Source of the DNA: Mytilus edulis
Lineage: Eukaryota
Direction: 5' to 3'
NCBI RefSeq assembly: GCF_963676685.1
Contig: NC_092348.1
Coordinates: forward strand, 80,848,001 to 80,912,000
DNA: 64,000 nt
A program made the position numbers and the translations under genes. Below the pieces are notes generated by a model, which did no database searches, was not told the DNA's origin, and was given only the letters and a program-made list of their open reading frames with translations. Each line of letters opens with the position of its first letter. Position 1 is the first letter of the stretch. This document shows positions 1-64,000 of this stretch, one piece after another.

Positions 1-243
1 ATTTCATTTTTAGAACTGAGAAAGAGTGTTGTGTCATCAGCCAATTGGGAAATTTTTAGACTATGCGTATTTTCATCAAGTTTAATTTGAAACCCTTTAA
101 TTTTTGAATCTTGTCTTACTCTACAGGCCAATATTTCAACTGCTATTACAAAAATAAGAGAACTTAACGGACGTCCTTGTTTTATTCCACGGTGAAGACT
201 ATGTTTCTGAGATCAAGCTGTTATTAGACAGGCGTCCTTTAGT
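1..243 (-). pseudogene. L1/Tx1-clade non-LTR retrotransposon reverse transcriptase fragment (3' part, split by the Ngaro insertion)
   Basis: Minus-strand translation gives TKGRLSNNSLISET/(frameshift)/SLHRGIKQGRPLSSLIFVIAVEILACRVRQDSKIKGFQIKL...KISQLADDTTLFL, which matches the LINE RT motifs RGxxQGxPLS and xADD. Confidence 0.85.
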
Positions 244-505
244 TGGTAATTTAAAGATTTAAATTGTAGTTTATACGATAAATAATTCCTGCCTACGTCA
301 GGTGGGATATTAATAGAATACAAATTGAGAAACCAGAGAGAGATATTTTTAGAAATTAATGAGAGAACCGAGATATTTTTAGAAATTACTGAGAGAACTG
401 AGATAATTAGAAGATTGGTTAGCCAATCAGATAGGAGATATAAGTAAAGTATTAATAAGCTCGTTTTAAGCTGCCAGTTCATCGTAGCATATTTTAATTT
501 TGTTT
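244..505 (+). repeat. Split direct repeat A1 (262 bp)
   Basis: Nearly identical to 11656-11917 (one mismatch seen: AAATAATTCC vs AAATTATTCC). It contains about 2.5 copies of a 30-bp GAGAGAACCGAGATATTTTTAGAAATTAAT unit. Confidence 0.95.
413..480 (+). promoter_or_regulatory. Putative Pol II promoter in repeat A
   Basis: Inverted CCAAT pair GATTGG-TTAG-CCAATC (413-428), TATAAG (439-444) and an Inr-like CCAGTT about 30 bp downstream, all upstream of the gag ATG at 825. Confidence 0.5.
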
Positions 506-824
506 TTACAAAAAGTTATTATTACAAAATAGTTGTTTCAGTATTTAAACTGCTGTGCATAAACTTTAAGTGTTGGATTATTCAGACTTTATATGAACTC
601 AAATAAGTTATCCCGTGTGATAAAATATATCAGGAAAAGGAGCATGGAATAAACTTTGAACAATCCACGTGTTTGTACGGCGAGAAGTCTTCATTCATAC
701 GATATATGTTCTATTTTATATTTGTTTTGGAGTTTTATTATTCATAGATCTGAGGTCTGTTTATTTATTTATTCACCTATATTGCATTTGACATTACATT
801 TATATATACACATGCACGGACGCA

Positions 825-1647
825 ATGGGTCCGATTAGGAAAAAGAAAAACAATAACGCAGTCTATAATCCTACATTACTTGAAAATTGGACAATTGCTA
901 GACTAAAAGCAGAGTTAGAAAGAAAGAATATCGCTTTTCCTATAAATGCAAAACGTTTGACATTGGTACGAATTTTGAAACGATACGAAAATTCCGATAG
1001 TATCACATCAAACACAACAAACGCACGTGGAGAGGAAGCACGAGGCGAAGACAGTCACACACGTGGTGAGGAACCCTTAAATGGTAGTGCGGTATACCAT
1101 CATGCATTGCCACAACAAAACGCACGTGTAGATGGGGATCCGCGATCCCAGGATGCACCAAACACAAACAATAATGAAAACACGCCCAGTAACGACAATC
1201 GTGTTTTGATTGGAATTGTATCAAAATTATCATCGACTGTACAATCCCTACAACAGAATGTTTCCGGCTTAACAGGAAAAGTTAATTTATTACTTCAAGC
1301 CAGAAATGAAACTACCAGTATTAGTAGAATCGCAGAAACACCAAATGCAAATGTCTCCGTTCCGGTGGATAGTGCATCCAATATCATCAATCATACTTCT
1401 ACAAATTCAGGTCAATCTTGGTCAAATTTCAATTTACAGTCCGCATATAATGCATTACAAAACACACGAACTGCAGCCGCAGGAAGCGAGGAACAGCTTT
1501 TAAATATGGGAAATTCAGGCAACATGGTGAGAACAGCACACGGCTATTCTGCAGAAACTCTACCGTTTGTGGAAACAATTTCACCCCAGTTACGAAAGAA
1601 TATTATATCAGGTATGGACATTAATCTAACATCTTTACTGATACCAT
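825..1647 (+). CDS. Ngaro ORF1 (gag-like), 5' part, interrupted by a DNA transposon
   Basis: N-terminal SAP/HeH-like motif (LENWTIARLKAELERKNIAFPINAKRLTLVRIL) and a short coiled coil. Removing 1648-7412 restores SLLIP|YYSGSGTHE, giving a 492-aa ORF. Confidence 0.85.
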
Positions 1648-3469
1648 CCCAGTAAACACACGACGTACTCCCGACGTCGGTTAATGGTCGTCTGAACGTC
1701 ATGTCGTGAGTTTACGTCGTACCAACGTTGTGGGAACGTAAAAATCCAACGTTGGATGCAGACGTACAGACGACGTTATGAAATTACGTCGGATTCACGT
1801 AAATTTAGTACCTTGTCAGGACGTAACATTTTATTACGTTGTGACAACGTGCTTATAACTGTCATAATCCGACGTAACATTTTGTTACGTCGTATCGACA
1901 TTATAAGAACGTAGTGAATACATTGTAAAAATCTGGTTTTATGGGACGAATTTTTGGGGTATGTCATAATGAGTATTCCTGGATATATCAATCATTCACC
2001 TTCACTAGAATATATTTACGATTTTTTCGATTTAAAAAAAAAATCCCCCTTTTTTCCCGCAGACATAATTTGCATCAAGATGTCAAGGAAAATATTACAA
2101 ATCCAATTTTAATGTTCTAATATATGTATTTTATATGAATATTTATTGTTTATTATATCATTAAAATTTTGTCATCATTTATCACTTGGATTTCATAATC
2201 GTTTTTCACGATTTGATTAGTGTAACGTTCAGCAGTACTCGGGTTTTACCGCTGCATCCTATGAAAAGTCTGAGCATGCGCACTGTTGCCGCTTGATTTT
2301 TGAAAACAGTGAGAGTGGAAATTTGAGGGAAATTTAGCTTGATCCAGATTCCAGAACAAAGAAAAAGGTAAAATAATGATTGCACATTACACCAAATAGG
2401 TTCTCCATGATAAAAACAAGTTTGATTGATGAAAATAAAACAGCTGTTACCGTGTTGGGCGCCTCTTTCAAGTCGGTTCTGGTTATACGTGATCGTGTTG
2501 AAATATGATACTTTTTCTTATACTGTCAATATATTGCACTGATACAAGATATTTTAGCCATGATGTGTGTTATTTGAATCCATTTATCAAATTTCGTGAT
2601 TAACTTGTGTTGTTTCTGAAGATATATGCAATTGAAAATAAGTAAAAACTGTAGAATGTAAAAAAAAAAGGGGGAGGGTTGCACAGCCACAAGTACTTGT
2701 TTTCTATCTGTGACAAGAGCTACTATCCCTATATATTAAGGCTACAAGTGTCTGCTCTGTTATTTTTTGATAATCATTGAAGCATAAAAGTCTTATCCAT
2801 GTTTATCAATATCAGAAAATGTGAAGCTAAACATCTCAGCACTTTAGATATTTGGGTCCATTACAAACTCCGCACATTTCAAACTTGGCATATAACCAAC
2901 CCGGCCTATTAATGATAATGCTGCATATATCACTGGGGGTCGTCGCTAACATGCATGAAATATTTGCCACTGGATGTTGAGCAACAAACGATCAATCATT
3001 GTATCACTGGGTCTGACATGGAAATAGACAATTGTGCCAATAAAGATGTTGTAAAATATAGGCGTCACAGAAAAAAATTAAGATAGCCATCACGGTTGTC
3101 GCAATAGGATTAGGTCGTTGTAGGAAGGCGTCCCAGAAAAAAATAAAAAAACAGCCTTCCAAGTCTTGAAAGTGTCATAATGATTTAGACTAGGATCTAG
3201 CCTTGAAAGTTGGGTAAAATTTTCTTGTTTTCAGGGTAAAACCCAGTTTACAGGTGTTAAAACAGTACATAGGGACATCTTTTTTGCTGTACAATTTATA
3301 ATATGAAGTCTACATGTTTATCAATGACGAGCTACATGTACAATCACTAAATATGTGATCAGAAACCATGTTGTAATCAATCATAAAACATATGAATTTT
3401 GGAATGCATTTAAATTTGTCACTTTGTTCTCCTAAAGATTTGTTGGACTAACATTTTTTTTTATATAAA

Positions 3470-3660
3470 TAAGGCGGTGAATTTTCTCGTTTGAATTGTT
3501 TCACATTGTCATTTCGGGCCTTTCATAGCTGGCTATGCGGTATGGGCTTTGCTCATTGTTGAAGGCAGTACGGTTACCTATAAATGTTAATTTCTGTGTC
3601 ATTTTGGTCTCTTGTAAAGAGTTATCTCATTGGCAATCATACCACATCTTCTTTTTTATA
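3470..3660 (+). repeat. Dispersed SINE-like repeat (3' part ending TCTCATTGGCAATCATACCACATCTTCTTTT)
   Basis: The same family recurs at about 6300-6360 and 13370-13695, and inverted at 31375-31460, 34020-34130, 48140-48400, 52200-52360 and 54960-55280. Confidence 0.7.
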
Positions 3661-4430
3661 TGAAACAGACAGAAGAATATAAAAGATATAAATTGAACGT
3701 ATTTTTATTTATTTTTCCAGAGTCTTGTATATAAATCCACAGATCCAATGTGTCTGAGGTTGAGGAAATCATTGCAGTAACCATGTAACAGTTAAGCATG
3801 CACCAGCTCAAGAATTTGGACCAAGATTTTAAAAAGGTAAACATCAGTTGATCAGCTCTTTTTCTGTCCTCCTTAACTGAGTGATATAGTTTAACTCTTG
3901 TACTGTACGTACATACATGTACATTGAACTCAAAATTGGATTTTGTTATCTAACGTTTGCCTAAACCACATGTTATGCAACCAATACACAACGCTTATTA
4001 TCATAAAACGCAGAGTTTGAATTTGGAGAGCATCTGCTTTACTGTTCTCTAGATATGTCCTTTAAATCAAGTTTGATACATGTAAGATCATTTGTGGCTC
4101 ATGGACACATTTTTCTTATATTAATTTCATTTATCAAATTATAATTTGTTGATTTTATAGATTGCGTTCATTGGCATATGCTATGAGGTCTTGTATCGAT
4201 GTACATGCTAAATTTATTAAGGTAGAATCCTTTGCATATCTTAAATTAATTGAAAAATGACAATATTGTGAAACCAAACTTCCTTTATTAATTATTTGTA
4301 GAATAACCACTGGTTGCTCCAGAAAATATTATGTCCCCTCTCCCCCAGGGAAAGCTCTTTTCTTAAATTTTATTTGGGGGTGGATGTGTATGAAATACCA
4401 AAATGCAAAGGAAGTGTTGTTCTTATTAAT

Positions 4431-5277
4431 TTTTATACGCCCGTCGTCTTTTAGACGGGACGTATTATGGTATACCGTTGTCCGTCCGTCCGTCGTCCAC
4501 ACTTCGGACAATAACTCAAAAACACTTTCACCAATTTCTATGAAACTTAAGTGAATTGTTTATATCTATTGACGTAAGCTCCCTTTCGTTTTTTTTAATT
4601 TTCAGATTTTAAGTTTTGGATTTATGGGGCTTTATTCATAAAAAAGGGGGGATTTTCAACACTTCGGACAATAACTCAAAAAGGCTTTCATCAATGTCCA
4701 TGAAACTTTGGTGAATTGTTTATATCTATTGATGTTAGCTCCCTTTCAATTTTTATAAATTTCAGATTTTAAGTTTTGGATTTATTGGGCTTTATTCATA
4801 AAAAAAGGGGGATTTTCAACACTTCGGACAATAACTCAAAAAGGCTTTCACCAATGTCCATGAAACTTTGGTGAATTGTTTATGTCTATTGATGTAAGCT
4901 CCCTTTCAATTTTTATAAATTTCAGATTTTACAATTCCGTGTTATGAATTTTTATGCTTAAAAAAGGGGGGATTTTCCAATTTTGGGACAATAACTAACA
5001 CTTTCACAAAAGTTTATGCAACTTTGATAAATTGTTTATATCTATTGACATAAGCTCCCTTTCCATTTTTATAAATTTTACATTTTACATTTTATTAAGT
5101 AATGAATTTTTATACTTAAAAAAGGGGGATTTTATGAAACTTTGGTGAATATATTAATGTAACATCCCTTTTGATTTGTATATATATTTCTAGTTGATCA
5201 TATAAATTTATTTAAAGCATAAAAGACAAGTTAAAAGAGCAACGGGCGTATCATGCGCTAAAGCGCAGCCCTTTATT
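4431..5277 (+). mobile_element. Helentron-associated non-autonomous element (HINE/DINE-1-like) with ~160-bp core tandem repeats
   Basis: SubTIR ATACGCCCGT (4435) / ACGGGCGTAT (5242), 5' IR CCCGTC...GACGGG, (GTCC)n microsatellite, core repeats starting 4501/4661/4821/4981, 3' hairpin TGCGCT-AA-AGCGCA and T-rich flanks. Confidence 0.85.
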
Positions 5278-7412
5278 AATTCTGTCGGTGCTGGAATTTT
5301 TTTTTTTAAAAGGGCTTAGGGCTGTCCCTTAGGGGCGGACATAGTATTTTCTGGAACAGACATTATTTCATTAACACATGTTCAATTTAACAACAAATTT
5401 ATTTTTTAAATAAGAACGAAGGTTAATCATAAGTTATAAATAATTATATACTGTTGAAATTGTGTTAAATTTCTAACATACATCATCAAAATGTGTATAA
5501 TTGGCAAAGATACAAACATCTCAGTAACAACATAAAATAATTATGAATCTGCAGTTTATTATAGGACCAGCAATAGAAAAAATATTGATTATGTGTAAAC
5601 ACAGGATAATTTTTAAGAACTGCTGTAATTCATAAGTTGGGATCAATTTATTTTTTTGTATTATATAATTTATGATTTTTTTTTCAGAGATCTGAAACCA
5701 ACACAAGACCAGCTGGGTCAATATTCCTAATGCACCTCCAAATGAGGAACTAATGCGCCATCAAATGAGGAACACAAAAGTTGTGTGTAAACAAAAATTG
5801 TCTCTGTAGTGATATTGAACATGTTTCATTTTTAACAAGTGACTGAGCTTTACCATTTGTGTTGATCTGGAAAGTAGAGGATCATAGTATAAATATGTAA
5901 AAACTATGGAGTTTTTTAATGTATTCAAAGTTTTAAATTTTCAAAGAAATTGTTGTGTGAAAAAAAATCGCACTTCCCGAGAATTTAACCACATATATGT
6001 GAAAATGTCTTAGCTTCGAAACAAGCCATCCTACATATCCAGTGTACTATATTGACTGAGCTAGAGTAGAAAACATTACCAATACCAACTACGTGTATGC
6101 AGAAACAATTGTGCAAATTGCCCAGCTGATTAGAGGGCAGAAAACCAACATTTGGAATGACATGTACAATGTATACAACCAACACAAGACTAAAATTTGG
6201 AATAAAAATTAAAAATTCAGAAACAAACTATTTTTTTTTTATTGGTTCATGTAGCTACATGTACATTGTAAGAAAAAAGAAGTCTAAACTGTTGGATAGG
6301 TTTTGGTCTCTTGTGGACAGTTGTCTCATTGGCAATCATACCACATCTTCTTTTTTATACTCTCTCTAGTTGGTCAAAGGAAAAAAGCAATAGTTAGTTG
6401 AATTGAATTTCAGGTATTTGCTTCATTTGGGATATTTTTAGAAGTGTGTATGAATTGTGTAGAATATATATATATTTATAAACTAGACAGTCAGATTTTG
6501 GGCCGATTTTCCTAGCTTGTAATCGTGTAGTGAATCCAGCTGAATGCATTTTCAGTAAATATTAAGGTAAATATGGTAGTTTGTTGTATTTCTGAATAAT
6601 TCATTAAAAATGGTTTTCCGTCGTCAAAGTGAAACCTTCATTCTAGAATTTCTGCCATCATAGTGAAATCTGAGTTCTAGGCCACTGAAACACTAAACAT
6701 TCACAATTTGAAGCACTTACCAAGATGTCATGTTGAAGGCTGTACAAGTACCTATAATTGCTAACATCATCAATATTTGATTTTAGGATAGAGGGTTGTC
6801 TTATTGGCCATCATACAAAATTTCTTTTTTTGAAAAGTATTATGTGTTAAAAGAAAGAAAAGTTGCAAATTTGTTAAATGGAAATGTGTAATGCTTGTAC
6901 TTCAGTATTGCAAAAGTTAAAAACTTAAGACTTTATAAACCTTAAACAACTATTTTTGGGAAAACTAGACATTTATACATTTCACACTGAAACCTGCCAA
7001 AGATTAATAAAAACCAACTTTTTGACAATTTCATATACAGCTGGCAGTTTGGAAATAGAGTACATATAAACAATTGTCCATCTTTCCCACATAGAAAAAT
7101 TTACAACTAAAAACGGGTCAAAAGAAAAAATAAAGACCCTGTTTACATACTTCTTCAATGGAATTGCATTGATTTTATCAATTAAATGAGGACAAGGGAC
7201 ATTTATAGTTGTGCTGTGACGTTGTTACAACGTTTTATGATGGTAATAAATTACGTCACAAATTACGTTGTGCCAACGTTGTGTGGATGGTTGTCAGCAC
7301 GTGCCTTGGAGTTCACAAAATTACGTTGTACCAACGTAATTTTACTACGTTGTCACAACGATAGTATTACGTTGTCACAACGTAATGTCGACGTTGGATT
7401 GTTTACTGGGAT

Positions 7413-8068
7413 ACTATTCTGGTTCAGGAACACACGAGTTAAGCTTGAGTGAAGACAAAAACAATAAATCTGACCCTAGGAGTTCAAGATCATTGTCTCT
7501 GGGCGAATTTATTCAGGCTTTTGGTATTTATAAGAACATTATGTGTACAACATTTCCTCATCGTAGGAGTGAGCTGGATCTTTATGAACGTGATTTGGTT
7601 GATATGGCCACCAGGTATCCGGGTAAGGGATTTTACGAGTACCATAAACGGTTTTCTGCTGATGCGGCAGCTCATTTAAGGCATAACAATATTCCTGTTG
7701 ACTGGTCTATAAGAAATAACACTTTATTTTGCAATATTTTTGCGAACATTAAACCTAACACATGTAGCATTTGCGGTAGCACTTTTCACTCAAGTAGTTA
7801 TTGTAATCAGTCAAACAATAGCAACAGGAATACGACAGGGTCATACAGGTCAGATCAAGACATACACGGCAGGGAGCGTTCTTACCATGGAGGAAAGGAA
7901 ATCTGTAATAATTTCAACGGGAAAACAGGTTGTTTTAGACCTCATTGTAGAAATTTACATATTTGTCTAAGTTGTAATGGAGAGCACCCTAAAACAGTCT
8001 GTACGAGTTCAAAAAACGAGGCACTAGGACCCAACAAAATCGGGTCCAATATGCAGAGAAGAATGTAA
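7413..8068 (+). CDS. Ngaro ORF1 (gag-like), 3' part with zinc fingers
   Basis: CSICGSTFHSSSYC (CCHC), CNNFNGKTGCFRPHCRNLH (C3H) and CLSCNGEHPKTVC motifs; in frame with 825-1647. Confidence 0.85.
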
Positions 8069-9687
8069 ACGATCAAGTTTCCCTAAGTTTAGGAGTATCA
8101 ACACCCATTGTGATTAGTAATTTAGTTCATGAATTAGAAAATCATCCAAATAAGGAATTTAAGAATTACCTAGTTTCTGGGTTAATTCAAGGTTTTTCCA
8201 CAGGTATTACAACATTACCATCTAAGTCTATTGAGTGCAAAAACTTAAGATCAGCGTTATCTCAACCAACACACGTTTTAAAATTAATAGAGACGGAGGT
8301 AGAAAAGGGCTATTTAGAAGGACCATTTGATTTCATTCCATTTACACATTACCGCATTAACCCTATCGGTGTGGCAGAAGGTAAATACAATAAAAAGAAG
8401 CGTTTGATCGTAGACTTGTCAGCGCCTCATGAGGATCCAAAAAATCCTAGTTTAAACGAACTTATCGATAAAGATGAATTTTCTTTGCAATATGTTTCAA
8501 TTGATGATGCTATCAGAACTATCAAAAGCCTAGGTTTTAAATCTTGGCTTTTAAAAACCGATATAGCCGACGCCTTCAAGGTTATGCCCCTGTCGCCAAT
8601 GTTATGGCCGTTTCATGGAATCAAATGGGATGACAGATATTACTTTTTTAATAAATTGGTGTTTGGGTGCAGGTCTAGCCCAAAAATCTTTGACACTCTT
8701 TCACAAGCAATTTGTTGGATTGCTCAGAACAATTACAATATAGAGCACATTTTACACTTGTTAGATGATTTTCTAGTTATTGTACCAGAACAAGACAATG
8801 CTCAACAAACTATGAATACTTTTTTAGATATTTTTAAGTCATTAGGTGTGCCACTTTCATTTAAGAAAACTGAAGGACCATGTCATAAGTTAGAATATTT
8901 AGGGATATTTTTAGATACTATTAATATGGAGGCTTATCTCCCTTTAGAAAAGATTTTACGAATTCAAGAAATTATAGAATATTTCAGTAAGCGCAATTCG
9001 TGCACTAAAAGAGAGTTATTAAGTTTACTAGGGCATTTAAATTTTGCGTGCAGAGTTATAGTGCCAGGTAGATCATTTGTTTCACACTTAATTAAACTGT
9101 CTACTACTGTTAAAAAGTTGCATCACCATGTGCACTTAAAAAGTTGTAAACCTGATCTTGTTATGTGGTCAAAATTTTTAAAAGATTGGAATGGTGTTTC
9201 CTTCTTTTTAAATGATAATATAACGAATGCTGCTGACATTCACTTGTTTACTGATGCTACACCTTCCTCATTTGGAGGTTTTTATCAAAATGAATGGTTT
9301 CAAGGTGACTTTCCTTATGAACTATTGTCTTGTGAGCAAACATCTATGGCGTTTTTTGAATTGTATCCCATTGTAATGGCATGCGTACTGTGGGGAGATA
9401 GATGGAAAAGGAAACGTATATTATTCAATTGTGACAATTTAGCTACTGTTGATATTATTAAAAAGGGTAGATCTAAGATTCAAAGCTTGATGAAGTTAAT
9501 GAGAAAGCTCACTTATCATTCAGCAATTAATAATTTTGTAGTGCATGCCAAACACATTCCTGGTATAAAAAACTGTATAGCTGATTCTCTTTCTCGTTAC
9601 CAGATGATGAAGTTCAGAGCCTTGGCACCACATGCAAACGCGATACCAACTCCTTGTCTGCATCCCTCAGAGCTGATGATGGTTTGA
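7993..9687 (+). CDS. Ngaro ORF2 reverse transcriptase + RNase H (frame open from 7993, no ATG near the start)
   Basis: RT motifs KRLIVDLS, KTDIADAF, LVFGCRSSP, HLLDDF and YLGI; RNase H motifs FTDA, FELYP, NCDN and ADSLSR; uninterrupted. Confidence 0.95.
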   Translation, partial: NSLYEFKKRGTRTQQNRVQYAEKNVNDQVSLSLGVSTPIVISNLVHELENHPNKEFKNYLVSGLIQGFSTGITTLPSKSIECKNLRSALSQPTHVLKLIETEVEKGYLEGPFDFIPFTHYRINPIGVAEGKYNKKKRLIVDLSAPHEDPKNPSLNELIDKDEFSLQYVSIDDAIRTIKSLGFKSWLLKTDIADAFKVMPLSPMLWPFHGIKWDDRYYFFNKLVFGCRSSPKIFDTLSQAICWIAQNNYNIEHILHLLDDFLVIVPEQDNAQQTMNTFLDIFKSLGVPLSFKKTEGPCHKLEYLGIFLDTINMEAYLPLEKILRIQEIIEYFSKRNSCTKRELLSLLGHLNFACRVIVPGRSFVSHLIKLSTTVKKLHHHVHLKSCKPDLVMWSKFLKDWNGVSFFLNDNITNAADIHLFTDATPSSFGGFYQNEWFQGDFPYELLSCEQTSMAFFELYPIVMACVLWGDRWKRKRILFNCDNLATVDIIKKGRSKIQSLMKLMRKLTYHSAINNFVVHAKHIPGIKNCIADSLSRYQMMKFRALAPHANAIPTPCLHPSELMMV

Positions 9688-10661
9688 ATTTAAAAATAGA
9701 CGAATTATGGGATGCGTCTTTGAGCGAAAGCACTAGATTGACATATAAATCCGCTTTTAAATGTTTCAGAACTTTCCTGGTCATGAATGGTCAACCGTGC
9801 TCTGAAGTTAATCTTCCTTATGTAAAAGAAGATCTTCTAGTCTATTTCGTAACTTATTGTCAAAAAGCACTTAATCTGAAACACCAGACTATTAAACTCT
9901 ATCTTGCCGGAGTACGTCATTATTATATAAGATTTTTAGGATATGATCCTATGGCGAATGCTATCAGATTACCAGTTATTCTTCGGGGTATTAAAAAATC
10001 TCAGAACAATGTTGTTCAAGAAAGATTGCCAATTACATCATCAATTTTGAATAAGCTTTGTGCTTTATTATCGAAAGGAATATTTTCACCAGTGCTAGAC
10101 CTCATGTTTCAGTGTGCTTTTAAAATGGCATTTTTCGGTTTTCTTAGGTGTGGAGAATTTACCTGTCGGTCTTATAATGATAATTCATGTACAGTACTTT
10201 TGCAAGATATCACTGTGGATCCGACGAAACAGTTTTTCATTTTTCGCCTGCGATCATCTAAGCGTGATCCCTTTCGTCAAGGCGTGAATATTACTATTTA
10301 TGAAAATGACACATTTAAACCAGTGGATACAATGAGTAAGTATCTGTCTATAAGATATAACAATGGCGCTTTACCAAAATCTCCACTTTTTGTCGAGGAT
10401 GAATTTCAATCATCGCCGTTAAGCAGGGAAACATTTATTTCTTCATTGAGACAACTATTAGACATACTTGGCTATAATACTGTTAAGTTTTGTGGTCACT
10501 CCTTTCGTATAGGAGCAGCTACATCCGCAGCAGCATGTGGTGTCGAGGATCATATAATTCAAACATTAGGCAGGTGGTCATCAGACTGTTACATACGATA
10601 CATACGAACTGATGCCAAAGTATTGAAAAGAGCTCAGCACGATATGTGTTTTCATAACTAG
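9654..10661 (+). CDS. Ngaro ORF3 tyrosine recombinase (integrase)
   Basis: Catalytic signature R (GFLRCGE), K (SSKRD), HxxR (GHSFRIGAA), W (LGRW) and Y (YIRYIR). It overlaps the pol 3' end and the true start is uncertain. Confidence 0.95.
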   Translation: MSASLRADDGLNLKIDELWDASLSESTRLTYKSAFKCFRTFLVMNGQPCSEVNLPYVKEDLLVYFVTYCQKALNLKHQTIKLYLAGVRHYYIRFLGYDPMANAIRLPVILRGIKKSQNNVVQERLPITSSILNKLCALLSKGIFSPVLDLMFQCAFKMAFFGFLRCGEFTCRSYNDNSCTVLLQDITVDPTKQFFIFRLRSSKRDPFRQGVNITIYENDTFKPVDTMSKYLSIRYNNGALPKSPLFVEDEFQSSPLSRETFISSLRQLLDILGYNTVKFCGHSFRIGAATSAAACGVEDHIIQTLGRWSSDCYIRYIRTDAKVLKRAQHDMCFHN

Positions 10662-10976
10662 TTCATTTGTTGTAGTTTAAAGCTTCAGAGAGATTATTAT
10701 TGTTTCTTTTTTTGTAGTTTTACACACATGTAATTTTTGTTTTTGTTTTTTGTAACATTATGTGACATTTGAGTGGTAAAAAAAAAAAACAACAAAAAAA
10801 AACCAAAAAAAAACCAAAAAACATGGAGACCATTTTAATTCCATATTTTAATAAATTTAGGTTAGATTACATAACTAAATAAAAAAAAAAAAAAAAAAAA
10901 ATAATATTAAATCGCAATAAATGATGTATCTATCTTGGGGGCTTTCACTCATTTAATGGTATTAAATTCGCTTAAT

Positions 10977-11655
10977 TTGGCCATGTTAATTTCGGGGAAA
11001 TTATTTTTTACCCCCAAGTCAATTATACATCAGTATAGTATATATTCTTAATTATCAGTTCCAATTATTATTGTATAAGTAAGCATGGGATTATTTTGCA
11101 TATCGTGCTGCTGGTATCCACCGCAGCCGATACCCCGCTGCTGGTATCCACCGCAGCCGAAACCCCGCTGCTGGTATCCACCGCAGCCGAAACAATTTTG
11201 CAGGTATACACCGCATCCTATAGTTAATAGTTTATTTTTAGAATAATGTTTCAAATTATTGTTTAGATTAGGTAGATTTTTTATAAAGTGAGTAGCCCCC
11301 GAGAAAGCCAAAACATAGATACATTTATTGATTATATTGTTACATTTTTTACATGTTGTCATGTAGTTTTAGCAATTATATAATGGAAGTAGTATAGCTT
11401 GTTTTTATTAGTCTAGATAATAAATATATATACCACTATGCTATATTATGATGTTTGTTGTTTTGTCGTCTTTAGATATAATGCGAGGTTAAGAAGGGAT
11501 CGGAATAACTATAGACAATAGCTTTTACTGATTGTCATTTAGAGAACATGTGTGCTTATATACAGTCATATAGATTTAACATTTGGGTTGTCGTAATTTG
11601 TCTTTGGTTAGTCGTATTTCAAGTCACTGATACTAGAAAAGTATGATTGTATAAA
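10977..11655 (+). repeat. Split direct repeat B1
   Basis: Nearly identical to 11993-12701; contains a 30-bp GC-rich tandem array at 11105-11220. Confidence 0.95.
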
Positions 11656-11917
11656 TGGTAATTTAAAGATTTAAATTGTAGTTTATACGATAAATTATTC
11701 CTGCCTACGTCAGGTGGGATATTAATAGAATACAAATTGAGAAACCAGAGAGAGATATTTTTAGAAATTAATGAGAGAACCGAGATATTTTTAGAAATTA
11801 CTGAGAGAACTGAGATAATTAGAAGATTGGTTAGCCAATCAGATAGGAGATATAAGTAAAGTATTAATAAGCTCGTTTTAAGCTGCCAGTTCATCGTAGC
11901 ATATTTTAATTTTGTTT
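11656..11917 (+). repeat. Split direct repeat A2
   Basis: Copy of 244-505 directly abutting B1 (junction GTATAAA|TGGTAAT). Confidence 0.95.
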
Positions 11918-11992
11918 CCCACCCGCCCTCACCTTTACCTCTTTAAAAGTGTATTCACATATATATGTATTATATATTGGGGCTACTTACTA

Positions 11993-12701
11993 TTGGCCAT
12001 GTTAATTTCGGGGAAATTATTTTTTACCCCCAAGTCAATTATACATCAGTATAGTATATATTCTTAATTATCAGTTCCAATTATTATTGTATAAGTAAGC
12101 ATGGGATTATTTTGCATATCGTGCTGCTGGTATCCACCGCAGCCGATACCCCGCTGCTGGTATCCACCGCAGCCGAAACCCCGCTGCTGGTATCCACCGC
12201 AGCCGAAAAACCCGCTGCTGGTATCCACCGCAGCCGAAACAATGTTGCAGGTATCCACCGCATCCTATAGTTAATAGTTTATTTTTAGAATAATGTTTCA
12301 AATTATTGTTTAGATTAGGTAGATTTTTTATAAAGTGAGTAGCCCCCGAGAAAGCCAAAACATAGATACATTTATTGATTATATTGTTACATTTTTTACA
12401 TGTTGTCATGTAGTTTTAGCAATTTATAATGGAAGTAGTATAGCTTGTTTTTATTAGTCTAGATAATAAATATATATACCACTATGCTATATTATGATGT
12501 TTGTTGTTTTGTCGTCTTTAGATATAATGCGAGGTTAAGAAGGGATCGGAATAACTATAGACAATAGCTTTTACTGATTGTCATTTAGAGAACATGTGTG
12601 CTTATATACAGTCATATAGATTTAACATTTGGGTTGTCGTAATTTGTCTTTGGTTAGTCGTTTTTCAAGTCACTGATACTAGAAAAGTATGATTGTATAA
12701 A
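11993..12701 (+). repeat. Split direct repeat B2
   Basis: Copy of B1 with one extra unit of the 30-bp array (12121-12267). Confidence 0.95.
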
Positions 12702-12800
12702 ATCATTATATAAAGTTTTTACCCATTTTAAGAAGGAACGTGGTATTTCAAATTTTAGAAGAGATTCATACATGAGGGGTAATTCTAAAGAATGCATTCC
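12702..12800 (-). pseudogene. Upstream part of the same L1/Tx1 RT fragment
   Basis: Minus strand reads LELPLMYESLLKFEIPRSFLKWVKTLYND and joins in frame to TKGRLSNN at 243 when 244-12701 is removed. Confidence 0.75.
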
Positions 12801-14488
12801 TATTACTAATTCATTGAGCTTTTAACTAGCTTTCAGTAACTTTTTCAGTGGTTTTTCTCAAATCGTACTTTCGTGTTAATTTGACCGGTTGATACCATTT
12901 GTAATGCATTTTTGTTATACAATGTTTACTTAAAAGTTTTAAATCTCGTCTCACTATTTTGTAAATATACCACTTTTGACAATTGATACCACCTTTGACA
13001 ATTGATTGGTATGGCGAAATTTTCTTACTTATGTTCTCGTTCTATGAATAACAACAACATTTGTGTAAAGAATATTTACGAACTCCATGTATACCTTACG
13101 ACAGTTTATTTTTGTTTACCTGTGTACGTTATTTTATTTGTCGGTATTTTGACTTAGGTTATGGTTGTCTTTCAGATATTGTTTCACCCGGTTTTTTAAA
13201 ATTAATTTTGTATTTACATTGTGTCATAGATCAAATTGATTCGTTCAGTGTATGTTTACTTCTTTTTGTTTATATGTCTTTTGATCAAGTAAAGCCATTC
13301 CAATTGATACGTTATAGTGTGTCTTTCAATGTTGCGATGTTACACTATTGTTTCAGGGAAGGGTGATGGTTGGCGCCTATTTAATCGTTTAACCCGATGC
13401 ATTTGTTTGCACATCTCCCAATTAAGGAACCTGATGTCCAGTGTTTGTCATTTGACGATGTAGTTCATAAGTATTTCTCGTTTCTAATTTTTTATATAAA
13501 TTATACCGTTGGTTTTCCTGTTTGAATGGTTTTACACTAGTTATTTTGTGGGGCCCCTAATAGCTCGCACTTCTTTATGAGTCAAGGCTCCATGTTGAAT
13601 GCCGTACTTTGACCTAGTATGTTTTACTTTTACTAATTGTGATTTGGATGGAGATTTGTCTCATTGGCACTCGTATCCACATCTTCTTATATCTATTGTT
13701 ATGATTATACAATAAACAATATAAATACATGAGAGTTTGGCTACTTTTTTATTCTTTATTTGCCTGAAGGATTATTTACTCGACTGAAATTCATTGTATT
13801 GGCACTATTTTTCCAATCTAAATTACTATTGAAAACAGACTGAAATGCAGTGTAAAAGTACCTTTTCATCAAAATTACTATTTAAAAAATGAAATGAACA
13901 CGTCATAAATTTAATGTCTCCGTAGCGCTTTCTTGAATTTACCTTCATCAGGTTAGGTTAATTTCAAATTGCATAAGAATCAAGTTGACAGTTGAAGAGC
14001 TATAGGACCAAAGAAAAAGACATAAAAAATAACCAAATTCATCTAAGGTCGACTTTCCCTGAGGGAGTTGCAACTTTGATCTCTATGTTATTTCAAAACG
14101 GACAATTTTGAAAAGGTTTGTTTCAAAATAATGTTAGTACCGAAGTACTTGGTAGTCAACCGAGATATCGATCAGTGCTGTAAAAAATGAAAACAACATG
14201 TTATAAAATTTATGTATAGGAAGCCCTTTTCTTGATTTACAGTCAGCAGGAAAATTCATTGCAAAATATGGAAAAGCCAAGGTTGTGTAAGATTTAATAT
14301 AGTTGTAGAATTATATAACAAAAGAAAAAAAGTCCTAAGAAATAACCAGATCCATCTAAGGTCAACTTTGAAACAGACTGAAATACAGTGTAATTGCACC
14401 TTTTCATCTAAATATCTTACTTTTTTAACAAAAAGTGTAGAATATTCTACATATATGTCACGTGATAATACTTTCTTTATATATATGT

Positions 14489-15087
14489 ATAACTCGTCTA
14501 AACATCAACCCAACAATGTTAGATCTGTGAAAGCAAATTTGTGTTCTTCTGTCGCCGGGATTCGAACCCATGCTACTGAGATTTCGTGACACCAAATCGC
14601 CTGCAATGTAGCCGTCCTACTAGACCACACGATTCACCTGGTCTTCATAAAAATGAAGCTTTTGGTAGCTGGATGTTACCTTTCCACGTCAGTTTTAATC
14701 TAGCGTCGTACTACAGTGCATGATATATAAGGCATGGAGATGTTATTTTTACAGATCAGCTAAAGTATCTACAGTAAAGGATTTTACAAATTAATGTAAG
14801 ATACAGTCACAGAAAATAATTATATTTATAAGTACGTCTGAGCCAGTGACAACTCTACAACAGATTTATCCATCGGATCACCATCAGTGATGGTGATACA
14901 TGGCTGTGTACATTATGTATATACAACTCGTCTAAACATCAAACCAACAATGTTAGATCTGTAAATTTGCCTTTGCGAATTTTTTGGTCTTCCCTCGCCG
15001 GGATTCGAACCCATGCTACTGAGATATCGTGACACCAAATCGCCTGCACTGTAGCAGTCCCGCTAGACCACACGACCACCTGGGCTT
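14489..15087 (-). repeat. tRNA-derived (Pol III SINE-like) element in tandem, ~435-bp period, about 1.4 units
   Basis: Minus strand GCCCAGGTGGTCGTGTGGTCTAGC...GGGTTCGAATCCCGGC has an A box and a B box. Direct repeats of about 160 bp lie at 14489-14642 and 14924-15087. Confidence 0.7.
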
Positions 15088-16992
15088 ATCTAATATTCAT
15101 ATTTCAAGATACACAAATGTATTTTTTTAACGTTTTATTTTTTAATAAGCATTGGCTACTGATCATATGATAAACATGTAGACCTAAGTCACCTAGGAGT
15201 GTTCTGCATTTTAGAATTCTTTATCTTCTATGTGTGGCTTTCTCATTGATAAAAAACTAGCTGCCATAGTATAGCAAAGAACACCAATAAACATGTAAAC
15301 AAAACAGTCTTCTACTTATTAAGAAAAAGGCTAATTGTTGTCCTATTTGTGCTTCATGTTTGTTGATCTTGTTCCTAGTATCACCCTTAATTAATTGCAA
15401 AAACTATCTACTCGTGAACGGTTCATAGATACCTGTGCAATATTTAGGGGATATCATGTTGTTATATTGCAATTTCGCTTTGACATCCGAAAGCTGCAAT
15501 CTTTGAAAGCTTAAACAAAAATCGCTGTTCCACGCAACATTATTTCTTGATCGTAAAAGAGTACTTACTTGCCACTTGTTAGTAAAACTAGTGTTTGGAA
15601 AGCCGCAGTGTAATATTTCAACGCACTTTGGCAGTGCAAAAATAAACTATCAAAATTAATATATAAAGTTTTATTTTTCATGAATCACATTTTTACAATT
15701 ACAAGCATTGAATTTTACACTTTTTATCAGAATTATATAACAATATACATTTTTTTCTTCATTTCCACACACTACAGTTCACGCGATCTTTAGATGCTTC
15801 TCAAACAATCACTAGTTTCTTCATTCGTCTAGTTTCTTTCATTATTGACATCTTAAACTACACTGAAATAATATAATATAACATTCAATTAAGAAGAAAA
15901 AAAATATGAAACACAAAATAGCATATGTTGTATCTTTGTATTAGACTTGAAATATTGTCATTGTATGCCGAGTTTTAGTGTAATTTGTGATTAGAGTTTA
16001 TAAATAAATCGAGATGTTTGGTAAAGGTCATTGAGATAGCACCCAAAAGCAAAGGTTCAAATAAAAAAAGGTATGCGAGTGAAGGTCGCGTATCGAATAA
16101 AAAATGACAACACGTTTTTATCTCTGATACCCATGTGTGTAGTAAAGTTCGTATTTTAACGCTTTTCTCTCTTTTTTTACCGGACAGTATATGTTTTTCT
16201 CTGCCATTTTATACCTATACAAATTATTATCATGATAACCATGATATGGTATTCATTATAATCCTGGTACCTTTGATAACTATTGATCGAATAAATGTCT
16301 TAAGATTAAACAAAACTACAACAATCTACCATATTATGTATGTTAATGATACTTACAATAAGTTTAACGACCGAATAAACCATTGCCATTGTTGTTGCTC
16401 AAAAGAAGAAGCAACACGAAAAACATCACTGAAAAACAAAGAAATGTTACAATTACCATTCACTATTGAAATCAAATCATTGTTTTTCCTAAATAAAGGC
16501 CCCATAACTATTGAGAATGTATAGGTAGTTATCAATATCTGTTTTGTTTACGCATCGTTATAAATATAACGGAATTTGATGCGACTGTCATACAAGTGAC
16601 AGGCTTAGGGCTATAAAACCAGGTTCAATCCACCTTTTTCTACATTTGAAAATGCCTCTACCAAGTCAGGAATGTGACAGTTGTTGTCCATTCGGTTTTG
16701 CCATTTGATTAGGGACTTTCCTTTTTGAATTTTCCTCTGAGTTCAGTATTTTTGTAATTTTACTTTTTACGATAGTTAGAAGAAATTTTCCGCACAAGAA
16801 ATATATAGGCCATGAATTTTAGAAGATTTACAAATCAAAAGTATAATTGTCTACATGCTATGTGAATCAATTTTTAGAGATAATATATAGATAGAAAAAT
16901 GAAGATGTTATAAGAATGCCAATGAGACAATTCTTCATCCAAGTAAGAGAATATCGTGAAAGTTTTATACACTGATATATCATAGATAGAAA

Positions 16993-17355
16993 TTAGAACT
17001 TACGAAGACCTCCTCCTTGTCCGAACAAACCACCGTCCATCCCTCCACCAATACCACCGGCCAAATCTCCACCATAACCCCCGGCATATGGACCAGCCAT
17101 AGCGCCTCCATAAACTGGTAATGGTTGGTATTGTGTGATTTCGTCAACGTAACCTCCCTTCTTTCCATATCCGGAGTATCCATGATAACCACCTGATTTG
17201 CCGTATCCTTGATAACCTCCCATTCCGTATCCTTGATTACCATACCCGGACCATCCACCCTTCATGTATCCACCTCCATTGCCGTAACCATCAGCACTAA
17301 CACAGTTCAGGGCAAACAGACCCAAGACGGCGACAACGGCAAGTGTGGCTTTCAT
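16993..17355 (-). CDS. Secreted Gly/Tyr-rich protein, copy 1 (120 aa)
   Basis: Signal peptide MKATLAVVAVLGLFALNCVSA; the 99-aa mature part has 40 Gly and 14 Tyr. The acceptor TTTCAG|A lies immediately before the ATG. Confidence 0.9.
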   Translation of the reverse strand: MKATLAVVAVLGLFALNCVSADGYGNGGGYMKGGWSGYGNQGYGMGGYQGYGKSGGYHGYSGYGKKGGYVDEITQYQPLPVYGGAMAGPYAGGYGGDLAGGIGGGMDGGLFGQGGGLRKF

Positions 17356-18314
17356 TCTGAAATTCAGAAATAATAATTAATTATATCATCAGATGAAATC
17401 AGAATGACATGCAACTCTAAACAATATTTCAACATGTTTTATAAAAGATTTTGAAAATTAAATCCACATATTCATTTTTTTAAATTGAAGAAACAATTAA
17501 AATATGAAAAATGAATGATTTAATATAAATGATACCTCATTTTCATTCTCAATTTGATATTTGATATTTTTTCAATATTTAGCATTATAATTGATCTCTG
17601 TATAAACTTTTACAAAAATAAACAACATGCATATCAACAACGTACGAGTTTAATAGGCACAGACTGTTCTTCATTACTGGTATTTTTTATTCAGTAAAAA
17701 ATTCTCAATATTAAGTACAAAATGTTTTATGATTGCAACATGCAATATAAGAAAAGAATACCGTCCTCTCAATCTCTTTTTTGTCTCAATCTAGCTCTTT
17801 CTTTCTCGCTTGTGTTTGTGTTTTTGTTGGTTTTTTTTTAGATTGCTATGCTGTGCGTCAACCTTTGACATTACCCCTTATTATATATTTCATCTCCATT
17901 TATAAATATTTCTTCTTAATTTATCTACTTATTTCTGTTATATTGAATACATTGAAAAATACAATTTCATTTGAATTATTTATATTTTTGTAGATATTAA
18001 AAAAAATGAATAATATTAACATCAATTATATTTTGACACATATCATGTTGTTGCTTAGCCTGTCGATTTATTTGTAGAACATGTTTAAACCCTTTTTAAT
18101 TTAAGGAAAGAATATGTAAATTTTGAAAAAATAAGAACGACCATACAATGAGTTCCTTATTCTAATTATGAATTCAAATTTTATATAAATATTTGAATGA
18201 TTATTTATTTCTTTTTTTCCGGAAAAATAGTGAAGAATAATTGAGTATATATATACATATTTTGATGATTAAGTTATTTTTAAATTGTTATTACTACACC
18301 TGCAGTGGACTTAC

Positions 18315-18368
18315 ATGTTTGCTGGTTGGGAACTCAGTGATAAACAGAGAAACATTCTGGTATATATA
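18315..18368 (-). promoter_or_regulatory. TATA box, Inr and non-coding exon 1 of Gly/Tyr-rich gene copy 1
   Basis: Minus strand TATATATA (18368-61)...ATCACTGAGTTCCCAACCAGCAAACAT|GTAAGT, conserved in all three copies. Confidence 0.75.
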
Positions 18369-19529
18369 CAAAATATATTGATACGCAATTTGTGCTAATT
18401 ATTACAAGTTCCGCTATAGACACATAAGGTTACAGATAAACTTCCATATTGATGTCTGTCTGGTCATTCGATAACATAAAGTGTTGACATGTAAATTCTC
18501 AAATAAAAATAGGCAGACTTACTGATTATAGAAACCATTCTTAATATATGTGCTGTTTTATAACGATCTACATTGCATATCTTGTCAAAAAGTCTGGTAC
18601 ATGTTTTATAATAGATTTTGGAAAGTAATTCCACATATTTCTTTTTTTTAATTTATTTAACGATTTAAATATGAAAAACGAATGACTTAATATAAATAAT
18701 ATTTTTTTTTAATATTTAGCATCTAATTGATCTCTATATAACAAAAATAAAAAAGAACATGCATAATTTATGAATCTTTTTTTTATATTACTGGAATATT
18801 TTTAAGTCTGAATAATTTTAAATAATTAGTACAAATTGTTGGTAAACATCATACCTATTATTAAATATTTATGTCATTTTATCTTTTCTTTATTCTTAAT
18901 GTATTTTTTTCTCTATTTTTTAAGAATATATTGAATGTCATTTTTCTCTTTCTTTATTTTCAATGTCATATTTTTCTCTGTTTTATATATATATTGAATG
19001 TCATTTTTCTCTTTATTTTTAAGGTCATTTTTTCTATTTATTTTTAATGTCATTTTGTCTCCCTTTTTAAATATATATTGTATGTTATTAATCTCTTTTC
19101 TTTATTTTCTAGTCTATTATTTGATACCTGTATACATTTTTCGTTATTGTTTATTTATTTTTCTTTGCCCATTTTTTTATTGCTATTTAATCTTTATGCT
19201 TTGGTTCATTATTCTTCATTGTGTAAACTCTCACCTAGACCCTCGTATAATCTATTTATGTTTCATTTATATTTAAAACACAAATGAAATTTCAAAGAAA
19301 ACTACTAGATATTCAAACTAATGCTTTTTAAGGAGTTGATTAAAATTTCATTTGTTAGCCAATTTTATGCATTATTACAGCCTTTTGTCATCATAGGCTA
19401 TTTCCTAGTATCGACAAACCTGAAAATCATAAACGGAATTACTTTAAGATGTACACATCTGACGAGCCAAACATTTCTAGGATTAAACTTTTTTCCTAAC
19501 CTTATTTTTAGGTTAATATAACTGTAAAA

Positions 19530-20190
19530 GCAAAAAAAAGAAAAAAAAAGCAATAAGTGAAGAAAACATTGTATGGGGGTGCACTTCTATTTTGCAACGA
19601 CCCTTTGAAGTACCCAATTTTGATGATTTTCCCATTTTCATTAATTGATACTCATTTTTGGACGATTATCGTGAAAAAAAATCGCAATTCCACAATTAAA
19701 CTTTTTTTCATACTTTAAATAAAGATGAAGTGGACCGATCTGGATAAATTTAACTTTAAAACAAATATATGTAGGTGTTCATATGAGAAAGTTTTATCAG
19801 ATTCTGATGCTTTTCGTGTCATATTTACCCTCCTGTCAATTTTGTCAATTTTTGATTTTTCTTTATTGTTAAAACAAAATGCATATTGTTACAACATTTT
19901 TTGTCATTGTCTATGAGCTTGCATTAAAAATTGCGCTGCATAGTATACTAATTTAAGATTTCCCGAAAATAAGGAGTTATTTTTGGAGTAGTTATTTTCC
20001 CAAAGGCAATTCTTTCTTATGATATTTTAAACATGGGGTGAAAATTGGCATGCAGAAAAGTGACATATGAACAATTTAGGGTATACCCGGTTTTTATGAA
20101 GTTAGACTTTAGGTAAAATATTTAGAAAGCTGTGAAAATTGCTAAATTTGGTTGCACAGATAAGTTTTTTTAACCGGTGGTCTGACACCT
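19530..20190. mobile_element. Truncated Kolobok-like DNA transposon copy
   Basis: The right ~300 bp match 21490-21783, including the terminal GGTGGTCTGACACCT. It is absent from duplication unit 2. Confidence 0.55.
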
Positions 20191-20589
20191 TATCTAGTAC
20201 TTTCAATGACTCTACCAACCATAGCCAATGAACTTCATGTTTTGATAATACAAAACCACCTATTTTTTCGTATATAGATAAATTACAGATTTTTTAAAAT
20301 TTCTAATTATACATCAGACGTCAATATAGAAATTAGTGCTCCTTCCACTTCCTGAGACTGTAAAATTTATAGTTTAAGATATGGAAAGGACCAAAATATC
20401 GTTCTCTATCTATAAAAGATTGGAAACAGTGTCATCAGGTCACGAAAATCCTTTATAAGTCTCTAGACAATTATATGAATAAAATTATGAATACTGTATA
20501 TATATTCGTTATTTAATTTTGAAAACAAATTCTTAAGTTAATAATAGGGTCCATGATATACAAATTTCTACAACAAAAAAACCCAAACT

Positions 20590-21075
20590 TTAATTACTCG
20601 CAAAACAGTATGTGTTCACCGACAGACACCGCCGCCAATAATGTTATGCCACGTGGTGTGACTATACACGAGACGGATGTTCTCAAATAGGAACAATTCG
20701 TCTACATTCAGGTCCGTACGCTTCACAGAGGGTAAAATTGAAAACAAGATTATCAATGTCACTACCCAGTTTAAAGCTTCTCCGGAACATTTGAAAGTCC
20801 CGAATGTATACTCCTTACCTAAATTACACAAACAACCATTTTAATTCCGTTTCATCCTCGCATCTATTATTAAAGTGTTATATTACTACTCTCTACGATA
20901 CAATTTTTTTTCATATTTAATTAGATAGTCTTTTGAATAATCAAATTCCAAAGGTATTTGCTGTAACTCGTTTAAAGCCTTTTTCCGTAACGGAAATGGA
21001 AAGTACGCTAGATATACCTACTGGAAATGCGAAGAGTTGATTGAAGCTTTAAATTATCTCCTGGACAACATGTTT
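20590..21075 (+). pseudogene. Degraded Penelope-like RT fragment (duplicated at about 36570-37190)
   Basis: Translations VPNVYSLPKLHKQPF*FRFILAS and YWKCEELIEALNYLLDNMF resemble the PLE RT motif LPKxHK...RxI. Confidence 0.6.
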
Positions 21076-21312
21076 ATAGATATAAGATGTGGAATGAGTG
21101 CCAAGTCACAATAAGTAAAAGTTAACCATTGTATTTCAAAGTACGGTCGTTAACACCGAGTCTTGGCTCATACCGAACAGCAAGCTATAAAGAGACTAAA
21201 AAATGACTCAATGGCAAATATTTGTATAAGATTCAAAAGAGTTGACAAAAAAAGATCTAAACAAAACAAATCCATTAAGCTAAACTTTGGAAGAGACTGA
21301 AAAACAGTGTAA

Positions 21313-21783
21313 TGGTGTCATACCACCAATTACTCCCTCAAATTTAGAACGTATGTGAAAGAAGGCCTACTCGGACAAAAAATAGTGCATTTGATGTCAT
21401 TGTTCACCTAAACTAACCAACAAATTTGCAGAAATGAAAGTTTTGTTGAAAGAGAAATATATTAAGACCATTTTGAGCCAAAATTTACCTGTCTATGAGT
21501 TTGCATTAAAAATTGATGATTAATGCGCTCCATAGTATACTAATTTAAGATTTCCAGAAAACCAGGGGTTATTTTTAGTGGTACCTCCTTTCGGAAGCTC
21601 TCTGCTTTCTAATATGATTTTGAATGTATGTTGAAAATTGGCATGCAGAAAGGTGACACCTGTACGATTCAGGATATACCTAGTTTCTATGAAGTTAAAC
21701 TTAAGGGAAAATATTTAGAAAGCTGTGAAAATTGCAGAATTTGGTTGAACAGATAGGGACTTTTAATTGGTGGTATGACACCT
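21313..21783. mobile_element. Kolobok-like MITE
   Basis: TIR GGTGTCATACCACCAATT...AATTGGTGGTATGACACC flanked by GTAA/TTAA. A related empty site CAGTGTAATTGCACC occurs at about 14385. Confidence 0.7.
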
Positions 21784-21857
21784 TTAATTGCACTTTTTCG
21801 TCTCAACATCTTAAAAAGAAGAGAATAATCTGAATCGTGATCGTGATAATATATACA

Positions 21858-22600
21858 TCTATAATACTAAAATTACGAGGTCCAATTTGTCAGCTGTCAT
21901 CACGTAAAAACGACGAATCACAGAATTCAACTTTATATATAACTAATATAGTACAAAGGTGTAGATTAAAAATTACACCACTCCAGGCCCTTTTGTTTTC
22001 CACGTAATTAATATTGCCAATAATTAAGAAGTTTCGGGTCGAGTCCGCTACCGATACCAATAGTATATTAACCTGTTACCTATTACCTTATCTGTACGTT
22101 CCGCATCTGAAAGGCGCACCACCAAACGTTGTATTCAGGATTAATATGCTATATACACGGGTCATAACCACAGGGTTGACACTATTAAATTGTCAAATTG
22201 TTACCTATTGTAGTATTTTAATCAGTAAGACTTTCTAAGATAACAATACGAATACTAAAAATCTGGACTAAAAATAAGGCGTATAGGTACAGTTTTCAAT
22301 TTGTTAGTGGGCATGACGTAAAACAGCGAAGCAAAGAATTCAACTTTATTTATAACTTATATAGGACAATGCTGTTGATTAAAAAATACTCCATTCCAGG
22401 ACCTTTTGTTTTCCAAATAATCAATATTATTGTTTCAGTTCGACGGGTTCAAACAGAAAGACTTAAAAGCAGAGAAAAACTGTGTATCTTATAATCGGCA
22501 TGACTTTATCAGATGACAATACTAATACTAAAATAAGGCTTGCACAAAGTTATATACTTTAATTCAGTCACGGACCCGTGATATCACGGGTGTGTTCTAG
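21858..22600 (+). mobile_element. Non-autonomous Helitron
   Basis: 5' TC, 3' CTAG, subterminal palindrome ACCCGTGATATCACGGGT (22574-22591); inserted between A and T with no TSD. Confidence 0.85.
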
Positions 22601-23042
22601 TATCATATAAAATTAAGAATGAAAATGGGGAATGTGTCAAAGAGACAATTAACCAAACAAATGAGCGGAAAACAGGGTATTCATCGCAGCGAGAAAATCC
22701 CGCACCCGAGAAAAGAAACTAAAATTTAAAAATCATACAAAACTAACAAAGGCCAGGGGCTCCTGACTTTGGACAGGCGCAAAAATGCGCCGGGTTTAAA
22801 TATGTTTTTTGGTATCTTAAGTCTTCCTCTAAAAACAACACAGCAACTCACACAGTAAAAATCAGTTTAAAAGAAGTTCGAGTCCGATGTCAGAATAGGT
22901 AACAAAAGAAACAAAACGAAATGACAATGATACAAAAATTAATACATAAATACTAGCAGTAACTGACAGGCCTGCTCCAGAACTCAGTTAAAAATGTTAT
23001 GTCTTTATCATATTAATCACAATCCCTCCCGTTAGGGGTTTA

Positions 23043-25682
23043 TGCTCGCTTCACACTGTCCCGATTTTTACGCCGATGGCAACACGATAATAGAAATTTT
23101 TAAAATCGGGGCTGATCGTATCCAAATCGGGCTATTCGTAGTGCCATCTTTAACCATCTTTAACCATCGGCCACTTTTTCTAGCCTTCGGGGACAACTTC
23201 GGGAAGGGTTCTAAATTTTTTAACATGTTAAAAAATCCCAGAAGGTGCGCCCGATGTTGAGGGTTCGTATTGAGTTCGTATCACCATCCTCAATATCGTA
23301 ATGTCACCGGGAATGCATCTTTGCACATCGTATTGCATTCGTGTTTCAATCGTTTCCATCGGGCAGTTTTGACATTACGATGTCTACACGAATGAATCAC
23401 GAAGGTACCCGAAGGTCTTACGATGGTAACACAACTTCGTGAAGACCTCGTAATCCCGTCGTGTTGCCATCGAATAAAAGTACGAAGGCGACAAGATGGA
23501 ACTACGACGGCAATAAATCCAGCTAAATGTAAGTTAATTTTCGCTCTAAAATACATTTAAAGTGCCATGCGCGATATACACTGGTCAGTCCAATACGACA
23601 GTTAAGAAAGACGTTCACAAAACATGGAGCTCATATCATATGATTCTATGAGCACAAGAAAGGCGACAGCGTTGTTTCTATTAATTCAAATGGAACAAGA
23701 AGAGCAGCTATTACAGGCTCAGGATTTACTTTTACAAGTAAAATATTATTTTTTGTCAATTTTTTATATCAAGTAACATAATTAAAGGTGACAAAGAATT
23801 TGGAGTTTTTAATTTATATTAGACAATGTCGGAACATATTCAATTTCTTCTATTCACAACAACAACACGAAAAGACAAAAACGTTAGTTATGATAAGAGC
23901 GATATGTTCAGGCCTTTTCCATCTGGTTTGTTTCATATCATTACATGCTGGGGTTCCTTTAAATAAACGCGCCTCGTACACCAACACTGCAGGTACACGT
24001 ATATAGGGAAACCAACTTTTTTTTCATTATTCTGATTTTTTATGTATCGTCTGAGTTGTTGTCACACGAATGTTTACTACATAACCATTTTTTTTTCTAT
24101 ATGTCATATTTTGCCGCCTTTGTTGCTTTCCCCACATCCTTCCTTTTGTCTATATTATTGTGATATTCTCCTGGAAAGAGCTCTTTTTGAATAAAAGGGA
24201 TCAACGAACCCATTACCTTACCTTTAAGATAGATCAGTAAACATGGGCATAATTATGGGTGATTATTCAGACTAGTGCGCACATTTTACAGTTCAAACAA
24301 GGCAATGCCGAGCGTGGCATCCCCTCGTATGTAACATATTGGGGACAAATATGGACACTATATTTCTATATGACACATGCAGAAAAAGGTAAATTGAATA
24401 TGCATATTTGATACATAAACTATTTTTATGCCCCACCTACGATAGTAGAGGGGCATTATGTTTTCTGGTCTGTGCCTCCGTTCGTTCGTCCGTTCGTCCG
24501 TTCGTTCGTCCGACTTCAGGTTAAAGTTTTTGGTCAAGGTAGTTTTGATGAAGTTGAAGTCCAATCCACTTGAAACTTATTACACATGTTCCCCATGATA
24601 TGATCTTTCTAATTTTAATGCCAAATTATAGTTTGACCCCAATTTCATGGTCAACTGAACATAGAAAATGAAAGTGCGAAGTTCAGGTTAAAGTTTTTGG
24701 TCAAGGTAGTTTTTGATGAAGTTAAAGTCACAACTACTTGAAACTTAGTACACATGTTCCCTATGATATGATCTTTCTAATTTTTATTCCAAATTAAAGT
24801 TTTGACCCCAATTTCACGGTCCACTGAACATGGAAAATTATAATGCGAGTGGGGCATCCGTGTACTATGGACACATTCTTGTTTTAGAAATCAACCAAAA
24901 CATTTAGTAACTGGAAATACCTTTAATATTGTCTTTAGAACCAGCCGGTAAAAAATTAGCAACCAATTTCCTGTGTATTATACTATTTCAAGGAGAAAAA
25001 ACAAGTCCATCTGCATGACCTTGACCTTTGGCCTTGAACGTAAAAAATGTCAGATCATTACAAGGAGGAACACTATACCAAATGTGGTTAAAATCTTTTG
25101 AAGCATATTGGTTTTAGAGTGTCCACAAGGGTGATATTGCCTTGTATTACAACTGCCACTGTGACCTTGACCTTTGAACTTTAAAGTCAATAGCGCTTAA
25201 GATATTCTTAACGAGTAACACCATACCAAGTTTTGAGCATTTTGGTTCTAGAGTGTCCATAACAATTTTATCTCCACGCAACTTACATGTAGTAGGCGAT
25301 TACCCGCCATGCATGGCAGACTTGTACAGAAACGATATGTTGTCGAAATTCTGTTCGTATTTTCTAAACATCGTATGGCCATCGCGCCATCATCGTAATC
25401 CATCGTGTAGTCTTCGTAATCCATCGTACAGCCTTCGTGATCCATCGTGTAGGGTATGGCTGAGATATGAAGCTTAAATACCCGTCTTCGGTTAACCTTC
25501 GTATGTCCATCTTTTGCTATCGTATACAATTTCGGCACCATCGTATAGACTTCGTTATTCATCGTTCTTGCTTCGGTCACTTTTTGGTATTTTAACGAGA
25601 TCGGGACCAACTTCGTACAACTTACAATTTTAGCATTCGGGTGTCCATCGTATATAAAAATCGGGACAGTGTGACGCGGGCA
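23043..25682. mobile_element. Non-autonomous PIF/Harbinger DNA transposon
   Basis: ~37-bp imperfect TIR TGCTCGCTTCACACTGTCCCGATTTTTA / TAAAAATCGGGACAGTGTGACGCGGGCA with a 3-bp TTA TSD. The empty site GGGGTTTAGTATCAT is present at about 37705 in the paralogous unit. Confidence 0.9.
24423..24885 (+). mobile_element. HINE/Helentron-type element nested in the Harbinger
   Basis: SubTIR ATGCCCCAC/GTGGGGCAT, (CGTT/CGTC)n microsatellite, two ~168-bp core repeats, 3' hairpin and T-rich ends. Confidence 0.8.
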
Positions 25683-25906
25683 TTAGTATCATATCATCAT
25701 AAATAATATAAAAAGAACATAATCCGTATCATGCAAACAACTGATTTTAGAATAAATGTATTTATTTCCGATGCAAAGACCCTATGAGTGAAACAATATT
25801 AATACCAATATATGCAATCCTTAATGACTTGATTTTTTATTTTTGATTTTAGTATTAGCTTTATTTAAAGTTAATTCAACAGACTTAATGTCTTGAGTGT
25901 GCATAC

Positions 25907-27407
25907 TAGGCGAGTGACATTCAGACCTAAAAAATATTTTTAATGCACCTATCTAACACACAGCTATATTATATATCATTCGAAAGGAAAACATTTGTAG
26001 ATTCCATTTTTTCCGGTCGTAAAAGTGAAATATGGTGCATTTTTTTTTAATTTGGGTCAAAGGTCATTCATAAAAAATTGAAAGAATAACAGTTTTGTAG
26101 TATTATTGTCTTATTTGAAGCAGCTGATAATATAGCAAATTCAAATTTTACTTTACACGATACTATGATAACGTCTCCCTGATTCTTAGTTGCATACCGT
26201 TTATGGTTTGGCGAAAATTGACGTCATTTTGACGTTTTCACTCTGCTATAGGTAAAACGGTACTTTTTACAAAAACGACGTATAGTAACAAACATTTGAC
26301 CTTAAATGTGTTAATACTTACTATAATTTATGGTGTGCCATGCAAAATAAAAAAATATTTGTAAGTTGGACGAGTAAAAGGGAGAGAAAACAACGCAATA
26401 AAGAGAGTATAAAGTAGACTTTTGTCACATCAACAGTGACAAAAGTCTCCTATTTGTTAACAGCCTACAAACCGTGTCAAGATCGGAAATCACGTCTATC
26501 TTACATGTTTAATACAACCACAAGCAAAGTTAAAGAGAATATATGAATCACATTTTAAGTCTGTCCGTCCGTCAGTCCCCACTTGTTTGCGGCCCGTGTC
26601 GATTTAAATCAGGTAACTTATACATGTATACAGATATACAGTTCATAAAAAAAAACAATGATTTCAAATATAAAATGCATTGCTTTGAACTATAAAACTG
26701 ATGTTAAACACACTTAGTTCAGAGATTTACTATGGGATGACACGTGGTTCTTCATAAATTAAATCAGTTCTTATTTTGACATTGACATTGACATTTGAGC
26801 CGTCAAGTTTTCAAACATTATTTGATTCGTGCTTGTCAGGTTTGTGTCCGGCCCATATCTTTTCCAAATATAATAGGGGATGACCATAAACTAAAATCAG
26901 GTCACTGTGATATGGATCCAATCATAATAGAATCCTGCCCGCGACATTATATAGCTGCAAAGCTAAGGTTTACCAGACTTCAGATACAGAAGTCGGTTTC
27001 ACAAAAAAAAGTTAAGACAAGATTAATCGTAAGTTAACTGAACTTTTCATGACTTACGACTATATGTAGTCGTAAGATTTGTTGTAAAACTGACCCCAGA
27101 TGCAAAACTTAGAATGCGGTGATTTACAAACTAAAGTAAGGTCCCATGGTGACCCTTTTTTTTTGACATTTGGGATTATATACTTTACACTCACTTTAAT
27201 TTCTTAACGTTTTTTTTTTTTTTTTTATTACGACTGCATTTATTTTCACTCACATTTTGTGCAGTCAAAAGGTTTGCAGTTAAAAATGCAAGCATTGATT
27301 TCTTACCAGTATTCAAAACTTAGATCTTTTAACCAATCACATTCCTAGAAATTTAAAGATCAACTAATATGAACTCGCGGGATTTAGTTCGACTAAACCA
27401 ATATATA

Positions 27408-27442
<35 letters not shown>

Positions 27443-29991
27443 CATTCTGAAAGGAGTTTCTGTGAATAATTTATTTCTTTAAAATAAACGAAATAAATCG
27501 AATTTATTACAAATTTATTTATTTCAATTTTCAATTTTGTGATTTTTAACACTATAAGACAGTCGAAATTCATATTTTAAAACTGAGCTTGTTAAGCTTT
27601 TGCTTTACTGGAACAATTCCTGATACATCGCTTTACTGACATACTTCAGTGTAACAGACGCTTACAATGATTTCAGTACATGCACAAGTTCCCTAATGCA
27701 TATATTTTTCCTTCACAAGAACAAATTTATCAAATCCAGAAGAAAGTATGACGTATTAAGAACCCTCTTGTCATCCGTTCTCATACTTGGGTAAATCTAC
27801 TGCCGTATTTGTTTGTTATGACGCCATGTCTTTGTTTGCTAGCTTTCAGAACACGTAGTTTGAATGATGATGCACTTGGTGGTAGGCGTGACACGATGGC
27901 AATCTTTTTGGTTGGAAGTCTGATATATAGCTTGCTCAAATCGTCAAATTAGACTTATACATACTTATTTTTGGTTTCGGACACTTAAGAGTTTTCTTGC
28001 AGCACCGATCTACGTGTCAATATGAATTTTGTTTAATTTGTGATAGACCCGCTATCTATTGATGTCGTTAAAAGAGACTTTTCTAAGGAACAAAGATAGA
28101 TGATGAGCTATTTGAACCTGTAAGAGCATGAACTGCTGGTAAAGGTACATATATTTAATAAAAAAAAACTATATATGCACAATTAACATAGTGCATCGCC
28201 AACCATAATTCCCACTGGTTATAGAACTCGTAAACAGCACACAGTTGTTCCATGTCTAGAGTACAACGAAGTGTCAGGTCATCACTAACCCTCTGACATT
28301 ACTCCTCTTTAAAAATTGTTAATCTGTATTTAGAAATGAAACCTGAAGATATCATATTCATTTGATAAGTATAATTAAAAGACACTATGATCTCTAGATA
28401 CCAGAGACTAAATGCTTTGAGGTAAACAGCTATAGCTTATCGTATGGCCCAAAACAAGAAGCAATAGCCAACACTTTATAATAAACTATAAAGGTTCTAA
28501 AACATTTTTAATTAGATACCCAAAAGCTTGATTCATGCTCAAAACTAATTACAAAATCAAAAATCATAAAAAGCAACCTATAACGACAACCATAATGAAT
28601 AACAAATTAATTTGAAAGATACCAGGAATATGATCTATTGTTTACGTTAGACAAGCGTTTCGTCTACATCGGTGACGCTAGATTCAAGTAAAACTTCGAA
28701 GAATATTTAAAAACACGTTATCCTATTTAAAATACGGCTTAGGTAATATATATACGCCTGGGGTAGAACATTTATTGTATTTCAAATATCTACGAAGAAT
28801 TCAAAATTTGTCAACTGAATGAATAGATATCCCCATATATTAATGTATTTATAGCATGTCAACATACAGGCTCTTGACGTGACCCTAGCACATATACTAT
28901 GCTTCCTCTAAAATACTGACCAAATTTGCACCTTCAATAAGTCTACCGTATGCGATGGTTAAAAGGGTAGGAAATTTAAAAGGTGGACATATCTCACGTT
29001 AAAGATCATAGGGAAAATATCAGATTTGACACATTTTTACGTACTTTTAGTTGCAAAATTAAAATGTGCATTGATCCAATTGATAAAGAAGTAGTTTTCA
29101 AAAGTTATTCATAGTCACAGCCTTTTGTAGGTGCAAAATGACTAAGAATAATAAGATATTGTTTTTTTACAAAGAAAAAACGTTGACATCTCAGCTTCCA
29201 TGGTCCTTTGAAATTTTTTTTTATACTTTGCGTAATATTTGTACCAAAAACAAATGCCTTCGTGGTTATTCATACTCTTTTTCGAAGCGTTTATGTCCGT
29301 TTACTTGAGGGAAATTAACAGAGAAAGCGATTTCGGAAATTTGATTGAAAAGGGGGAGTGTGTAAAAGTGTATAAAATCGAGAACAATACAGTGATAACG
29401 ATATGTATTAAACAAGTAATTAACTTTTTGAATAATACGAACATCATTAATTCGGTTTCAAGTCGAAAATATCTAAGAAATGAAAAAAAATATGAAAATT
29501 GGCACCATTTTTATAAAAAATTCCAAAAATGTTACAAAAATCTTTTTATTTTCGCAAAAATTACTCCTTTTTTTTTGAAAACTATTTTTTTTATACATTG
29601 ACATGTTAAACGTACATATTTTATGCATTGTGACAACAGAAAATAAAGCTAAATGTTAATTTTTCACGCTTCAACATTCGTCATGTTCGTCATTTTTCAA
29701 TTTGGAATTATTTCTCGAACTCTTTTAGGTGTTTTTTAAGTAACAACAAACAAAAGAACTGTGTCAATTTTGTTTTTTGTCCATGGATTTATGAGTTTTG
29801 AACAGCGGTATACTACTGTTGCCTTTATTTAATTCAATTTTTACAAAAATTGCACCGTACGATTGTTTTACGACCGACCAATAAAGGAAGTTCAGATATT
29901 ATACTATATCATATAAAAAATTCAGCTGTGTGTTAGGTGGATGCATTAAAGTCACTAACTAAGCGTCTTTTCTGAAAATGTCACTCGCCTA
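25907..29991 (-). mobile_element. Academ-like DNA transposon with degraded transposase
   Basis: Termini TAGGCGAGTGACATT...AATGTCACTCGCCTA with a TAC TSD; empty site CATACTCAAGTCG at about 38380. Confidence 0.8.
27600..28240 (-). pseudogene. Academ-type transposase remnant
   Basis: Broken minus-strand frames give LPAVHALTGSNSSSSIF..KK (HALTGCD-like), IGAARKLL, SRLPPSASSFKLRVLKAS..TW and a Cys-rich tail ICSCEGK...CACTE...CYTEVC. Confidence 0.7.
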
Positions 29992-32220
29992 TACTGATGT
30001 CGTCATTTTTGAGAGCTAATATAACATCCCGATATCTGAAAGTATTATTTTATTTAGGTATCAGATGTTATTTCGATGGGTCTTTGCTAATTTCAATCAT
30101 ACATTGTAACTCATGACAATAAGTGGTGCACAGCTAGTTCCAATAACTTCACGATATACGGAATCTTCAAATCGAACAAAACTTTAATCAAGTAAAAGTT
30201 CAAGGGCAGTTATAGTATCAAAGCATGTCCAATTGACATAGTTCTTTTGTTTGTTGTTACTTAAAAATCACCGAAAAGAGTTTGAACATATATATTGGCA
30301 TTATGTCTGTTTAAATGCCAATATAATAAGGTGTGAATTTATTCTTAATCAAAATATAAGTTTAAGTTGTATATAGGGTATAAAAATCAAAACTTTGAGC
30401 AGATTCAAATCACCAATATAAGCATGCAATTTATCTTGGATAATACTTTCTTGATATTTTTTTTTATCTATTATTCATATTTCAAGAAACACAAATGTAT
30501 TTTGAAAACCATTTTTGTTTAGATGAGCATTGGCTACTGGTCAAATGCTATGCATGTAGACCCAAGTCATCTATGAGTGTTCTGCTTCTAAGAATTCTTT
30601 ATCGTCTATTCATGTGTGTCTTTCTTATTGATAAAAAATGACCGCCTATTATAGGCAAAAACACCAATAACCATGCATACAGTCTTCTACTTATTTAGAG
30701 AAAGGAAAGTTGCTGTCTAAATTGTGCTTAAAATATTGCTGACCTTGTTTCCTAATTACATAAGAAATGTCACCTTTAATCATTTGCAAAAACTATCTAC
30801 TCGTGAATGGTTAATAGATACCTGTGCAATATTAAGGGGTAGCATTTTCTTATTGCATTTTCGTTTTGATATCCGAAAGCTGCAATCTTTGAAGGCGCAA
30901 ACGAAAATCAATGAATCACCCCAAATTATTTATTTCTTAACGATAAAAACTGCGTAAAGAGTACATGAAATTCCCGAATGCTAGTAAAACTAGTGTTTGG
31001 AAAGCTTCAGTGTAATATGTCAACGTACTTTGGCAGTGCAATGATAAACTAGCAAAATTAATATTTATGTTTTATATTTCGCGTATCACATTTCTTTTTA
31101 CAATTACAATGCATAGAATTTTACAATTTTTATCAGAATTGTAGCAGTTTACATTTGTTTCTTCATTGTTATGCACTAAAGTTCACACGATATTTATGTG
31201 CTTCTCAAGAAATCACTGGTTTCTTAATTCTTCTAGTTTCTTTCATTACTGGCACCTTTCACTACACTGAAATAATATAACACATTCAATTAAGAAAACA
31301 ATATGAAACATAAACTTAAAGGAGCATATATATTGTATCTCTGTATTAGACTTGAAATATTTTCATTAAAAAAAAAGAAGATGTGGTATGATAGCCAATG
31401 AGTCAATTCTCCACAAGAGACAAATTGACATAAAAATTAACAACTATAGGTCACCGTACGGCATTGTTTGTTTAGTTTGAGTGTTTATTGTGGTTAAATT
31501 TTAACAATAATTCGAGAAGTTTGGTAAATGTAAGTGAGACAATAACTCAACAGTCAAGGTTCAAATAAAAAAGGGATAAGAGTGAAAGTCACGTATCGAA
31601 AAAAAGAGACACATGTATTAATCTCTGATACCTCTATGTGTAGTAATATTCTAATTATCATTTACTCTCTTTTTAACCTGACAATATGTTTTTTTTTTCT
31701 CCGTCATTTTATACCCATACAAACTATTACAATGATAACCATGATCATAATTACACAAATAAATGCATAAAGATTAAACAAAACTACAAAAATCTACAAT
31801 AATCTGTATGTTAATGATACTTACATTAAGTTTAACGACCGAACAAACCATTGCCATTGTTGTTGCTCAAAAGGAGAAGCAAGACGAAAAACATCACTAA
31901 AATAAAGTAAATGTTACAATTAATATTCACTATTCAAATCAAATCAAATCATAACATTGTATTTCCTAAATAAAGGGCCCTAAACTATTGAAAATTTATA
32001 GGTCGTTTTCAATATCTTAAACTAATTAGTATAACTTTGACGCAAAAAAAAAGATATAGGCTATAAAATTTTCGAAGATTAAAAAATTCAAAGTACAATT
32101 GTCTATGTTAATTTATTTTAGTGAATTAAAGTTACATAGATAGAAATAAGAAGATTTTGTATGAGTGCCAATGAGACAAATCTCAATCCAAGTAAGAGCC
32201 TATCGTGAAGGATATATACA

Positions 32221-32604
32221 CTAATATATCATTGATGAAAGCAAGAACTTACGGAGGCCTCCACCTTGTCCGAACAGACCACCGTCCATCCCTCCACCAA
32301 TACCACCGGCCAGTCCTCCACCATAACCACCGGCATATGGACCAGCCAGAGCGCCTCCATAAACTGGGAGCGGTTGGTTGTGTGTGATTTCGTCAACGTA
32401 GCCTCCCTTCTTTCCATATCCGGAGTATCCATGGTAACCACCTGATTTGCCATATCCTTGGTAACCTCCCATTCCGTATCCTTGATTACCATACCCGGAC
32501 CATCCACCCTTCATGTATCCACCTCCATTGCCGTAACCATCAGCACTAACACAGTTCAGAGCAAACAGACCCAAGACGGCGACAACGGCAAGTGTGGCTT
32601 TCAT
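32221..32604 (-). CDS. Secreted Gly/Tyr-rich protein, copy 2 (127 aa)
   Basis: Near-identical paralog ending GLRKFLLSSMIY. The true ATG is at 32604, after the CAG acceptor. Confidence 0.9.
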   Translation of the reverse strand: MKATLAVVAVLGLFALNCVSADGYGNGGGYMKGGWSGYGNQGYGMGGYQGYGKSGGYHGYSGYGKKGGYVDEITHNQPLPVYGGALAGPYAGGYGGGLAGGIGGGMDGGLFGQGGGLRKFLLSSMIY

Positions 32605-33776
32605 TCTGAAATTCAGAAATAACAATTTATTATATCATCAGATGAAATCATCAGAATGACATGCAACTCTAAACGATATTTCAACATGTTTTATAATAGA
32701 TTTTGAAAATTAAATCAACATATTCATTTTTCTAAATTGAAAAAAAAACTATTAAAATATGAAAAATTAATGATTAAATATAAATGATACCCCATTTTCA
32801 TTCTCAATTACCCAATTTTCATTCTCAAATTTCAATTTTTTTTTAATATTTAGCATTATAATTGATCTCTGTATAAACTTTACAAAAATAAACAACATGC
32901 ATATCAACAACGTACGAGTTTAATAGGCACACACTTTTCTTCATCATCGGTATTTTTTTAGTCAGTAAAAAATAATTCTCAATATTTAGAAAAAATTGTT
33001 TTATGATTGCAACATGAAATATAACAATACCGTCCTCTCAATCTCTGTTTTGTCTTAATCTCGCTTTTTCGTTCTCGCTTGTGTGTGTGTGTGTTTTTTG
33101 AGTTTTTTTTCTAGATTGCTATGTTGTGCGTCAACCTTTAACATTACCCCTTATTATATATATCATCTCCATTTTTAAATATTTCTTCTTAATTCATCTA
33201 TTTATTTCTATCATATTGCATATATTGAAAAATACAATTTCATTTGAATTATTTATATTTTTGAAAAAAATAATGATTTGAAGATCAACGATATTTTGAC
33301 ACATATTATGTTGTTGTTTTGCCTGAGGATTTATTTGTAGAACATGTTTAAACCTTTTTAATTCAAGAAAACAAAATATAAATATTTTGAAAAAAAATAA
33401 GAGCGACAATACAATGAGTTACTTATTCTAATTATGAATTGAAATTTTATGTAATGATTTGAAAAATGAATAATTTGAACATCAATGATATTTTGAAACA
33501 TATCATGTTGTTACTTAGCCTGTGGATTTATTTGTAGAACATGTTTAAATTCTTTTTAATTTCAGGAAAAAGTATGTAAATATTTTGAAAAAATAAGAAC
33601 GACCATACAATGAGTTCCTTATTCTAATTATGAATTCAAATTTTATATAAATATTTGAATGATTTTTTATTTCTATTTTTCCAGACAAAAAGTGAAGAAT
33701 AATTGAGTATATATATAAATATTTTGATGATTAAGTTATTTTTTAATTGTTATTACTACACCTTTAGTGGACTTAC

Positions 33777-33830
33777 ATGTTTGCTTGGTGGGAACTCAGT
33801 GATAAACATAAAAACCTTCTGGTATATATA
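33777..33830 (-). promoter_or_regulatory. TATA box and non-coding exon 1, copy 2
   Basis: Same TATA/Inr/GTAAGT arrangement as 18315-18368. Confidence 0.75.
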
Positions 33831-34671
33831 CCAAAAATATTAATATGCAATGTGTGCTCATTATTACAAGTTCCGCTATAGACACATAAGGTTACAGATA
33901 AACTTCCATATTGATGTCTGTCTGGTCATTCGATAATATATAGTGTCGACATGTAAATTCTCCATTAGAAATAGGCAAATTTACTGATTATAGAAACCAT
34001 TCTTAATTAATGTATATAGATTTAGGAAGATGTGGTGTGAGTGCCAATGAGACAACTCTCCATCCAAATAACAATTTAAAAAAAAAAGAAAAAGAAAAAA
34101 AAAGTAAACCATTATAGGTCAATGTACGGCCGTGCTGTTTTATAACGATCTACATTGCATATTTTGTCAAAAAGTGTTGTACATGTTTTATAATTGTCTT
34201 TGAAAAGTAATTCCTCACATTTCTTTTTTTAATTTAAGAAACGATTAAAATATTAAAAACAGAAGACTAAATGTAATTTTTTTTAATATTAAGTATATTC
34301 ACCATTATAAAGGTAACAGTAGTATACCACTGTTCGAAATTCATAAATCGATTCAATGAGAAAAAAAAACAAATCCGGGTTGATGGGATAATTGATCTCT
34401 GTATAAACTACTCCAAAAATAAACAACTTACATAACAACAACGAACGAGTTTTAAAATGCACAAACTTTTTTTCACATTACTGGAATATAAGTAAGTAAG
34501 TGAAAATTCTCAATTTTTAGTACAAATTGTTGTTACATGGACGAGAAATTTGGTAGTGGAACTTTATTTCTTTTATATCTGTGTATACTTATTCTTGAAT
34601 ATTTATGTCATTTTCTCTTTTCTTTATTTTATATGTTTTTTTCTATCTTCTTTTTAGATATGTATATAATA

Positions 34672-35660
34672 TATACAAAAAAAATATTGACACCTTGTGT
34701 TTGTGGCATAACATCTTCGTCACAAGTTTATCGTTTTCTGTTTAGTATTAAATTTATATTTAGATCCATTTTGTTACATCTCGTGATCAATTTTATTTGG
34801 CAATCGCCAATGACAGTCAGCAGGGTTTACGAATATCAGTTGTTCGACCTGTAAGTCAAATGCGTTTTGTTTAAATATAGTTTTTTACCTTTTTGGTCTT
34901 TTGGAAAATGTTGTTTGTGCTGTATTTAGACCCTTCTACAACGAAATTTGTTTTACATGCACACGTATAAAAATTGCGGTTTTTATCCAACGCAATCATA
35001 GGTTTGAACGTAGTTTTCAATTTAGACTCATTTATATTTTTTCGTTTGGGCTTGTATCATATTTTCCCTCCGGTTTATATGATCCGTTCATCCTATATTG
35101 ACTCTTAAAATTCTAAAGTCTATCTAAAAATGAGGGTACCTTTTCTAAAAACGAGGGTACTTTTTCTAAAAATGAGGGTACTTTTTATATGGCCTTCCAA
35201 ATACCGTTTCGATCCCTAACATCACTGAAGAGACATTTATTGTCGAAATCCGGATCTGGTGTACTAAAACAATATTGTCACCGTATGTTTGTGGCATTAC
35301 ATCGTGGCCACAAGTAATTTTTTTTTCTGTTTAGTATTAAATTTATATTAAGATCCATTTTGTTACATCTTGTGATCAATTTTATTTGGCAATCGCCAAT
35401 GGCAGTCAGCAGGGTTAAAGAACATCAGTTGTTCGACCTGTTAGTCAAATGCGTTTGTTTAAATATACTTTTTCACTTTTTGGTCTTTTGGAAAATGTTG
35501 TTTGTGCTGTTTTTAAACCTTCTACAACGAAATTGATTTTACATGCATATGCAAAAATTGTTTTTATCCAACGCAATCATAGGTTTGAACGTAGTTTTTA
35601 ATTTAGACTCGTTTATATTTTTTCGTTTGGGCTTGTATCATATTTTCCCTCCGGTTTATA
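34672..35660 (+). mobile_element. Penelope-pLTR/retrozyme-like tandem repeat (~590-bp unit, about 1.7 copies)
   Basis: 34672-35080 repeats at 35260-35660, with a hammerhead motif at the unit junction. It is absent from duplication unit 1. Confidence 0.7.
35220..35261 (+). ncRNA. Minimal type I hammerhead ribozyme
   Basis: CAUCA-CUGAAGA-GACA(UUUAU)UGUC-GAAA-UCCGGA-UC^-UGGUG. It has the core CUGANGA/GAAA/UH, stem II GACA/UGUC, stem I CAUCA/UGGUG and a palindromic minimal stem III AUCCGGAU. Confidence 0.8.
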
Positions 35661-37279
35661 TGATATATATATATTATGTGTCATTTATCTCTTTCTTTAT
35701 TTTTAATGTAATTCTTTATACTTTAGCCTATTAGTTGATACTTGTATACCTTTTTCCCCCAATGTTTACTTATTTTTCTCTGTCCATTTTTATTTTTATT
35801 TATTCTTTATGCTTTGGTTTATTATTCTTTGTTCTGTAGACCATCGCCCAAACCCTCATATACTTTATTAATGTTTAATTTATATTCGAAACACAAATGA
35901 AATTTTCAAACAAATTACTAGATATTCAAATTTTACTATTTTTCAGTAGTGTAATAAAATTTCATTTGTTAGTCCGTTGTACGTATTACTACAGCCTTTT
36001 GTCATCATATGCTGTTCTTAGTATCGATAAACATGAATTCATCAACGGAATTTCTTAAATTAAAAAAAAGAAATGAAGGTATTGGTTTTATAAGCTTCTC
36101 TAGTATATTCAATGATTCCATCAACCATAGCCAATTAACTTCAGATTTTGATAATACAAAACCACCTGTTATTTCTTATATTGATAGATAACAGATTTGT
36201 TTTAACTGTTCATCAGACGTCAATATAGAAAATAATGTTCCTTCCACTTGAGACTGTGAAACTTATAGTTTTAGATATGTTCCCTATGGTCATGTCAATA
36301 CAGGAGACCTCAACATGTTTATTAAGAAATGACCTTAATATCGTTCTCTATCTATAATAGATTGGAAACAGTGTCATCAGGTCATTAACACTTCGTCTGT
36401 CTACTGTTCAAATTGGGCTAAACGTGCAAAATCTACTAAAAGTCAGTAGATAGATATTTGAATAAAATTATGAATACTGTATATATTCATAAAACTAATT
36501 TTGAAAACAATTCTAAAGTTAATAATAGGATAATGATCTACCTATTTCCAGAATAAAAAGTAAACTTTAAGTAATCGCAAAGCAGTTTGTATCTACCGAC
36601 ACACATACCAGCCAAAAATGTAGTGTCATGTGGTGTGAGGAATATACTACACAGAAGTCCTCAAAAACGATTTTTCGTCTACATTCAGGTCCGTAGGCTT
36701 TACAGAGGGTCAAATTGATAACAAGCTTATCACTGTCACTATCCAGTTTAAAGCTTCTTCCGAACATTTGAAAGTCTCGACTGACCTAAATTACACAAAC
36801 AAACATTTATCTTTCGTTTCCTCTTCGCATCTAGTACCTGTAAGTGTTCTATTACTAATTTGTCAGTGCTTCTAACTACCTCCCTTACTCCTATCAGAGA
36901 ACTTGTTATTTACTTTTGCAATAAAGATTATGAAAAAAATGGTATTAATTATTTTTGGAGTGATAAAAATTATTTAGAGGTTTAATGTAAAATACATGCT
37001 TTTGATGGTCCTTTTATTCTGATGACAGCTATGATATTTCTACTCTCTACACTACACTACACTTCCATATAGTCTTTTTCACATTTCAATAGATAGTCTT
37101 TAACGAAAAAGGGAAGTATGCTAGATATACTAACTGGAAATGCTAAGAGTTGGTTGAAGCTTTAAATATCCTCTGGACAAGATGTTAAGAGATATAAAAT
37201 GAAGTTCGAATGCCAATTAGTCAACTCTTCATACATGTCCATATGATAGTGAACATATATATATATATATATATATATA

Positions 37280-38060
37280 TGATAAAAGTGAGAATTGAAA
37301 TGGGGAATGTGTCAAAGAGACAACCAACCAACCAACCAACCAAAAGAACGGAAAACAGCCGAAGGCCACCAATGGGTATTCAATACAGCTAACAAATCCC
37401 GCGCCCGAAGGCGTACTTCAGCTGGCCCCAAACAAAAACTAGTGTACTAGTTCAGTAATTATGGACATCATACTAAACTCCGAAATATATAAAAGAAACT
37501 GAAATGAAAAATCTTACAAGACTAACAAAAGCAAGGGGCTCCTGACTTGGGACCGATGTCAGCATAGGTAACAAAAGAAACTAAACAAAATGACAATAAT
37601 ACAAACATTAAAAAATGAATACTAGCAGTTACTGACAGGCAATCTTGACAATTAAAAAGATGATGTCGTCTTCATATGAATATCAAGCACAATCCATCCC
37701 GTTAGGGGTTTAGTATCATACCATCATAAATTACATGAGAAGAACATAATCCGTATCATGCCAACAACTGATTTCAAAATAAATGTGTTTATTTCCTATG
37801 CAAAGACCCTATGAGTGAACCAATATTGATACAAATATATGAAATCCTTAATGACTTGACAACAGTATCGTAACTATATCCTTTCCGAATAAGTCTGTTT
37901 AAAGGTTTTGTTCGCTTTTGAGGTGAATACCAACATTTTTTGTACTTTGTAAAGAATATTACCATAAAAGATTGGATGTGAAATACCTGAACGTACATGT
38001 ATAAGATGTCTGCATGTTGATTTGTGTTTCGTTATGATGTCCTTGTGCCGTAGATAAAAT
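37280..38060 (-). mobile_element. Retroelement 3' fragment (Penelope-like C-terminus plus dispersed tail repeat)
   Basis: The tail repeat AATGGGGAATGTGTCAAAGAGAC is shared with 22605-23040/25686-25830 and 46250-46640. The adjoining ORF remnant reads KPLNRLIRKGYSYDTVVKSL. Confidence 0.45.
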
Positions 38061-39659
38061 TTGGTAAATGGTTTGACTATTCAAGCTGTGATATCGAAAA
38101 CCCTGGCGTAATAATTGTTCAGTAGTACATAGATTTATTTCGTTAAAATCTTAAACGTTGTTACATACACGAGCAAATTGTACAAGTTAAGATTAAACAC
38201 GATAAGATGCTAAAAATGGATAATTAACAATATGAAATGAAAAATCATCTCTTTTATCTTAAATTGTGGTCTTAATCTTCCCGTTAATTATATAGATCAA
38301 AATCCATGAAAGGGCAGTGGTCATTATTAGTATTAGCTTTCTTTAAAGTAGGATAAACAGGATTATTGTTTTAGTGTACATACTCAAGTCGTCATTATTG
38401 AGAGCCAATATATCATCCCAATATCTAAAAGTATTATTTAATATTTTGGTATTAGATGTATTTTCGATTGGTCTTTGTTGATTTTAGTCATAAATTCTAA
38501 CTCATGATAATACAAAAAATTAACGATATACGGAATCTCCAAATCGAACAAAAATTTTATCTAGTAAAAGTTCAAGGGCAGTTATAGTATCAGAGCATGT
38601 CCAATTAACATAGTTTTTTGTTTGTTGTTACTGAAAAAATACCTAAAAGAGTTTGAACTTTGAATTCAATCAGGTGTGATTTTTTTCTTAATCAGAATAC
38701 GAGGTAAAGTGGTATATAGAGTAGTAAAATCAAAACTTTGAACAGATTCAAATCACCAATATTAGCATGCAATTTATCTTGGATAATACTTTCTTGATAT
38801 TTTTTTTTTAATCTATTATTCATATTCCAAGAAACACAAATGTATTTTGACAACCATTTATGATTAGATGAGCATTGGCTAATGGTCATATTATATACAT
38901 GTACCGACGTTACTAAGGAGTGTTTTGCTTCTTAGAATCCTTGTCGTCTATGCATGTGTGGCTTTCTCAGTTGCTGTTTAATTTGTGCTTTACAAGCTGT
39001 TGACCTAATGTCATCTTTTAAAACTATTTGCAAAAACTATTTACTCGAGAATGATTAATAGATACCTGATCAGTATTTAAGGGTATCATGTTTTTATTGC
39101 AACTTCGTTTTGACAACTGAAAGCTGCAATCCTTCAAAGCTCAAATGTAAATCAATGAACCACCCAAAATTATTTTGTTTCTTAACCGTAAAAACATGCG
39201 GAAAGAGAACTAGGAATTTCCGAATGCTAGTAAAATAAGTGTTTGAACAACTCCAGTGGAATATTTCAAGGCACTTTGGCAGTGCAATAATAAACTTGCA
39301 AAATTAATATTTATGTTTTATTTTTCATGTATCACAATTTCACAATAACAATGCATTGAATTTTACAATTTTTATCAGAATTGTAACAGTATACAATTTT
39401 TTCTTCATTTCAATACATTACAGTTCACACGATCTTTAGATGCTTCTCAAATAATCACTGGTTTCTTAACTCTTTTAGTTTCTAGTTTATCGACCGAATA
39501 AACCATTGCCATTGTTGTTGCTCAAAAGAAGAAGCAAGACGAAAAACATCACTAAAATAAAGAAAATGTTACAATTAACATTCATTATTCAAATCAAATC
39601 AAATCATTGTATTTCTTAATAAAGGGCCCTTAACTATTAAGAATTTATAGGTAGTTTGT

Positions 39660-39895
39660 CGGATTTGCAATAAGATAAGCAACACGACGGGTGTCACATT
39701 GAGAGCAGGATCTGCTCACTCTTCCGAAACACCCGATTTTTGGTTGGATTGGTGTTGCTTTGTTTTTAGTTTTCTATGTTCTATCTTCTGTACTTTTATT
39801 TGTCTGTTTGTCTTTTTTTAAAGCCATGGCGTTGTCAGTTTTTTTTTTTAATTTATGAGTATGAATGACCCTCTTGTATCTTTCGCCCCTCTTTT
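39660..39895 (+). repeat. SINE-like insertion specific to duplication unit 3
   Basis: Absent at the orthologous site of unit 2 (about 32005); an inverted relative lies at about 56300-56500. Confidence 0.6.
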
Positions 39896-40102
39896 TCAAT
39901 ATCTTAAAATATTTAGTATAATTTTGCCGCACAAGAAAGATATAGGCGATGAAATTTTAGAAGATTTAGAAATTCAAAGTATTATTCAAAGGCATACTTT
40001 TTTTTAAAGATATTAAATAGATAGAAAATAAGAAGATGATGTATGAGTGCCGATGAAACAAATCTCAATCCAAGTAAGAGCTTAACGTGAAAGATATATA
40101 CA

Positions 40103-40486
40103 CTAATATCTCATTGATGAAAACAAGAACTTACGGAGGCCTCCACCTTGTCCGAACAGACCACCGTCCATCCCTCCACCAATACCACCGGCCAAATCTC
40201 CACCATATCCACCGGCATATGGACCAGCAATAGCGCCTCCATAAACTGGGAGCGGTTGATAGTGTGTGATTTCGTCAACGTAACCTCCCTTCTTTCCATA
40301 TCCGGAGTATCCATGGTAACCACCTGATTTGCCATATCCTTGGTAACCTCCCATTCCGTATCCTTGATTACCATACCCGGACCATCCACCCTTCATGTAT
40401 CCACCTCCATTGCCGTAACCATCAGCACTCACACAGTTTAGGGCAAACAGACCCAAGACGGCGACAACGGCAAGTGTGGCTTTCAT
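40103..40486 (-). CDS. Secreted Gly/Tyr-rich protein, copy 3 (127 aa)
   Basis: Near-identical paralog ending GLRKFLFSSMRY; ATG at 40486 after the CAG acceptor. Confidence 0.9.
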   Translation of the reverse strand: MKATLAVVAVLGLFALNCVSADGYGNGGGYMKGGWSGYGNQGYGMGGYQGYGKSGGYHGYSGYGKKGGYVDEITHYQPLPVYGGAIAGPYAGGYGGDLAGGIGGGMDGGLFGQGGGLRKFLFSSMRY

Positions 40487-41101
40487 TCTGAAAATCAAAA
40501 ATTACCATCAAATTAAAAGTCATGCAACTTGTAAGGATATTTTATTTTTGCAACATAAAAACTATCAAAAACTGTCCCCTCCGTCTTTCTGTGTCGCTTA
40601 TGTTGTTAGTCGGACATTTTATTTCTTGGATAGCGGTGTTGTCTGCCTGCCTTTCAGATTTTCGCTTGTTATTTATTTCATGTTTTTTTTCACTATTTTC
40701 TCACTGGTTTAAATTGAAAAATATTACTCTAAACATCTTTATCTTTTTATCCTTTAAAATATACTTGAGAACTCAATTTTGTTTGAACTAATATTTTCTT
40801 CGAATTTTAAAAAGAACACAAAAACATCTTTGATAACATGACATTTCATGTTGCTGTTTAGCCCGAGGATTTATATATAGAACTTGTTAAAATACTTTTA
40901 ATTCTAGTAATATAATATATAAATATTGAAGAAAAAAATAAGAACGACTATACAATAAGTTTTTATTGTAATTTAAAAATGAAAATATTAAAAATTTTGA
41001 ATGATTATGAATTTACGTTTTTTTTCGAAATTTTGTTTGAATTGTTCATATGAAAAAAAAACCTTTGAAATGATTATTTACTAAAGCTGTCGTGGACTTA
41101 C

Positions 41102-41156
41102 ATGTTTGCTGGATGGGAACTCAGTGACATTACAGATAAACATTCTGGTATATATA
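41102..41156 (-). promoter_or_regulatory. TATA box and non-coding exon 1, copy 3
   Basis: Same TATA/Inr/GTAAGT arrangement. Confidence 0.75.
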
Positions 41157-44100
41157 CTAAAAATATTAATACGCAATTTGTGCTAATTACTACAACTTCC
41201 CCTATAATAGACATATAATGTTACAAATGAATTTCCACATTAAATTTTGTGTCTGTCTGGTCATTTATTACATACAGTGTCGACATGTAAATTCCATATT
41301 CAAAACAAGGAAAAAATGTAAAGAACGAAATGACTATTTCTAAATAATAATTATTTATTTGCAAAACAGACAAAAACCAATTTTGGTTATGACAAATACA
41401 TTGACAAAACAAAACATAATAAAACATAATGAAAACTTGACAATATTATAAGAGATATGATAAAAACAGTTATTGTTCTCCTTTCCTCAGTTCTAATGAC
41501 TCTTTAATAAAAGAAACAACTGCTTTTACATCATTCGGTGTTGATGGATTTAGTATAATCACGAGTTTATCAGTAAAATTAAGTGTATTAAAATTTACAT
41601 ATTTTTGTATATAATATTTTAGAAAGATTTCTCTTAATTTCTATATATTTTACAGTTAAAGAAAAAATGGAATTCATCGTCCAAGACATTACATATTTTA
41701 CATTTTCTTTCATTTCGTGGTATTTTGGTATATCGTCCAGTTTAAAAGTCGTGCTGTTTTATTACGATCTATAGTTCATATTTTCATATTCATGTTTTAT
41801 AAATAGATTTTGGAAAGTAATAACTTAAACTGATATAAACCTTTTCATTTGTTTCATCTAAGAAAGGATTAAAAATGAAAAAAGGAATGATTGAATATAA
41901 ATTATATTTTATTCAATATTTAGCATCATAATTGCTCTCTATTTAACATTACTGACATACAAACAACACTGCATATCAACTAAATACGAGTCAAATAAGC
42001 ACATCTTTTGTACATTTATATTGAAAATTTTCAAGTAAGTAAATTGTTTTCTATATTTAGTAAAAAAAAACATAGACAAGGGTCTGGGTAGTGGAACTTC
42101 ATTTTTAATTTTTAATATGACTTTTTTTTACACATATTCAAAAAAAAAATGTTATGTCATTTATCTCTCTAATTTCTATGTTATTTATCTCATATAATAT
42201 ATTGATAATACTGGTCAAACGGTATCCATATAGGATCACATAGACCCAAGTCAACTAGGAGTGTTAAACAGTCACTGCATTAGCAAAATATTTATTTAAT
42301 ACGCAAGTGTATGCGTTTCTTGAATAATTAGTATATTTTTAACACAATCACGTTCTGAAAAGGTGATGGACTTTTCGGGTTATTTAAATACGGTTTTTTT
42401 ATTAAACGTGTACACCAACGGTTTGAAAAAAAAACATACATTAAGAGTCTGTGTCGCTCACCTTGGTCTATGGGCATATCAAACAAAGGACACTCTCTAT
42501 GATTGTAGACGAGAAAAGACCATAACAAAAATCTCTATTTAGTTGAGCTTGTATTACTGATCTTGTATACAGCCTGTTTATTTTCTTTGACTTATTAATA
42601 GATCTTGCCTTGATGATCATTTTTTGTGATTTAGAGTGTTTATTTATCTATCATAATGAGACACAACTGAAAAAAGATTTCTCTCTAAATATTATAGTTA
42701 AACTTTTCATGATAAAAGACAAAAATGAAGAAAAAAATCGTAAAATTTGACATATTGGGTGATAACTCCTATACGAATTTATCTAACTGTTGTGAAGTAT
42801 ATAAATAGACAATTGGTGAAGCTCATTAATTTAAACATATTTTTTCCTTTCAGATTTTCTCTATTTATAACGGTTCAAATAATAATAGACAAAACTTGCT
42901 TTTTATCCCTATGTTCTATCTTTATCAATGACAGCCATGTTGGTTGGTAGACAGGGAGGGTTATCTAACATCTTTTTTTTTTAACTACATACCTTATTGT
43001 GGCCACGTTTGGTTACATTTTTCTCAGTACTTTCAGATAAGAAGATTTTTGTAAAAGATTACAAAAATTGGCAAAATTGACTATGAAGGACAATAACTAC
43101 TAAAGGGATCAATTGACCATTTTGGTTATGTTGACTTATTTGTAGAACTTACTTTGCTGAACAATTTTGTAGTTTATAGTTTATCTCTATCTATTATAAT
43201 ATTCAAGATAATAATCAAAAACTCTAAAATTTCCATAAATTTACCAATTCCAAGGCGGCAACCCAACAATAGGTTGTCTGATGCGTCTTAAAATTTCAGG
43301 GCAGATAGATGAACATTTTTATACGTTTCAGATTTGCTTTCTATGCTTTAGTTTCAAAAATATAAGCAAAAAAATGCATTTTCCCCCCATGTTCTATTTT
43401 TAGTAATAATGGCCATATTGCTTGTATAGGCGGGGTCATCAGATACATTCTGATACAAACTACACAACCCTGAATATGATTTAAGTATAGTTTGGTTTAA
43501 TATTGCCAAAAAGTTTCTGAGGAGAAATCAACATGCAGGTCTCGTTGATACGTCACACTTAATGAAAAAAGAAAAGAGAAAAGGGAAAAGGGAACATTCT
43601 GTCTTTCTTGTTGTGGGGATGTATAAGTACCCTGCCACGTTCGGTCTGGTTTTTTTTTATTAAGCCCTTTCCAAATGACTTTATACTTTGTTCTTATGTA
43701 ACTGTTACAGCATTGTCTAAGGATATTGCTTGCTTGATGCATTCAAGCTAGTTTAACCCTGTCACATCTGTATGTGTCTATCCAAAGACAGGAGGCAAAA
43801 TTTCAGTGGTAGTCGTTTGTTAGTGTATATCATTTTGTTTTTCGTTCATAATTTGGTAAAATCAGGCCTTTTGTTTTCTCGTTTGATTGATTTCATTTTT
43901 TCACTTCGAGGCTATTTATAGGTGATTCGTAATACGGCATAATTTTTCTAATCTTCTAATTTTTATCAGTTTAATCAAATTTTTGCAACAATTTAAAAAT
44001 GAAGCTATAGTATTCCAGTTAATTTTTATTTCCGCGGGCTTTCAGTCCAAATATTGGGATGTGTGAAGATCTTCACTTTCTATTAGGGTCGATTTAAGTA

Positions 44101-44426
44101 AGTAAATGAGAAAGACTTTCTAGTACGCTTTTCTTTCTACATAAACTGAGAGCCCTTTTTTCTGACTGAATGTTTTCTGACTTTCAATATTAGCTGTGAG
44201 TTGATGGGTTACATAATTACAAGTAGTCGTCTTTATTCGTATTACTTGAACTGCTCAAAAAGTAAAATGTTTGAAAAAATAAAACAGCCCACTTCTCATC
44301 TATGTTTGGATTTTACGTTGCATGTAATAAATAGCTCGAAAAATATCTCGAATTTCAGTCATAACAGCTGGTCTTAAATGTAAATAATCAAATATTATGG
44401 TTATAAAGCAAACAGTATTCATATCA

Positions 44427-44488
44427 TATAAAAGTATCTACAGCGTGACAAGGATCGACGTTTTAGAGACACTAGAACTTTGCAAAAG
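44427..44488 (+). promoter_or_regulatory. TATA box and non-coding exon 1 of the C-type lectin gene
   Basis: TATAAAA at 44427 and donor AAAAG|GTAAGT at 44488/89. Confidence 0.6.
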
Positions 44489-44867
44489 GTAAGTCATGAT
44501 AAATATTTTTTGATAAATCTTATTTCGTGTCGTTACAATGTTAAGAACAATATCAATGAGCAATAGGGGTTCAAAAACCTAGCATAATCAAAGTTGTTTC
44601 AGGCGCACAAGCGGGTCAAATCTGTTTTGAGGTTAGTAGGGCGGATCAAAACAATTCAAAACAATTGACTTGTTTTATTTATGCTACAAATTACTTTTTT
44701 AAAATTTTACTAGTTAGTTGCCGGATGCTTACCTTCACAAATCTACCCATGAAAATCTTCATATTTTAAACACTATATGCATTGCTTATGTCCCTATTTT
44801 TGTTCTTTCAGAAAACTATTTACGATTGACAAAATAACAATTTATTTCTGTTTTATACTTTCTAAGT

Positions 44868-47800
44868 ATGATTCTCTCTTTGGTACTTTTGATGGTGTTT
44901 TTGAACGAATTAGTTTCAAGTATTCCTTGTTTATCGAATGAGTCTAAAAAGGACTTTGATGTCGCGAGAAAAACTCTTGTAAAAGTACAGGAAGATCTCC
45001 TTCAAAGTCTAAAGGCCCTTAAGAATAACCACAAAAAGACAATCAAAACATTAGACAAGGAGATCAAAAATGCAATCACTAATATGGAGAAGACCATCAA
45101 AATGACAACTACAACATTGGAGAAACAGATTGGAACTTCTAAAGATATATTCACAAACGTGGAACAAAAGTTAAAAAAGTTGGAGGAAGATTTTAAAGTA
45201 CTCGGAAGAGACTTTCAAAGTAAGTATAATTTTATGACCGGGCTGAAGTACGTTCACTATTCACTATTCACTTTTCACTATTCAAAATTCATGAATAGTG
45301 AACTGTGTTTTTTTGCACTATTCACTATTCAAGTTTATGAAATTGAGTCAGATATTCTATTTAATTTAGAAATAAAGACATTTGGTATGATTGACAATGA
45401 GACAACTATCGATCATTCTAATGCAACCTCGATTGTAACGTTTATTGTAATTGTACGGAAGCGTATTAGGGACATAGAAAAAATAAAATTGGCAGTGAAC
45501 TTTTTTTTTCAAAGTCGAAATTTTGACTTTTCAAATCTCGAAATTTTGACTTTAACTTGAAATTTTGACTGTTCTAATCCCGAAATTTTGACATAAACTT
45601 GAAATTTTTACTTTCAAAAATCTTGAAATTTCGACTTTTTGAAAAGTCGAAATATTGACTTTTTTGAAACTCGAAATTTCGACTTACAAAAAGTCGAAAT
45701 TTTCACTTAAAACTCGAAATTTTCACTTTAAACTCAAAATTTCGGCTTTTTTAAACTCAAAATTTCGACTTTTTTAAAACTCGAAATTTTGACTTATTTT
45801 AAACTCGAAATTTCAGCTTATTTTAAACTCAAAATTTCGACTTTTTGTAAACTCAAAATTTTGATTTTTTTTTTTGAATCGAAATTGCGACTTTGATCTC
45901 TTTTAAAACTTTGATACTAGTATTCAAACACAGTTATTTCAATTTTAGAAGGAGTAGACATGGACGCAAATTATTAAAGCGTCATCAACACATTTTGTTC
46001 CATGTTTTAGTTCCCACGACACTGTCATAGAATCGTCATATCTGAGAACATTTAGCATCGCAGTTTCAAAGGCCTGTTTGGTTTCCCAATAGCAAGTTAC
46101 TGACTTTGCCTTGTTTAAACACTGGTAAATCAAGTAGCCAAAAATGCCATGCATATTCAGGACGACAAATGAGCTGCTCGGTTTTCTAGTTTTGTGAATT
46201 TTGAAATAAATAAATGGTTCTTTTTTCTGGAATATTGATTAAACTCTACAATAAAATTGAGAATGGAAATGGGGAATGTGCCAAAGAGACAACAACCCGA
46301 CCATAGAAAAAAAAAACAACAGCAGAAGGTCATCAACAGGTCTTCAATGTAGCGAGAAATTCCCGCACCCGGAGGCGTCCTTCAACTGGCCCCTAAACAA
46401 ATATATACTAGTTCAGTGATAATGAACGCCATACTAATTTCCAAATTGTACACAAGAAACTAAAATTAAAATAATATAAGACTAACAAAGGCCAGAGGCT
46501 CCTGACTTGGGACAGGCGCAAAAATGCGGCGGGGTTAAACATGTTTGTGAGATCTCAACCCTCCCCCTATTCCTCTAGCCAATGTAGAAAAGTAAACGCA
46601 TAACAATACGCACATTAAAATTCAGTTCAAGAAAAGTCCGAGTCTGATGTCAGAAGATACAAGTTGACATTCTTATAACACAACTATTAACCCTTGTCTT
46701 TATATATTAGATGTTGAATAAAAGTATGTCGTAACATGGGTGTATCGGAATAACAGGGTTGTCTTGATACACATATCTGAAGTCCAGACTTGAAATATGT
46801 ATTTGAACGTGAAACATATTTTATTTATTCTTCGACAAGAACAAGATTTTCTATCTATCATAATGGTTAAGTTTATTAAAATGTGCTTATTAAGTTTATG
46901 ATGTATATGGCTCTCCGCTTGCTGATATAAATGACTGTGAATTTGGTAATCGCAAACGTATAAATACTTAGGAAAAGTCGAAATTTTGAGTTAAAAACCA
47001 GTCGAAATTTTGAATTTAAAAAAAAAGTCGAAATTTTGAGTTTAAAAGAAGTCGAAATTTCGAGTTTAGAAAAAACCGAAATTTCAAGTTTTAAAAAAGT
47101 AGAAATTTTGAGTTTAAAGTCGAAATTTCGACTTTTTATAAAGGCAAAAAATTTCGAATTCTAAAAAAGTCAAAATTTCGACTTTTTGAAAAGTCGAAAT
47201 TTCAAGATTTTAGAAAGTCAAAATTTCAAGATAAGAAAAGTTAAAATTTCGAGTTAAAGTCGAAATTTTAAGATTTGAAATGACAAAATTTCGACTTTGA
47301 AAAAAAAGTTCACTACTACTTTTATTTTTTCTATCTACCTAATACGCTTCCGTATAATTGTATATAAAGTGAATATAAACAATAAGCCTATATATGGGTC
47401 AGTGTATGACCTGCAACAATGACTGAAAACCCCATACCGTATAGTCGGATATAAAAGGTTCGACATAAAAAAAAAAGTGAAAATATTCAAACGTGGAAAC
47501 TTACTAATTGTTTTGTTAAGGAGAAATTTTATTAAAATATCTTTTTTAACTTTATAAAAATAACCAGAACAGAGTACCAAGATAAATAAACTAATACATG
47601 TCGGAAACATATGACACGAGCATGACTGAAAGAAAGTCCATATCAGTACAAAGTAAAAGAAAGAGCTATACAATAGCGGTCTTTTCAGAATACATTTTCA
47701 ATGTCTATCCGTATTTGTTTTCTATAAGAATGAATTATTTATAATCTATTAATGAAGAAACCAAATGGCACAAGTATAATGGTCACTGCTACTACTACAG

Positions 47801-50464
47801 TCAAGATAGACAAGATTGGTTCACAGCAGAGGTTTGTTCTAGCTATATATATAAGCTATTTATATAGTATCCAAGTATTTTCTTTGGCGACGATCTCTCC
47901 CCGACAGTCCTAACATTGTCACTTTCATTTGTATTTGTCTCAAACACAGAGTCATATTTTTTTAAGAATAGTAATAGGGACATTTTTTTCAAAAAGGATT
48001 AATTTAGAATGGAAAAATTGTCCATTTAAAAAAAAAACAACAATAAATTGCCGTATTGGAGATAAACGGGGTATTTTTGTATATTATTTGCTGAGATCAT
48101 CCTTCACTTTAAAATAGCATCTTGTTTATATCTATAAAAATCTAAGATGTGGTATGATTGCCAATGAGACAACCAGGCTCACCCAGAGACCAAATGACAC
48201 AAAAGTTAACAGCCCCTATAGGTCAATGTATAAAACTAACAAAAAAACAAATATGATGTACAGCAACAAACGACAACCACTGAATTACAGGCTTCTGACT
48301 TCTGACAGACACATACAGAATATGGTGTGGTTAAACTCGTGTGAAGGTGCACCTAATCTGGGACACCGATGTAACAGTACAGCATAAGAACGAAAACTCA
48401 GTTGAAAAGGACTCAATTCATCAAATCGGCACAAAGCAGTTATACAAGAATGTTTATTTTTTTTAGAGAAAATGCAGAGAAATAGGTGGCTACATTACTA
48501 AAATCAACGATCAGGAAGAAAACAGAAGAATTTTCCAACACAGGCCAAATACAAGTGAGCAAACATTTTTTATGTCGTTGAAGTGTGTTCATCTAGTCTG
48601 ATAAATAAAAGAGGGAATGCTTTACAGTTAGTTATTCATGCAGATTGGCGAAAATTCTAGTTGGGTAGGTAATGCATAGGAGCTTACATTCTAGTGTTTA
48701 CATAATGCAGAGGGGATGACATTCTAGTCAAGATGCGAAGGCATGTCGCTTGAACCCCTTCGTCCGTCTATCTGTCCATCCGCTAAAAATATCTTGGATA
48801 CGAATATTTCTTTAAGTTAAGCTTCTTTGAAAGGGAATACTTTAATATTGGTCTATTGAGTTATATCGAATAACCAATTTATTAATCCGCCGTGTAGCCA
48901 CTTTATATCGTCGCTGGGCTATCAAAATGTTGTAAATTACAAATTTTTCAAGAAAAAACATCTAACAAACAGGCTTTGAAGATTTTGACTAAATGCATGC
49001 TTCCAAAATGTCGTATGTGAACTTGAACATTTTTGTAAATAGCAGTGAAATAAAACTTTGACATTTCTGGATTATCCGAGAAATGTATAATTATTTAATT
49101 CCCAAAGCCATTATACAACGATTTTCAAGTTTTCATACAGCATTTGGAAGTAAACTTTACAAACAACTGACATTGGCAATTTGTAATATGTCTTATTTCA
49201 AACGTTTTGATTGTTCTAACTGTATGCCATTTTGTAATACCAAAGATTTCCTCCCGGCCAGACCATTGGTGTCAAAAAGTATTTTTAGCCAGAAAAGTCA
49301 TATACGACATTTTGGAAACCCAGCAACGAAATAATATGTCCTCACTTATATGCAATAATATAGAATAAATATCTGATAAACAATTTTCTCTTATTGCAGA
49401 TGCTCATTATTGGATAGGCCTGACTGATCTCAAAGAAGGTGAGTGGCGATGGAGTTTTGATCAGTCAAAAGCAAAGTACACGACCTGGATATCTGGCTAC
49501 GGTTCAAAAGGGACAGGTCATAACTGTGTACAAATTCCAAATGGTCACGACGGGAAATGGATTGACTACCTCTGTTCACATCAATCAAACTATGTTTGTG
49601 AAAGCAATTTCTGTAAGTACATCTTGGGTCCCTTCTTTAAATTATATTCAGTTAAAAAGTTCATTATTGTAGTCAAAGCGTCTTTCTATGTTGTAATGTT
49701 ATACTGACCACTGTTTCAGGTTGGGGTGCAAGATGGTTATTTTTTTTTTTATCCGTTATGGTTTTTTAATACCACAACTTCCTGTTAAGATTCTACTTAA
49801 TTCCCATATACCGATATCGTCTGGTAAATATGCTATGGTGATATACATGTAGCACGAGGTTGTTTTTTTTTAGACTAGAGAGAGCTATCCATGCTATGGT
49901 ACATATGGTGCAATGTGGTATTCATGTCACAGTGATACCGTCACACGGTGACGTATTTATACCGTTCGTTTTTAAGGCACGGGAAGGTCTATATGATAGC
50001 CCGTGTAGTGAATTTGAATATTTCTTACCATACTGTATATGTAAGTGATAAATTTGTCGTGGTAAAATATGTCTGGGCGGACAAACATTACTAGTATAAA
50101 AAGTCCATGGTTACAGAATTATAAGACCCTACAATGACGTCTTGATATGAATTGTTTTTTAGACTAGGAACAGATAAAAGCCTAAAAACATGGTCCAAAT
50201 ATGGTGCTATATGGTATACATGTAAGGCCGTCTCGATATCATTTGTTTAGTTTTTTACTGGAGACAGTTAAGACCTTGTCCTTTAATGCATGCATGGTGT
50301 TACTATACCCTGTATAGTATTGTTGTATTTCTTAGTCTATTTTGTGTTACCTTCTTTTAAATAGTTGTCTCTGACCCTCATCGCATATGTTTCAAATAAT
50401 AATTACGATTACTCGTTATTTCACTTTCTATATCTGACTAAATCTGTTTTTTTCAGGTTTTTAA
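44868..50464 (+). CDS. Secreted coiled-coil + C-type lectin (perlucin-like), 244 aa; coding exons 44868-45219, 47758-47831, 48467-48554, 49400-49612, 50457-50464
   Basis: Signal peptide, heptad coiled coil and CTLD motifs (WHKYNGHCYYY, WFTAERKC, YWIGLTDLKEGEWRW, NC...WIDYLC...YVCE). All GT-AG phases are consistent (735 nt), with AATAAA at 50504. Confidence 0.9.
45454..47354. mobile_element. Foldback-type DNA transposon with long repetitive TIRs, IS3EU-like termini
   Basis: TACGGAAGCGTATTAGG...CCTAATACGCTTCCGTA with a 6-bp TSD TAATTG. Inverted arms of about 400-450 bp are built of ~20-bp CGAAATTTCGACTTT units. Confidence 0.8.
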
Positions 50465-50573
50465 AGAGATGAACGGAACAAAAGCTTTACCATTAGCACT
50501 ATAAATAAAGTTAAGTTATTCTCTTTTTCTGTTATCTGCGTTTTATTGTTAAAAGGAACACGACAATACATTT

Positions 50574-51667
50574 AAACAAGAGTGCACACGCTGAAATGTC
50601 TCGCCTTCTATACTAATCATTGATATTATGTTGATAGTCCTAAGTATAAAGCTTTATTACAACTGTCTCATAAACTTAACATTAACCAAGATAACTAAAC
50701 AAAGAGCAATGAACCTTGAAAATGAGGTCAAGGTCAGATGAACCATGCCAGGCATACATGTACATCGAACAATGCTTCTATACAACATATATCGTTGACC
50801 TATTACTTATAGTTTAATAAAAATAGACCAAAACACAAAATCTTAACACTGTGCAATGAACCGTGAAAATGAGGTCATGGTCAAAAGAAACCTGCGCTAC
50901 TGACATAAAGATCGTAAAATATTTCCATACACCAAATATAGTTCACCTATGGCATATAGTATTAGATAAAAAGACCAAAACTCAAAAAACTTAACTTTGA
51001 CCACTGAACCATGAAAATGAGGTCAAGGTCACATGACATCTGCCCGGTACATGTACACCTTACAATCATTCCATACAACAAATATAGTAGACCTATTGCA
51101 TATAGTATGAAAAAAACAGACCAAAACACAAAAATTTAACTATAACCACTGAACCCTGAAAATGAGGTCAAGGTCAGATGACACCTGCCAGTTGGACATG
51201 TACACCTTACAGTCCTTCCATACACCGAATATACTAGCCCTGTTGCTTATAGTATCTGAGATATGGACTTGACCACCAAAACTTAACCTTGTTCACTGAT
51301 CCATGAAATGAGGTCGAGGTCAAGTGAAAACTGTCTAACAGACATGAGGACCTTGCAAGGTACGCACATATCAAATATAGTTATCCTATTACTTATAATA
51401 AGAGAGAATTCAACATTACAAAAAATCTTAACCTTTTTTTTCAAGTGGTCACTGAACCATGAAAATGAGGTCAAGGACATTGGACATGTGACTGACGGAA
51501 ACTTCGTAACATGAGGCATCTATATACAAAGTATGAAGCATCCAGGTCTTCCACCGTCTAAAATATGAAAGCTTTTAAGAAGTTAGCTTACGCCGCCGCC
51601 GCCGCCGCCGCATCACTATCCCTATGTCGATCTTTCTGCAACAAAAGTTGCAGGCTCGACAAAAAAC
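50574..51667 (-). mobile_element. HINE/Helentron-type element with ~150-bp tandem cores
   Basis: Repeated TGAACCATGAAAATGAGGTCAAGGTCA, (GCC)n microsatellite, hairpin CTGCAAC-AAAA-GTTGCAG and A-rich ends. Decayed relatives lie at about 60200-60840 and 63570-63965. Confidence 0.75.
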
Positions 51668-51708
51668 ACAACATTTATTGTACTTTATATTCCGAAATGT
51701 AGGAATGT

Positions 51709-54173
51709 TCAACAAAGTGTACATAGAGAAGAGGTTGTTTTCTTGTGCGATGCTTTGGTATCGTCTACCTTTTTATATTCCAGATCAAATAAAAGTAATA
51801 CGTCACTGCTATATGGTGGACTGTTTGCAACAATTAATTTATCCCCGGAGTGGTTCACAGCTATTGCTTGTGGACGACGAATTCCATCTTCTTTGTTGAG
51901 CAAAGTTTTAACAAATTTTCCATCTTTCGTTAGCACCTGAAACGAACAAGACTTAATTATTTCAAAGAAATCTTGTTGGCAAGATTAGATTTCATACCGG
52001 TAGCTTTCTTAAGGATGCGATATCGTCCAACAAGAAAAGTTCCCCAACTGTTGACCCTTTTTAAAGTTTTTAAAGTTAATGTGATTCTCACGTGTTTTTT
52101 TTCTCTTGGTTTGTGTAATCAAATCTGAATTACATTGGCAAGGTATTGTTGTCAATTACTGACTTCTTACAATAGGACGCCTATTCAGAATTTAACATAG
52201 AAATAAGAAGCTATTGTATGAATGCCAATAAGACAACTCTCCATTCAAGTCAGAATGTGAAAAAGGTATTCACTATAGACCAAAGTATGGTATTAAACAC
52301 GGATCCTCGTCTCACATTGAACAGCAAACTATAAAGGGCCCCAAAAGTACTAATATGAAACAGCATGAATTCTTTATTTTACAGTTCGACGCATATTTAG
52401 AATTAAACAGATAAGATTTTTTTCTATTTTGAAATGATTTCATTAACATTTTTGTCAGATAATTTTTTTTTCGGTTGGTTTTAATATTATTTCTAGTCTA
52501 GTTTTCAAAATAAGTTTGTACAAGAAAAGCTCTATTTAAATTGTTAGATCTGTGATCTGTATTCAGAAAAACTTGCAAGCTCCACATTTTTTCCCGTAAG
52601 CTCATTCGAATTTCTAACTATTGGATATTAGGAAATCAGTCGAAATGTTTTCGACCATTTTGACTAGGAGTGAATACAATAATTTGCAGTCTAGTGTTTT
52701 GGACCTATCAATGTGTTAGTTTGTTTTGTTTTGAAACGTTTTGCCAATACACTCTGACCGCTGCCAAAACCCTAGGTAAACATGGCAGGTCATATAATTA
52801 TCATTTTACGTTCGAATCTTTCTAAGCAGGAAAATGGGCCTTCTGTTCCTGTAATGTTTCGAAATATTTGCGGAGTTCTGTATATTTTGTTGATGATACC
52901 AGTAGCTGTGTGAAGAAATGTTATTATTTAAATCAATGAACATATCAAAGTATTTACTGATAGTCATTATTTTTTGTTAATATTAATTTACCTTTATTTC
53001 GTCCTCGCGCCAATCAGCTACACACACATGATTTCCAATAATATCGATGGCACGAGGCATTTGACAAGAATATTCCCATTTCTCCTGTCCATGACTTGAA
53101 ACACACTTTACACTACCGAAAACACCTGTTCCGTCACTGATGTAAATGTCTTCTAAGTTATCACTCAACTTGCAATACCATGGATCTTTGAACATGTTAC
53201 CTCGAAAACCGTCCTTCTTCCAAACACGGTGTTGATTTTTACCATTTGCATCTAAAACGGTCACATGTTTATCTAAATCGTCACCAGAGCATACAACAAA
53301 TTGACCATTACAATAATGGAGACCACGCAGAGCATTTGACACAGGCACTGCATGAGGAGTATATATTTTCCATTCTGCATTGTATGTTTTTTCAATTTTG
53401 ATTTTATTTGGATACACATGAAAAAATTTAATGTATCCAGCTTCAGTTGAAGCAATATAAGTTTGATGAATTAGGGTTAAGCCAAAAGGACGAACTTGGC
53501 ATATCTCCGACACAAACTTGCCTTCGCTTTCAAAAAGTTTTATCTTATAATTGCAGTTATCTGCCGCAACAATGCGGTCATCTTCCAAAAATATTAAGCT
53601 TGTTATAAAGGATGGCTCATCACCGTGGTCAGTTTTCAAATCAATGCTTCCTTTAAACTTTACTTTAATAATATAATTATCATAATTGATTTTAGAGGAT
53701 TGATCTGGAGTTTTGGAAGCGGATGGTCTTGTGTCTGGTTTGCGTTGCTTATTCTCTATTTCCGATAAAGAATGAGTTTTCGTTGCATTGAACAAATTAT
53801 GAAGTCTTGCACATTCCAAACAGAAATCCTCTACACATAACTTGCAATGTTTCACTGCTTTATGTCGTAAACCCCTTTCTTTACATATTTTGCAATAAAT
53901 GGGTTCAAAATTAGGAACAACAATATCCATAATGCTGACTACATGATGATTTGTTGGAAAGATGTCTACCCATTCAGAACGAGGTTTTTCTTCTGGAGCA
54001 AGCACACTCGTCCTACACATAGGACAGGAAAATTGTCCTTTATTTATCTGTGACATGATATGCGATTTTAAACAATCTCTACAAAATGTATGTAGACAAG
54101 GTAGACCCTTTGGGCTGGTAAAATAATCCGCACATATCGGACAAATTAATTCCTTCTCCACAGCTTGGGCCAT
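51709..54173 (-). CDS. TRIM-like E3 ligase A: RING - B-box - NHL/beta-propeller - CaaX, 469 aa; exons 54173-52992, 51936-51709
   Basis: C3HC4 RING (CPIC..CLHTFCRDC..CPMC), type-1 B-box (CKIC..CKLC..CLEC..H..H) and NHL-like repeats (RPFGL, DPWY, MPRAI, RPQAI). Phase-0 GT-AG intron; ends CTLC. The start codon is inferred. Confidence 0.85.
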
Positions 54174-56793
54174 ATCTATAATTCGACCACAGTATGAAAT
54201 TGAAACTCTCGGAAGGTCTTCCAAAGAAAAAGAAAGCCTCAACATGCCATATCTTCCATATTTTAAACACACATAAAACGTAAGCGTATGTATTCTATAG
54301 AGGAGTTTCGAATGAGAAATTTGTTAATGAAAGCACTGAACTCTAAACAAAAAAATAAACGATATCATGATAAAAGAAAACAATATGAAATATGTCTATT
54401 CAATTGTGTCGAAAAATATCAAATAACTTGAGTTATTATTTTACTAATTAACCCTTCAGTAATTTTATAAATGCATTTTAACTAGCTTTTTGTTTTTACT
54501 TTTTTCGTCAAATATCGGTGCTGATTTCTGCAAACTATTTGCACCACTAAGTAGCGGATCATGTCGATTGACTTTTCGTCTAGTTTTGGTTGGGATTGTT
54601 CATATTATTTCCTATTTTTAATCTCGAGTATCATTGAAATGACCACGGATTTGTAGATTTGTAAAGTAAACAAATACGAATCCTTGAATAGACATTAAAT
54701 TTCGAAATGCTCATCTGGTGCATTAAAATTGGTATGGTCTATATTGTTAATAATCATGCAACATACAATGCAGTTTTTTTCTTCTTTTGAATACTCAATT
54801 AGTATGTTTTGTATTACTTTATAAAATGTTTAAATTTGAAGTTATTTTGCAGTTTATAAGATATGTTACGTCTGTTCTCATTATGCCGAATCACAAAAAA
54901 AAAAGATGTACTATGGGAAAGAACGACGGATAATATTGGGTAAGGGCAAAGTATTAAAAAAAACATGTGGTATGATTGCCAATGAGACAACTCTCCACAA
55001 TAGATCAAAATGACACAGGAATTAATAACTATAGGTCACCGTACGGCCTTCAACAATGAACAAAGCCAATACCGCATAGTCAGCTATAAAAGGCGCCGAA
55101 ATGACATTGTAAAACAATTCAAACGAGAAAACTAATTAACGGCTTTATTTATGTACAAAAAATGAACGAAAACAAATAATATATGTAACACATAAACAGA
55201 CTGACTGATTACTGAATTACAGGCTCCTGACTTGGGAGAGGCACATACATACATAATGTCTCGGGGTTAAACATGTTAGCGGGTTTCCTTCACATATTCG
55301 TTTGATGTGATTATCGTTGATCATCTCGACGACATTGACTTTTTCGCGTGAGCCGGTAAGGTGGAAGTGAGAAAATCAATAGAGTTGAGATGACCAATAA
55401 TATCTACTTATCGCTAGTTTACCTATGACGACGTTGTCAAATTAATGTCAACCCTTGACAACGCCACGTGCCCCTTAGTTTCTAGCGATAATTTTCATAT
55501 CACTTGACTCCGCTGAGAAAGAAAATTATCAGACAGTAAGATCAAAGAGAAATTTCGTAAAGTAGCGATAATGACTGATAGATCCTGAATTAGTAAGTCA
55601 AAGATTCCATATATCTAAGTATGTACCGATTTTTATCATGTTCCTGGAATTGACAAGATTTTGGAATCGAAAGTCGGGAATGTAAACATTATATATAAAA
55701 AAAAACTCTATCCTGGTCTCCTGGTGGTATATTTTCGATTTCCCAAGCTTCACTTCAAATTTATTCTTCTCGAAAGTCCTTTTTTTTAGTTTTTAAATAT
55801 TTTATCAGGAAGCAAGACTACAGAGAATACATTTTTCTTCTTTGTTAGGAAGCGCAAAGACGATTATTTGACAGCCAAGAAAGTATTAAAACCAAAAAAG
55901 TTAAAGTGACATGTATATGACCAAACCAGGGTATTAATAAATTACCAAATCCATCTATGGTCAGTCTTGGAGGAGGGAGTGAAAACCATGAATATGTTAT
56001 TATGTTAATATGTGTTTGAAATGAGGTATATACATATTTTGATAATTATTAGAAGCAGGGGTTTTGAAAGATATTTCAATTCGCAAAACTTATTAATTTT
56101 TTGTTCAGATTAATATATCGACAAAATAAGACAACTGACCGTTCATCTCTTGTGTGTGTGTTTTTTTTACTCTCGAAGGATTTTTTTTCTACATGAATTG
56201 TGATGAGAATTTCGCGTACTGAAATGAAAATCATACAATAATGGGATGCTTTCAGAAAAGATAAAAAAAAACCCCAAACAAACAGTTAAAATTGCAGTTT
56301 AAGTGAGGCGAAAGATACAAAAGGGACCTTCAAATTCACAAGTCGAAAATAAACTGACGACGTCATGGCAAAGAAAACGGACCAAAAGACAACTGTATAC
56401 AAAACACAAGACTGAGAAATACGAACCCACAAAAAAACAAAAAAAACGGTGGTGATGCCAGGGGTACAGGATTGGTTAGCAGATTCTGCTCCACATATCG
56501 AACATCCGCTATTTTAGCAAAATATGCATGGGATTGGGGTTCTATGACTGAAGAATTTTTTTACACATCTCTCCTAACTCTTAGAAAAAGTTGGTGTATT
56601 TTTTTTACCCATTTCAATCAGCAAACACAATATTTTAATATATATAGTACAATAATAAATAACAAACTTTTTTTTTATTAACTAACAGGGACAGAAGTTT
56701 TTGTGACCAGTGTCCTATTAAAAACGCATTTGCAACACTATCTTTCTGAAACAATATATTATCTAACGATGCTGATTTTATCGTGTTACGTAA

Positions 56794-59296
56794 TTACGAA
56801 ATCGTACAAGTAGAACTCTTCTGCTTTTCTGGTTCCTTCTCAACAAACTTTCCATGGTATACTAAATCATATACTAAGATGTAGTCACTTTCATCTGGCG
56901 GACTTACACAGACGGCTAATTTACTTCCATCGGGGTTCACAGAAATAGCTTGTGGACGTCGAATCTTGTTCCGTCTGTTCAATAATGTCTGAATAAATCT
57001 GCCATTTCTCGAGAAAACCTAAGTGAAATAAAATTACAAAAAAGGTAAGGAAAAGTAAATAGCAAAAATACCGAACTCAGAGTAATTAAAAACTCGAAAC
57101 GGAAAGTCTTTAATTGAATGTCAAGATTAAAAGCTCAAACACACCAAACGAATGGATAACAACTGTCATAATCCTAAATGTGTACAAGCATTTTTCTAAT
57201 GTAGAAACTCTTCATGGTTTTTGGCATCAATTTGTCCATATCACAATGTGAGTATTTGCCGGGTGCTCGTCTAATCAGATGGTGCATATCACGTCTAACT
57301 ATCACCTACGTGGTATACATTATAGAGTCGTGCCTTTATTTGCAAAATAATTTGGTACCATCGGGTGCATCCACAATGTGATACGAATTTCGTTTTAGAG
57401 ATGTTATACATGTACGTTGCAATATTTAAAAAAATGACTTCTTATATATAAACTTGTGTCAGTTAAGTGCTTGAAATATATGGTGTAAATTCTAACATTA
57501 AAATTAAGCCTTTTGTATATCTTTTTGTGTTTTTCTTTCTTTTTTTTTGTTCAGTTTTTGTCTTGTCGTATACTTTTAATCTCATTCTATTATATCAATG
57601 TATAACCCCAAAAAAATGCGTAATATGCGAGACTACAGAAATGTCGTTCCATCATGAATACTAGGCAATTGCTTACTTCTACGTCGTTTAGTTTCTTGTA
57701 GAGAGTTGTCTCATATGGCATCCATACCACAAACATTTTTTTATTTTCATATGGAAATTACCTGTATCTTTTCTTCTCTGATATTAGCAACAAATATTTT
57801 ATTGCCACACAAGGCTACAGCACGAGGCGTATTTGCTGGCTGTTCCCATTTTGTCTCACCAGTGAGAATCGACACACATTTAATTTTGCCTAAAACAGCC
57901 GAGATCTCTGCCTGTGAATCGCGGTATAGCATCAGCCTCTTGTCAAATCCATCGCTTAAAACAATATTGTCATTGTCAACAAAAACAATGCTAGTTATGT
58001 TTCCTGGAGATTTTTCAGCAAAGTTCAAATCTAACCGTCTGTTAAATTTAGCCTCGATGTGAAATTGGTTTTGTCCTCTGTCCGATACTGATCTGTTGTC
58101 ATCTGACATATCGTCGATTGGGCGATGAATGTTGTATTTTATTTCGGCCTGCATGTGTTGTTTTGTTGCTTTGAAGCGTTTATGAAAATTAGAACATTCC
58201 TGACAGTAGTCTTCCTTACAAGTAACACATGTACGAACTGCCATTTGATTAACGTTCCTTGATTTACATGGGACACATGGCCGCCATTTGACGTCAGGAA
58301 AAACTTTCTCCATCAAACGGATCATCTGGTGGTTGTTTGGGAATTGGTCCACCCAATCTCGCCTGGCTTGGATCGGATCTGGTGGCATTATCATCATTCG
58401 ACATACTGGACAATTGAAATTGGATCCACGAACTGGAAACGAACGCTTAACAGTCAAAATATGACCCTTAAGACAAGTTCTGCAGAAAGAATGAAGACAT
58501 GGAAGGCCTTTGGGTGTCTTGTAGTAATCCTTGCATATTGGACATATAAATTCTTCTTTAACTTGTTTTCTTGACGATTTTCTATATGTTCTATTTCTTT
58601 TCTCAGGTGTTAACCCTCGTGGCGACGACGGACCGTGCAAACTGTAATATATTTGAACAGATTACTTAAAAATTAAACCACTCTTTTTTCATAAGGTAAC
58701 AAGTCGGTCTCTCTACTTTTAAACAAGACCAAGGGTCAAGCATTTAATTATTTAATTACTCATATCAACATGTTTCTACTTCTAGGCAGCCAGCAAGCCT
58801 TTTGCCTTTGTTTGCCTTGTGTGCTGTTAATTTTGTTCATTTATATGTTTTGCAGTTTAGTATGAGGTCCATGTTTACTGAACTGATACACATTTTTGTT
58901 TTTTGTTTAGGGACTACCGGAAGCCCGCCTTCGTGTGATGGATTTTCTCGCTGTGTTGAAGACCAATTGATGATTTTTAACGTGAACTTGAGTAAATAAA
59001 TACATGCAGTAAATTATTTAACCAACTTGTTATTCATTAATTTGTCAGTTATTCAGTTGGTCTGGGAGGGTGTTTGTTGTGAGACTAGTACTATATGTTT
59101 TATTCTATTTGTAGTTAAATGAAATGCAAAATATCCAAGCATAATATTAGCGGGAAGAGAACAAATGGTAGACTGCTTTTTAGCAATAATGTTCACATCT
59201 TAGTAATATAATACAAAAACAAATGTATTGAACAAATTTTGTGGATCAAAAAAATTTAAAAAAGAATACTTACTTTAATTTTGGAATGTTGTCCAT
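56794..59296 (-). CDS. TRIM-like E3 ligase B: RING - B-box - shortened NHL - CaaX, 375 aa; exons 59296-59274, 58641-57762, 57018-56794
   Basis: Paralog of A with the same last-intron position. The upstream micro-exon ATGGACAACATTCCAAAATTAAA|GTAAGT is phase-compatible with the acceptor at 58641. Ends CTIS. Confidence 0.8.
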
Positions 59297-61078
59297 GACA
59301 ATATTGAAAGTTAGTTAATCAAGATTATAAAACAATTGTTCCGATTCGTCAAATACACATCGACTATTGTTTTCACTTTAAAAATAGTTCGTTCTATTTA
59401 CTTTTGAGATTTGATATGACCTTTTAATGATATGTTAAATGTTAAATACTGAATATGTTAATGTAGGTTTTCTTCTGATTTCGGGAGTAGACTCCCATCA
59501 AGGAAATGAATGTAAAACACCCCGAAACTTATGTTACTTAAATTGACAATAATACAGGAAAGAAAAATATCATAACCTTTTGCCTAAACACTCTTAAGCG
59601 TACTACAGAGTACGTACATCAGAGAGTTTTTGAGCAATAAAAGTCTGATAATGCAGAACGACAACTATTTCTTATGCTTTTCTCCAAATTTAAGAACGAA
59701 CCAGTTACCAATGCTGTTTTTGTGTGACTTTTTGTTTCAATATGGGACTTAATCTATATTATAGTCATGGCTCAATACATACTTGACTTTCTTTTCCCTT
59801 TTCTTTATAGTGTCAAATTGTGAAAATAATTCGATTGATAGCGTCGAAAAACTGAAAAAAAAAACAAAAAAAAAAAACCAACGAATCTGACGCAGATAAA
59901 AAAGAACATATTAACCTTCCTTGAAGAAAATGGTTATTCCCTTAATGTCAATGTATGGCTATTGCTATGTGTGCTATGCTATATTATACATGTACATTTT
60001 GGTTAGGTTTTTGTCAGTGATTGTGTTTGCTGCAACAAAGGAAAACATTAAAATGTCTTGACTGCATGACTGATTACATGTCAACAGTTTGTGTGATCAA
60101 GATTTAACATTTATTAATATTGAAAGACTGAAGTAAAATTAGAACACAAAAAAAAGTTTGATCAAAGAGCAATAAAGGAGCTACTGCAATCTCTAAATCT
60201 TGTGTGAACCAATGAATCATGAAAATAATTTCAAGGTCAGATGAACACTGCCAAGACAGACTTGAACATATTGCAATCATTCCATACACCAAATCTAATT
60301 TACTTATTGCTTATAGTAAATGATATACGACAAAACCCAGTAGACTTAACCTTTGCCAATGATCTACGAAAACCAGGTTAAGGTCAGACGAAACCTGCTA
60401 GTCGGACAGGTATAACCAAATTATTAATTGGTCCATGAAATGAGGTCGAAGTCATGTGAACCCTGTTTGACGGATATGTAAGCCTTCACTTGCAAGGATC
60501 CCATATACTATTAAAGTTATCCTAACACTTCTAATAATTGAGTATTTCGTATGACGAAAAAACTCAACAGTCGCTAAACCATAAAAATAAGGTCAATGAA
60601 CATTGAAATATGACGGTCGGAAACTTTGTAACAAAAGGCATCAAGCATGAGAACAATGTTAGTATGAAACGAACATAAAATTGCAATTGTGTATGATAAA
60701 CATACTGCCTTGGATTTTGTTTTTGAAGAGGCAACTTATAGCACATAACAACCAAACAAGACCTTCTGTTGACTTACTCTGAGCAGACGACTGTTTGCTA
60801 TGAAGCCCCATTATATTGTTATTAGACTTGCAGGAAAGCAATATAAAATTTTTTTTCTACCTTTTTATACGATTGTGGATCAAATTCATTGCCTTGTGCA
60901 CTTAAATTAAACAACCAATTAAGTGGATTTAAATACAGGCATTGATGAGCAAGAAAACAAAACAAGAGGCTCACAACGCTTGTTTCCCAAACCTGCCATT
61001 TCTGTATAAAATTGATACAATACTATGTTATGACTGTTTATATTATAGATACAAGGTAAACCTTTATACACTAAAATT

Positions 61079-62633
61079 CAAGGCCGTAACTAGGCATTTT
61101 ATTTAAGTGAGGCAAAATAATTGAGCCGAGCGAAGCGAGGCGAAGAGAGGCGAAATTTTTTTTTTGAGGGTATGAAATGAATGGTGTAAAATCCTGCATT
61201 CTAGGATTTTTTAGAGAGTTTGATAATGTTTTGAATTTGGACACTTTTTATATAAATTTTTCAAATTTTAAGACTTTTACTAACACCAACAACTTTATTT
61301 AAATTTATATGTAAGATAATCATCCAAATATCACTGATTTGAGTCTGCTGCCAGAACATAGAACAAACATCGATTCAGTAGAGTTTGCCAAATTTTTCTA
61401 TTGCCGGTTCAGTCAAATCGTTTCAGAATCATAATTTGGTCTACTGGTATCCTTATCGAGTTATTTCAAGTTTTCATTCGTTTCAGGGCAGTCTGTGTTT
61501 CTAAAGGTAGCACATTATCATCAACACAATGATCAATGTCTTCTTCCAATTCCTTCTCCATCAGCAATTCGGTAGCAGCATCGGTAGTAACAGTTTTGTT
61601 TGCAAAAGGGAATAAAGCTTTCCTGTAAGAACCATCATACAGTCGCAGTTTCAAAATATTCAACTCGCTTTATGTTGACAAAGAGTAGACAAACTAGGGA
61701 TAGAATGAGATAAGATACAGGTATATGATTCTATCTATAGAGTAAGTATATCTGGTATGGGTACAGGGGAAATTGGACTGGAGTTTTTGACGTTTACATG
61801 TAGGTCCGTAATTTCCAATTATTTCTGGAAATAGTTGGTGGTATTTTAGTTCCAGAATCTATAAATTTAGGGATTAGGGTCTGGGGTGTCCGATTCCGAA
61901 ACCCCGAATATAACGAAACGAAATTCCGTAGTCCCGAATAAGTAAAGACAAAATCCTGTGTTAAAGGTTCCACCATTCGATCCTCAATAATATCAAATTG
62001 GAATATGGGATATTCTTTCAATTTTTAAGGTTAAAGAAACATGGATAAAAACTAATCCATGGATGTTTCATATTATTTATATTTTTTTTATCTGTAAAGA
62101 GAAAGATTAAAGTTCGCGAAATGAATACGCAGACAGGACTGCTCCCTTGCGATGCCCAGTACTTGATTTGTCAAAAGTTGGTGAAACGGAGAAATGAATA
62201 CGCAGACAGGACTGCCCCCTTCCGAAGACCAGTACTTCATTTGTGAGTCTACTTAATACTTATCGTTTTTTGATTGCACTAATGAAGTTATATGCAATAC
62301 TCAGACTCTGTTCACCAAAAAACTAGTTTACTAGAATTATTCCTTATTTACCTTCAGTGTTGCTTTTCCTTTTTCTGCAAGAGCCTGTTTTTAACTAGAG
62401 ATCCATTATGATTATCGTTACTAGGTTAATGTAATCGAGAAACATCACCCGTTGAGATGCTGAGTTATATCCAGGAAGAATAGTTTAAAAGGAATGATGA
62501 CAAGTTATAGAAATCAAGGTTGAGACAGAACAACAAACGACTATTATATTTATATACATGTATAAAAAAAAATCAGTGTTGAAATTTTAGTGAGGCAATT
62601 GCCTCACTTGCCTCAAGGGTAGTTACGGCCTTG
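61079..62633. mobile_element. Non-autonomous hAT-like (hAT5-type 5-bp TSD) DNA transposon
   Basis: 14-bp TIR CAAGGCCGTAACTA...TAGTTACGGCCTTG, AAATT flanking both ends, subterminal TGAGGCA/TGCCTCA motifs and an internal ~53-bp direct repeat (62118/62191). Confidence 0.75.
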
Positions 62634-64000
62634 AAATTGATAAAAAAAAAAATACCCAATCAATAAAATCCTATCAAGTCAAATATACAGTTGAGTTCAA
62701 ATATTTTAGTTCATATTTAAAACTTTATTTAATTTTTCTATCTTCTACAGTGTCTGCAAAAACACAAAATGTAGTAAAAATCTTAATTAATGACCACAAC
62801 TCCTTCCAGGACCCAACTGATATTTTCAGTGCTGTTGACCCATTTGTAAATCCTATCCTGCTGCTCATTTTTCTAATTTATATTTTCAGTATCAGCTATT
62901 ATAATAGTTTTCACACAAAAATGGGTAAACATCTTCATTTAAGGACTATTTCTTCTATAAGAGATCAACTGATCAGTTTTTGCCACTAACTATTTCTGTC
63001 TATCTACTCAAGTTTCTGCAAAATGGTTGAAATCGTCATTAAAAGGTTATATCTCCAATCATAAATCGACTAAAAAATTCTATAATTTGACTTCTATGTC
63101 AAGTCTACAAATCAAGGGCAACAACTTCTGTTAATAAATCCATTGATGACTATTCAAATTTCCAATGGATTTTGCAACCATAATTACCCATTTAATAATT
63201 TAAAAGCAGTGTAAGGGAGGTAATCATAATTTTACTTAAAAGTAATTGTCCATTAATCAGGACACCCGTGTTTCCCCCCCCCCTTTTTTGCCACTAATTC
63301 CTAATCGGTTTGGTCATAACCCTCAAAAGCCAAACATAACCATCCCTTTCTGGTATGGAACCTAGTGGTATAATTTCAGAGAGATCCATACATCGTTTCA
63401 TAAAATATTGTCTGGAAACTAGAAAAATGTTTATTTGGGCCCCTAATTCCTAAATTGTTAGGATCACAACCCCCAAAATCAATCCCAACCTTACTTTTGT
63501 GGTTATAAACCTTGTGTTTAAATTTCATAGATTTCTAATCACTTATACTAAAGATATTGTCTGTAAAACAAAGTGTCTTTGAAATAGGGTTGAGGTCAGA
63601 TGAATCCTGTCTGAGGGCCATGTAGACTTTTCAAGGAATCCATATACCAAATACAGCTATCCTATTACTCATAATTAGTCAGAAATTCACATTAAAAAAA
63701 TGTCAATTTTTTTTTCAAGCAGTTGCTGAACCATGATTGATTGATTGATTGATTGTTGGTTGCTTTACGCCGCATTAGCACAAGGCTGACCCATGAAAAT
63801 GAGGTCATGGACTTTTGACATATGGTTTCTACATACAAGATATGAAATCTACAGGTCTTCCACCTTCTTAAAGGTTAAGATTTATAGTCATATAGTTTAT
63901 GACGCAGCCAGATAGTAATAACTATGTCTCACATACTGCAACAAAAAAGTTGCAAGTGAGACAATTAAAGAAAATATTTGCATTTTTGTTTAGCTCTTGA

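What the first reader, a model, noticed from the sequence alone, without database searches (positions are those of the whole stretch)
51709..59296. Tandem pair of coiled-coil-less TRIM-like ligases that both end in a CaaX prenylation box
Seen: after splicing, gene A ends ...KASHKKTTSSLCTLC* and gene B ends ...EKQKSSTCTIS*. Both are RING + single B-box + NHL propeller, with only a short low-complexity linker where TRIMs carry B-box2 and the coiled coil. The SSxCaaX tail and nearby lysines are kept although the paralogs are otherwise divergent. Established: Cys-a-a-X with X = S or C is a farnesyltransferase substrate, and upstream basic residues give Ras-like membrane targeting; canonical TRIM-NHL/TRIM56-type proteins dimerise through a coiled coil. 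Inference: this may be a lipid-anchored, membrane-targeted family of TRIM-like E3 ligases (possibly innate immune) in which membrane clustering replaces coiled-coil dimerisation. I do not know of this architecture being described.
Basis: partly seen in the sequence, partly recalled or inferred. Interest (0 to 1): 0.78.

Follow-up and report, generated by a model that had tools for sequence, protein, structure and literature searches.

The report
Mussel RING ligases with lipid-anchor tails
Two neighbouring blue-mussel genes encode TRIM-like ubiquitin ligases without a coiled coil, and they and their relatives in oysters, pearl oysters and freshwater mussels all end in a lipid-attachment (CaaX) signal, which suggests a membrane-anchored ligase family that has not been studied.

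Summary
Two minus-strand Mytilus edulis genes have GT-AG introns that spliced transcript contigs confirm. They match public models and end in CTLC (A, 469 aa) and CTIS (B, 375 aa). Both have a C3HC4 RING and one B-box1-type finger, followed 26-28 residues later by an NHL propeller, so there is no room for a coiled coil. Correction: B lacks about 125 residues of the propeller.

The tail is not chance. A profile search found relatives of the same short build in Crassostrea, Pinctada, Sinanodonta and five unnamed sources. Each has a 20-39 residue tail with Cys at exactly -4. Position a2 is I, L or V in 13 of 13 lineages (CTLC, CTLY, CTIT, CTIS, CTIL, CSVS, CFVS, CSIL, CTIL, CVII, CVLL, CEIL, CVIS). 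None of 72 tail-less relatives and none of 26 own-genome paralogues show this.

CTIS (human GBP1) and CTIL (OAS1 p46) are proven prenylation signals.

Best reading: a small, old bivalve orthogroup of prenylated, endomembrane-anchored RING ligases. Lipidation itself is untested.

The scan has not noted this before. I found no paper describing it.

The parts
52992..54173 (-). Gene A, first coding exon (394 codons, starts MAQAVEKE). An in-frame upstream ATG lies at 54245. The transcript contig of X2 reaches 54345.
54015..54143 (-). Gene A RING finger (C3HC4, residues 11-53)
   Evidence: Pfam zf-RING_UBOX 5.4e-11 and zf-C3HC4 7.5e-10. All eight ligands are invariant in alignment A1. Coordinates.
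53772..53894 (-). Gene A single B-box of type 1 spacing (residues 94-134)
   Evidence: Spacing pattern matched (pattern recalled). Weak Pfam ANCHR-like_BBOX match. Cys/His columns conserved.
52992..53693 (-). Gene A NHL propeller, part in the first coding exon (residues 161-394)
   Evidence: Family profile against PDB: TRIM2, TRIM3, Thin, TRIM71 and Brat NHL domains. Envelope.
51937..52991 (-). Gene A intron (GT..AG, 1055 nt, phase 0)
   Evidence: Skipped in one contig each of runs X1 and X2
51781..51936 (-). Gene A last exon, part encoding the last propeller blade (residues 395-446)
51712..51780 (-). Gene A C-terminal tail of 23 residues. The CaaX box CTLC is at 51723-51712 and the stop at 51711-51709.
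59274..59296 (-). Gene B exon 1 (ATG plus 20 nt; donor GTAAGT)
   Evidence: P0029 starts MDNIPKLN. The contig lengths fit three exons.
57762..58641 (-). Gene B exon 2: RING (58544-58401), B-box1 (58277-58155), and the propeller remnant from 58073
57019..57761 (-). Gene B last intron (GT..AG, phase 0)
   Evidence: In both X1 and X2, the loose end at 57020 reads the letters of exon 2
56794..57018 (-). Gene B last exon: last blade, 22-residue tail, CaaX box CTIS at 56808-56797, stop at 56796-56794

Best explanation
Genes A and B are the two M. edulis members of a small, old bivalve family of RING-type ubiquitin-ligase-like proteins that descend from TRIM-NHL genes. The family kept the RING, one B-box of type 1 and the NHL propeller. 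It lost B-box2 and the coiled coil. It gained a flexible tail of 20-39 residues that ends in a CaaX box.

Inferred mechanism:
- The Cys at -4 is prenylated in the cytosol. It would be farnesylated where X is S, C or T (A, B, oyster, pearl oyster) and geranylgeranylated where X is L or I (the Sinanodonta-type clade and the B-like P0042).
- Because a2 is aliphatic, the last three residues are then cut off and the Cys is methylated.
- This ties the propeller end of the protein to the cytosolic face of endomembranes (ER/Golgi type), because neither a strong basic patch nor a palmitoylatable second Cys accompanies it in A and B.
- There the propeller would bind a membrane-proximal target and the RING would recruit an E2.
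- Gene B is a derived paralogue that lost about half of the propeller but kept the RING, the B-box and the anchor.

Shown here: gene structure, transcripts, domains, conservation of the motif, and the presence of the modifying machinery in the genome. Inferred: lipidation, membrane localisation, ligase activity and the target.
For: Gene models and splicing.

Domains.

Conservation of the motif:
- A orthologues end CTLC in 3 of 4 Mytilus species and CTLY in the fourth. Residues just upstream vary while SSLCTL does not.
- B orthologues end CTIS in 5 of 5 Mytilus species.
- Spliced transcripts of more distant relatives end CTIT (P0061, 59% identical to A) and CTIL (P0042, 77% identical to B).

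Profile search of 1.84 billion representatives:
- Of the 148 new sequences among the best 150 hits, 16 have Cys at -4.
- Nine of those 16 are short RING-B-box-NHL proteins or fragments with a long tail: CSVS, CSIL, CTIL, CVII, CFVS, CVLL, CEIL, CVIS, CTIT.
- The named ones are Crassostrea virginica, Sinanodonta woodiana and Pinctada imbricata.
- a2 is I, L or V in 13 of 13 lineages.

Controls:
- None of 26 other TRIM-NHL-like paralogue ORFs of this genome has Cys at -4; they end right after the last blade.
- None of the 72 tail-less rows in the tree set has a tail of 15 or more residues with Cys at -4.

Phylogeny on propeller columns only:
- The tail-bearing rows need 3 changes, against 12.3 in shuffles (0 of 500 shuffles as low).
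- Two supported clades were found (SH-aLRT 94 and 99).
- One clade for all 13 rows is not rejected (p-AU 0.485).

Reciprocal search: clade-2 protein P0077 against this genome gives gene A and gene B as the best 2 of 56 hits.

Literature:
- CTIS is the prenylated CaaX of GBP1, and GFP-CTIS goes to the Golgi in an inhibitor-sensitive way (passages of PMC2998424).
- CTIL confers prenylation-dependent endomembrane targeting on OAS1 (passages of PMC7612834).
- CTIL and CVLL are fully geranylgeranylated by human GGTase-I. CTLM is a canonical, fully farnesylated sequence. An aliphatic a2 leads to cleavage and methylation (passages of PMC11152559).

Modifying machinery: ICMT and prenyltransferase alpha-subunit repeats are present in the genome.
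Against: - No direct evidence of lipidation or membrane binding exists for any member.
- M. trossulus A ends CTLY, and I could not document that Tyr at X is accepted.
- CTLC, CTIT, CSVS, CFVS, CEIL and CVII were not found as tested sequences in the passages I read.
- The tails are not polybasic. One (P0077) has net charge -5, so membrane affinity may be weak.
- Two raw-read RNA runs (X21 with about 6% read, X24 with about 18% read) gave zero depth on both genes, so expression is low or restricted.
- The kind of runs X1 and X2 is only guessed as RNA. Their contigs lack the intron, which is why I take them as transcripts.
- Five of the nine new family members come from unnamed sources.
- Only the best 150 of 13,579 hits were inspected.
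- B's half propeller may not fold as a propeller.
Confidence: 0.72

Rival explanations
1. The conserved C-terminus is a different kind of signal that merely looks like a CaaX box. Candidates are a PDZ-domain ligand, a C-terminal degron, or a site for palmitoylation or metal/disulfide chemistry.
For: In the Mytilus/oyster clade, Thr or Ser sits at -3 in most members (CTLC, CTIS, CTIT, CTIL, CSVS), which resembles the S/T-x-hydrophobic pattern of class I PDZ ligands (pattern recalled). No lipidation data exist.
Against: - The last residue, which matters most for PDZ ligands, is the most variable position: C, Y, T, S, L, I.
- The S/T is replaced by V, E or F in CVII, CVLL, CEIL, CVIS and CFVS.
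- The invariant features are those that define a CaaX box: Cys at exactly -4 despite tails of 20-39 residues, and I/L/V at a2 in 13 of 13 lineages.
- A palmitoyl, metal or disulfide site has no need to sit exactly four residues from the end.
Confidence: 0.08
2. The Cxxx ends are a neutral, lineage-specific accident of closely related sequences, and gene B is a decaying duplicate.
For: The Mytilus species are 94-99% identical, so identity among them says little. B has lost about 125 residues of its propeller. The two raw-read RNA runs show no reads on either gene.
Against: - The motif persists at 22-26% identity to A (38% in the oyster protein), in Crassostrea, Pinctada, Sinanodonta and unnamed sources.
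- It is absent from 26 own-genome paralogues and from 72 tail-less relatives.
- B has an intact 375-codon frame in 5 of 5 Mytilus species.
- B has a 77%-identical spliced relative with the same deletion and a CaaX end.
- B is present in transcript contigs.
Confidence: 0.04
3. The proteins are prenylated, but the lipid serves mainly as a handle for protein-protein interaction or chaperoned trafficking (for example by a PDE6-delta-like carrier), or as a switch, and not as a stable membrane anchor that concentrates the ligase.
For: The tails of A and B lack a second membrane signal (net charge +1, no further Cys), and a single farnesyl gives only weak membrane affinity (established knowledge, recalled). 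Prenylated FBXL2 is shuttled by PDE6-delta and needs palmitoylation for compartment choice (abstract of PMC9988375).
Against: GFP carrying only CTIS, and OAS1 p42 carrying only CTIL, do reach endomembranes. Members with X = L or I would carry the more hydrophobic geranylgeranyl group.
Confidence: 0.13

Closest known systems
TRIM-NHL ligases (TRIM2, TRIM3, TRIM71/LIN-41, Drosophila Brat and Thin)
   Same: An N-terminal C3HC4 RING closest to TRIM2/TRIM3 (1.1e-14) and a C-terminal NHL propeller matching TRIM2, TRIM3, Thin, TRIM71 and Brat (1.9e-11 to 1.5e-5) in a profile search of solved structures.
   Different: - No B-box2 and no coiled coil: 26-28 residues lie between the single B-box and the propeller in A and B (7-71 across the family, mostly 20-30). 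Canonical relatives in the same search start their propeller at residue 340-620.
- A tail of 20-39 residues with a CaaX box, which the canonical relatives lack.
Expanded mollusc TRIM-NHL-like genes (annotated TRIM56-like, TRIM45-like, TRIM36-like and similar)
   Same: The same RING/B-box/NHL ancestry. They are the nearest sequence neighbours in the mussel genome and in the ESM Atlas.
   Different: They are about 560-700 residues long and present in hundreds of copies, and they end right after the last blade. None of 26 examined in this genome has Cys at -4. The CaaX family has two copies here.
Prenylated F-box proteins FBXL2 and FBXO10 (SCF substrate receptors)
   Same: Components of ubiquitin ligases that are brought to membranes by a C-terminal CaaX box (abstracts of PMC9988375 and bioRxiv 10.1101/2024.04.16.589745, seen).
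   Different: They are F-box adaptors of cullin ligases, not RING proteins, and have no B-box or NHL domain. FBXL2 also needs two palmitoylated cysteines next to the CaaX box, which A and B lack.
Human GBP1 (CTIS) and OAS1 p46 (CTIL)
   Same: Their CaaX tetrapeptides are identical to those of gene B (CTIS) and of P0042 and P0075 (CTIL). In these human proteins the four residues suffice for prenylation-dependent endomembrane targeting.
   Different: The folds and activities are unrelated (a GTPase and an oligoadenylate synthetase). GBP1 has a basic patch in front of its CaaX box, which is not matched here.
   Same: A RING ligase held at a membrane.
   Different: The anchor is a transmembrane segment or an N-terminal myristate, not a C-terminal isoprenoid.

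Membership tests
TRIM / RBCC family | N-terminal RING finger | tested here: met
   Pfam zf-C3HC4 and zf-RING_UBOX, E 1e-10 to 5e-11, for both genes. The eight zinc ligands are invariant.
TRIM / RBCC family | B-box 2 (alone or after B-box 1) | tested here: not met
   Only one B-box is present, with type 1 spacing (pattern recalled). Pfam zf-B_box matched 3 of 15 family members at E <= 0.01, and ANCHR-like_BBOX matched 6 of 15.
TRIM / RBCC family | Coiled coil of roughly 100 residues after the B-boxes | tested here: not met
   The linker from the last B-box His to the propeller is 26-28 residues in A and B and 7-71 across the family. No coiled-coil predictor or fold was available (structure prediction closed).
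NHL-repeat beta-propeller | Six NHL blades recognisable by profile | tested here: met
   Gene A: the public protein scores 21.8 bits on Pfam NHL against a cut-off of 20, and family profile positions 210-443 align to Brat NHL 40-266. Gene B: only partly met, because the stretch matching A residues 226-349 is missing.
CaaX prenylation substrates | Cys exactly four residues from the C-terminus | tested here: met
   Present in A and B, in all 9 Mytilus orthologues seen, and in 9 further relatives.
CaaX prenylation substrates | Aliphatic residue at a2, and an X residue from the set accepted by FTase or GGTase-I | tested here: met
   a2 is I, L or V in 13 of 13 lineages. X is S, C or T (FTase type) or L or I (GGTase-I type) in 12 of 13; Y in M. 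trossulus is uncertain. The rules come from passages of PMC11152559 and recall.
CaaX prenylation substrates | Flexible, exposed stretch in front of the Cys | tested here: inconclusive
   Tails of 20-39 residues beyond the profile's last blade, rich in K, S, T, D, E and Q. No disorder or structure prediction was possible.
CaaX prenylation substrates | Covalent isoprenoid on the Cys, followed by aaX cleavage and methylation | not testable with these tools
   Only the presence of ICMT and of prenyltransferase alpha-subunit repeats in the genome could be shown.
RING E3 ubiquitin ligases | E2-dependent ubiquitin transfer | not testable with these tools
   Only the intact zinc ligands and the similarity to the TRIM2/3 RING were shown.

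The most novel reading that the evidence does not exclude
Bivalves carry an ancient, low-copy orthogroup of prenylated TRIM-derived ligases, dating to at least the split of marine mussels and oysters from freshwater unionids. In this group a lipid anchor has taken over the job of the lost coiled coil: crowding on an endomembrane brings the RINGs together for activity. In mussels a half-propeller paralogue (gene B) pairs with or regulates the full-length one (gene A) on the same membrane. This would be the first known isoprenylated member of the TRIM lineage, and a natural test of whether TRIM ligases need their coiled coil or only proximity.
Probability: 0.2. Interest if true: 0.78.

Novelty: new variant of a known kind. 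Interest (0 to 1): 0.6.

Why it matters
TRIM ligases are thought to depend on their coiled coil for dimerisation, and through it for RING activity. The known ways of holding RING or TRIM ligases at membranes are transmembrane helices and N-terminal myristate.

This family has dropped the coiled coil. It has kept a canonical CaaX box from mussels to oysters and unionids, which adds C-terminal prenylation to that list. It also gives a simple model for asking whether membrane crowding can replace the coiled coil.

The prediction is cheap to test, with tail fusions, a Cys-to-Ser change, or inhibitors. For bivalve genomics, it picks out a conserved, low-copy lineage among hundreds of expanded TRIM-like genes. 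The public records call these proteins 'uncharacterized' or 'TRIM35-like'.

Tried and rejected
- **Word search with A's last exon.** No candidates were found. The tool only sees proteins of 41-131 residues for that query, so the blank says nothing.
Cluster members gave spliced transcripts (P0061, P0042) that answered the question instead.
- **Structure prediction.** I used a profile search of solved structures and linker lengths instead. No coiled-coil or prenylation predictor was available.
- **FYVE domain in the Sinanodonta-type clade.** Rejected: the best score is 24.7 bits against a cut-off of 27.8, only the first two thirds of the model are covered, and the match lies on the B-box.
- **PDZ-ligand reading.** Rejected as the main explanation (see rivals).
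- **The alternative public model P0016** (609 aa, which splices out of the last exon before the tail into the downstream Gly-rich gene). The contigs of X1 and X2 show no such joint, so I take it as a fused annotation.
- **The seven further sequences with Cys at -4** (P0105, P0121, P0127, P0163, P0169, P0182, P0187). They were not counted as family members. They are 618-679 residues long with 2-5 residues after the propeller match (P0121 and P0169 gave no propeller match), and the Cys lies in the last strand.
- **ESM Atlas look-up.** It only returned the general mollusc and echinoderm TRIM-like clusters.
- **Literature.** Six searches listed no paper on a natural CaaX-bearing TRIM, NHL or RING ligase. 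Subscription journals are not covered. I opened no supplementary files, so per-sequence tables of the CXXX screens that may cover CTLC, CTIT or CTLY were not seen.
- **Immune role.** No test was possible, so nothing is claimed.

Full report
**What is there**

The window is a piece of a Mytilus edulis chromosome (G000:C5; identical public M. edulis proteins). Two genes lie head to tail on the minus strand between 51709 and 59296.

- Gene A starts at the ATG at 54173. An in-frame ATG at 54245 is used by the model P0012. The gene runs to 52992, has a GT..AG intron of 1055 nt in phase 0, and ends with the exon 51936-51709, which reads ...KASHKKTTSSLCTLC and stop.
- Gene B has a 23-nt first coding exon (59296-59274), a large exon (58641-57762) and a last exon (57018-56794) reading ...EKQKSSTCTIS and stop.
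- I searched the window's models exon by exon and left the joined step out. The joined products are already public, as P0012 (493 aa, carrying the 469-aa product) and P0029 (375 aa), and I used those records where a full-length protein was needed.

**Transcripts**

I laid four runs on window 51650-57649.

- In runs X1 and X2 (two studies, two organism labels; kind only guessed as RNA), one contig each (1485 and 1636 nt) covers the first coding exon of A. Each contig skips exactly 51935/7-52989/91 with CT..AC ends, which is GT..AG on the minus strand, and then runs through the stop to 51650/51655.
- Depth in these runs is zero in the bins 52450-52849 inside the intron. That fits transcript assemblies and not DNA.
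- For B, contigs of 1226 and 1221 nt cover 56721/56695-57020. They then carry on with letters that are those of the window just after 57762, so the predicted last intron is removed. Their lengths fit the three-exon model.
- No differences from the window fall in the tail-coding letters of either gene.
- No joint supports the fused public model P0016, which leaves the last exon before the tail.
- Against this, two raw-read RNA runs of 2026 (X21 with about 6% read, X24 with about 18% read) gave no reads on either gene. Expression is therefore low or restricted.

**Domains**

- Both genes have strong RING matches, and all eight zinc ligands are invariant among relatives.
- A single zinc finger follows. 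It has the spacing C-x2-C-x12-C-x2-C-x4-C-x2-C-x3-H-x8-H, which I recall as the B-box 1 pattern. Pfam sees it only weakly, as ANCHR-like_BBOX.
- NHL is below threshold exon by exon. It reaches 21.8 bits against a cut-off of 20 on the public full-length A protein.
- A profile of seven full-length relatives hits the RING of TRIM2/3 (1.1e-14) and the NHL domains of TRIM2, TRIM3, Thin, TRIM71 and Brat (1.9e-11 to 1.5e-5). It aligns over Brat residues 40-266.
- The stretch between the last B-box histidine and the propeller is 26-28 residues in A and B. Canonical relatives start their propeller at residue 340-620. There is no room for B-box 2 and a coiled coil.
- Correction to the finding: inside its one large exon, gene B lacks the stretch matching A residues 226-349. 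By my reading of the repeats, that is blades 2, 3 and most of blade 4. B therefore has only about half a propeller.

**Is the Cxxx end more than chance?**

Within Mytilus:
- A ends CTLC in M. edulis, M. galloprovincialis and M. californianus, and CTLY in M. trossulus. The residues just upstream vary (V/T, D/E, T/I, A/T, H/S/K, T/S) while SSLCTL does not.
- B ends CTIS in 5 of 5 species.
- These species are too close for this to weigh much.

More distant relatives:
- Cluster members from unnamed sources include spliced transcripts. P0061 is 59% identical to A and ends KKAKKSSTCTIT. P0042 is 77% identical to B, has the same propeller deletion, and ends VGKSCTIL.
- A profile search of 1.84 billion cluster representatives gave 13,579 hits at E <= 0.001. 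I inspected the 148 new sequences among the best 150.
- Sixteen of the 148 have Cys at -4. Nine of those are proteins of 425-524 residues, or fragments, with the same short build and a long tail: CSVS (Crassostrea virginica), CSIL (Sinanodonta woodiana), CFVS (Pinctada imbricata, a fused annotation), CTIL, CVII, CVLL, CEIL, CVIS and CTIT (the last exon of P0061).
- The other seven are proteins of 618-679 residues. Their Cys sits in the last propeller strand, with 2-5 residues after the propeller match (P0121 and P0169 gave no propeller match). I did not count them.
- Over all lineages, a2 is I, L or V in 13 of 13. X is S, C, T, L or I in 12 of 13.

Controls:
- None of 26 other TRIM-NHL-like paralogue frames of this genome has Cys at -4. 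They stop right after the last blade. Of 28 such loci, 26 were found again by tblastn.
- None of the 72 tail-less rows of the tree set has a tail of 15 or more residues with Cys at -4.

**One family?**

I built a tree on propeller columns only, leaving the tails out. It had 85 rows. Rows dropped beforehand were near-identical Mytilus duplicates, proteins over 1000 residues, and rows with an incomplete propeller match. The last group includes the genomic fragments P0002-4 and P0011, and also P0084 and P0174.

- The 13 tail-bearing rows fall into three places:
  - a clade of Mytilus A, B, P0061 and the oyster protein (SH-aLRT 94);
  - a clade of the Sinanodonta protein with P0075, P0077, P0090 and P0106 (SH-aLRT 99);
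  - P0107 alone.
- This needs 3 changes, against 12.3 in shuffles, and 0 of 500 shuffles were as low. The backbone is unresolved.
- Holding all 13 rows together costs no likelihood (p-AU 0.485). One origin is therefore compatible but not shown.
- Searching this genome with P0077 from the second clade returns gene A (4.2e-27) and gene B (1.8e-23) as the best 2 of 56 hits at E <= 1e-10 (89 of 797 candidates were scored).
- A's last exon finds only A and B at E <= 1e-10.
- The mussel therefore has two members of this lineage, against hundreds of canonical TRIM-NHL-like genes. Earlier notes of this scan describe such arrays elsewhere in the genome.
- The pair lies on the same contig or chromosome in five Mytilus species, judged from equal contig lengths and neighbouring accession numbers.

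**How it most likely works**

- A Cys four residues from the end, followed by any residue, an aliphatic residue and S, C, T, L or I, at the end of a flexible tail, is the signature of CaaX prenylation.
- Two of the tetrapeptides are proven signals.
  - CTIS is the CaaX box of human GBP1, which incorporates labelled mevalonate. GFP-CTIS goes to the Golgi, and prenylation inhibitors abolish this (passages of PMC2998424).
  - CTIL makes OAS1 p46, and p42 when appended to it, localise to perinuclear endomembranes (passages of PMC7612834). Human GGTase-I geranylgeranylates it completely, as it does CVLL (passages of PMC11152559).
- The same paper states three further points. GGTase-I takes CaaL/I/M sequences. 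An aliphatic a2 leads on to cleavage of aaX and to methylation. CTLM is a canonical, fully farnesylated sequence.
- ICMT and prenyltransferase alpha-subunit repeats are present in the mussel genome.
- I infer that A and B are farnesylated and processed, and that they sit on the cytosolic face of endomembranes.
- I expect endomembranes and not the plasma membrane for two reasons. The 15 residues before the Cys have a net charge of only +1 in A and B (range -5 to +3 in the family). A and B also have no second Cys in the tail.
- From that position, the propeller would bind a target near the membrane and the RING would recruit an E2.
- Three ideas remain untested: that crowding on a membrane replaces the lost coiled coil for RING pairing, that B acts with A, and that the family has an immune role. 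The low copy number and slow change of the family speak, if anything, against a diversifying receptor role.

**Comparison and novelty**

- These proteins work like TRIM-NHL ligases at the two ends. They fail two defining TRIM features, B-box 2 and the coiled coil, so I call them TRIM-derived and not TRIM.
- Prenylated ligase components are known, but they are F-box adaptors: FBXL2 and FBXO10 (abstracts).
- From recall, membrane-held RING or TRIM ligases use transmembrane helices or N-myristate.
- Six literature searches listed no natural CaaX-bearing TRIM, NHL or RING ligase. The library lacks most subscription journals, and I opened no supplements.
- The proteins are public, but they are labelled 'uncharacterized' or 'TRIM35-like'.
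- I rate this a new variant of a known kind.

**Limits**

- No lipidation, localisation or activity data exist for any member.
- No structure prediction was possible.
- M. trossulus A ends CTLY.
- Five family members come from unnamed sources.
- Only the best 150 hits were read.
- The kind of runs X1 and X2 is a guess.

Noticed in passing
window 57762-58073 (gene B) compared with 52992-53693 (gene A): Gene B lacks about 125 residues of the propeller (A residues 226-349) inside one continuous exon. Even so, the truncated form is intact in five Mytilus species and in a 77%-identical relative (P0042). A conserved half propeller with a RING and a CaaX anchor remains unexplained.
   Followed up: partly
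P0105, P0121, P0169, P0182 (hits; P0105 is named TRIM56 of Mytilus coruscus): A subgroup of canonical TRIM-NHL-like proteins of about 640 residues ends with C-E-[I/F]-x inside the last propeller strand (for example CEIS). Cys is thus at -4 without any tail. It may be a chance strand motif or a cryptic CaaX box; this was not resolved.
   Followed up: no
P0017 (M. trossulus orthologue of gene A): It ends CTLY instead of CTLC. This needs one G-to-A change in the last codon. Whether it is a fixed difference, a polymorphism or an error is unknown.
   Followed up: no
P0016 (M. edulis) and P0084 (Pinctada imbricata): These public models look like fusions. P0016 joins gene A, before its tail, to the downstream Gly/Tyr-rich gene. 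P0084 joins a ribosomal protein bL17m piece to the last third of a family member. The fusion also pulled the Gly-rich proteins P0014, P0020 and P0025 into gene A's 90% cluster.
   Followed up: partly
window 16993-17355, 32221-32625, 40103-40498 (minus strand): Three near-identical ORFs encode a secreted-looking Gly/Tyr-rich protein that starts MKATLAVVAVLGLFALNCVSADGYGNGGGY. This is a tandem gene family downstream of gene A.
   Followed up: no
window 54850-55250 and 57050-57250: Short repeats in the A-B spacer and in B's last intron have summed depths in the thousands in the contigs of X1 and X2, and tens of reads in the raw RNA runs, with many loose ends. These are abundant transcribed dispersed repeats.
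   Followed up: no
P0072, P0106, P0090 (clade-2 relatives), residues about 86-149: The single B-box gives sub-threshold FYVE / FYVE_2 matches (best 24.7 bits against a cut-off of 27.8). I read this as a zinc-finger cross-match and not as a lipid-binding FYVE domain.
   Followed up: yes
window 7385-10661 (plus strand): These ORFs look like a retroelement with a reverse transcriptase and a tyrosine-recombinase-like protein.
   Followed up: no
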